A stretch of 64,000 nucleotides of DNA from Syncephalis fuscata S228 (lineage: Eukaryota > Fungi > Zoopagomycota), in contig JAHLTZ010000036.1 of the NCBI GenBank assembly GCA_025786725.1, positions 62,001 through 126,000 on the forward strand, given 5' to 3'. The translations under genes were made by a program, and so were the position numbers. A model generated the notes under the pieces. It saw nothing but the letters and a program-made list of their open reading frames with translations. It was not told the DNA's origin and made no database searches. Positions 1-64,000 of the stretch are shown here, in pieces (position 1 is the stretch's first letter; each line of letters opens with the position of its first letter).

Positions 1-305
1 ATATCTCATTCTCTTCAACGGCCGGTCCTACGTCACCATCAATTGGATATGCACAATACCGAATAATGCCACTCAAATCAATATAGAACGTATCTATCAA
101 CAGGAACAAATGAGTCATTCGTTAAAGCCATCTACTATAGAATCAGCTTACCAAATGGTGTTGGAATAGTTGCTTGCGTCGTTTTATCTAAAGTTTGGCA
201 GCACAGCGGATACCGCTCACTAATACATAAATATAGAAATAAGCCTGTGATTACTCATCGACCATTCAATGATAACACGCTACTTTTAATAGTTACCTCA
301 TCCAT
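1..305 (-). CDS. 5' part of an unidentified multi-exon gene running off the window edge
   Basis: ATG at 305-303 and three GT..AG introns join in frame to MDERVIIEWSMNKTTQATIPTPFDTFYIDLSGIIRYCAYPIDGDVGPAVEENEI...; no family recognised. Confidence 0.4.
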
Positions 306-2376
306 CTAAAAAACTTTGGTTTTCCCATCAGATGACAGTAATCTGAAAATGCCAATAAAATAGAGAAATAGATACAAAGTGGTGACGTTCTTTATTAAAC
401 AATTAATTAATTATTTCATTGTTTTAAACATTTTACGTATTTTACACTATTTAGTATCACTTATAGCGGACACTTTATTATTACGTATTTTGAACAAAAA
501 AGATCTATTCATAGTAATAAAAGGGCTGTACTATCTCTACTAGGGCCTTATAAAATATAAAGTTCAGTTAATTTTATTTTATTTTGTTTTAATCAAAGTC
601 AAGCACTTCATAAACTACCATGCATCAACCATGTGTACATAGGCCCATGCTATTCCAATGTTTCTAGGCCCTGTGTCTATTCATCTATAGTATGAGCGTA
701 TCTATGTGGATGAATAGGTGAACAGGAAGAATATTTCTCTTCTTAATTGTATATAAGGTCAGTGAATTACTGTCACAATTCAGAGTCCGTCCTTGACTTC
801 ATTGATTGATTTTGCTATCCATGCTGTAGCGCGTTATCTCGTCTATTCTTTCCCTTTAGTCTACTGCTACTCTACTACTACTACTACTACTTTACTACTA
901 CTATTATTATAGTTGCAACAATAGCATTATTGCTATAAAGCATATTAATACACGTTATTACTTTGAATCTATTTATTAAATTCATTGTTTTGTTGAATCA
1001 AGTCAACTAAATCACTTTTCTGATTCCACTAGAGTCGATATCAGAAATTCATCACCTGTATCGACGTGCAGGGTTTACTGGCTAATTGGTAAGAGCATGG
1101 ATATGCATGCTGTATCATTGAGTTTGCTATTATGACTATTATCAGTATTACTATTAGTAGAAATATAGTAGTATGGATGGAGGACAGGCCATGTGCTATT
1201 CACTCATGGTTATGTAGCGTGTGTATTTATGTGTGTGTGTGTGTGTGTGGATGGGTGGATGGGTGGGTGTGTGGACTGCCTTGAATGATTGATGCCCAAC
1301 TTGGTTGTACTCTTTCCTGTTTAGCATTAAATTCAGAGGGCGTAAATGAAAGAGTGAAAGTGAGCGTGAGTAAGTGAGTGAGTGACTAATAGTAAAAGTG
1401 AAAGTGAACTTTTGATAGCTTGGTGGCTTGAATGAACGCGACTACGTAAGTTTACTTTACCTTATACTTATTCAACATCTATTTGTCTATCTATCCATTA
1501 ATCTACTCGCCTATCTATCTGTCTGTCATTTCATCGGTCAGTCTATCGTTTATTCATTCTATTTGTAAGTTGTCTTCATTTCTTTATTGTGTCTAGGTTG
1601 CACACATCAACATTGAGGTCACCGTTGTAGAAACACACACACACACACACACAACGTGCCAGCCATTCTTCTCCTCTACTTCTACTTCTACACTTCTACT
1701 TCTACTACTGCATTTGTATGCATTTATACGGCTTGCTTATAACTGTTGATTGTTACTGTCCAAATTCATCTAACCTTTCTTTCTCTTTGAACACACAAAC
1801 CGTAACTTGTGCTGACGTAGTTGAAAGACGCCGTTCTATTACTATTTTGTAGTTTCATCTATTGGTCATTATTTCGCTACTCTTTACTGCTTCTAGTCGG
1901 CCATTCCTTCTAGGCTATTGTTTAGCAGTTGGCGATTCGTTTAATATTGCGGCTGTAGTGACTTAATCTTTGTGCTGAACCATTAGATTAAGTACATGCG
2001 CTGGCATGCAGATAGCCTTGTATCTGTTTAACGCAAGAGTACGCTGTTACTACGGTTATTGCCACTGCCACTACTACTACTACTACTACTGCTAGTACAG
2101 CTATTGTTGCTACTGGTAAGTTAATAAACGAGTTGGTGAATCTAAGGCGGTTTTATACACTATAACAACTGTCTATGATTGTCTATGACTTGCCTTGTTA
2201 TCGCGTGTGCTCTATTGTCTAACAATACTGGTCTATTAAAGCCATTAATCCATTAATGATACTGACTTGTATTATAGACGACATTTGCAGCTATCATTGA
2301 ACAACCAGTTACTTTACTTTGATCATATTAACTGGCAGTACTCGTTAAATACTTTTACATCAGATATTGTTTTACT

Positions 2377-5300
2377 ATGGTAAGTGAATTCAATATTTAT
2401 TATGTGATAACACTAATAATTAACTAATTGACTAACTAACTAACTAACTAATTAATTAATTAATTAATATTAATATGATAATGATCAATAGGATATATTC
2501 GACTTGGTCGAATCTTTGGCATCTAAAAATCGCCATGGTGGTCTACCACCCAATCATCCCAATCATCCAAGTCAGCGACAATCGCCACAGGTACTAAATC
2601 CTGATTATGACGATACGGGACCTTATATTCCGTTACCTCCCGCCGGCCGTCGCGGTGTTCATTTCTCCGGTAGTGCCGCCAATGGTGCATCTACAGCCGG
2701 TGCCAATAATCATGCCAACATACCATCGGTCAATGTTAATCTATATAACGAGAACGGCAATAACATGCATAACGGCGGAGGTCCACCGAATAGCCGACGT
2801 AATCATCGAGAAGGCGATAGCTCGTTTTTCCAACGCTTTCGCGGATCGCCGAACGGTTCACGTAATCCATCGCCAGAACGGTCCATTGGAGAAAATGGTG
2901 AGCACGGCATGCGTTATCTTACATCAACGGCTACCCGACCGCGCAAGCGATCTGAGCCCAATCTGCTCCATCCAAGTGGACGTGCGCGTTCGGGATCGCA
3001 GTGGAGTGAGATGATTCGACTCCCTCTCGAGGGTGGCATAACGCGTGATATTAACGATAACCATCAATCTATACCTTTATCAGGATTTGACAATTCAGGA
3101 TTCGGAGGAGGAGGCAATTCTGTGTATCAGCATGGAAATTCCCATCGGCGGACATCTTCGCAATCAAATGTAGCGGATTTAAATGTACCGCCACCGGTGA
3201 TGCCAGTTCCGACGGGGCCAAAGCCACAAGAAAAAGACAGAAAAGTATCCAAAACACAGAATATATTTAAACTACGAAGACGACCCAAGGATGTGGAAGG
3301 TAAGAGTCATTATGACGATATTGATTGAGTTGAGACACATGAAAGAACGGAGATTAATTACGTATTGGTAGTGCCACCTACAGATAGCAATATTGCTAAT
3401 AGTAACGGTAACCGGCGTTGGGGCAATGAACTTGGATTGGACACTGAAGCTATTTACAACACTTATGAAGACAGTTCATCAACATCTTCTCGACATAGTA
3501 GACTAGGTGTTCATGAAATGCATCCAACAATGACAATGCTACGTAAACGGCAAAGTATGATTCGGGTAAGTATTGGATTAAAAGATAAATTGATTCGTAT
3601 ATATACACATGTATTAATTAATGTTAATTAATGTTGATATAATAGGTTGATCCAATGGGTATTGCTATTAATGGTAAGTGTAATAGACTTGATAACATGG
3701 TAACTAATAACTAATAATTATATTATAGCGGGTAATATGCCAGCCATGGGACTTGACACATTCCAAGATATGCCACCTTTACGGAAAGCATCTGTTGCTC
3801 ATACCGAAGCAATGATAAGAGCACCATCTGCTTATCATCATGAACCAACCGATCCTAATACATCATATTCGGGTAAATCACAAGAGAAACAAGTAAGTAG
3901 ATGTATAGAAATGGAAATGGAAATGGAAATAGTATATGAAGTATATGAAGTATATGGAGAACTGTGTAGATAGTAATAGATGTATATCAATTGGTATATT
4001 ATTAATTGATTAATTGATTAATTGTAGTAGTAATTACACATCTACATATTTCTCTATAAATAATAAGCGGTTGATGACATGGAATATTACAAATCAATTA
4101 TACTAATGTATTCTCAGTATTGTATTCGCGTTTTTCGTTTAGATGGCACGTTTGCCACTGTCACATGTGGACTTGGTACAACTACCGCTGAATTATGTCA
4201 GATTGTAGCGCGTAAATTCTTCTTAACAGATACATCACGCTATGTAATGGTATTAAGACGCCATAACCTTGAACGTGTTCTAGGTGCCCATGAACATCCA
4301 GCATTTCTACAAAAGCGTTGGCTTGAACAAGCAGGCTATACGGAAGCAGATAATCTATCAGATCATGGTCGTGAAGATAACAGTTACCTATTCCAATATA
4401 TGTTTGCTGAACCACCATCTCACATTGGACTGCCTGTACCCAAAGTAAGTAATTATCTACTAATACATCTATTGAATAGTATATTAATATATTGATTGAT
4501 TTGTTTAGGATGCGGATATTGATCCAACTGCAGCAAGACACTTTGATTTCCAAGCACGAAACCTTCCTACTATTCCAAAATCATTCTTCCGTTATGCAGC
4601 GGGTATCATTACGTTAAATCTATCACAAAATCATTCATTAAGTCTACCCATTGAATTTGCTCAACAATGCGATCAACTACGTGAATTACGTTTGGCCAAT
4701 AACGATTATAAGAGTGTACCTGAAGCAGTTCGACACCTAGCCACACTTAGTCATCTTGATCTGTCATGCAATCGATTAGCCGAATTGGATCATGCTCAGT
4801 TGGATCAAGTACAACCACTAACTAGTCTCATGTTACAGAATAATCGTTTAACTGAACTGCCCCCTAGTTTTGGTCGGTTTGTTTCATTAACGTCGCTTTA
4901 TTTGTCAAATAATCGATTTAACCATGTACCTCGAGTCATATGCGAGATTCGCTCATTAACCGATCTTGATCTATCATTTAATAAGATATCTACTATTCCG
5001 AATGAGATTGGTCAACTTACAAAGCTACAACGATTATTGCTTGTCAGTAATCGTATTACAGGCACATTACCACGAACATTTGATCAATTGATTGAATTAC
5101 GTGAACTGGATTTACGACAAAATGGTATTCAAGATCTGGGTGTACTGGCCAGTATGTGTAACTTGAACCTGCTATTCCTCGACTACAACACTGTATCGAC
5201 ATTGACGTGCGAGTTCCGTTCGCTACAACGACTTACTTTACACAAGAATCATTTAACGTCGTTTAAACCATCGGCCATGCCCACTACCTCGCTTACTTCG

Positions 5301-8300
5301 TTGGATCTGTCAAAGAGTAAATTGCCCCAACTACCTGATGCTATGTTTGAACAACTACCCATGCTGGAACGACTTGTACTCGATGACAATAAGTTTGTCT
5401 CTGTCCGGCATCCATTTGTTCATTACGCCACTTAACACTGCTTAGCTGTACGAACAATCTACTGGCCTCATTGCCTACGGAAATATACCATTTGGAATAC
5501 TTATCCACCTTAACGTTTACGGCAATAACTTGGAACGTCTCCCCCAGAGATTTGGTACTTTCAACGACTAAGCACCCTTAATTGCAGCTCCAATCTATTG
5601 AAGACCTTCCCCGATCCACCGGCACCTGGTCAAAAGCCACCACCACCACTATCCCATACCATGAATCCTGCCTTATTATCAGCGGGTGGAGGTCCCGGTG
5701 GCATGGCTACAGCACAAACACTAGTAGCCGGCAATAGTTCGACCACCTCTGTCTCATCATCACTTAGTAATTCATCAGTGCCAGTTAGTATGCGGCAATC
5801 ATCCTCATCGGGTTCATCACTCGCATCATCATTACGTCATTTATTGTTGGGTGATAATGGTCTTACAGATGATGTATTTTCGCCATTAGCACATTTTACG
5901 GAATTACGTACACTTAATCTTAGTTTCAATGATATTTACGATATTCCATCGGGTGGTCTATATCATCATCCAAGCCTTGTTCATTTACATTTATCGGGTA
6001 ATCAAATTACCAGTCTACCAGCTGAAGAAGTGGGTCGTCTACGCAGTCTACGTGAATTATTTGTCAATGGCAATAAATTACACGCACTGCCGGCTGAATT
6101 GGGCAAGATTGTTCGTCTACAAGTACTTGATGTTGGTAGCAACGTACTCAAGTACAATATATGTAACTGGCCCTATGACTGGAACTGGTAAGGGAAAGTT
6201 TATTCTATCGATAGCATACTAACTAATTATTGATAAAGGAATGGAATCTTGAATTGAAATACCTTAACTTGTCTAATAACAAACGATTAGAGATTAAGGT
6301 TAATCGACATGACATTGCTATCCGCAATCGTAATTTGACCGACTTTAGTACGCTGCATAACCTTCGTGTACTTGGTTTAATGGATATTACCCTGATGGTA
6401 ACACCACCGGATCAAATGCATGACCGTCGTATTCGTACATCGGCCTCTGAAGTGAACTATATGAGTTACGGCATGGCCGATACACTTGGTCGATCCGATA
6501 TGTTATGTGCATGGGATTTAGTCGTGCCTAAATTCCGTGGTAATGAAGACGAATGTCTATTCGCGCTATTCGATGGCCGTATGGGTAGCAAGTTTAGCGG
6601 TGGACGTGGCTGTCGTATTACAATGTATTGAATGACAAATTCCCTCGCCAGTTTGAAATTGAATTACGTAAACTGCGTACCGACGAACAAGTGGAAGATG
6701 CGATGAAACGAGCCTTTTTAAACGTCAACAAAGACTTGGGTGCCGTTGATGTAGCCGAACCACGTACCGGTGCAGCCGCCCTCGTCATCTACATTGTCGG
6801 TACACGTCTATACTCGGCCAATGTCGGTGATACACTCGCGGTATTGGCTCGTCAACGCTGCGATGCTATACCGCTATCGATGAAGCACACGCCATGGCTA
6901 CCCGATGAAGTAGCGCGTATTCAAGCAGCCGGTGGCTATGTGTCACACCAAGGTCTAGTCAATGACGAGCTTGAAGTGTCACGATCTTTGGCCACTTCCA
7001 TTTAACACCGATCATTAATGCCAATCCACATATTACTAAAGTGGATCTATCGGATGATGATGAATTTGTTATACTGGCCAGTAAGAGTCTGTGGAATCGT
7101 ATGTCATACCAGACTGCCGTTGATGTGGCCAGAACGGAAAGTGACGATTTAATGCTTGCAGCCCAGAAGTTACGTGACTTTGCCATCTCCTACGGTGCCG
7201 ATGAAAGTATTATGGTCATGGTCATTGGTGTGGGTGATCTATTCGATTCACGTCTTCAAAATAGACGTATGGTCAATAGTAGACAGCAACAGTATAAACC
7301 GGGAGCAATGCACTTTGGCCTAGTAGATACGACATCCACCGAAGAGATTCGTACAGGTGTTAAGAAGAATAGACGCAAAGAGAACCTGCCTGGTGATTCA
7401 GTGAGTATAGAGATAATAATTATTGGTGGCAATGGTAACTAATGACTATTTAATAATAGACACTACGTCGATTACAACAAGAAGTAGAGGCGCCTAAAGG
7501 ACAGGTGGCACTGGTATTTACAGATATTAAAATTCAACTTTCTTATGGGAAACATTACCTAAAGCAATGCAGTCGGCCATTAAAACACATAATGAAATTA
7601 TGCGACGCTACTTACGTAATATTGGTGGCTATGAAGTAAAGACAGAAGGCGATGCCTTTATGGTCTGTTTCCCCTCTGTTGTATCGGCTATGTTGTGGTG
7701 CTTAACCGTACAGCTACAACTACTACAAGCGGATTGGCCCCAAGAAATTCTAGATGCCGATGATGGCAAAGAAGTGTACTGGGAAACCGAAGATGGCGAA
7801 CGTGAGCTTATTTACCGTGGTCTATCGGTGCGTATGGGTGTTCATTGGGGATCACCTGTATGTGAAGAGGATCCGATTACTCGTCGTATGGACTATTTTG
7901 GTCCTATGGTCAACAGATCAGCCCGTATATCCGGTGTAGCTGATGGTGGTCAAATCTGTATTAGTCAAGATGTTATTTCACAGATTATGATGGTGAATGA
8001 ACTAATAGATTCGGAGGAATTACTCGACAGTGTACAGAAAGATTTACGTCGACAAGCATTAGCGTTAAGAAAACTTGGTTTTGTGTTTATCGGTATTGGT
8101 GAACGTAAATTAAAAGGTCTAGAAGGTGCGGAAGTATTATCACTGGTAAGTAGTAATGGTTATTATTGTGTTGTTGCTGTTGTATAAGTATTCATTATTA
8201 TATAATAGATTTATCCGCAAGCATTAAGACGACGATGGGACTTTACTGATATAAGCAACAATGGCACCAAGGTAATATATATATATATATATAGTGTATA

Positions 8301-8936
8301 TACTATATAACAAGAGATTAACTATTAAATGTTTATTTAATTATATAGGGATCATCTAGTAATGAACCTACAGCTGTACAAATACTTGATCCAGATACAG
8401 TACGACAGCTTGGCTTCTTCTGTCTACGTCTTGAACGTATTACATCAGGCACGGTCATTTCACTAAAGAGAAAGTCACGTATTGACTATCTTAATGGTCT
8501 ATTGACCTTCCATGTTAAGGATAATGCCGAAGATGAAGAACTATTAAGAATTACCGAGAATTTAATTACGCGTATCGAGGTAAGATCAATCTATATAATA
8601 TAATACAATATGATATAATTGTGTATTAACTTTATATTTATTATTTATTGTCATGGATAGAATGCTACATCAACCCTCTATCTAAATCGTATCGAGGGAT
8701 ATGCCGATGTACTTGATGATATTAGTCAACGCGTAGATAAAGAAACAAGTAATGTACTCCAATCGATTATGGCTCTATTAGGTCGAGGTACACTGCCTTT
8801 TAATCCATCGAATACATCGTCAACATCATGGATATCCAATGAAGAGAATGAAGAGGATGAACCATCAGCTATTATGGATTCATATGCCGATATCAACGAT
8901 GAAGAGGAAGAGGAAGAGGAAGAAGAATACAATTAA
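2377..8936 (+). CDS. CYR1: Fungal adenylate cyclase (RA domain, LRRs, PP2C-like domain, class III cyclase domain)
   Basis: ATG at 2377 followed by a GTAAGT intron to 2491. RA-like YCIRVFRLDGTFATVTC, many LRRs, [26 protein letters not shown], PP2C motif ANVGD, cyclase motifs FTDIK, GGYEVKTEGDAFMV and RMDYFGPMVNRSARI; TAA at 8934-8936. About six -1 homopolymer frameshifts must be corrected. Confidence 0.95.
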
Positions 8937-9189
8937 AATAACGGCAATCATTATAACTATCCTATACAAGACTATGAATTGTTATGATTATGTTGTTGTT
9001 TATAACTACTTGCCGTTACTGCCACTACCACCATCTCTATTATTATTATTTTACTATTTTTATTACTATTACAACTATTATTATAAAGATCACCGTTATC
9101 TTGTATCTTTTCTATTTATTTACACTAGTACATTAATATAAATGTTATTTATTAATTAATAATAATTATAAAATAGAGGTTTTTATTTA

Positions 9190-11255
9190 TTAACGTCGTT
9201 TACATCCATGTCCTTTTGTACGCTGTCGATGACTATTACCTGTACCATTTAACTTTTTACTATTAACCCCTGTACTGCGACGTATCACTTTATCACATCG
9301 TTCAATACAAGCGAGTAGAATACGTTTCTCATTAATACGACAAGTTAAAGCATTAAACGTATCTCTATCCACATCATTCAACTAGATATCAATAGATAGA
9401 TAGATATATATATTAATAACAATAACAATAATAATAGTTGGTACTTACCGCTTGATTTCGACGTTGTTCATCTTGTTCAAGTGTTGTATCTGGTGGCGTA
9501 TAGACAGTTAATCGACAACGGGCCACTTCACGTAATGCCCTACATAGATTGGCAATAAATGGTGTTGCTCGTTTACCACTTCCTTGGGTTAATAGTACAA
9601 GTGTATCTTCAATTAATGGACGTAACATATCAATACCGCGTGTTGTATGTAATGCCGATTGTTGACAGGCTGCAAATGCATCATCTTTCATACGAGCCAT
9701 AGCAATTAATGAAGTGAATAACAAATCAGGAACACCACCAAAAGTGATACCAAAATATTCTGGTAACGCTTTACTTTGTTGCTCGTCTTCGTCCTCTTCA
9801 CTGTCACTATCTTCACTGTCACTATCACTATTCTCTGGTTGGAATTGATTCATATTAGTGGCAAAGAATTCAAATCTTTTTTGTAATGCTTCTGGACTAG
9901 TCGCTTGTCGTTCACATATTTCTCTTATCATACTAATAGGAATACTAACGACATCACAGGGATTAACATCTTCAGCAAATCCATAACGAGTAAGTAAATG
10001 AGCATTGCCGTGATATCCATAAGTGTTATAGACTTCATCGCCGGGACGTGCTTCATTAACAACATTCATTTCAAGTCTATCCTCTTCGTCCTCTCCATCA
10101 TAATCATCTCCACCAGTTGTTTGTTCTTCATATTCTTCATAGTCATCGCTATCTTCTTCATCGCCATCTTCTATCAATCCTTCTCCAATCCCTCCATTCT
10201 ATCAATATCAACTAGATGAGGGGCATCTAATTGTAGTAATGCAGCCTGTATTTCAAGTCCTGGGGCCACTGATGTAAAGGGTGGATCCTCTGGATCAATG
10301 GCATGTTCACAGCCAAATGCTGCACCACAAACTAGACAGACATCGAGTTCTGATTCAATATGAACATGTTCATCCCATGATCGATGATTGAATCTAGTAT
10401 ATAGTATATAATATATAGTATGTATATATATATGTGTGTGTATATATATATTAATACAATATATGATTAATTGTACTAATTAATAACTTACATATCGGCC
10501 AAGGGTACCATGGCATCACCGTGATAGTCATCGACAAAAAAGGCCCGCGATGCAACTACTGAACTTACACGTATAAACTGATCAAGTGTATAGTCTTCCG
10601 CCTTTAATAGATCTGGATACTTGGTCACCAATGGTGCAACCTGTGTACGATAATCATGTTCAATACCAAGCTATAAATAAAAGTGTTAATAAATAGATAT
10701 ATATATATATTATAACTAGTTACCTTGTCATTAACAATGGATTCTTCAAGTTCGGTGCCTTTAAGCCAGTTCAATGACGCTTCTGACCAGAATAGTGGTA
10801 ATGGTTCACGATGAGGTAATGATTGTAAATAGCCATACCATGGAGATGATTTACCTCTGGATAGTTCAAACATAACACCGAGTGTGAGAGCTACACGGTC
10901 ACTGATACTCATATCATCTTCATCTTCATCTTCAGTATCAGTATCGGTTATTGAAGCGGCATCTTCTAGAATATTGGCAATACCACAATTCTTGGCCGAT
11001 AATACAGCACTTCGAGCAATACGGCAGACTATTTATATTTATTTATATATATTGAATCAATAACTATATATTTAGTATGTTTATAGTTACCTGTATCGTC
11101 TTCTTTAAGTGGTTTACGAGCAAATACGCCAAATTCATAGCCCGTCATTTCTTTAATCACTCGTATTTCAAGACGCTCTTTATCATACCATACTTTTTGT
11201 CTTCAAACCAACCTAACAGCAGTTGAAGCTGTTTTGTCTTGGTTGACTGGTCCAT
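9190..11255 (-). CDS. SET-domain protein lysine methyltransferase, Rkm3/SETD6-like
   Basis: Spliced translation gives FGVFARKPL, SPWYGYLQSLP, SRAFFVDDYHGDAMVPLADIFNH and EVYNTYGYHGNAHLLTRYGF; one A-run frameshift near 11195. Confidence 0.85.
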
Positions 11256-11939
11256 AACTGTATCAATGTTGTTGTTCTATAAACGATAATGGTGATGGAC
11301 AGTTGAACTAACAAAAGATAAAGAAATTGCGTCAATGTGGGCAGATATTTTTTCTTTTTTCTATTTTCTACTATTTATTGTATATAAATGTTATAATACA
11401 TTCTATTTATTGTATATTGTATAGATTATAGAATATAAAATATTATATAGTAAATACTATTAAATACGTATAATAGAGTTGGTATATGACTGAATAAAGC
11501 GAATAATGGTATATATGTATATATATATATTTATAGCTATATAGTTAAATAATTTACAATTATATTTATTATTAATATTCAATCTATACTACGTCTAATG
11601 TTACAATAATTGATTATAATAAACGTTTAATTCTTGTTATTAAGAAGTAAATATATGTTAGTATTCTATATATCTATTATATGGCAGAGTAGGATCGGTT
11701 AATCTCGGTGGGTAGAAGGGAGCACGTATAAAGGGAAAACGGACCTTTATTTTTATTCCGTTTCCGTTTTTTACACGATCGCTTCATTGTGTTTTCGTTG
11801 CTTGTTCATTAGCGTCGGTCTATTTCACTTGTTGTCGTTACGATTTACATAACTGCGACACGCTATTGTCGCTGTTACTTCGTCCAGTCTACCTTTTATC
11901 TACGTATACATTTTATTTAACAGCAACACCAACACTACA

Positions 11940-12737
11940 ATGCCACGTTCAGACCACTCTCGCGATCCATGGTATGTACTAGTGGTTTGCTGCTTGATCA
12001 GACACTAGTATTTGTTTACTAAAGTGTTCATATGCTTACCTTGTTGTTGTTATATGTAGTCCCTGGGTTATTCTTAACGATATGGGTGGTGCTTTTGCTA
12101 TGGGTGCCATAGGTGGTGGTATATGGCATTCGATTAAGGGAGCAAAGAATGCACCACGGGTAAGTTATGACGTTAGCTGTATAGATAGCATATATATATA
12201 TATGGTATAAATAAACTGTACTAATAAAAGGGTTTATTAGGGTGAGCGTCTTTATGGCTCGATATCGGCTGTACGTGCTCGTGCTCCTGTTCTAGGCGGT
12301 AACTTTGCCGTCTGGGGTGGTTTATTCTCGACGTTTGATTGTGGTATTCGAGGTATTCGACAAAAGGAGGATGCTTGGAACAGTATTATGAGTGGTGCAT
12401 TGACCGGTGGTGTATTGGCTGCGCGTGGTATGTATTATTAATAAGTTAATGGCTGTAATATAGTGTATCTAATGTATGTGTATCTATATAATGTTATTTT
12501 GTATTTGCACTAGGTGGTACGAAACCGGCCTTAATATCGGCGGCATTTGGCGGCGTATTCCTTGGTGTTATTGAAGGTGTCAGTCTTGTGATGGGTCGTA
12601 TGTTTACACCTGAGAATCCTGCTATGATGCCGGTAAGTGATTTTTACTAGGCGATATAGCCATTCAAATACATCAAGGCTAATTGAATGATTGGCTATTA
12701 GATGGGAGATATGGGAGCAACACCAGCCACTCAATAG
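11940..12737 (+). CDS. TIM17: Mitochondrial inner-membrane translocase subunit Tim17
   Basis: Five exons splice to [34 protein letters not shown]...[21 protein letters not shown]...[25 protein letters not shown]. Confidence 0.95.
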
Positions 12738-13481
12738 GCCAAGAGTTATCCGGATAGATTTATGCTTTAGTTGACCTGACATTATTTTTAAATGAACAAA
12801 ATATAATAACGATGACTTGTATCACAAATGATTATTGTGCAGTAATAATAACGTGAAATAATAGCAATAGTAATATATTAATATTAATATTAATATTAAT
12901 ATTAGCTAATACTTTATTATATTTAATAGCTTTATATTGTTTTAATTTGTGTAATTCAGTTGTGTGGCAATGGATTTGTCTGGTGAAAGCTATTTTACTT
13001 TGACTCCCACATTTGAGTCTCCAATGCAAAATTTGTTCCAGTTAAAGTTGCGCAGTTATATACACATGATTATAATGCTTTCTAATGACATATTGTTAAT
13101 AAATAAATAATGTAACATACTATTTGATTTCTTTGGAACATTTAAAGTTGTTTATTGTTGTTGTTGTTGATCATATATAGAAGGATTGATTGCGTTAGTA
13201 TATACATGCTATGTACCATTTCATTTTTAACTTTTAATTTTAATACTTGTTAATTGAGTTAGATAAAATATATCATTGTATAAAATACTGAGTATTAGTT
13301 AACATTATTATACAGTTTAATTGAGTTTATTCAAATCATTACAGTGGGTTGCGTAAAATGATTTATTGCGCTGAATGGGGGAATCAAAATAAAATCTAAC
13401 CAGATGCTAGATTCTTCTGCTTTTATTCTTGGATACATACACTGAAAACTAATTAGCCAACCAACCACATTTATTATAAGA

Positions 13482-13837
13482 ATGGAGGACGCTTATCGCC
13501 AGACAGTCAATGCTGCAACTGCCTCTTTAGACTGGGAGGCCAAGGAACGTATGGTAGTGTAGGTTTGGTGGGTAGTGAGTGGTCTACATATGCTGATGAC
13601 TAGTATAATGAATAGCGAACTAACGGAATCTCAACGGCGATTAAAGGGTAAGGCTTGGAACACAGTAGTAGAGATGAGAAATGTTCTAATGGTACAATAT
13701 AATCTATAGAAACGTTGGATAAAATGACAGAGGCACGCGAACAATATCGTGTTTTACAAGAGGAAAATGCTATGCTACGAATTTATTGCAATAATTTAAA
13801 TAATACAGCAAATCGAAAGGAAGAGGCACAACAATAA
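13482..13837 (+). CDS. Short coiled-coil protein, SCOC/Slo1-like
   Basis: Three exons give MEDAYRQ...KERMVVIMNSELTESQRRLKETLDKMTEAREQYRVLQEENAMLRIYCNNL; the LxxENxxLxxYxxNL end resembles SCOC. Confidence 0.6.
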
Positions 13838-13992
13838 TAATAATAATATAAAACTTTTAATTGTAGAAATATTAGTACTGGCGTGTTTTTATGTTATAAA
13901 TTCATGAGTAACAAAAAGTAATGTTGTATAGATTTTATAAAATCTACTGTGATATTTATTGTGTAAAATATACAATACATTTGTATCATTTA

Positions 13993-15926
13993 CTAAAAGT
14001 TTGGATTATTACGAGTACGTGAGCGATTTGACGACGACGTGTACTGTTCTTGTCCATATCGAGATGTTTGCTGTGTTGGTGAACGCTGGGATCGCGGCTG
14101 TGATTGTTGTGGCTGTCGTCGTTGTGATGATATATACTGTGATTGTACTGTTGTTGATGACTGGAGTTCTGATGGTGCAATAAGTGGACCATTTCTACCG
14201 TTATTGTTGTGTCGATTTAAAGATTGTTGTTGCTGGTGTTGCGCCAATAGTGTACCACTACTGCCTGCAGTAAAGCTACGTGATTGTCGTTTTGGCTGTT
14301 GTGCTAATAATGGTCCATTGCCGCTTGTATTAGCATTATTTGATCGTGGCCGTGGTGGTAGTGTACTAGTCGTTTTTGCTCTTTGGTTCTTCGGTCGACG
14401 CACTGCTACCACGGGTCGTGTATATCGGTCTGACAATTCCCCATCGCTGGTATCGCCGGCATGGCTGCCATTATGGGATCGAGTTTTGTAGCGTCCAGAT
14501 CCAGCTGATGAATTACTAGTAGCTGGTGAGGCTGGTCGACGTGGCAATGGCATAGGTGGGTAGTCGGGACCAATACTAATAAAGCCGTTGTTGCCGTTGT
14601 TTTTAATGGCAGCGCGATTGCCAAAGGGTGGCAATGGTAGATTCGAATGACTACTGTAGTTTGATTCCATGTCTGAATCATCATATTCGCTATTAACGTC
14701 ATTGACATCGACACCGAGTCGTATATTATAGCCATGCTGTACCGAATGGCCGTAGATCGTTTGATCGATTGGCGCCATTACCGCAGACATGGCTTTTGAT
14801 TGCTTTTGAGCACGTCGAGGTTGCCTAGTACGTGTTCGAGAGGAGGATGAATAATCTGTGCCTACAGATTCACGTCTTCCACTATTGTACGCTGCAGTGG
14901 CTGGTCGTACTAGTGAAGCAAGAGAGGCATGCATGTTTTGATTATTGTAATTAATTCCGGCTGATGATAATCTTTTTGGATTAATTACGGCACTAGTTCT
15001 ATTGCCGACTGGTCTGCCACGTGCCCGTTGCATTTCTTCCTCAAGGATCCGACGTTCTTCTAATTCTTTCTTTCTCCGTTTGCGCGATTTACGCGCTATT
15101 AATTCAGAAACACTATTATGATATCAGTAATCCGCCATTTAACGGGTGTAATTTCTACTTACCGTTTATCGATTTTGTGGCACACATATTCTTTCAAATT
15201 GCCACGAATTCTAGAGACTGTTGGATGATAAAGTAAACAAGCTATGATTACAGATGCAATTGTAATAAGCCATAGTATATACGAAATTGTAGCTGTAATT
15301 TCAGGAAGTGTTTTACCAACTCTATGACTACGAATATTTGTGTTCACTCCACTGTTGCCGATAATAACGTTGAGTATCTGACGCGGCGAATTAACAAATA
15401 ATAGACGTTTCCAGCCTATAATGACGTTAGCTATTATGCATCATTATTAACACAGCATACCTTTTAATTGAAAGTAAATGAAATTAGCACTGCGGCCCCA
15501 AAAAGATTTTGTTACATTGATTTGTGCAAAAAGACAGAAAGTCGAATAGGATCTAACGCAATAATAACGATAGGCTGTTCTATTTGTATAGGCATAGGCA
15601 ATATCGCGGCTTTTAACAATGCGGCGAGCCTTGATCCATTCCGATATAAATAGACCTGTTGAAAGAAGCAATGATATACTGTAGATTACCAGACCAACAT
15701 AAAATGATCCACTCTGAGATCTGCCGGAAGTTTTCATATAACTAATTACTGTAATTGCATCGGCTATATATGCACCGACTGATCTCATAATCAGCACATA
15801 AACAATACAGTATCTTAATTGCATCCATGTTGAGTTATTATAAAACTCATTAATATCGACAAAATCAAATTTATGATCGGGTATAATTTCACGTTTCCAT
15901 TTTACCGTGTCTTTACGTTCCACCAT
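13993..15926 (-). CDS. Kch1/Prm6-family fungal potassium transporter, copy 1
   Basis: WKREIIPDHKFDFVDINEF, SRDIAYAYTN, YSTFCLF, LKG|WKRLLF and RGNLKEYVCHKIDKR, followed by a disordered S/R/Q-rich tail; two introns. Confidence 0.85.
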
Positions 15927-17023
15927 ATTAAAAATGGCTATTAGAATTAAAGCTCCACTTAATGAGTAAAAATCAATTAAATGAATCAATTGATAGTCGG
16001 TAATAATAATAATGATAAAGTTCAAGCCAAGAACAAATGTCAGTCTTTTGGTTATCGTCTGCTCTAAATAAACCAGCGTCGAGTAGGAAATCAAATAGGC
16101 AAGGCTGTTATAGACTGGCAATAAAGCCTTCTAAAGTATATCACGTGTACTGACTGAATAGCAGTATATAGTAAAGCAATAATGTAGAAATGGATTGGTG
16201 TAATAATAAGGAGCAATAGAAAGAAGACAACATGGCAATTTATTGCCTTATACTTTTGTTTGGCATGCGTGTTATATTTAGGCCATTCAAGGATTACCAG
16301 TAATCAGCAGGTAAGTTTATACCTTTACTGTGATGCATAAACCGGTTACAATCAATGAACGTGACTATTATGCAGTAGTCTTGGCAATATTATGGCTTGT
16401 ATTTGCCACTCATCACTGGGTAATCATTAAGCCAAAACGGCACATGTTTTATGTTTAATGACGCGAAACAAAGTCGGAAAACAATCTTGTTTATTGAGCC
16501 ATACGTACTTATTGGATTGGATACCTCATATAGCAGTGTAGATATAATTGTAATGAACTATAATGTTGCTATAAAAACAATAGCAGCTATAAGCATATAA
16601 AAGTGTGCAAAACATGAGTTAAATACATTTAGATACTATTTATTAATAATAAAACTAGCTAGGTGTATAGCTTTTTTTTAAATAATTGGTAATTAAGACT
16701 TGGAATACGGTTAAAAACGTGCAATTATAGATTTTGTGCGTGGAAATAAATTAATAATTTATAATTACCAAATACGGTAATGATAATGTATTAATATTTA
16801 AAATTATTGCTGCCATAAAACGGCTGATGTGTATATGAATAATAATACAGCTGATGTTTTAACTGACTAATTAAAAAACATAGTTTTGCTCATGACAATA
16901 TGAATATTAGTATTGACTGTGTCTCTAAATTATAAATCTATAAACAATAAGAATAATATTATATCGAGTTTAAGATTTTATTGAGCTATTTACTATATAC
17001 AATGTGTTAGATATATGAGCTAT

Positions 17024-18801
17024 TTACTCAGAGCTTTGACCATCACGGATATGCGAACGCTTTGATGAAGATGTATACTGCTCTTGTCCGTATCGAGATG
17101 GCTGTTGCGATTGTGATGATTTGGATGCTGTATTGAGCAAACTAGCTGTACCATTATTATACCTGCTCGAAGATTCCGATTGGTGTTGTCGTGGTGACGA
17201 TAATGTATCACTAATACGTGTATTGGAGCCGCTATATGATTTTTGGTGTAGTGGCAAGTTGCCAGTGCTGCCTGTTTTTGGACTTTGTGGTCGGCGTACT
17301 ACTGGTCGTGTATATCGGTCGGGAATGTGTCATCATTAATACTACTGGCATGGCTATTATTGCGAGATCGGCTCTTGTAGATTTCAAATTTGGTCAATGA
17401 ATTACTATTGGTAGGCGAGGCCGTTTGACGTGGCAAAACCAAAGGCAGATAGCTATCTTCAGTATCCTCTGCACCACTGTTGCTACCACCAGCACTGCCA
17501 CGACTGGCAAAGGGCGATAACGGCAATATTGGTGGGTCTTTAATGTCAGATTCAAGGTCCAAGTCTTCATAATCACCGTTGATTTCGTTGGCATCGACAC
17601 CAAGACGTGTGCTATAGCCATGCTGCGCCGAATGGCCATAGATTGTTTGATTGATAGGCGTCATTATATCAGACATGGCCATCTTTTGTTTTCCAAAACG
17701 GCGAGGTGGTAAAGTTTGTGCTTTAGACGAGGGTGAGTTATCGGCACTTAATAATTTAGTGTTGTTAGACCGCACCAGCGAGGCAAGAGAAGCGTGAGTA
17801 TCGTCTTTGTTTTCTCCCGCTTTTACGGATGAAGAACTTTCTATATTAATTGTTTTGTTGTTGCTAGCATTAATTGGTTTGCCGCGTGCTCGTTCCAGAT
17901 CTTCCTTAAGAAGTCGGCGTTCTGCTTTTTCTTGCTTTCTACGCTTGTCCCCGTTAGATTTTAGCAGCTTAGAAATGCTGGCACAATATAATTAATATGC
18001 TAGTCAATAGTTATAATTTACTGCTTACCGTTTATCAATTTTATGGCATACATATTTTTTTAAATTGCCACGGATTCTAGAAGCCGTCGGGCGATAGAGT
18101 ATACACGCCATTATAATGGAAACCAGGGTAAAACCCCATAAAACAGTGGAAATTGTCGATCCAATTCCTTGAATCCTTTTTTCAATATTAGGATTATAAA
18201 TGTCAAAACTGTTTTTTACACCTTCAATAGTAAGAATAATATTGATTATTTTATGCGGTGAACTAGCAAGAAACAAACGTTTCCAGTCTAGATCAATGTT
18301 AGCTATTATGCATCATTATTAACACAGCATACCTTTTAATTGAAAGTAAATGAAATTAGCACTGCGGCCCCAAAAAGATTTTGTTACATTGATTTGTGCA
18401 AAAAGACAGAAAGTCGAATAGGATCTAACGCAATAATAACGATAGGCTGTTCTATTTGTATAGGCATAGGCAATATCGCGGCTTTTAACAATACGGCGAG
18501 CCTTGATCCATTCCAATACAAATAAAACTGTTGAAAGAAGCAATGATATACTGTAGACTATGAAGGCAACATAGATGAGTGGATCAACCCTTCCTTCTAT
18601 CACGATTATAGCGAAGGATACTGCCGTAGATACATCAGCTATATATGCACCAACTGATTTCATAATCAGCACATAAACAATACAGTATTTCAACCGCATC
18701 CATGTTGAGTTATCATAAAACTCATTAATATCGACAAAATCAAATTTATGATCGGGTATAATTTCACGTTTCCATTTTACCGTGTCTTTATGTTCCACCA
18801 T
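17024..18801 (-). CDS. Kch1/Prm6-family potassium transporter, copy 2 (tandem duplicate of copy 1)
   Basis: Same motifs and intron positions as copy 1; a -1 frameshift in a C-run near 17321 splits the tail. Confidence 0.8.
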
Positions 18802-20560
18802 ATTGGCAATCACTGATACGACTTAATTTGAGTTATGGAATACAAATGGATTGAGTGAATGAGTTGATTGTTAATAGAATTAGGTTAAGACGAAAGATAA
18901 ATAAAGGTTTTTGCTTATCAATCGTTCTAAATAGATATCGAGTAGAACTTTAAACAAGTAAAGTAGCTATGTAGTAGTAGCACACTTTGATAGAGTGTAA
19001 CGCGTGTTAGTTAGACAGTAGTATTTAACAACGAGAGTAGTAGTAATGAGAAGAATAATACGGATAAAAATACATCACCTTACAAGATGACATTATATAG
19101 CGTTGCAGGGCACGCATACCGCTTCTAGACTATTCATGGGTATCTACAAAAGCAAGCAAGTTAGCTCATGCCTTTACTACAAATGCATGTACAACATGTT
19201 TTCAATAGAAAAGTGTAACAATGTGTAAAATAGCTGCAGCAATGTATGAAATACTTTCAACTACACTACACATGTTTGTTATCGTCAATGGCTAACTACT
19301 GGTTGCACAAAAATAAAACTATGCTTAATGTTAGGCGTATTCTTGTAAAAACATAACTATAATATTGGGCTGGTAACAATATCACTAAGAAATGCACCAT
19401 GGATTAGACAGTATGTTAAAGTCATATGTGAACAGTTACAGGGATAATGCATATAATGGATGTCAGCGCTAATTACAAAGAACAAAGAACCACATAAGGA
19501 TATAGCCAATAAATAATTGCTAACTGTGGACATATGCACAGTCACCTGAGCTGATATGCTGCATCATGCTGAAATAGTACAAGGCATTCAGGTTCTATCG
19601 TTAGTCACCCTTACTGCAGAATAATAGCATTACTCAATATCAATGAAAACAACCAATTTTTAGTTCCATCTTATTTGTTTTTAGTACCATACAAAGTTAT
19701 CCAGTTTATTATATAGGAACTGTGCATTAAACAACCAATAGAAAATAAGTCTATTGTTAAAGCAATATTAACTAACTAGCATGTTGTATTCTGAGTGCTA
19801 TGGCAGGTATTAATGAATGCCAAAGGCCAACATTATACGATAGTGTCAAAATAACATGCTACTTGTTCATTTAGGCTGCATTCTTTAAAAGCATAATTAT
19901 AGCATTTATTTAGGCCAATAAATTATTGTCTCATCTTTTAAAATATGTGGTGCTATTCCATTACTTTATTGATGTGTTTTATAATATCAGTATTTGGTGC
20001 TAAGTGACTTTCTTCTTTTGGTATATTCACTAATATATTGAATATGTTCTATGATAATGAGTAGTTTTGGGGTAAAATAACTTTATTCTTAATGCATTAT
20101 TGCTTCACTTGTTGTCCTATGATGTACCAACATGTTGGGTAGATTGACTTTTATTATTTACACTCCATTTATTAATGAATTAAACTCACATCTTTATAAA
20201 TATTGACCGACAAACACCTTCTACACTATATCCTTCCATTGCTTTTTTCACAAATCACTTTTATCACTCTAATTATTGGTATTAGCAGCTTCTTTAGCAT
20301 GGTAAGTGCATTTCTGGCTTGTTTTTATGCTATTTGAGCATATTCTGTGATATTCTCATTGTATGCTTTGTTTTACTGTAGACCATTACAAGTTGTGCTA
20401 ATAACATTATTATGATATCAATAGTAGTAGACCGCACTGTTGTATGGGCATAATTGCAAACACAATAACTGTATTGTCTATATTAATTGCTACTTTTTTA
20501 GAGATATATTAATGTATAGCAATACAGAATAGAATAAAAATGATATATATGTACTGAGTG

Positions 20561-20773
20561 TATGCATACTGGATAATGAATTTATGATGACGAGTATTTG
20601 ATGATTGATGTCACTCACCACCCATCATCACGTTCAATAGATTGGATGTTATTAACAGTAGTCATTTAACCACCAAGTAAACAATAAATGTGATGATGCA
20701 ATGATTAAATAAAACTCACCACTTGTTCCCATGTTCAATAGAACAAAAATGTAGTTCAACTACGCGAATGTTA
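20561..20773 (+). repeat. Dispersed ~210-bp repeat, a solo arm of the MITE-like family
   Basis: Aligns by eye with 41357-41566 (reverse), 41895-42082 and 44849-44960 (GAGTATTTGATGATTGATGTCACTCACC...TACGCGAATGTTA). Confidence 0.8.
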
Positions 20774-21082
20774 TTAAAAATAGCCATTTGGCCCTCAAAT
20801 CATATTAAATAGTCAAAAAAATCTAGGTACAAAATATATACGGCTGGTTATTGTGTGTCTATTAAACTATTTACGACAATGGAGCTTGTTAGTTGTAGCG
20901 ACAATTACATTTTGGTACTTTACAAATGACTACAGCTTTCATTAATAATCAATAATAAACCTTTTATATTAATCATCTGGCATTGACTAGCTATTGATTG
21001 TACCAAAACAGGCATATGTTTTAAGTTTAATGACATGAAATAAAGTAAAGAAGAAATATGATTCATTGAAGCATAGTAGCAT

Positions 21083-23150
21083 CTAAAAATTGCCGCCGCC
21101 ATAAGGTGGTCGATGTGTAGATGAAGAATACGGCTGTTGTTGCTGATGTGGCTGTGGCTGTCGCGGCATAGGCTGCGCGTTACCACGATTGCCATTACCA
21201 TAGTTGCGTTGTGGTCGGCCACGTGTACCGTACCGGCTTGAAGCACCATCATCATCGCTTTCATCGCCATAATTGCTACGATTGTCGCCCTGGTGGTGCG
21301 GTCGGCCACCATATCGTCCTGATCCCATAGAAGAGACACTGCCAGTGGGGGAGGCCGGTCGACGTGGCGGCAGCATTGCATAAGCTTCATTTGTTGGGGT
21401 GTGATTAGGACCGTTGCCATATCGGTTTTGCAGACCAGATGGTGTTTGCGGTGCATTATAGTGGTGATTATTGTGCTGGTGGGCCAATCGGCTATCTCCA
21501 CCATAGTTAGATCCAGCATCCGATCCACCAAAGTCACTACGTGCATAAGGTGCTCGTGGTGGTCCACCATAACGAGATGTATCGATGGGTGGTGGTATAT
21601 GGTGTGGTGGTGGTGGTGGGCGATGATTGGGCCCGCCACGATGACTGCCGGCGTATTCACTGCCACCATAATCACTTCGACCATCGTCGTAACCATTGCC
21701 GGCTGGTCCATTAGGTGGATATGGTCGTCCTGGACGATCGCGTGCTCCACTGTAATCGCTACGCGTATCGTCATAATCGTTGGTATGATTATTATGACCA
21801 AAACGGCTTGGTTCAGCGTGCATAGGTGGTGCACGTTGATAGTTTTGTTGTTGTTGGCCATATCCTGCTGCTCGTCCATATGGATCTTGGTTTACAGGCA
21901 TAGGTGGCATTGGATGTGCCGAGGCATAGTTGGGATCCTGATGTACCAAGGGCTGTCGTGATACAGATGAATAAGTAGTACTTACGGATTCAATACTAGG
22001 TCGACGATACACGGCGGGAGCAGGACGTTTATCTGCAAATTTATTGGTCGTAGAAGGATTTGGTCGTACCATTGCTGAAATAGGACGGGAGTTATTGTCC
22101 ACAGCGTTCAATGTAGGCAAAGTAGGCTGACGTCCGGCGACAGCGGTAATAGCGGCCTTGCTAGTCACATCTTTGCCTTGAGCTCGAAGCATTTCCTCTT
22201 GAATACGACGTTGATCACGCTGTTGTTCCAAGATGCGTTTACGCGATTTACGCAATAGCAAATTAGCAATACTAAATTGTTGAATTAGTATTTGATACAT
22301 ATGCTACACTAAAGTATTACTTACCGCTTATCTATCTTATGACAAACATATTCTTTCAAATTGCCTCTAATGTTGCACAGCAGTGGCACATACAAAAAAC
22401 ATGCTATGACCGTGAACACGGCTGTGATGCACCAGAGTGCAAACGAAAAGGTAGACGTAAAGAACGATGTACGCAATCTTACATCTTGAGGACTTGTAGG
22501 ACGAAACACTGCCCAATCAATACCATGGCCACCCTTGGTAGCAGTGGCCCATATATTAATGGCATTAAGTACTTGACGTGGAGCGTCAGCCAACAACATA
22601 CGTTTCCAGCCTATATTCCACCGTTTGTTATTAGTGTTATTCATAACAAGTGGACTATTGATAGTTACTTACCTTTTAATGTAAAGTAGACGAAATAGGC
22701 AATGCGATCTTTAAGGGATTGCGTAACACCAATTTGTGAGAAAAAGCAGTAATGTGAATAGGACCGAATGCTGTAGAAACGAAAAGCGGCGATATTTGTA
22801 TACGCATAGGCAATATCCCGACTAGCAATAATTCGTCTGGCCTTCTTTCCTTCCCATAGCAGTAATATAAATGATACAGCAATAGAGGCAAGATAAAGCC
22901 AACGTCGTATGTCTAACGGAATCAAGATATCCTTTTCCTTAGACATGCCGTCTGATTTAATCAGCAGATAAGCGGTCCATATATCGGCGCAGTACATTAA
23001 TATTGCCTTAATAACGACAAGAAAAATAAAGCAATAGGTAATTCGTCGGATAGGAGAAGAATCGTAAAATACTTTAACGTCTACAAAATCGAATTTGTGA
23101 TCCTGGACAACTTCACGCTTCCATTTTGCGGTGGAGCAACAGCAACCCAT
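21083..23150 (-). CDS. Kch1/Prm6-family potassium transporter, copy 3
   Basis: MGCCCSTAKWKREVVQDHKFDFVD...RGNLKEYVCHKIDKR with a P/G/Y-rich tail; two introns. Confidence 0.88.
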
Positions 23151-25880
23151 GTTGTTAAATAGTGCTGCCACCTAAGTGTTAAATATAATAGTAGCAAGTC
23201 GTGCAACGGCCGTCAATACTAGTATAATATGTATGAGCGGTGATTGAAAACCGTTTTATCTACTGCGCCAAGTACAGGTAGATATTGTTTATCTATCGAA
23301 GTTTAAAGATAAATTGTTGTTTGTTGTTGTTATTATTGCTATGGTCGATATTGCTATCACTGCTATTAATGCTGTTAGCTGTTATTATGCTTTTTAATTC
23401 AGATGACAGCAAGTATAGTATTTAATGCAGTCTATGAACCAATGAATAGCTCAAAAGTATCCTGCAATATCGAAGATAAAAATAAGTTCAATTCTGAACG
23501 AGAAGATAAAGGAGAAAGAAGTATGCTAGTGCGCCTTACGGAACCAAGCCGAGGCCCAAGCAGAAAAAATGCGATATAAAAAGAATACTACCACTGTTAC
23601 TGCGAATACACAGGTGAACTTGATTTATCTGCCAAGCATGCCTAAGTACTTGTGTACATCTGCTGCAATGATGAGAACAGTAGCGGTAAGGTTAGTAAAG
23701 ATAGCTGTGATAGTTGGAGTAGCGGAATGTACGAGAGAAGAGATAAACCGCTGAAACAAAAGTAACGAGATGAGTATCCTCGGCGATAAAGAGGCGACAC
23801 TTTTTGAAGAAAGGAGATGATAGAAAGAATGTTCCAAAAATAGTAGCCAAGAGATGTCAATTGCTAAATGTGTTAGGCCAATGCATGAGTGATTGAGTTT
23901 GTCAATTCTAGATTTGATGGATTCTATTAAACTATTGCTTTATAGATACTGTGTTGCATCAGCTCTGAGCAGTTATCTACAAGCTTATACTGGTCAATAC
24001 GCAATAAATCTATGTTTTATACGCACTTGTGTTTATGATAATGATACCGAGTTTAGAAATGAATTGATTGTATTACATTTGTCCCGTTGCCCTACACATA
24101 AATCTATAAATACGACTAATAATAGATACCATTTAAACAGGTAGATCATTGCCTCAGTTGTCGAAATGCACCTAGACTATTTCATTAATATATCACTAAT
24201 ACTATATTTTACAATCGTATTATTTGCTGTTAAATGACTTTTATCCTTAATACGTTGGTTATCCAACTATCAATCTGTTCTATGATATACCGACATGTTG
24301 GGGAACTGGCTTTTATTATTTACACTCCGCTTATTAGCTTATTAGTATTTTATCTCACGCCTTTACCATCTCTTAATTGCACAGCTTACAGTTTACATGC
24401 TATTTTTAATCTTTATTTTATTTTATACAATATTTATTTATTAAACCCTTTTCGCACTTTATTTATGCTGCTAATAAATACTAAATATTCTAATTTGCTA
24501 TAGATTATTATTGCAGATCATAATGGTGGCAGTTTGTGTAGTTTCGACAATAGCAAGTCACATTGCTGTACCGTTATTGAAGATTCGTATCGATAATTGA
24601 ATTAAAATGACCATAGTCATATATAGATAATTTCCAAAATAGTGACTACGGTAACTATATTGCTATTATTTCCTTACCAATTACTTTTCTTTTTCTCTTT
24701 GCTTTATTTCACCATTTAAATAGCCTTATATATTGGTATTAATCTATGGCGTATAAGAGTGTTAATCAAACAACGCTGCGCCAATCTTAGTCACTGGGCT
24801 GTCTTTTCTAATTTGGCATTGTATTGGATATTAATTATCGTTAATGACTATTAGTTGAGTGCTTTTTGGTTATATGTACTATCGATCTAAATTTCAAATA
24901 TACACTGCTATTCGAGATTTGTAGCCATGGATGTTTCTATTGTACATACTAGAGATATTCATAACTTTTACATAACATATTAGTATAGCTAACAATAATG
25001 GTGCAAATGTGTTAATGATGAAAGGCTAATAAAACACAGAAAAGCATATAACCAAATGAATGAACAAAAAAAGAATGCATGAATAATAATAATGTAATTA
25101 TAGTATACAAAACCAAGTGAATACTATGAGCGTAATAAATCGACATTTGTAACAATACAGCTGGCAATAAATAAACACTTTTACTACTTTTGCTTAACCA
25201 ACATACGATAAAACGATAAAACGTAAAGTAATCAGTATAATAAATTTGTTATCCTATACATATATATTTTTAACGTTATATAACCGTACAAGTTTAAATC
25301 TATTGGTGAGGCTATATCCATAAAAGGACTATGGATAAATCGGTCATCATCAAATGAATGATTTCTACGTTATTTTATGGTAGTGATGCTTTATCATAGT
25401 AACTACTAATCAAGTACAATGACGATATAAAAAAGAATCTCCAATGCATATAAATGGTATTGTCATTACCTAGTTGTGTTATAAATCGCATTTTTATGAT
25501 GGATAAACTGATTGGCCTCTAACATGTGATAATGGGATAAACTAAAGGACATCATACGATATTATATTGCTCGTGGTCTTTGTTCACACCATTATACGAA
25601 CTATATATTGCTCTGCACGCGCGTTTTGTTTCGCTCATGCCTAACCAGCTTCTTCTCCTTTCTAATCTTCCTCTCTTAACAAGCTTGCTTATTTCATTTC
25701 AATACTTGTATTGTCAAATTGCTACCTGCAGCTAACTGCATACCACATTTCCTTATTTTTCTATAAGCTTTAGTTGCGTGTGCGTTGATAATCACCCTGC
25801 CTACAGCCTTGTTACTCACCTTTATTCTTTATCTTTTTCTACAAACAAAGTAGCAAACATCTGCGGAAACAGTGTTCATC

Positions 25881-27449
25881 ATGCTAAAGATTCCTATTAT
25901 AAGCCGGCTTAACTGGCATGACTATCAAGGATTAGTTATTACGCTTGTGTTTGTATTTGTTGAGTCGATTCTTAGACTGCTATTTGCTATTGTGCCACTA
26001 TCGTTACTTCGTCGTTGGATATTCAATCCAATTCTAAGCCATCTGCCAAAACCTGCTCATTCAGATGACCATACAGAGCAGTTTGCTAGCGCACATAGAT
26101 TTACCGATCTTACCAACATATGGAAGTATCCAAGCGAGGAGCATTTAGTCGAGACGACCGATGGGTATGTACTCTGTTTACACCGCATCCCACATGCTCG
26201 CCAATCACCACCGGGCAGCACGCTTGACCAGAAAAAGCCTGTCGTTTTACTTTGGCACGGCTTTATGATGAATTCAGAAGTATTTGTATGCAGTCCGGAC
26301 CGAGAAAAGAATTTGGCATTTATTCTTGCCGATGCCGGGTAGGTCGCTTGTAGTGCAGATTGGCACGTATTTGTGATTATTTAGCATTACTAACGATGTT
26401 GACGTGCTATTATAGCTTTGACGTTTGGCTTGGTAATTCACGTGGCAACAAATATTCCTATAAGCATCGACAGCATAAGCCAGACTCAAATGCTTTTTGG
26501 GACTTTTCCTTGGACGAATTGGCCGCCTATGATATGCCCAACAGCGTAGATTACATTCTCGCTGAGACGGGCATGCCTCAATTGGCCTATATTGGATTCT
26601 CTCAGGGAACGGCCCAGGCATTTGCATCGCTATCGACCCGTCGTGAACTTAACAAAAAGGTATCACTTTTCATTGCATTAGCACCGGCAACAAAGCCACC
26701 TGGTCTAGAGAACCGTCTCGTCAATGCTTTGGCCAAATCATCGCCACATTTTGTCTATCTGCTGTTTGGACGTCGCCGTGGCCTTTCAATTGCGCTATTC
26801 TGGCGCGACATACTACCTAGACGGCTGTATACACTAGCACTTGATCTATGCGTTAACTTACTATTTGGCTGGCATTCAGCAAATATGTCCTATCGTCAAA
26901 AGGTTGTTTGCTATGCACATTTATACTCATACTCAAGCGTAAAAACCATTGCTCACTGGTTCCAAATCATTGGTGCACGTCGCTTCCAAACTTACGACGA
27001 CTTGCCGCCCACTCGACTCACCGACTCAGTTGATGGCGACCAAGCCGGCCACATTTCGCTAACGTATCCAACTCAACGCATCCACACACCAATTGCTCTA
27101 TTCTATGGTGGATGCGACTCGCTATCCAACATTAATGAGCTACTTAAAGATTTACCGGTGCCTGCTTACGCCCATAAAGTGGATCATTTCGAACATTTAG
27201 GTAAGAGAACATGATGTTTTATTTAATTTAAAATGCATACTTATATAGAGTATAACTACTTTACTAGACTTTTTATGGGCCGACGATGCACATCAGGTCG
27301 TCTATCCAGATGTTGTACGTTTACTTTCCGAGAATATTACGCCAAAAGTCAAGATTGCTACAAAAACAAATTGTTTCCAGTCTAATGCCACCGAAGTTAA
27401 ACTTCACTCGCCTGCTTCCTCTCGTTCCAATTCGCCATTAGCTCTTTAA
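25881..27449 (+). CDS. Alpha/beta-hydrolase lipase/sterol esterase, Tgl1/Yeh-like
   Basis: N-terminal TM segment, TTDGYVLCLHRI, VLLWHG, DVWLGNSRGNKYS, nucleophile motif GFSQG, and catalytic His in FEHLDFLW; two introns. Confidence 0.92.
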
Positions 27450-27749
27450 TTGCCTATTATTAGCATAATATACGTTAATTAATTACATGAAGCTATTGGG
27501 GGTTTGAGTCCCTCATCTTTATTTCAAAAGCATAGAAATTTGTTTTTGGAAATAAAAGATATGGGGCTCTGACTTTATTTCAACATTCTAAGGATAATGT
27601 TAGCAATATGTTATCATATATTTTATTTAGTTTATCAATTCAATATAATAATTTTTTTACATATATTAGCATATTGCAGCTAGTTACATTTAATACGGCT
27701 ACATTGACATTGCTCATTTCAACAATAATACCAGTGATTTATTTGTATT

Positions 27750-28515
27750 GTTTATTACAGAATATTAAACAAATTATTAACTATTTATTGTGATTTGTGG
27801 TTAAAATGACTATTTCTAATGGTATTCAATCTATTGAATATGATGATGAATAATGAATAATATCAATCATCAAATACTCACCATTGTAGATTTATTATTC
27901 AGTATAATTATAGAACATGTCATCAGTAAACGATGTGTGTAATAAGAATAATATATAAAAAACAATAAGATAAGCAAGTATAGAATAACGCCATCAGTAA
28001 AATAATGATAGCATTGGCAAAAAGAATATTCTGAATAAATTACTATTTAAAGATTTTGCTGCGTAACATTTTTATGCCAATTCATATACGAATGTGACGT
28101 GCTAACACACTTAGAAAGGCAAAGTAATGTTCTACTAGCTATATAAATAAATAAAATGTATCCATTTTAACAAGTCTAGATTCATTCTAATTGTGTGCAC
28201 ACATTTAAACTCCACTTTAAACCGTCAATCAGTTTTTACTATTGAGAAGTGATTTGTTGAAGCAGTGCCACATCAACTCTGATTGAATTAATTGGAGATG
28301 AATCAGTCTGCACTATCTTCAATGTCCGATGTCAGTGTTAATAAATGTTAACTAATATTTTTATGTTACTTACAATAAAATGTCATAAATAAATAAATGT
28401 TGGCCCATATTATTGTCGCTGTAAAATATTCAAAGCATCATAATTTAATATTTAATGTCACTCACCATCCAGTTCCATGTTTAGTATAACAACAAATGTG
28501 TAGTTCAATCATGTC
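27750..28515. repeat. Degenerate member of the MITE-like family (two partial arms in inverted orientation)
   Basis: 27795-27905 matches the reverse arm (AATCTATTGAA..ATCAATCATCAAATACTCA); 28455-28510 matches the forward arm (ATGTCACTCACCATCCAGTTCCATGTT..TGTAGTTCAA). Confidence 0.55.
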
Positions 28516-28874
28516 AATTTTTGGTTTTTTGACACTGAATCACATGTTAACTAATAAATTATTAGATTGGAGTTATTGCATTTTGACTTTCTATTCTTTA
28601 TTTACCTATTTCACCATCTTTTTCTTATTACTATCTTATCGTCTTATCTTCTTATCTTCTTTTTAGATATTTTATTCCGTAGTATATTATGTGATAATGT
28701 TGAATATAACAATATAAATAGCATGAGTATTTGAACATCAATAAAGAACACTATTCAATCCCTAGTCTTTATTTCTCTTATTTTACATCAACACCTGTTC
28801 AAGTAACCTCAACGGCATGCCATATCTTCTGGTTACAACTGTCGCCACAAGATGTTTCTGGTGAATACACTTAA

Positions 28875-29231
28875 CCTATCATTTTTGCATATGGTGGAGA
28901 CCGGTTTGCTTTATCAATGGTCAGCAAAGAAACTACGTCTACCAAGTTGATACCGAATGCGCAAAAGAATGATGAACATCAGAAATGCTAATTTTCCTAC
29001 CTTCTTGTCACCATAGATGAGTATTTTACATCGTAGATATGCCCAAAATGCAATATTAGAAAACTGGAAAATAAAACAGACCATTCAAACGCAAGAATCC
29101 ATGCTGTACGTAGATACAATAACAACAAACGCGGAATGGCATGGAATTGCAATTATGTGGCTTTTATTAATATTTGATTAATCTTTCTACACATGGCCAG
29201 TAACAACAATGATCGGCCTCGTGAATTTCAA
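28875..29231 (+). pseudogene. Decayed Fanzor/TnpB-like RuvC nuclease, C-terminal fragment
   Basis: One frame with three stops: PIIFAYGGDRFALSM...LLVTIDEYFTS*ICPKC...RIHAVRRYNNNKRGMAWNCNYVAFINI*LIF...NNNDRPREFQ. This follows the Fanzor/TnpB motif order: (I/V)AFG, DExxTSxxCxxC, second zinc-finger pair, WNRDxNAxxNI, RPxxF. Confidence 0.75.
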
Positions 29232-32200
29232 AGTGGTCAAATGAACATTATAACTAACCATGTTTGTTGTACATAACAGTGCGACTTGGAACGAATTTTG
29301 CTTTGAAGACCTCAGATGTGGGTCAAAGTACATTTTAACCAACCAAAATAAATCTTTATTTTCAAACAAAACATTTTTTGTTTCTCATGGTTTCATAAAA
29401 TGGTTCTACCGTTAATAGCCGTTTCAACTCCGGTGATCCTATCAATGCTACCGATGGTATCACACATGCAGGCGCATAGACAATAGACGTGCTATCCATC
29501 TATCCACTGATCCGGCGGAGATGACTAACATTCTCATGCTATACCAATGTTTCATCCAATTAATGCTATAACGTCATTTTCTTCTTTAATTGGCCAGCCA
29601 ACGGCATCCAATGCCTGATCTTGAAGGTCATTAATAAAAAAAGAAGCGAGTGATCGCCTGACTGACCGAGTGAGACGCCTCGCTTCCGTTCTTCTCTATC
29701 GTCTTGCGCTATTCTTTATTCGCCAAGCTCTATTTTCTTCTTATATTTTGCACTCACCCAGTCGCTTTCTTTTTGAAACGTTATTTGCTTTGCTGTTTTC
29801 TTATTGTCGGTTCACGTAAAGAGCAGTAAGCAGTGAGCAGAAAAGGGAATATACCCAGAGACGACACCGTGCGTGTGAATACAATTACTACTATTACTAC
29901 TGCCACTACTGCTACTATCTACGATACAGTAGCAATATAGTTGATTTTTTGTACATAGTGGGTAAGTTGATTATCATTGAATGGCCATCAGCTAGTTTGA
30001 GCGATGATTATTAAATCAGTACTATGTTATTATTGTTAAGATGCTTATTTGGCTTTGATAAAAGTGAATTAAGCGCACACAAATAATACATGTAATATTG
30101 ATTGTTTTTTTTATTAATTTCTATGCAATCAAGTAATTGTATTGCGTGCCAATGAAGATAATAATCCTATATGCATAAATGAATGCGTGCTAGTTTGCGT
30201 ATGTATGATTGCGTGTCTACAGTACAAGGCCAAAGATGAGCGGTGAGCTGGTTTTTCTCTTTCTTGTCGTCTTGTGCAGACATGCGCATTCAAATCATGT
30301 TTATGAGTGATATGCCCAGCCATGCGTTTCTATTTTATTATTGTATCTTATCTATAAGTTCATTATTGCTTTACAGCAAAGTAGTATATTAATATGGTAC
30401 TCTTTCGTCAATAGACCTTAATGGACTGTTTTATCATATAATCCAATGTGTTTATTGCATTGCCCTTTTTGTTAATGATCCGCGTGTTCATAAAGTTCAT
30501 CATGCATTATTAAATGTGTGAAAATCGATTTATGTCACCATGGTCACGGCCAGAAATTATTTTTCGCAAAGCGATTGACGTATTGATGCTACTCACGTTG
30601 GCTTGCATCATCTTGCAAGACGAAGTGAAAAAATAAGCATGAAGAGAAATGGTTATGTGAATTGATTTTACTACATTATCACTGTTATATTGTTATGATT
30701 ATGACGAGTTACGTAAAATAGCCGCCACAATAACCAATCGTTTAAATGCTATAATCTTATTCATTTTTTATTTACTTAGTTATTAGACTATTGGTTAATG
30801 GCTGCATTGTTATAATTATAATTTATTTATTTGATGAATTATTATACTTTTGTGTTAGATTTTGATAATTTACAAATCATGCACACTATAATTAATCTCA
30901 AATTATTTTATGCATCATCCGACAGCTCGGGCAACAGTTACGCCTTTGGCATGCTAGAAAGCCCGTTTATGCATGTTGTATGTTTCCTTTCTTGTTCGCT
31001 CTTTAACCGAGTATTCGTTTGTACGCAAGCTACACATTCCATAGTGGTAGAGGTGTGAGAGCGCAGTGAATCATGATGTTTGACCTTGATTATTATTGCT
31101 AAGAAGCCTTGTACCTGCAAGTAAGCACTGTAGAAGTGTGCATATGCGCATTTTCTATGCCGCATGTATCTATTGCCTCCATGTTCTAAAGTTTCCAATG
31201 TGTTGTGCACGCGTTATTACTGATTTGCATTTTCTTATTCTCACTGGCCCTGTTACAATTTATGTATGTATGAATATGTGAATGAATGAATGAATGTATG
31301 AATGTCACGATAAAGTGATGTAATTAAAAGTAGTGACATGGCCAGACGATCTTTTGCCTTGATCAATATTTGCGTTGTGTGCGGCACACGCGCTACGTAT
31401 GCAGTAATGAAATTATTCTAATAGTTTGCTGCTAAACAATATAATTGAATGAAAAATAGCGTGAACGCATTCGAGATAAATTATAGTGCTCTACAGTCTA
31501 TTCATAGTGCTGTTACTTTTGCTGTTGTTACTGCTGTTGTTGTTGTGACACTGCATCAGCTGTATGCTAAACCCTCTTCAGTTTCGGTTATTGGCTAAAT
31601 TATAGCAATGAAAATGATGATAATTCGCTACACAATGTGCTACACCGAGCTGCTTATGCTTCAACCGCACTGCCTTTTTTGTACGTTTATGCGTGCATGG
31701 GTTGTAATAGATGTGTGTAGCACCAGTGGTGTAAAAGAAAGTGAAGTACAGCGATACAGAGTTTACAGAACAATGCACAGTGATGGTGATAACAAAGGAG
31801 GGCTTGTACTGCCAATGGGCAAAGGTGCCACCATGTCGTGTGGCAGGACTATGTTTTAACCGAACATAGTATAGCTTATGCTGCCTTTACTGCTATGGCT
31901 ATTGCCGTTTCTATCGGCGATGTCGTTTGCCTTTGCTTTCGTGCTCTTAGTTAATATGCATGCGGGAAATACAATTTACAAAATGAAAGCATGTTTTTTG
32001 TACAAGTGCTCGTATCAGTATGTACATTACGGCAATTCAAGGTCAGCACTATAGATTATTATTTTTACGCGTGGCGTGTTCATGAGTACATGCTTTTGAC
32101 TTTCTAACTAGAACCAGCTGTCTAGTGATGTGTCGGATTATTCTCTTACTTTATTGTATAATATTCATTATACGATCGATAAACTATTTTTATTTTTAAA

Positions 32201-35200
32201 ATAGTTTAAATGTCGCGGTTTTACTTTTGATCATCGACGTGAACAATTTGTTTACGGGGAAGTGCATCTTGCGATACCGCTAAACTCTTGGCATGTGTAT
32301 GTGTGTATGTATTGCACTCCCGGGATTATAGCCTAGCATGCCATTATTTACGCGCTCACCTTGTACAAGTTTCAGCTCTGTACCTGCGATATGGCTTTAA
32401 AATTGTCGGCTGTGCGCGAGGACATGGAAGGAAAGTGGCATTAGCAGCGGCACAAGAGCAGCAGGAAAGGGAGACAGGGCAGTGGGATTGAGGAGAGTAA
32501 AGGCCAGCGGTAGCTCGTTTTCTTGGTGCTCGCGTATCTCTTTTCTCCCCTACACGCATGCACAAGCACTGCGTCAGCCGTTGCAGGTGCGTCGTCGGGA
32601 CCAGTGCCAGTAACAGAACGAGCGAATGAATGAAGTAACAATGTGGCGTGGTGTGTGTGTAGCCTGCATGTATTTTTCTTGCACCCACCCATCCATTCAT
32701 ACACGTACATATCACAATACATGGTTATCGAGTCAATTGAGCTTTACTCACCCCTCTCTCTATCTGACGCACGGTCCCCCTCTTCAACTCTGCATTTGTC
32801 TATTATTCATTCTTTCCCCACAGCGACGCCTGCTTTTATCTTCATGTGCTATCGCCGACACTCTCGGCTCACATGATACTAATGACGATAGTGCTGGCAC
32901 CGCCGCTAATTCCACTGTCACGGTGGCATTGGCCACTAATAGTGATGTTAATAATACTAAACATCTTGCTATGGTATCGATTGCGTTCGAGGTTGCTGCA
33001 GATATTTCTATTTATTACCGGGAATCCACGTCCAATTTCTCCAATCGATTAATACGTGTTAAAATCCTCATTTAGTTTTTTTCTTTTTTGGCTGAGTTGC
33101 GCCGTAACTTCACATTATAAGCATCTGATTTCGTATCAATCTTTAAACAACACACTCAAAACTCACTATTGCCATTACTTTCGCTCTACTGCTACTACTA
33201 CCTCCATTCAACTCTACCATTATCACTGCCACCACCACCACAACCACTACTACTACTCGTCAACAAAGTTGACCTTTTGTTCGTTCGTGTATTCGTTCGC
33301 TCAATTCTTTTTTCTTTCTGTACCTGAATATTATTGAAATTCAGGCTTATCCATCATCACCACCACTACTGCTGCTATATTGCAATTATTACTAGAATTA
33401 TTGTAGTTCATTAATTCTACTTTTATTCTACGGTTTAACTTTATATTCTTGATATATTTCAATTTGTTATATTGAAGTGTTTTTTCTTTTTCTTTTTTGT
33501 CGACGGATAAGCACACGATTACGTTTTCGTGCTATCTATTACGGTTTATAGTGGTGCTTTTTCGTCACATTACGTTTATTATTATTGTCACTACTATTGT
33601 TATTATTATTACTTTATACTTTTATTATTATTACTATACTGAACTAAACTGCTACGTTTGCGTCGTGCTATATACATGACATTGTATTGCCATTTTCTTT
33701 GTACGCTGATGAATATGCCACTTATGGCAGTGGTAATATAACCGCTTGCTAACATATTTATTCCGCCCAATTAGGCCAATTATTCAAAAGTAACTTCAAG
33801 ACAACCGCTGCTTGTACAACCATCCTTTCAAGCTTGTGACCATTCTACTTTGTAAGTGATTTCATCAGTCGGCCTTTAATGCATTTTACATGCCTAGCGT
33901 TACACAGACAGTGTGTACAATAAGGCATGGCACCGAGTTCATCGTTGCCCCACCGATGATTGTGTACCATTTTGGGGATTGGTGCGATGGTGTGGTATCG
34001 CCTAACGACCATGCCTATTACAATGGTTGGCGTGCAATGCCTATTCTGCTTAGCTATATTCTCTGTGCATCTCAAGTATTTTACTTATACATCACTTGGG
34101 TATCACGTAGAGAATGTGAGTTGGATGGCTGCTGTTGATTTATATGATACGATTAGAGCTGTTTTGCTTTATCGCTTGCTATCTATGATAGATAGATAGA
34201 CGATATTTGCTTTATTACGATAATTTTTGTAGACTGTAGCCTATTGGTAGAAAGTAGCGTGCTACATCTATGTTCAAGTTTAAACTTGATGCCAATGTAT
34301 ATATATGTGTGTGCGTGTGTATATGTATGTGGCAGAGTTGTTTATTATTAGTTACAGTGACTGGTGCGTGCGTGTGGAGAGAGAAAGTGTGAAGGGGTAT
34401 GCCATCAAAGTATGTCTACTACATGTTCGGTCAATTGCGACGCATGTCAATGCACACGCGTTCTTTGCATGCATTATTGTCCTTTGTTGTTGTAAGCAAT
34501 AGAGCAGCGCGTATCATGGCTGCTAACCAAGTTGACTTTGTCGCGCTGTCTCCATCTCTAGTCGGAGAAATGATTGGTTGCACAGTTACTGCCTGATGTA
34601 TAGCTGGTTTATTCCGATGTCCCCATTTTTACGGCTACCAGTTACTTGCTATACTAAACGAATGGCTGCTGTAAGCTTTTCGTTTGATGTTTTAATTTTA
34701 TTATCCGCTCTCTTCCGTTTCACTGTTCTATTCCAATCCAGTTTATTTTTAACTCTCCTTTTCTCTGTATATGGAGCACGGTCGGTAATCAAACTTCCGT
34801 TGTGTTTACTTGTCAATGTAAAGAACGTCCAATTAAAGGTGGCACGTGGCGGACTACGAATATGCTACTCTTCAATGTCACGTTACTGGTAACATTGGCT
34901 ATCTCGTTATCATATTGACCACATACAGATATATTTATTATTTATCCTTTTTGTCTGCTTCCTTCCTTCCTTATTTCCTTTTTCTTCGCTTTTTAATTAT
35001 TAGCCTTGTGCAAATATGCCGATGCTTAAAAAGTGTCTTTTTATTCGTCAATAGAATTGAGACGAACGGTCCTTTGCTTAATTAAGGCACCCAGTCACAA
35101 ATCTATTAGCCCAGATTTACGCAATTATTGTTGGATTGACTGTAATTGACGGGTGTCTCTTTCTCACTGCTTCCTCTATCCATTGCCGACAACTTCATCA

Positions 35201-37347
35201 ACTTGTCTTATTTACCGGTTATCTCTCTTGTTTCCTATTTTCTTATTCTTGTTTGCACTTACTTAATATCCTACTCGCTTACCCTACATAGTAGTACTCT
35301 GTCAACCATCATTTTGCGCTTCAAATTCACATCACCGGAATTGTTGTTATTGAGTTGTATATAGGTGTGTAAACAAGCACATTATTATGTATTTGCGATG
35401 CGTAGTATAGTATCGCGTATGGGTGCGTGCATTTCGTGATGTATACTTTTTGTACCTTTATGCATATTACCTTGCAGTGGGCATGATATTCATAGAAGGA
35501 CAGCATGACTACTTGGAACCATTTGGTTTCATACTAGTCTACTTTTTATTTCGTTTAGACTTGTCACCATTAATAATCTTTCTCTTTATTGTTTTCTACT
35601 CTTCTCTCTCTTTCTCTCTTTATTCTCTAGTCAAATCTTTTTATGGATTCAATTAGAAGATTGCGCATTGTGTATACATACTTGCCTTCCCCTTTTATCT
35701 GTTAGGTTCATTTATCATATTGTTATCGTTGCTTTCGTTTAGTATACATTCTTTGGTGCGTTTGACATTTTCTATCACAATATTGCCACTTTTATTCGTT
35801 CTTGTTGTAATTCCACTCATTACCCTTGACGGCCAATTCGTTAAAGCCAACACCATCTATTATTGGTTAAAGTATGTCTATGCGACAAAATGGAGAACTT
35901 ACTCCTTGTAAACGTTTAATTTCAACGTTTCACTAAACACTCAAGGTCATTTGTAGGAATGACCTTTAAGTAATGGTGTTTATTGACGGTAAATATACAT
36001 ACACACACACACACACACACATTTTGCCAATCCACTTGTGGTCATATGTTTTGATACCAATGGATGTATTAGTGTAAAAAGAGGGAAGAGAAAGATACAC
36101 GTGTAAACATATGGATGTGTAGATGCACAGATGACTGCTGCCCTTGACACTTGACATTGTAACTCGATGCTTCATTCCATGCTATTGGATGTTGTAATAC
36201 TCGTTTTACTATTTGATATCTATGCAGTCATTATATGTCTTTAATGCTTTGGTTTGACAGTGTACATGTAATGCACTTTTATTACTATGTATCATTCATA
36301 ATTAGTAATGATTATTGTTTGATATTTTACGTTAAATTGGTTCATTCAATTTACATTAGTAATATTAGTAATTCATACACTGTTCATTATACCATTTAAG
36401 GCAGGTCATTTACTCTATGTTTGTCACTCATCAAAATGGCTTTGTTGAACCGGTTTTCTTTTAAGCTTTATTCGTTTCCTTTGTAACACTATTTATTACG
36501 GATATACATACCGGGTATAGGAGATAATTAAGTGTACATTACGGCATAACTGGTCATCATTTAATGTAACCAATCTTACGCTGAGACTGCCCCTTTTATC
36601 TTGCATGCATCACTCCTCGGTTGACTCCGATGCCAATATATTTAATAGCGCCGTTTTTTTTGACATTAATATCAACTGCAACTTGTTCTTATATTGCACT
36701 TTTTGTTTGCACATACTCAATTTACTATCTTTTGGATAGAAAATAACTACCTATATATATATATATATATGTATATTTATAGTTATATATTTGTTTGATT
36801 ATCTGTTTTGGCGTTTCATTTACTAATTACAACTATTTTAATAGGCATCAATAGTTGTTCATTTTCATTGAATCGAACCCAGTAAACCAACAACAGTAAC
36901 ATAGTAGTAATTATTAACGCTGTTATTGCTACTACTATTGCTATTATCGACAAACCATCCATTGCACTTCAACCAAACCAATCTTGTGATTACATAACTA
37001 GCAAAACACAAAAGGTAAATAATCAATCAAGTTTAATATTAATTTATTAATAATGTTAATTAATTTTATTTAGTTTGTGTAAGTATTAATATACACATTT
37101 CGGTGTTTGTGTTTATAGTACTTTGTGCTCTATCCATTTCTACAGCCAGTTTATTTGCCTAACATCAAGCAAACTACGATATTTTTTTCATTAGTACAAA
37201 GATCGCTTGATTGTTATTATTATTGCCGTCGACATTATTGCCAATACTGATTGATTCTACTTTGCTGTTACCGTTTATTGGCTGAATCGATTTTTCTACT
37301 TTATTTGTATTTTGTGCGTGCGTGCGTGTGTGCTTACGTATCTCAGT

Positions 37348-40300
37348 ATGGCACAACCACATTTACCTGCCTCGTACAGTTTTCAGTTTCCTGACATTAG
37401 TGCAGCCCCTTCTAATTATTACGGAAGCGAGTCACATCTAGCGAGGTCTCCCAATTCTTTGGAAACACGACGCCGCAAGATTCACTCTTCTGAGTCGTTA
37501 TCTTCGAGTTTCCATCCTTACTCGCCCCAGCAAAATTTACGTAAACGCAATTCTGTGCATAATATGATGATTTCGTCTGTACATCAAAAACCGAACGACG
37601 GCTCTGGTGTCTTTCCCGTTATTAACGAGTTTTCTTTTACCATGCAGCACCCGGGAATGATAACGTCCGATGGTAATAGTAGCAGCTCTGCTGCTGCTGC
37701 TGCGGCCGCCGCCGCTGCTTTCATGCCCACTGGGATGGATTTTACTCAATTGATGAACGGCCAGTTTAATCAAAACACTACCGCCAATGGTAATAATGCT
37801 GGTGCGCCTGATTTCTCTCAAATGTTAGTTACCGGCCATGACTTTCAAGCTATCCAGTCGCCTGGTATACCTACCATGGCTCATAATACAGCGTTTAATC
37901 CGTTGGCCACACCTGGATCAATGCATGCTCGTTCTGACTGCGGATCTCCAGCGGCATTTTCCTCGCCTGATCCTAATGCTATTATGACCAGTGGTCAACA
38001 TACGCCGACGATTGCTCGCACCTTCCTTGGTATGCGTATTCAAGATGATGAGGCCCAATCGCCCAATCTTGGATTTAATCCAGCTGCTGGCATATTACCC
38101 GGTAGTATTAATCAAATGACCGGCCATCCATCTTATCCAATCTTTCGTACTGTTTCGCCGGCTCAATTGCAACAGCCAATGCCAGTTCCACCTTTGCAAA
38201 CAATGCCTCAGCAATCATCGCTGCATCATCATCAACAGCAGCAACAGCAACAACAGATACAGCAACAACAGACTATGTTTCCTAGTATGCTGGGCATTCC
38301 TTTTCCTAATTCATTTTCGGCTCATCCACCTTTACCGCCACCCATTGGTCATCCATCTAATATGATGATGGATCCGCAGCAATTTCAGCGTAATTTCCAA
38401 GGAGCTGCAGCCATGTCACCACCAGAATCACCAGGCCAAATAAAAACGCTATTTACTTCACCTGGATCATCAGGCTCTTCCCGTATACCGGGTAAAGACG
38501 GATCACATCATTCTTTATTAGGCCCAGGTAATATTATACCTGAAGAGGATGATAACGACGGATTTTCTATCGGCCATCCGAATGGCAGTGGCAATCATTT
38601 ACCATTGGAAATAGTTTTTAATCGTCCTCGTATGGAAGTGAATGTTGATGCCATCCGACCAGCGGTCAAACACTATCTTTCACTTGGCGGTGGTGTCGGC
38701 GTTGGCACTGGTGCTGCGCCTGAAGATCCACACGGTGAACGAACTGTTGTATTAATGACAGCACGCGTTGCACAAAAGAGTTATGGTGCAGAAAAACGGT
38801 AAGTTATTAGTTGCTTTATTTATCAATACTACAGTTAACTAACTAACTAACCATCATGTTTGATGATTTATAATAGATTCTTATGTCCACCACCTACTGT
38901 AATGCTCTTGGGCAGTCAATGGTGGACTGCAGCACCTGGTTATGATCAACACGGCCAAGCTGATACAGCCTATCACCCACCTAAGGTTATTATTCATATA
39001 CCTGGTGACAGTGGCGACCAGCCTGGTGTACTTGACTGGTGTAATGCAGCTGGCCAACCAGTACTTGAAGGTTCAACACTAGGCGGTGTTACTGGTCCAG
39101 TTGAAGCATTACCGGTGGCCGGTCGCTGTGTGGCAAAACATCTTTATATTAACGATGCTGACGAGAAGCGAAAACGCGTTGAAATCTCTGTTCGAATTCA
39201 AACAGCAGCTGGCCATCAATTGGGTAAATTTGATAGTCGCCCAATCAAAGTTATTAGTAAGCCAAGTAAAAAGCGACAAAGTGTCAAAAATCTTGAATGT
39301 AAGTATATAAAATGATGACTATATGTTTTATTTAATTAACTAATTAATGGTTTTAGTGTGTATACATCATGGCACGACTGTTTCCTTGTTTAATAGAGTG
39401 CGTTCACAAACTGTTTCTACAAAATATCTCGGTGTTTCCTCGAATGCCACAACACAAAGATGGCACTGTCCGGGTACTTTCAATCCGGCAATGGCCAACA
39501 CCGGTGACGCGGCGGCCTGTTTCGTTGCCCGCACCGATGGTTGGGATCCATTTGTCATCTGGCTAGTTGAGCCGGATCCACTGAAACGAGACCAGCAACA
39601 GTTATTGCAAGATCAAGCAGCCGAGGCCGAAGCAACGCCTATTGGCTATCCACCACCACCTGGCGTGGCTATGCATCCACGCCGCCACGTATCACTAAGC
39701 CAGACTATTAATGGCACAGTGACGGCCATTCCCTCAGGTGCACAGCTTATTCCAGTGCATTATAACCAACTTGTTGTGCTACAATGCCTAACTACTGGTA
39801 TGGTGAGTCCAGTAATGCGTGTACGCAAGGTTGAAAAAGGCAGTATGGTCACTGGTGGCGCTGAAATTACATCGCTGGGCGATGGTACTGAAATGCTAGG
39901 TGATCCAGTATCTCAATTACACAAGGTGGCATTTGAAATCTACCAGCCAAAACCAATAGCTCCACCAGCTTCAAGTGCTGAATCACTTGAAGAGCATATG
40001 ATGTATGGCCAGTCACAGCCATCACCACTATCCGTAAATACTGGGTTTGACACGGCACCTGGCACGTATTTGGCCTGTCTAGGCGATGTTGTAGGTGTTC
40101 ACCCGGCCGTGGAAGGAACTAAACGATTAATGAGTCCACCACATACGCCTAAGACGCCAACGTTGGCTCATAATAATGGCGCAGCAAGTAATCGATCACT
40201 TAGTCCACAAGATGCTCGTGATATGAGTGGCAATACGTCCTCAGTGCCTGGATCACCGCTATGGCCACAACAATCGCAGTCTTCGATAGGATCAGCATCG

Positions 40301-41146
40301 CCGCAACAACAGCCACAGCCACAACAAATACTACAAGAGCCAATACGTAGTCTAAAGCGGCGTGCCACTCAGCCAATGTTAGCTGGTGGTGCTGCCAGTG
40401 GTGGAATACATAAATCATCGCCACCGGTGAAGTCTATTCGCAAGGTTAGCAGTCTTGGTAACTTTGCTGTAAATGCTGCAGCTGCCGCTGCCGCTGCCAC
40501 TGCTGCTGGTGGTGCATACTACGCCGATCCACACCATCCTCACTTTCCATACGGCGCATCGCCATCGTCATCTAGCACGTCCAGCGCTGCTGCTGCTGCC
40601 GCTGCTGCACTAGCAGCTACCGGCACCTCTTGGAATGAAGATGTAGGCGATGCATCGGTATGGACCATTGTAGGTACTGAATGCGTTCGCTATACATTCT
40701 ATCATCCCAATAGCAGCAACGGCAATGCCAATCACGCTAATGGCGACCCGTCGAATGCATTCCAATTCCAGCCGCAGCTACACTTGGCACCAGTAACGCC
40801 TGTGCCATCAGTTCATCGTGTTACTATTACCACGACAGCAACGGCAGCTGGATCAACGACTGATCCAAATATATCGTTGGATAATCTTGGCGGTGAATCG
40901 GCTTCATCTGCTCCACTTGTGCTGCTATCAGGCGAGAACTTTACATCCGATCTATCGGTATGGTTTGGCGATCGATGCAGTGCCCAAACTGAATGGAGAG
41001 GCCGCGAACTTATCGCTTGCTATGGACCGGAGCCAGTGCTCAATAGCGATGGCAGTGGCAATGCAGTCGAGCGACAAGAAGTGCCACTCTTGCTCGTAAG
41101 ATCAGATGGCGTCATTTACAAGACAGGACGTACCTTGATTGTATAG
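37348..41146 (+). CDS. CSL (CBF1/Su(H)/LAG-1) family transcription factor, fungal Cbf11/Cbf12-like
   Basis: ARVAQKSYGAEKR|FLCPPP, IKVISKPSKKRQS, VSLFNRVRSQTVSTKYL, DPVSQLHKVAF, WTIVGTE, GENFT..LSVWFG and LLVRSDGVIY; long Q/P/A-rich N-terminus; two introns. Confidence 0.95.
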
Positions 41147-41356
41147 AAGAGAATAACCCAATTATTTTTGGCTATTATCCAACATTCACTCTACTCTTAC
41201 TTTACCTTCTTCTTTGTCTTCTTCTTTTCAATTTTAGCTGAATATCGCGTAAATGTTGTCTTTTTTCGCTGTGACAATTATCAAATTAAAAACATTTGTA
41301 TTTTGATTTAAACTGAAATACACATTAATTTATTAATGATTATAATGACTTTTTTG

Positions 41357-42082
41357 TAACATTCGCGTAATTGAACTACACATTCATCTAGTGAACATGG
41401 AGACAAGTGGTGAGTTTTATTTAATCATTACAGCATCACATTTATTGTTTTTTGGTGGTCAAATGACTAACATTTAATAATTAAATCTATTGAACATGAT
41501 GATGGGTGGTGAGTGACATCAATCATCAAATACTCATTATTGTAGATTTATTATCCAATATGCATATATCCACCGTTTACCTATATCATTCCCATTTGTC
41601 TCACACTATTATATACCATTCAATGATATACTAGTCATATTTTATTGTTTATATATTCCAATACACTTCATTCATTCTACTCATTATATTATATGCACTG
41701 TAACTCCAACATAGCTAATCGGCACTTCAGCTTGTATATTCATTATATTGTTTTATTGACTTGTTATATAAAAGCTATGAACTGATCAAACCTGTTGACT
41801 ATTTGTTTTTACTTATATTATTAATAAAATCAACCAATATACCAATATATGTATACATTGGTAATAGTATATATACATATTAGATAATAAAGCTACAATA
41901 ATGGGTATTTGATGATTGATGTCACTCACCGCCCATCGTCATGTTCAATAGATTGGGCGTTATTAAATATTAGTCATTTGACCACCAAGTTATAATAAAT
42001 GTAATAATGTAATGATTAAATAAAACTCACCACCCAGTCTCATCTTCAATAGAAAAATGCTAGTTTAATTACGCGAATGTTA
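41357..42082. mobile_element. Non-autonomous foldback/MITE-like element with ~190-210-bp inverted arms
   Basis: Begins TAACATTCGCGTAATTGAACTA and ends TAGTTTAATTACGCGAATGTTA. Arms 41357-41566 and 41895-42082 are inverted copies around an AT-rich non-coding spacer. No clear TSD seen. Confidence 0.65.
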
Positions 42083-42201
42083 TCAAGTTGTCATTGCGTA
42101 TTAAATAATAACAAATTGTTTACTATCTGTAAAAAAGATTATTTTTATTTAATTTGTAAATAAAGTAACAGCTACTAATATTTTATTAATCAAACTAATA
42201 A

Positions 42202-44451
42202 TTATGCATGATCCTTTCTTCGCTTTTTACGTTGGTTATTTTTCTTGTCATCATCATCATCGCATAGACCATGACCAAATTTAGCAGTCATAATTTGATT
42301 AATCTCCTGCGTATCTTTGTTAAATTTCCGACTTTTACGTAAACGTTGACGACGATCACGCTCCTGTTCGCGTCGTGCCTCTTCGCGTGCCTCTAAATCA
42401 CGCTCTTCTTTATTTGGCCAAAATTGCGATGAATCAGTCTGGTCTATAGCATTACTATGACTACGTGTAAAACTGTCGTTATCATCATCTTCGTTATTAT
42501 AGGTATTTTTTGTTGATTTCATTGGTGCAAAGCCGGCAAGCATATCAAGTGTATGATCTGCATCTTCTACTATATTTTGTCGCTCTTGATGCATTTCTGC
42601 TGCTGCTGCCGCGGCTAATCGAGATTTTGCCGTCCAATGCTGACTACTACCATTGCCAATGTCGTCATCATTGACACCTAGACCAAAGGTATCGTAGTCA
42701 ATAGCGTCACGATCTGTCACGTCAAATCCAAGTTGTTTCGTCGGCTTAGAGGCCAGTTTACGTTTTAGTGCGCTAATTGGTGCTTGCCCACTGTTAGTCG
42801 TACTATTTTGTAATCCTTGTGTTGCTTGTTGCAATATTGTATTCACAAAATCAGTTGATTGTTTAGTATTCATTGGTATATTTGTAGATATATCATCATC
42901 GTCATCCTTGTCAAAATAACGTGTCCTTGGTTGTTTCTCAATAGATATTTGTTGATGTGATTCAATAACTGGTCCTAGCTCTGGTCCTAGCTCTGGTCCT
43001 AGCTCTGGTCCTAGCTCTGGTCCTAGCTCTGGTCCTAGTTCTGGTCCTAGCTCTGGTCCTAGCTCTGGTCCTAGTTCTGGTCCTAGTTCTGGTCCTAGTT
43101 CTTTATCTAAAATAAAATCCATGCTTTCAAGAGCTGTAGCTCCAGTTACATTATCTTTAATATCTTCAGATACATCATCTTCATCTATAATACATTCATA
43201 ATCACGTCCTACATCTGCAAAAATATCTTCATCGTCATCGTCACCATCATTCAGCTGTAATGCATTTAGCGTTGATGTTACATTTGGCTCTAGCTTTTCT
43301 TTTATAACTGATACAGTAGATGATAATGTTTTAGGCGCTGTTCGTAATGATGATGGTTCTACTCGAGTTCCTGTACGAATATCTTCAATAATACCGCATA
43401 TTTTACTAATTACAAGATCGTTGGCAGCAGATCCTGATCCACGCATGCCAACTTGTCCTTCGCCTTTACTACGAATAACTGCCGTAGGAATATTCCATGC
43501 ATCGCCTGCCTTTCTACTGCCATCTGATCGTGTTTCATCAAGTTGAAATGTATATGCCATACGTCCATATCGAAATAGCTCGTTCAATTGTAGTGTAGGT
43601 GGTTGCTTTAAGCTTGAAACGGCAATGGCATGAATATTCCGCGCTAATCCCGTACGAATCTTCATTTCATCTTGGCTACTCGTTTGAATGTCGGCAACTT
43701 TACTCGCTACTTTTTGTGGTGTCGACCGAATTGTTCTATTATCATCCTGTGTATCATCCTGTTTAATCTCGCGACGGCGTTTATCAAGTAGCGAATAATC
43801 AAGTCCTTTAACTAAATGCGTATGTGACACATCACCGCCTAGCAATTTAAATCGTTCTTCCATTTCCTGGCGTGCCAAACGCTCGCTCGTCTCAGCATCC
43901 TGTGTTTCGTGGTGCAAATCCGCAAGTAATTGCTGATTATCACTCGCCAAATTGGCAAGAATACGCTCTGATTCAGCATAGTCTGGATTAATACCTTCTC
44001 GGCGTTCTTTTGCACGATCACGATATTTTGCAGATGATAAAGTCTCGTTGTCGTCGTCAATATCATTATTGCGCGGCTTTCTATTCTTATTGTATTACTT
44101 TACACTATTTGACAGATCATCTTTCTATTTACCTTGATCGTGGCCGCGGTCTAGCAAATTCGCCCTTGGTTTCCGCTATTGTTCTATTAATACAATTAAT
44201 AGATTAGACAAGTGTTTCTATTACTATCAAGTAGATAGCTTTTATACTTACTTATCAAATGCAATTGATTTCTTAGCAGGTCGAGCAGATTGTTGCTGTT
44301 CTAGTTCAGTTTCTATCGTGCTTGATTGCGACGAATGCGGACGAGGAGTCTGCATCAATCGTCGAAAGTCATCTTGTGTCAATCTATATAGCAGTTAGAA
44401 TAGTTGTAAAAACCAACTGCTATTGAATAGTTACCCTGAATTGTCAGCCAT
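42202..44451 (-). CDS. RED/IK-like spliceosomal protein
   Basis: N-terminal LTQDDFRRLMQTPR and LGGDVSHTHLVKGLDYSLL (RED_N); DIFADVGRDYE; basic C-terminus. Confidence 0.88.
42969..43101 (-). repeat. Coding 12-bp tandem repeat, (ELGP)x11
   Basis: CTGGTCCTAGYT repeated 11 times on the + strand. Confidence 0.95.
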
Positions 44452-44848
44452 AATAATAACACATGTGATAAAAGAATGAATTGCTAGTAATAAATTTGAC
44501 ACCGTTGATTGGTTCATATACACTAACGATTACTGATATTATTTTACTATTATATAGCGATGAATCATCATCATCGTAAATTCATTGTTATTACTATCTT
44601 GTATGTATATATCCTTTATCCATATATTATATTCTATTGTATGCTAATCTCAATATATAGTGTCCTATTGTATAATAGTCATATGTTATTTATAACCGTT
44701 ATTTGTTTTATATTGACTAAAATAGTGAAAGAAACAGTAATTGGCAAGTCTTATAATAAATAAAAGTATTAATACACGGATAAATGTAGTAAATTTAACG
44801 TGCCCACCGAGCAACAATGCAATACACAATATAGTTGAATAGAGAATA

Positions 44849-44960
44849 TATGCATACTGGATAACGAATCTATGATAATGAGTATTTGATAATTAATGTC
44901 ATTCGCCACCCACTATCATGTCCAATAGATTAAATGCCACTAGAACTAGTCATTTGACTA
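44849..44960 (+). repeat. Partial arm of the MITE-like dispersed repeat
   Basis: TATGCATACTGGATAA..GAGTATTTGAT..CAATAGATT..TAGTCATTTGAC matches 20561-20670. Confidence 0.7.
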
Positions 44961-45772
44961 ACAAATTACATAAAATGTTAATAAATTGTTTAATATTAAT
45001 GTAATAACTTTAAAGTAAATTAATAAACCAGTTAACTGGGTAAAAGAATACTTGGACAATTGGACCCACATTGCCATCACTACTATAAGGTCGATATTGA
45101 TGTCTTCATCGTGTAACCGTGTGTATATACAGATATTGTCAGATAACAAGCTAATACAAGATCACAATTGCCTGCAGGTGCAAATGGTTAGTTATTGCTT
45201 AGGCCAAGACCTAGGGTCCAGATCTTGGTTTATCAATGTATACGACGGTCTAGAGCGAAGCCCAGAATCCGGAATGCAATTGATAGCAGTCAATTTTAGT
45301 CTAAGCGTGAAATTAGATCCTCATGGATCACTGCATCCACGCAGGCTAGGCCTTTAAATGAACGCATATCAGCCATGATCACAACACGCGGTAATGTCAG
45401 TTAGTTCTGTGCTTATTCTATTCACTGCATGTAAGTCAGCTCATTTGTCAATAGCATTCGTTGCCTATTTTCCCGCTTTACTACGCCCAAGGCGTGTGCC
45501 ACGACATACCATTGGTTACAATTGCCTATTTGTGGCACACATGTTACTACTCCTGTAATACGGTTGTATTTACGATGCGCAAACACAACGACGTCGCTCG
45601 ACAACTCGCCATTGGGTATTTATTAAAAGAAAGCAATGGGCTATCCCCGGTACACTTCCATTATAGCTCCATCTTTGTTTTGTTAAACACGTTACTCAGT
45701 GCTCATAATTATTAGCTTTTGTTGAATAGTGCTCATAATTTATTATCTTACAACAACGTTACTATTGTCAAT

Positions 45773-47909
45773 ATGCCGGGACCAGATGTATTGTCACTAT
45801 TATCCACTGAATCGCTGTTGTTGGTAGCTGGTGCCTATGCTTCTTACAAGGCAAGTACAGCAAAATGTATTATAGCGTATTGATTGGCTTATTCTTTTTT
45901 GTTAAATAGGTCCTGTCTATGCTTACGTCGCCCATTGCAGCGGTGCCAGGCCCATGGTATACAAAATTCACTTTACTTGAACATATGTACAATATGGCAA
46001 CTGGCGTTTCATGGAAAGCGATATCTGAGTGCCACGATAAGTATGGGCCAATTGTTCGTCTCGGTAAGCATTGCAGTGTTTTGCTAGAAAGTTATACTAT
46101 AGTTGTAGCTAATCCATAGACTAGGTCCCAATGAAGTGAGCATTACCGATATGGATGCACTTCGCACTATTCTTTCTACACACAAGTTCCGTAAAGGAAA
46201 AGTTTACGCGGGACTTCGTTTTCGAGGTGACGACAATATTGTATCAGTTAGGTAAGAAATAGCTTTTACCATAAAATAGTTAAATAACCAGAAATGATTA
46301 TATATAGCGATCCTGTTGTATTTAAATCCCGTGTAAGAGACATGACCGTCTAAATATTTATACTATTTATTAATGTGTAGTTTATAATCACATTGTTTAT
46401 TATTGTAGAAAAAACTTATTGGCCCAGCATTTTCAAATATATCGCTCCAACAAATTGAGCCAGCAGTTAAAGAAATGTGTAATATTAAATTACCCAAACT
46501 TATTGATCAGCGTATTGAGACTGGAAAGCCTGTCGACATGATGGAGGCTTATATGTCCTTAACTTTGGTAACTCCTACGATATGCAATGGTCGATTAGTT
46601 TCATTAACATCAAGACTGCATAATTAGGACATCATTACTGAATTATGTTTTGGCAAGACGCTTAATATGTTAGGTGGTGAAAATCATCACATTCACCCGA
46701 TGCTTGAGGCTGTTGGTTTACTAACCATTGGTGTAAGTTAAACTGTATAAGCAACTGTGGCAGTTTTATTAACAGCATTGAGTAGAAAGTTGTTGCCGGC
46801 GATACTTTGGCCGGTATACTTATGCCAAAGTTTAAAAAAAAGAGGATCAATTATTCAGGTAAGTTTTATTTATAACATGCAGTTTAGTTTTAAACAGCCT
46901 TATAATTTAAAGTTTGTTCAAGATCTTGTTGACGAGCGAAAGGCCATGGAAAATCCACCAAGGGATACATTGCAAGCCTTAATTGAAGCTGTTGACGAAG
47001 ATACTGGCAAACCATTGCCATCGCATAACCTGGCCGCAGAACTTATTGTAATACTGTAAGTTTAATGTTAATTTTATAATTAAATAGCTTATCTTTTATT
47101 TTTTATAGCATGGCAGGATCAGATACCACAGCCGGTTCACTTGTTTGGTAAGCGTATTCACAAACAGCTATTGCTATATTGTTTTTTCTTTGTCTTTGCT
47201 GATACGATATTTCTAGGGCCGTAGTTAATCTACTAAAACATCCTCAATATTTAGAAAAACTACGTCCGAGCTTGATGAGACATTCCCGTCTATTGACGAA
47301 ACGATTACTTACGACAAAATCCAAAACTTACCTTATTTAAATGCTGTTATCCACGAATCGTTGCGTCATTTGCCGATCACGGGTCTGGAATTTGACCGCG
47401 TAACACCACCAGAAGGTGCAACACTTTGCAATCATTTTCTACCTGGAGGAGTAGGTCACACGCACTGCTATTACGTGCAAGCACAACTAACCAACATGTT
47501 TTTGCGCTATTTTCCGTGTAGACTACAATCAAATTAGTAGCTTATCCGATTATGCACGACAAAAATAACTTTGAAAAGCCATATGAATTTTATCCAGAGC
47601 GCTGGCTCGTTAGTTACGAAGAACTGGCCACACTTAAACAGAAGTTCTTTGGATTTAGCATGGGGGCACGCGTTTGTCTAGGCAGAAAGTAAGTTTATGC
47701 TGATTGATCCAATGATGCTGATCATACACTAATCACGCCATGCCATTGCTAGTCTTGCCTGGATGGAATTACGCATGGGACTAGCTCTACTTGTACGCCG
47801 CTACGAGTTCAGTCTCGCGCCGGGCTACGATACCACGCCCATTCTTAAACTACTATTGATCCCTCGTGATGCTGCGCTTATGCTCAACATGCGCAAACGA
47901 ACTGCATGA
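45773..47909 (+). CDS. Cytochrome P450 monooxygenase (many short exons)
   Basis: PIAAVPGPW, KYGPIVRLGPNEVSI, I-helix AGSDTTA, ExxR (ESLR), PERW and heme motif FSMGARVCLG; apparent frameshift near 47265. Confidence 0.92.
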
Positions 47910-48003
47910 TCTTTATTTTAATAAACTATTTTATTATTTGCACCATTAACATCGCATTATTAGTTTTTCATCGCTGAAATCGCCGCTTATAAATAATATT
48001 TTA

Positions 48004-48608
48004 TTAAATATTTGCTGTTATACACGAGACCAGTAGGCTCGTTAGTGGCTGCGATGCCTCATTTTTTGTCGCCGCTGTTGCTTCCTGCTTAGAAATGGTT
48101 GTGCCTATATTGCATGATGCAACTATTGGTTATCACCTAGCGCTATTTTATTGCTCCAGCTGCTTACCATCCCGCCAGAATCGCCAGTGTTTGTACTGTG
48201 CACCGTGCAATGTTCGAGCTGTTTCTAATAAGCGAAGAGACTGTCGAAACTCTGTATGTTGAAGTAATTCCAAGTAATGTAAACAATGCGGATATCTATC
48301 GTTGATCGCTTGTATTAGATTTATGAGGTTGTATATGCTAGATTAGGTACTTGCGCAATAAACTTTGCGTATTCTGGCTTTCTCCAGTAGGTCAGATACT
48401 CCAAGTAGGCAGCAAAGCGCGGATCATCAAAATAATCCTGCTGAGCAAGATCTATTATGTCGATAGTATTAATGAGTGTTCTTGGCCGCGATTAGTTGCA
48501 CATACAATGCAAGTAGAACGGGTTGGCCAGGCACTGAACAAATTCAAGCTCTAGTTCAAACCGACTTACTGACGCTCCATTGTCAGGAGATGTTTTGGCA
48601 ACTGACAT
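48004..48608 (-). CDS. SOH1: Mediator subunit Med31/Soh1
   Basis: Not in the ORF track. Four exons splice to ...[64 protein letters not shown]...; the second intron needs a GC donor. Confidence 0.92.
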
Positions 48609-49176
48609 GATGGAAAAAGGATACTTGTAGTCAGAGTGTGATGGAACACGTTGTTGGAAACAACAATATAGTATACAATCACTATCATCATCATCATTAG
48701 TGTCATCACCATGAGGAGTGGTTACAAAGTCACATTTATTCTAAACATAAATTCCAAATGGAAATGTAAAAAACAAATACATTATAAAGTATACAACATA
48801 TGTAGCAAGCAATTAAACTACAATTTACTACAATTTACTACATTGATTTACATTGATTATATTAAGTGTACAAACAAAAATATAGCTATATAACAACAAC
48901 TACTGTGTAATAAACCAACTTGCTGCGCATGATATTCTACTTCCAGTATTTGCCCTTTAGCGTTTTACTTTTAAAACAGCACCCAAAGATGATACAAACC
49001 AGTTAAGTTGATCCTGAACTCCTTAATTACATGGAACATGGCAGCACTGAACAATTGCATTATAAAAGAAGGTGCTAAATACCAACACTTTAATTTCAGT
49101 TGTTACTTCCTACAACTTTATCTTCGTTTCATTACGGTCTCAACTCTTCGATAGATTGATCTACGTTTTACGCAAC

Positions 49177-49799
49177 ATGCCTTCGCTATTCCGTTACTTG
49201 ACCGCCACTCTAGTGATTTCCTATGCCGGCATAGGATTTAGCGCGCCAGCATCAATGTTCAACAATATGAACACCGCATCTGGGTCCGGCTTAACTGATC
49301 CATTCTCGCAGACTGACATGGGTGGTTCATTTAGGCATAGTTCAACTGATCCATTTTCAAGAACTAGCACAGGTGGTTCATTTGGGCTTAATCCAACCGA
49401 CCCATTCTCGCAGACTGGCATGAATTCATTCGGGCTTAATCCAACCGACCCGTTCTCGCAGACTGGCATGAATTCATTCGGGTCCAATTCAGCTAGCCCA
49501 TTCCCGCAGACTGGCATGAATTCATTCGGGCTCAATCCAACCGACCCGTTCTCGCAGACTGGCATGAATTCGTTCGGATCCAATTCAGCTAGCCCATTCC
49601 CGCAGCTAGCATGATTGGTTCGCCAGTTCGGCAAAATAACAGAATAAACACCCAAAACATTCTAAGCTCTTTAGGCCAATCCAACTCGGGCTCATCAGAA
49701 GCAGCTATGAAATCAAAACAAAACGTGGAACTGCTTAGAGACCATTATCAACGTCAAGCGGAATTAAGACAGAATGTGCGGTCAAATCAGCGCTTCTAG
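49177..49799 (+). CDS. Putative secreted protein with 16-aa tandem repeats
   Basis: Signal-like MPSLFRYLTATLVISYAGIGFSA; 48-bp repeats (GLNPTDPFSQTGMNSF / GSNSASPFPQTGMNSF). A one-base loss near 49606 separates it from ORF 49611-49799. Confidence 0.65.
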
Positions 49800-50338
49800 C
49801 CACTTCAAATTAGATATCTATTTGCAAATCTATTAAATAATAAATTTGATTTTAGTACTAGATTTAATGAATAATTATCATGATAAGCTAATTAGTATTT
49901 AATGAAAGCAATGCAATAACTATATAAACACCTTATTTGTAATAGCATAATAGTCGACGATAATGAAGCATCTAAATAAAAAAATGCATAGTGTAATTAA
50001 GTTTCTTTAGAAGCTGAGTATATGATTTTTAGCTAAATTTATTTTATATCATGTTGCTTCCCATATACTTATAAATAGAGCCCGTGTTTACCATAAGTAG
50101 CAAATGTGTATTTTTTATTCCAAATTAATTGCCAAGAATTCTTTCATGGCTAATTGCATTAATACTCCGCCAAATATAAATTAGTAATGCTTTTTTGGAT
50201 TCAACGTTTATTGCAACTAGTATCTTTTTCCTTACGATTAAAAACTCAACCTACTTCTACTCTTTATTTTATAGAAAAAAGCCATATTATATTAAGCAGC
50301 ATTTATACTTTACGATTTACCAACCTTTCTTTTTAAAC

Positions 50339-51004
50339 ATGATAAAAGTGGTATGGGGTTCAGTGTTAGTGTTGGTACTTTTACATGCCAACACCAATCA
50401 TGCCTCTCCTGTACCTAATCCATTATATGGTAACATGTACCCAGGCTCAATGGGCAACATGTTCGGCAATATGGACAGCATGTATGATAATATGGGTGAA
50501 AGTTTTTATAACCCAAACAACCAGTTTAACGGCAATATCGATGGAGGAATAGGAAAACGTCAACAAGCATTGAAAGATGCAAAAAAAGAACATAACGTCT
50601 CTTTTACCGCCGAAGAAATGTTAAAGGCGGCTTCTGGTGATTCAAAAGATCAGCAAAAACAACAGGAACAAATGGCGGGCCAAGGAATAGCAGCAATGAT
50701 GTTACAAAAGCAACAAAATTTGCAATATTCTATGGGTGGTATGAACGGTATGAACGGTATGAATACTATGGGCAATACGAACATTATGAGTGGCACGGCG
50801 AATGGAGCACCAACTAATAGAGCAAGCATAAGCAGCTTTCTTGTCAATCCTGCTGGCTTATCAAATGGTCAATCCAGTACCATGGAGACTAACATCAACG
50901 GAAGCGGATTTGGTAATGCTGGAACAAATTCAAACATGATGGGTGGCTCTAATATGATGGGCGGCTCTAACATGATGGGTGGCTCTAACATGATGGCGCT
51001 CTAA
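50339..51004 (+). CDS. Putative secreted Met/Asn/Gly-rich protein
   Basis: Signal-like MIKVVWGSVLVLVLLHANTNHA-SP, an internal KR site and (NMMGGS)n repeats. The true stop may be near 51040 if the last repeat is frameshifted. Confidence 0.7.
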   Translation: MIKVVWGSVLVLVLLHANTNHASPVPNPLYGNMYPGSMGNMFGNMDSMYDNMGESFYNPNNQFNGNIDGGIGKRQQALKDAKKEHNVSFTAEEMLKAASGDSKDQQKQQEQMAGQGIAAMMLQKQQNLQYSMGGMNGMNGMNTMGNTNIMSGTANGAPTNRASISSFLVNPAGLSNGQSSTMETNINGSGFGNAGTNSNMMGGSNMMGGSNMMGGSNMMAL

Positions 51005-52101
51005 TGTAATGGGCAGCTTTATTGGAACAAATGACTACTAAATAGCACTAACAGCCATATTACTACTACCACAATGGCTGCAATAACTTCAAAGCTGCTA
51101 AGAATACAAAATTTTAGCGCTAAGAACAATGAAACAGTCTAGAAACAGATATAGTTACAATGATTGGCTTTATGACTAATTTCAGTATTATCGTTTTATC
51201 GACATTATGATCAAGAACAATAGAAACAAAGTCTTGACATTTACGTTAAACAAAAAATTAGTAAAAAAACCAATAAAAATAAGTAATGTTGTTTACGCTT
51301 TAATAAACAACTATATAGCTACCAGCTATTGATTGGTACTTAACAACAGTTTAAAATGTAGACTATATGTAATTGTTGAATAAATACGCTACTGTTGAAT
51401 ATGTTAATTTCATCATTACGTGTTACACGATCATATCACGCGACCAGGCCATACAACAACAATGCCAGTTCTTGTAATTATTTATAGCCATTACAATGAC
51501 AATGACACCAACACCTGCAGACTATCTGATCGGTGCATTCCTTTGTTACAAGCACTAACAACAACATGTTGACCAGTATTGTCTTCTTTATTCCTTCAAC
51601 TCTTTGATCTTTTGTACCCTTGTTATTTTTGTCGTGGATACAACGTGCTAGGCAACCTAAAGCGCAATCTACATGCCTCATATATCTAGTAAGATTAATG
51701 TCACACGATAAAGTGGCCTTGTTTTGTTGTGTCTATTGCTAAACGCTGCCCCGTCCATCTTTCTAAGGTCCTTTCCCATTTCTATCAATTTGCACACACA
51801 CACATTTATGATACTATGCCAATTACTATCGCAAGTTAAAAAAAGTAACATTTTTCTCCGCCTGCTGAGCTGACTGTCAAGTAAATAGTGCCCTGCCAAT
51901 ACGCACTCTTTCATTTACTCACTCACTCACTCACTCACTCACACATCTATACTCGTCATTCTCCTTTTGCCATTTAACATCATCGACCCTTTCACTGAAT
52001 AGTGCTCTTCTTTCACTGACTATAGCTTATTTAATATATTTAATAGTAATATTAATTGGTTTTGAATTGCCACCTAGCAATACTCATTACTTGCGGCCAG
52101 T

Positions 52102-54290
52102 ATGTGCTGCACTACAGCAAAATGGAAACGTGAAGAAGTGCCAGATCACAAATTTGACTATATCGATGTCAATGATTTTTTCAACGGCTCTATTATCCGT
52201 CGTTTCACATACCTATTATTATTTGCGGTTATTATTAAGAATATTCTTGTCTATTTGGCCGATTTATGGACAGTCTATCTATTATTTACATCTCAAGAGT
52301 GGGCAGCTAATATTCAGTCACTGAAAAGCCATTTAGACATCATTAAATGGATTTTCTTTGCTTCTATCGTCTCTTCCTTTCTTTTATTACTATGGGAGTT
52401 GCGTAAAGCGGTCCGAGTGGTTAAAAGCCATGATATTGCTTATTCGTATACTTGTACTGGTGCATATCGCTTTTATAGCGTTCGATCCTATCCGCATTAT
52501 TGTCTTTTCTCGCAAATCAATAACTCGCGAAAAAAGATTGACCGAGTAGCTTTCTTTGTCTACTTTACACTCAAGGGTAAGTTGATTAATTCGGATATTC
52601 TGGTATATAGCGATATTTAATGCTGCAAACAGGATGGAAACGGTTTTTATTGGCAGAAGCACCACGTCAAGTGGTTAATGGCATTTCACTTTTCTCAGTA
52701 TATATTGGTAAAAAGGGATTTGATATTAAAAAATTTTACGAGAATGGTGAAACAGCTCAGGCTCGTATTATGTTTGGCCTTATGACATTTACGTTTTGTG
52801 TTTGGGCCATATCTGCGTTACTCTTAGCATTTGCAGCTATTTTATATGTACCATTGTTGTGTCAGATTCGCGGTAATCTTAAGGAATACGTTTGTCATAA
52901 GATTGACAAGCGACTAGCACAACTATTGCGTAATAAATCTCGTAAACGTATTTTGGAGGAACGACGTGAACAACAACGACTAGCTCAAGAGATGCAATCA
53001 CTTCCAGGTGCTAATACTGGTGCTTTGTTGCCTTCTCGTGAACCAACCTTACCTCAAGTACAATTATTGGAATCTAGCACTAGACAGCCAATGCCTCCAA
53101 CTAGTCAGAATGCCGTAATGATATTACCTGACAATAGGCCGCCACCATTGCCGCATTCCAATGCACCAATGAGTTATCAACAACAACAACAACAGCAACA
53201 GCAACATCATCATCGGCCATCGTATAGTATATCCAATAGCCAATATAGTGCTGGTAATCAATACTCAAATGAAGCCACTAGCCAATATAGTGGACGTCGA
53301 CGGGCTGATAGTACTGTGTCGTCCACTTCTGGCTACAGTCAATCACGTCCTATTCAAGGTGCAGATGGTATTAACTATGGCGGTGCCAGACCTCCTATGC
53401 CGCCTATACCACCGCATCATGTCAATTCAAGGCAGCAACCTATACCACCACCATCTCAACGCCCTACTCATTTGTACAACGGCAATAACCATAATGAAGG
53501 TGATCATATTCCTCAGGGATATCGATATGAAAAAGAATTGAGTTCGCCACTATCTGATAATACTTATGATATACCAGATAACGTATCCGAATCAAGCCAT
53601 CGATATGCAAATCAACCCATGGATGACACTGGTAATCGTCCATTACCAAGACCGCCACAGTCTTCTAGTTCTAATTATTCAAAGTCACAGCCTGTACCAC
53701 CACAATCCTCGTCATCTGCTCATTCAAATAAATCACCAACACAGCCATCAGCTGGAGCTGCAAATCCCAATCGCTATCCATATCAGAACATATATGATCA
53801 TCCACCACGAAATGAAGCAGAAGAGCCTTCCAGTATGGCACAGCCATTACAAGGGCATATTCGACACTTTTCCAATGAAGGACATCGTTATGCTTCGTCG
53901 GCTACCGCTTCTAGTGTTCAGAATACATCTCATTATCCGCCTATGAATCGACCGACAGAAATTCGACATCAAATGGCCAATCATCCAGCAGAACACAACT
54001 TTGTCCGTGAAGATAATAGTGTTATGGGAGATATGGATGGTGGTGAAGAAGAAGATAATGATGATGAACCAACGATTAATCGGTATAATAATCGTGGTAG
54101 ATATGCTGGTCGTCATAATTATCAACAACAACAACAGCAGCAGCAGCAACGGCCACCTCAATCACAAGGTTCACAACATTCTAATATGCGTTATCCACCT
54201 CAAGGTGGTCCTTCATCACAAGCACCGCATCAGCTAAGACGTCCTGGTAACAGTCAAAATAGTCATCAAGGAGGCAACGTTTATTTCTAA
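52102..54290 (+). CDS. Kch1/Prm6-family potassium transporter, copy 4
   Basis: MCCTTAKWKREEVPDHKFDYID...LKG|WKRFLLAEAPRQ...RGNLKEYVCHKIDKRLAQLL; one intron; Q/P/N-rich tail. Confidence 0.88.
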
Positions 54291-54483
54291 TAACAATATT
54301 TTGTTTTCATATTTTTCTATTAAAATAAAACTTTTAACCTTTTGTTGTATTGAATGAAACAGCACACTATGTTAATTAGAAAGTTTCAATAATGATGTAC
54401 GACCTGTAGATTCAAGCGGAGTCAGTAATATCCGCAATACTTTAAATATCCGCCTATATCATTTACTAGACAAATTTTATTTA

Positions 54484-55084
54484 TTATTTTTTGCATTCGC
54501 CCTGAATAGTTATGACGCAATTTCGGGCTCCTCCGCTATTCCGATGTTCACATAGCCAAATACTATCAAATATTGATTATTGTTATTATTATTAAATACT
54601 GGATAAATGTTACTTACCCTTGCCAAGTACCAAGAGCTAGTCGGCCATTTTGTATTGGAATGTTAAGAGAACAGCCAAATAGTGAACTTTTAACATGAGC
54701 TGGCTGTTTTACCAAATAATTACTAAATGAAAATACTAATGGCGATGCGTCGATAACTTACCATATCATCAGGACCTTCATCCGTATGATGATAAGGTGC
54801 ATCTTCTGGCGCAATACGGTTCATAATCATTTCCATATCTCGACGGACATCTTTATCGCAATTCTCGTTGATTGTTAACGAGGCACTTGTATGTTGTACT
54901 GTTATTTCAAGATGGTTGTTTAATATAGATACCGAGTGGCCGTAACTAGCTACCTACTGAAGAAATTCGCCATGCCAACTCGGAATTCTTTTAGATTCGG
55001 CACTTGGGCTAATAACTCGTCGGTAATTAAATGCATGCCGCGTGGACGTGCACGAATACGCGCTGTAGTCTGATACCAAGCCAT
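54484..55084 (-). CDS. UPF0047/YjbQ-family protein
   Basis: Not in the ORF track. Exons give [58 protein letters not shown] and LGTWQGIWLCEHR. Confidence 0.92.
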
Positions 55085-55598
55085 AGTTGTAAAAAAAGAA
55101 ACGCTATGATAAAGTAAAGAGAAACGTTTTATTATTGTTAGCTACTAATTAAATTGTATCTATTTGTAAGATGAAACAAATGTAACATGTTGCCTTAATT
55201 AATTAGTTTTAATAATAATATCAGTGATTTATTAATATTATTTTAATACACTAATATTAAACAATTTATCAAATATTTATTATAATTTAGAATAAACTAA
55301 TCATCCTTGATAACATTTGCGTAATTAACTTAATGTTTTTTATTGAACATGGAACTGAATGGTAAATGATATAAACATCAAAATTATTCATTGTACGTGT
55401 GATTGCATATTAGTTTGCGTATAATGACAATAATTACAATTATAAACTACGGTTTACTATAGAACAATAACATGAATCCAGACCATCTAATTTAAAAATA
55501 ACAAAAGTGCCATGCATGATCATTGATTTAATCAAATAATAAAATAAAAATGGATCTTGAATAAGCATTACAGCTTTGTTTTTTTTAGCCTTTTTAAT

Positions 55599-55963
55599 AT
55601 GTCGTCATCGTCCCTGATAGCGTCTGCATCAATATCAAAGTGTTTACTAGTCGATATTGAAGGTAAAACTACACCAATAAGCTATTTTGTTTATTCACGT
55701 ACAACTAGCTTATTTTTGGACGCAAGTAAATGTTCAAGATAGTGTAGCATTTATTTGTCAACAAATAGTATCTATGTAAGCTATAGTATTAGTTTAAGCT
55801 GGCAGATTAATAAAACAATAGAGGATTGTAATAATAAATTTGCTGAATTCCCTATTATTTCTGGTTTTAACACCGCGATTGATATTAGAAAGACTTTCAA
55901 AACTAATATGCTATGGCAGATGAATAACGATTAAAAGACTGATGAATTAAGACGATTGCAAAA
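55599..55963 (+). pseudogene. Degenerate enolase-phosphatase E1 (Utr4/ENOPH1-like) fragment
   Basis: LLVDIEGKTTPISYFV resembles the HAD motif LLDIEGTTTPISFV; later NMLWQMNND*KTDELRRLQ resembles WQMxxDRKxxxLKxLQ with an in-frame stop; the rest of the gene is not found. Confidence 0.6.
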
Positions 55964-56355
55964 TAGGTATAGCAATTAGTCGAACATCGCTGTATTTTAT
56001 AATACCAATAATTAAATTTACTATATTATTAGTACTGACAATGCATTACTAATATTTATATGCAGATAAAATATAGTCACACATATACATATTAATAAAT
56101 ATACTCGATGAAACTATATTTATTACTACAAGTTTGCATAGCTGAGTATGTGCAGACAAATACAGACTTGTTGATATTATAATGCGTCCATTGATTAAAG
56201 GTTGAATAAACTGGGGCATTGGATGGGGCTTGGTAGATGAATGGACCGAATGGCGTATTTGTCAAATGATCTTGATTCTTGCCGAATGCATATCTAAAAT
56301 ATATCTAGCTTGCAGGCTAATTATACTAACAATGCCGCTGTCTTGACTGCACCGG

Positions 56356-58833
56356 TTAGTCTATAATCATACATAAATATATAAAATATTATGTGTTAAC
56401 ATATAAATTAGCATTATATAATGCCACTTACTACCTATCAATAAAAGTCATCAAACACAAAGTGCATGGTATATATTTAGCGCATAGTAAGTTAATATAC
56501 AATATTACTTACCAGCTATTAATACAAGTCATCAAACACACAAAGTGCATGATATGTATTTAGTGCATGGTCAATCAATATACAATGTCACTTACCAGCT
56601 ATTAATATAAGTTATCAAACACACAAAGTGCACGGTACATATTTAGCGCATATTCAGTTAATATACAGTACTACTTACGAGCTGTTAATACAAGTTATCA
56701 AAAACGCAAAGTGCACAGTATATATTTAGCGCATAGTAAGTTAATATACAGTACTACTTACGAGCTGTTAATACAAGTTATCAAAAACGCAAAGTGCACG
56801 GTATATATTTAGCGCATAGTAAGCTAATATACAGTACTACTTACGAGCTGTTAATACAAGTTATCAAAAACGCAAAGTGCACGGTACGTATTTAGCGCAT
56901 ATTCAGTTAATATACAGTACTACTTACTGGCTGTTAATACAAGTAATCAAGCACGTAAAGTGCACGGTACGTATTTAGCGCATATTCAGTTAATATACAG
57001 TACTACTTACAAACTATTAATACAAGTAATCAAGCACGTAAAGTGCACGGTACGTATTTAGCGCATATTCAGTTAATATACAGTACTACTTACTGGCTGT
57101 TAATACAAGTTATCAAAAACGCAAAGTGCACGGTACGTATTTAGCGCATATTCAGTTAATATACAGTACTACTTACTGGCTGTTAATACAAGTTATCAAA
57201 AACGCAAAGTGCACGGTACGTATTTAGCGCATATTCAGTTAATATACAGTACTACTTACGAACTATTAATACAAGTAATCAAGCACGTAAAGTGTATGAT
57301 GTGTATTTAGCGCATATTCAGTTAATATACAGTACTACTTACTGGCTGTTAATACAAGTTATCAAAAACGCAAAGTGCACGGTACGTATTTAGCGCATAT
57401 TCAGTTAATATACAGTACTACTTACGAACTATTAATACAAGTAATCAAGCACGTAAAGTGCATGATATGTATTTAGCGCATAGTCAGTTAATATACAGTA
57501 CTACTTACGAGCTATTAATACAAGTCAGCAAACACACAAAGTGCATGGTATGTATTTAGCGCATAGTAAGTTAATATATAGTGCCACTTACTGGCTGTTA
57601 ATACAAGTAATCAAGCACGCAAAGTGCATGGTATGTATTTAGCGCATAGTCAGTTAATATAGAATACTAGGGGGACGTTGCTAGCCCAGTTGGTAAGGCT
57701 CCGGGTTCAAACCTCAGTTTGAACCAATCCTTAAGTGGAAAATCCCCCCCCCAGTTTTCTCTAGTTAACAAATTGCAAACCAGAACCCAATAAGTAGGTC
57801 CGGAAACAAGACCTTGGCCAGAATAGTCGAGGAAAACTCAATTGGGACCAACTTCAAGAGAATAGTGCTGTGTAGCACCATTTAAAAGAAGATGGCCCCC
57901 GTGTAAAATCTATATGGACCAGATTTTGCGCAAAAACGTGGCAGTCCACCCGTTAAAAGTTTGGAAAAGTCCAAATATAGTGGGAAGCAGCGCAAATTCT
58001 TCAATTATGCGCAGCGGGGGCTCACAAGCTCTTCAAAATAAAATAAAATAATATAGAATACTACTTACGAGCTGTTAATACAGGTTATCAAACAAGCAAA
58101 GTGCATGGTATGTATTTAGCGCATAGTCAGCTAATATATAGTACTACTTACTGGCTGTTAATACAAGTCATCAAACACACAAAGTGCACAGTATATATTT
58201 AGCGCATAGTAAACTAATATACAGTACTACTTACGAACTATTGATACAAGTTATCAAACACACAAAGTGCACATTATATATTTAGCGCATAGTCAATCAA
58301 TATAAAATGCCACTTACGACCTATTAATACAAGTCATTAAATACGCAAAGTGCATGTTATATATTTAGCGTATAGTCAATTAGTATAAAATGCCACTTAC
58401 TAGCTGTTAATACAAGTTATTGAACATGCAGAATGCATGGTATATATTTAGCGCATGATCAGTTAATATACAATGTTACTTACTTTCTATTAGTATAGAT
58501 ACAGAATATCAGTATCAGCAATATATTTTATATTATTTTACATTAAAAACAACGATCAGTTATTATGCCAATAGCTATGTGCAATCAACACTTACCTTAT
58601 ATTGGCCATGTCCATTATTTGGATGACATACGGTAAGTGCTGGAACAATGAGTCGATAATCACAACTTACCGGCTAATACCATCGTTGGTTGAACATAGT
58701 GTTAGTAAACATATCAAATCTATTACAACTACAACATACCACGACGGACTTGGTTTGGATTAGCATCCACCATAGTTGTACTGGCTACAAAGGCCACGGC
58801 GAGGGTGCAGACGACGGCAATAGAAAGCTTCAT
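56356..58833 (-). CDS. Micro-exon gene encoding a predicted 54-aa secreted Pro/Thr-rich prepro-peptide
   Basis: Exon 1 (58833-58740) encodes a signal peptide plus NPNQVRR and ends in phase 1 at GTATGT. Then 22 three-nt exons, each flanked by YAG and GTAAGT. The last exon starts ACTAA at 56360. Spliced: MKLSIAVVCTLAVAFVASTTMVDANPNQVRRAETSLPTPTLPIPTISTPPPAGN*. Confidence 0.8.
56425..58490. repeat. 83-bp tandem array (~20 units; each unit is an 80-nt intron plus a 3-nt exon on the minus strand)
   Basis: CTTAC-NNN-CTRTT recurs every 83 bp; one unit is 81 bp and one is 477 bp because of an insertion. Confidence 0.97.
57670..58048 (+). mobile_element. tRNA-derived SINE-like retroposon, 379 bp
   Basis: 15-bp TSD TAATATAGAATACTA at 57655-57669 and 58049-58063; 5' GGGGG; A-box TAGCCCAGTTGG (57682-57693); B-box GGTTCAAACC (57704-57713); (AAAAT)n tail. 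Confidence 0.85.
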
Positions 58834-60809
58834 GGTGAGATTGATTTGTTAAGACAAATAAGTAGAATGAACGATAGAGTGTAGTGGTATAAAGTAGGTA
58901 GTAGTAGGTATTTGGCAGAAAGTAGAATATGATGCTGATACTGCTAGTTAGTTGTGTGTATTTTGTAGGCTATTTAAGTCTATGCTTATGCTGCGATATC
59001 AATATGCTATGTTGTATAAACCATGCCATTGATGTGCGATGTAAACCAATAACAATACATCCACGTGATAGTTTAAGGAATACGTATACCAACACATCGA
59101 CAATGTGATAGCATGCTGCCCCGCCTTTACTTCAATTTGTTCAGCAATTACACAATGATGTGGCAATACAAATGATTCAGCACACATGCGGTAGAAATAC
59201 ACCAATTGATGTGTACGGTTTTGTTACACAATTGAACTATGTGGTGTAAACTGAATCTACTGGTTTTAAAAAACAGTGACAGTGCATCGTTGTGCCTTTA
59301 CCATCACTTTCACTGACAATTTTAATTACCAATATTTGCATGCATTTCAGACAGTGCTTATGGATGCAACAGTAACATTAATACACCAACTATATACTTC
59401 TTTACATATAGCTATTGTTGTGCATAAACTAGCTGTAGCTTTTCGTGTCATGGGAATATACCGTTTGTTCGTATATGCATTCAATTCTACACTGGGCTTA
59501 ATTACAAAAATAAGCATTCTTTTTTCAACATGATGCTACTAAATACCGATAAAGATCCCGCGGATATTCGTGAATTGTTTTTATTATCGATTTATGTTAA
59601 TTATATACATATTTCATAATAAGATATTGTATTTAGTCACTAAAAGTGTCAATTGTTTGCTTTTAAGGTGGCGTGAACTGTCTAAATGATATGTAGTTAT
59701 ATGTGCAAATATTGGGATTATGCCTATAAATCTACTCCGTTTACATATACTCAATCTTGATTGTGCAACAGCAGTGCATGCTACAGCAGGCAGAGGCATT
59801 AATGTCATGCAAATGATTTGCGCAACAATAGCTTGATTAGAATAACAGATTTACAATTTGAAATTTGTACTAAATGTTACGCATTTTGGATCATGTTTCT
59901 GCACTCTGTAATTCAAAGCCAATGACGTATTGCGTAAATTATGTCCAATTCAGCGACATTATTCACTGATCATAATGTTTGTCGTTTGTTTTTTTCATAC
60001 CTTCACACATTAGCTATTATTTCCTAAATAGCATGGAAATAAGCAATATTCAAATGCAGCTTAGCTATTTATTTACTATTATATTGTATATCGTCATACG
60101 TAATAGCTGTAGCCATTGAGTGGTATCGATAACTAATGGCTAGTCATTAAACCTACTGCTTATTATTGACACTAAATTATGTTTATTGCTTTTTTTCTAC
60201 GCCTGGATGCATACTTGCTTATTTAATAATAAAATCTACTCATGCATATTACATTGTCATGAGTTGGATTAATAATCTGATTGTTTACTGGTTCTTAAAA
60301 GACATATGATATTTCTATCTTCATATATACAGGCAAAATAAGCTATATTAAATCATATCTGTTAATCATATAACATATTGTGTGCCATTTAGTACTATAT
60401 ACGTATGTTTTTATGAACAGTTTATTAACTATTTAGTATGATGCGGTAGTTAAATAACTATCTTTGCTCAGTTGAAGCAAATATTTGTTCTATTGCTCAT
60501 GGAACTGAGTGGTAAATGACAGCAATCATCTACTAATTTATATAGCATGGAACAGTTATAATGAATCCCCAATTAAATAGGTTAATTCAAGTCTTTTTCT
60601 AACAGGAATCCGGATTTGTTGAGTCATTAATTAATGCGTCGTCATCACTAACAAGCAGTAACCTATTACTCATCTTTTGATCGTTTACCAGCTGGCCATC
60701 ACCACGCAGCTGATATTTGTTTACTCATCGGTTCTACCATCTATTAGCACTACCTCTATTGATCTATCGATACTAGCGCCAGTAGTGTTATACTTGATCG
60801 TCTATTATC

Positions 60810-61263
60810 ATGTCGGCACAGCAAAACAGTCAAGCAGCGCCAATACAGTCGGCTCAGGATAGCGCTGATCTAGCAGAGAAAACGACACTACCCCAATTGG
60901 GCGCGCTTGAAGAAGACGATGAGTTTGAGGAATTCGAAGCAGAAGGTAAATACAATAGATGCTATGGATTGTCTGGCAGGCAGTTATTTATTTAATGTAT
61001 ATATAATAGATTGGAATCAGAATGAAGAAGATGCAGAAGATCAACAACTATGGGAGGACAATTGGGATGACGACGATGTAGAGGACGAATTTGCTGTTCA
61101 ACTTCGGTAAGTTTTATGGTAAAATATAGTTAATATAGCGTCAGTTTATTGAGCATAGAATACGCACTAGGTATATATAATATAACTAACTATTTTTATG
61201 AATTGCTTTATACATAGAAATGAACTCGTCAAAGTGTCACAACCACAGCCTATGGCCGAATGA
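60810..61263 (+). CDS. SEM1: Sem1/DSS1 proteasome/TREX-2 subunit
   Basis: LEEDDEFEEF.E|DW...LWEDNWDDDDVEDEFAVQLR|NEL; two introns. Confidence 0.95.
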
Positions 61264-61425
61264 AGCATTAAGACTAGTTCTATAGAATGTTATTAGTAAT
61301 AGTAAAAGAATGGAACATTTATTATAATTGAAATTGTTTTAATGGTATATAGTGTTATATGGTATACAGTGTTATATATAAAGAAACAAAGATAAAATCG
61401 CTTTTTACTGATAAATAGTATGGCA

Positions 61426-63171
61426 TTAAATGGATACTTGAATAATATTGGAGGCAGCCTTTCGTAACCGATTCATTACGGCAATGCCTTGTCCATAATC
61501 AAGTACACCTTCAACTAGAATCCATTTTAGATGCGGTACAGCATCTAGAGTACGTAGACCATCGAATAAACGATGTGCCACTTGATCAGGTCTAGTCCAT
61601 GCACCTAGATTATAGCGACAAATAAATGGACTATCAATCGTATTGGCATTACTGTTATTGACACTGCCTTCATCTTCAACACAAAGTAATCCAACCATGG
61701 CATTTGAACCATTGGATTCGTATAATTCTTTAGCTTTATCCAATACACACTGTCGTAGTTGTTGTCGACCAATTATCATTGCTTCTTTATCAGCTCGATT
61801 GGTTGCACTGTTGTAGGTTGTTTTAAGCTCAAATAAAATGACAGGAGCGGTAGGCGAGTAATGTCGATATTTCATACCTGGCGTGGTAGGTGCAGCTTCT
61901 AATTGAGCATCAGAAAAGTCTCGTTGATATACCTGCAGCTTATTAAATGCTGATCCACCCCATTGACGTATTTCCTCATCGGTAATACCACCTGGTCGAA
62001 GTATGGCCGGAGGAGTACGTGTACAATCAAGTACAGTCGATTCAACACCCACTTCACACGAACCAGCATCGAGAATAAGCGGAATACGACCATGTAAATC
62101 ATCAAATACATGACTAGCCCGTGTTGGTGAAGGTCGGCCTGATGTATTGGCCGACGGTGCAGCCAGCGGTAGATTGGCATGGGCAATCATCGCTCTAGCC
62201 ATAGGATGAGCGGGAAAACGAATACCCACTGTTGAACGACCGCAAGTAACCGATAATGGTAGATTAGGATGTCGTGGTAACAGCAATGTTAAAGGACCGG
62301 GCCAGCCTTGTCGTATAATCCGACGAACAGAGACTGGCAATTCTAACCGATTAAATATTTCTTCAATCTGTCGATCATTTAATGTATCGATTGATTCGAG
62401 GGGTTTTGTTGAATCTACTGCTATAGTTGTATCAATAGGATCTGACTCCTTGTTAGAATAAAGAGTAGACCATGGTGCTACTACGCGCTCAAGCATTTCT
62501 ATTGACGAGATATGTACAATAAGTGGATTATCACTAGGACGACCTTTAGCATCAAATATACGTTTTACAGCGGTAGCATCAAGTGCATTTGCCGCCAATC
62601 CATATACCGTCTCTGTAGGCATACCAACCGGTAGACCGAAATGTAATGCTTCAGAAGATGCAATTAGCGCTTGTTGTGTAGCTGTATCCGTACATGAAAA
62701 GGTATCATTGGCCGGTAGATTATATTCAAACGATATTTTATCAGGTGCCGTTGATAGCACACGTGTATTTAATGTAGCATCAACTGCCATTTGAATAGCA
62801 GGCGGTAATGAAGATGACATTACACTGGATTTTACTGGTTCACAACTAACCATTACGTTACTATAAAAGCGGTAATTGTGCTTAAATAGAGGCGGTAATA
62901 ATAATGGCTGTAATGAACGATAAATACAACTACTACCTAGTCTATTAAATGTACTACGGCGATAATAGTGACTTAAATAGGTATTTTGTATAGTAGCAAG
63001 TGTCGTGCCACTACTTGTTGTTCTTATCTGCACGGCTATGGGCAAAGTAGCTAGACGGACAATAGTAGTCTGTAAAAGGAGAGATGTCTTTCTAGTCCCT
63101 ATATAATATTGACTAGAAGCAGTACTATTTGGAGCGTATAATGAACGACAACGAATAGAACACCGCAGCAT
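61426..63171 (-). CDS. SUA5: Threonylcarbamoyl-AMP synthase Sua5 with an N-terminal mitochondrial-presequence-like extension
   Basis: PTETVYGLAANA, KGRPSDNPLIVH, WPGPLTL, APSANTSGRPSPT, GVESTV, PGMKYRHYSP and MNRLRKAA. Confidence 0.96.
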   Translation of the reverse strand: MLRCSIRCRSLYAPNSTASSQYYIGTRKTSLLLQTTIVRLATLPIAVQIRTTSSGTTLATIQNTYLSHYYRRSTFNRLGSSCIYRSLQPLLLPPLFKHNYRFYSNVMVSCEPVKSSVMSSSLPPAIQMAVDATLNTRVLSTAPDKISFEYNLPANDTFSCTDTATQQALIASSEALHFGLPVGMPTETVYGLAANALDATAVKRIFDAKGRPSDNPLIVHISSIEMLERVVAPWSTLYSNKESDPIDTTIAVDSTKPLESIDTLNDRQIEEIFNRLELPVSVRRIIRQGWPGPLTLLLPRHPNLPLSVTCGRSTVGIRFPAHPMARAMIAHANLPLAAPSANTSGRPSPTRASHVFDDLHGRIPLILDAGSCEVGVESTVLDCTRTPPAILRPGGITDEEIRQWGGSAFNKLQVYQRDFSDAQLEAAPTTPGMKYRHYSPTAPVILFELKTTYNSATNRADKEAMIIGRQQLRQCVLDKAKELYESNGSNAMVGLLCVEDEGSVNNSNANTIDSPFICRYNLGAWTRPDQVAHRLFDGLRTLDAVPHLKWILVEGVLDYGQGIAVMNRLRKAASNIIQVSI

Positions 63172-64000
63172 TCAGTAATACTAATCCTGTAATAATAGTA
63201 TTAATATTATTAAAGGTGTCTACTATTTGGTTTTAAACAAAAAAAAAGAAAAGAAAACCGATGAAACTTCAAATTTTCATTATTCTTTCTTTAATGCAGT
63301 CATTTTAACCAATGGCTTTGTTATTAATGTAGCTTTATATTATTTAATGTTTGTTGAAATGTATTCACTATTAACAGTGTAGGTACTCCTTTTTATTTCC
63401 ACTGATTCCTTTTATTCTATTTATGTGTGTAAATATGCTCACCTTCACCCATTATATCCTACAACATGTATGCCAGACTGAGTGGCGGTGTTTTATTGAC
63501 GCAGGGGGAGTCACATCAGTATAGTATATAGATCTATAGATCTTATTCTCTGTCTATCTGCTTATCTCTCACGCCCACCACATCATCACTCTCCACTTAG
63601 TGTGATGATCCAATCAAAGGGATGGTTTCACACGCGTCTCATACTCATGTCCGCTTCTCTTTAAAAGCAGCGAACAAGTAAGCATGAAGCTTTAGTTCTT
63701 TAAACCGCTACCACTTTCTTGTATCCCAGCACGAGTATATTTTGTTGGTATTGCAACAGCTGCAGTCATTGTGTTATCTTTGCGTTAACTGCTATCTTTT
63801 CTGTTATCTCTTTCTCTCTTTCTCTCTTTCTCGCTTTCACCAACTATCTATTGTGTTGACGTCGGTGGTTATTGTTGTTGGTCTCGACTGTTTTTATTAT
63901 AATCGTTAGATCGTTTAACTTTGTTGTTTTGACCAGTTTATTCAACTGCTCTATCGTCTCTTATTTGTGATTTGTAGATTGTGTCTTTAACGATCGATTA

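Follow-up and report, generated by a model that had tools for sequence, protein, structure and literature searches.

Serial three-nucleotide exons in the mycoparasite Syncephalis fuscata: a predicted secreted-peptide gene family whose diversity appears to be generated in DNA

Can exons of three nucleotides be joined in series to encode a secreted peptide? This question was raised by a locus on the minus strand of a 64-kb stretch of DNA from Syncephalis fuscata S228 (contig JAHLTZ010000036.1, positions 62,001 to 126,000), here called the window. Syncephalis is a genus of mycoparasites (PMC13188720). S. fuscata itself is a poorly studied mycoparasite. A preliminary description of the locus had proposed 22 three-nucleotide exons in 83-bp units made by tandem duplication, preceded by a signal-peptide exon with an RR site ending in phase 1, and joined in this phase to a stop codon in the last exon. 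The whole window was scanned on both strands for the pattern YAG-N(k)-GTRAG with k from 0 to 15. For k=3 the minus strand presented 22 matches, and every other class of k and strand had 0 to 7 scattered matches. The 22 YAG-NNN-GTAAG sites, situated between 58673 and 56432, reproduced all proposed coordinates and triplets, and TRF recovered 83-bp tandem arrays with about 89% matching. Phase 1 was open throughout for 54 codons, giving a predicted coding sequence of 165 nt and 54 amino acids, whereas phase 2 encountered a stop at codon 4.

All parts of the gene lie on the minus strand. Exon 1 (58740-58833, 94 nt, phase 1) agrees with the earlier proposal and codes for a predicted signal peptide, a short pro-region and the RR site of Kex2 type. 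It is conserved in 18 aligned family members, which, judged from sequence, have a basic N-terminus, a hydrophobic core and a conserved cleavage region of small residues. The 5' UTR (58834-58940) has an approximate start, which contigs cannot fix; contig depth, 2204 in the bin 58902-59028, dropped to about 2 or 0 farther upstream. Micro-exon 1 (58671-58673) carries a triplet that is identical at the equivalent position of the paralogous loci L046, L047 and L049. Intron 2 contains a silenced unit (58596-58598) with an intact donor and an acceptor mutated to TAT; in L047 and L049 the acceptor at this place reads TAG and the exon is live, and L046 shares the silenced state. Micro-exon 2 (58484-58486) is followed by array A (58069-58483), five 83-bp units of an 80-nt intron and a 3-nt exon that hold micro-exons 3 to 7, and by array B (56432-57669), fifteen units with micro-exons 8 to 22. 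The coding start of the last exon consists of 2 nt and a TAA stop (56356-56360), with an RNA contig joint at 56360. The 3' UTR (56110-56355) has an approximate end, contig depth being about 1 below 56108.

The 22 symmetric micro-exons contribute 66 of the 165 coding nucleotides and nearly the whole mature peptide, predicted as a single Pro/Thr-rich product of 23 residues behind the one RR site. The micro-exons had been regarded as one-codon exons; this description does not hold, since they are in phase 1 and every codon straddles a pair of exons. It is correct that 22 of the 23 codons end in C or T, but this is weaker evidence than had been claimed, because the units arose as tandem copies and the C/T wobble bias recurs in exon 1. 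Across 18 units of the gene the donor and acceptor words were invariant, and the three exon columns were among the most variable (0.40-0.62 versus an intron mean of 0.13). Folding of the introns of five units revealed no common structure. No one position stood out as a strong branch point: TRAY words were concentrated at -19/-16 and at -6 from the acceptor.

Introns are mostly 80 nt long. Intron 8 reaches 474 nt because of a SINE-like insertion of 379 bp (57670-58048, plus strand), antisense to the gene, which the preliminary description had overlooked together with the silenced unit of intron 2. The insertion has several features of a tRNA-derived SINE, namely a 15-bp duplication of its target site (58049-58063 and 57655-57669), an A-rich tail and dispersed copies, 87-93% identical, in other family loci. 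A/B-box-like words were spotted by eye in its head, and ARAGORN and Rfam gave no match. RNA-like contigs cover it heavily. The SINE-like element (~380 bp) was seen in or beside the loci L017, L050, L051, L054, L056 and L060. Elsewhere in the window, four paralogous membrane-protein ORFs (15447-16121, 18319-18813, 22665-23171 and 52102-54290) share an N-terminal motif and have low-complexity tails. Two small ORFs with signal-peptide-like starts (49072-49614 and 50195-51004) contain Met/Asn/Gly-rich repeats of 16, 6 or 3 residues and are possible secreted repeat proteins, and a 12-bp repeat in 11 copies (42969-43102) adds a four-residue repeat to a 582-aa ORF.

A genome-wide scan with the three-nucleotide unit pattern, a step already proposed in the preliminary description, revealed a large gene family. 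In the 29.4-Mb genome 3,354 adjacent pairs of 3-nt exons were present, versus 0 for a reversed-pattern control. With about 20 units per gene, these pairs would correspond to roughly 150 array loci. Of 321 candidates for exon 1, at least 150 gave a scored match, a count that includes some intronless genes and probable allelic copies. Many of these matches form near-identical locus pairs, of which one member often lies close to the end of a contig or on a contig of small size; such pairs may reflect allelic copies or an assembly broken at the arrays, thus the family counts are probably inflated. Units of 4-15 nt (394 versus 371 in the control) and of 0-2 nt (88 versus 116) were at background genome-wide, so that the unit exons are strictly of three nucleotides. 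The background level of 0-2 nt units also means that the genome-wide scan gave no sign of recursive splice sites or zero-length exons, in which a donor GT comes immediately after an acceptor AG.

A profile search with exon 1 matched only S. fuscata proteins. In 20 paralog loci and the C1 loci (L048 could not be parsed) exon 1 was 94 or 97 nt long and ended in phase 1 with RR. The number of micro-exons per paralog locus ranged from 3 to 47, and the last exon had the layout of 2 nt plus TAA in 12 of 13 paralogs, where it was located by that rule or seen. The paralog peptides are rich in Cys, Gly or Ala; the Pro/Thr richness is specific to the gene in the window. Four proteins (P0004, P0013, P0016 and P0018) are conventional small secreted proteins that carry the signal peptide and RR leader of the family, and P0018 combines this leader with an SVWC (single-domain von Willebrand factor type C) domain above the Pfam cut-off. 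P0013 is intronless. Its C/T wobble bias occurs in exon 1 too, and a search with one pattern found no micro-exon parent. Intronless members (L066-L069 on G000 C157, C24, C361 and C350) share their leader with array genes and have the C/T wobble bias of the micro-exons; in L068 the reading frame is shifted relative to L066. The intronless copies may be either the ancestral form or processed copies. Family-type arrays at G000 C19:3862-8205 and C24:513729-516642 contain higher-order repeats with a four-unit period of about 313 bp, adjoining a series of repeated units that resemble 15-nt exons.

Whether the micro-exons are joined and translated can be read from their junctions. In phase 1 a stop codon arises if an exon ends in T and the next exon starts with AA, AG or GA. 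Genome-wide, adjacent pairs of T followed by AA or GA were seen 9 times versus 129 expected, a 14-fold gap; the expectation was derived from the marginal counts for an AA/GA start (462 pairs) and for a T end (937), with the T-end marginal taken on the downstream exon as a proxy and with pairs that are not independent. The identical stop-forming pair two units apart occurred 116 times, about chance level if the denominator is near the adjacent-pair value, as was assumed. T followed by GG, which codes for Trp, was common (92 among the first 100 matches listed). Within 18 genes phase 1 contained a single stop, where within-gene shuffles gave 6.6 (P=0.004); the 24 phase-2 stops matched the chance expectation. 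Since stops are purged at adjacent pairs and kept at distance two, selection acts on neighbours only, and stop avoidance between neighbours requires translation. The junction codons thus point to micro-exons that are joined in order, constitutively, and translated, with frequent skipping disfavoured. The alternative that survives best is that 3-nt exons are often skipped, each gene thereby giving a library of isoforms, as Schistosoma micro-exon genes (MEGs) vary by skipping (PMC4015677). All exons are symmetric, so the frame survives any skip, exons of 3 nt are hard to recognise, and no skip in the gene of the window would create a stop. However, genes that skipped frequently should have purged the stop-forming pairs two units apart as well, and these are at about chance level.

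RNA-like data were available as contigs of one public run (X1), probably RNA, over 55600-59400; rare isoforms are dropped by contigs. The preliminary description had made its case depend on transcription of exon 1, and the contigs cover it. Contig depth lay on exon 1 with the 5' UTR, on the last exon with the 3' UTR and on the SINE-like insertion; it was mostly 0-300 over the array introns and about 0-2 outside the gene. One array-intron bin reached a depth of 5,500 with several differences and looks like contigs of paralogs or repeats. An 88-nt contig of the last exon (56259-56346, depth 920) had 0 differences to this locus, and the nearest paralog compared differs at 3 places. For this reason the expression is assigned to the gene itself: the locus is transcribed. 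Two contigs of splicing intermediates, with intron on both flanks, contained 4 and 2 joined micro-exons. The four-exon intermediate has the triplet order of the paralog L046, and none of the 9 genomic matches to the acceptor context of the intermediates, all inspected, presented a 6- or 12-nt unit. Both intermediates probably derive from close paralogs. That the four exons keep their genomic order, and that one dominant contig from exon 1 to the last exon was listed, argues further against a library of skipped isoforms, which we regard as unlikely.

The dominant contig, with a depth of 865 (versus 920 for the 88-nt contig), links 56360 to 58740, the predicted splice sites. The letters between both sides were reported as not known, the 66-nt junction being unread. 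This joint also fits a very improbable second alternative, in which the array is excised whole, as a single long intron, or by 83-nt steps with nothing left behind, and the mRNA consists of exon 1 and the last exon. The product would then be only the signal peptide plus RR-D, and the array would be vestigial or a selfish repeat. The plus strand has C at 56361 as well as at 58740, so that a direct join should leave one shared base, but 0 were reported. This favours inserted letters at the joint, the figure perhaps being uncomputed for joints of this kind. Joined micro-exons are present in contigs, and the avoidance of stops between neighbours needs translation; both speak against a clean excision of the array. 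That the array is a non-coding satellite with chance splice-like words is a negligible prospect, for although it is an 83-bp tandem repeat with about 89% matching and some metagenome matches to the pattern are plain satellites of one repeated triplet, its splice words are invariant and its triplet most variable, every family array examined is preceded by the common signal-peptide exon, always in one phase, and both the stop purge and the RNA-like evidence oppose it.

We therefore consider it probable that S. fuscata possesses a family of secreted peptides made by ordered phase-1 joining of 3-nt exons, with the variety stored in DNA. In this mechanism the conserved exon 1 would supply the signal peptide and the RR processing site. 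Spliceosomal introns of ~80 nt would be removed and the 3-nt exons joined in genomic order in phase 1, and the main mRNA would presumably carry the complete 22-exon junction. The secreted precursor would be cleaved after RR by a Kex2-type protease, releasing the 23-residue Pro/Thr-rich peptide. Editing of the peptide would come from exchange between units (unequal crossing-over or conversion), from point mutations in triplets and from lost acceptors. Since one unit of intron and exon corresponds to one residue and the frame is kept, editing would proceed about one residue at a time; each unit event would preserve the frame and change one or two residues. With such unit-wise editing of the arrays, peptide variety would be stored in the DNA of many genes. 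Several observations touch on these steps. The paralog pairs L052/L053, L001/L030 and L055/L057 differ by whole units. Acceptor loss has silenced one unit in the gene of the window and L046 in comparison with L047, and in L053 in comparison with L052. Close paralogs differ by triplet changes too. In 16 of 16 genes the exons were more divergent than the flanking intron ends; the low intron divergence may reflect splice constraint or homogenisation instead of diversifying selection on exons. Altogether, peptide diversity appears to be generated in DNA, where units are gained, lost and mutated.

The lifestyle of the fungus, the family size, the high expression and the variability make effector or recognition peptides at the host-fungus interface the most likely role, at about an even chance; antimicrobial, adhesive and self-recognition functions are possible alternatives. 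The wider proposal is an undescribed diversity system in which a unit of one intron and one 3-nt exon stands for one residue, which, spread over more than a hundred genes, forms the main host-interaction repertoire of the mycoparasite, and which has close parallels in Ascomycota and Basidiomycota. For this proposal as a whole the balance is level between true and false. If it is true, recombination of the satellite type creates hypervariable secreted peptides one residue at a time, and such peptide genes are invisible to current aligners and gene finders.

The arrays considered as parallels come from metagenome contigs. A scan for three consecutive 3-nt units yielded at least 120 stretches, of which 80 were examined and some were plain satellites. 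Forty-two variable arrays on 37 contigs, with 770 exons, contained 5 phase-0 stops versus ~32 expected from composition, a deficit that may be partly due to avoidance of TAG near acceptors; phase-1 stops numbered 115. At L111:12599-13850 a predicted signal-peptide exon ending in KR precedes about a dozen putative phase-0 3-nt exons with diverged introns that would encode a Cys-rich peptide. The sole named neighbour match on this contig is Wilcoxina (Pezizales). The L105 array adjoins a NACHT gene with relatives in Tricholoma and Amanita, and three further metagenome arrays adjoin HET genes. In most of the metagenome arrays no signal exon was evident. In L071, L080 and L121 runs of phase-0 3-nt exons lie downstream of what is apparently one shared conserved ORF segment; these runs and that of L105 may be tails of larger genes. 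Long variable arrays of up to 78 units, in phase 0 rich in Asp, Arg and Leu, were seen at L114:13-5700, L130, L134 and L149, and no leader was found for these four. Judging by these contigs, phase-0 arrays resembling those of Syncephalis occur in ascomycete- and basidiomycete-like DNA. Because they differ from the Syncephalis family in phase and leader, separate origins are suggested. Other fungi may thus harbour hidden peptide genes of the serial 3-nt exon type.

Among known systems the Schistosoma MEGs are the obvious comparison: 72 genes with a signal peptide and short, symmetric exons no longer than 36 bp that vary by skipping (PMC8293314, PMC4015677). The gene in the window likewise has a predicted signal peptide and a coding sequence mainly of short symmetric exons, and the likeness extends to a multigene family in a parasite, serial arrangement of the exons, small predicted-secreted products and transposons nearby. 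In S. fuscata, however, the exons are strictly 3 nt, there are thousands of them in over a hundred loci, and the introns are tandem copies of one unit. The evidence favours in-order inclusion with DNA-held variety, whereas MEG variety is ascribed to skipping. The preliminary description had seen here an analogue of MEGs, and this stands for the secreted-type leader and the symmetric micro-exons; variation by exon skipping does not, according to the indirect stop-pair test, which leaves room for rare skipping. Membership in the Schistosoma MEGs was rejected on account of the strictly 3-nt exons in tandem-copied introns, the lack of any sign of selection for skipping and the lack of homology to MEG families in the exon-1 profile search. 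That fungal spliceosomes include exons of 1-3 nt is known from the long-read annotation of Coprinopsis cinerea, with 27 three-nucleotide exons in 26 genes (10.1101/2024.05.10.593147), thus about one micro-exon per gene, in contrast to 3-47 in series in S. fuscata. Fungal Kex2-processed repeat proteins (KEPs; PMC6339444) are also secreted precursors from which peptides are freed at dibasic sites. The S. fuscata gene has one RR site and one peptide, and its repeat resides in intron-exon units, not in the protein; several similar peptides between repeated KR/RR sites are absent, and membership in the KEPs was rejected. The literature searched, with most subscription journals outside its scope, contained no account of genes with serial 3-nt exons, nor of micro-exons in Syncephalis. 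With dozens of 3-nt exons in succession and junction codons under selection, spliced gene structure is here at its limit and offers a natural system for the handling of serial minimal exons by the spliceosome and for the order of intron removal. The large, apparently highly expressed peptide family has been mostly missed or mis-modelled by public annotation. Compared with MEGs, it appears to follow the micro-exon gene idea with a different logic of diversification.
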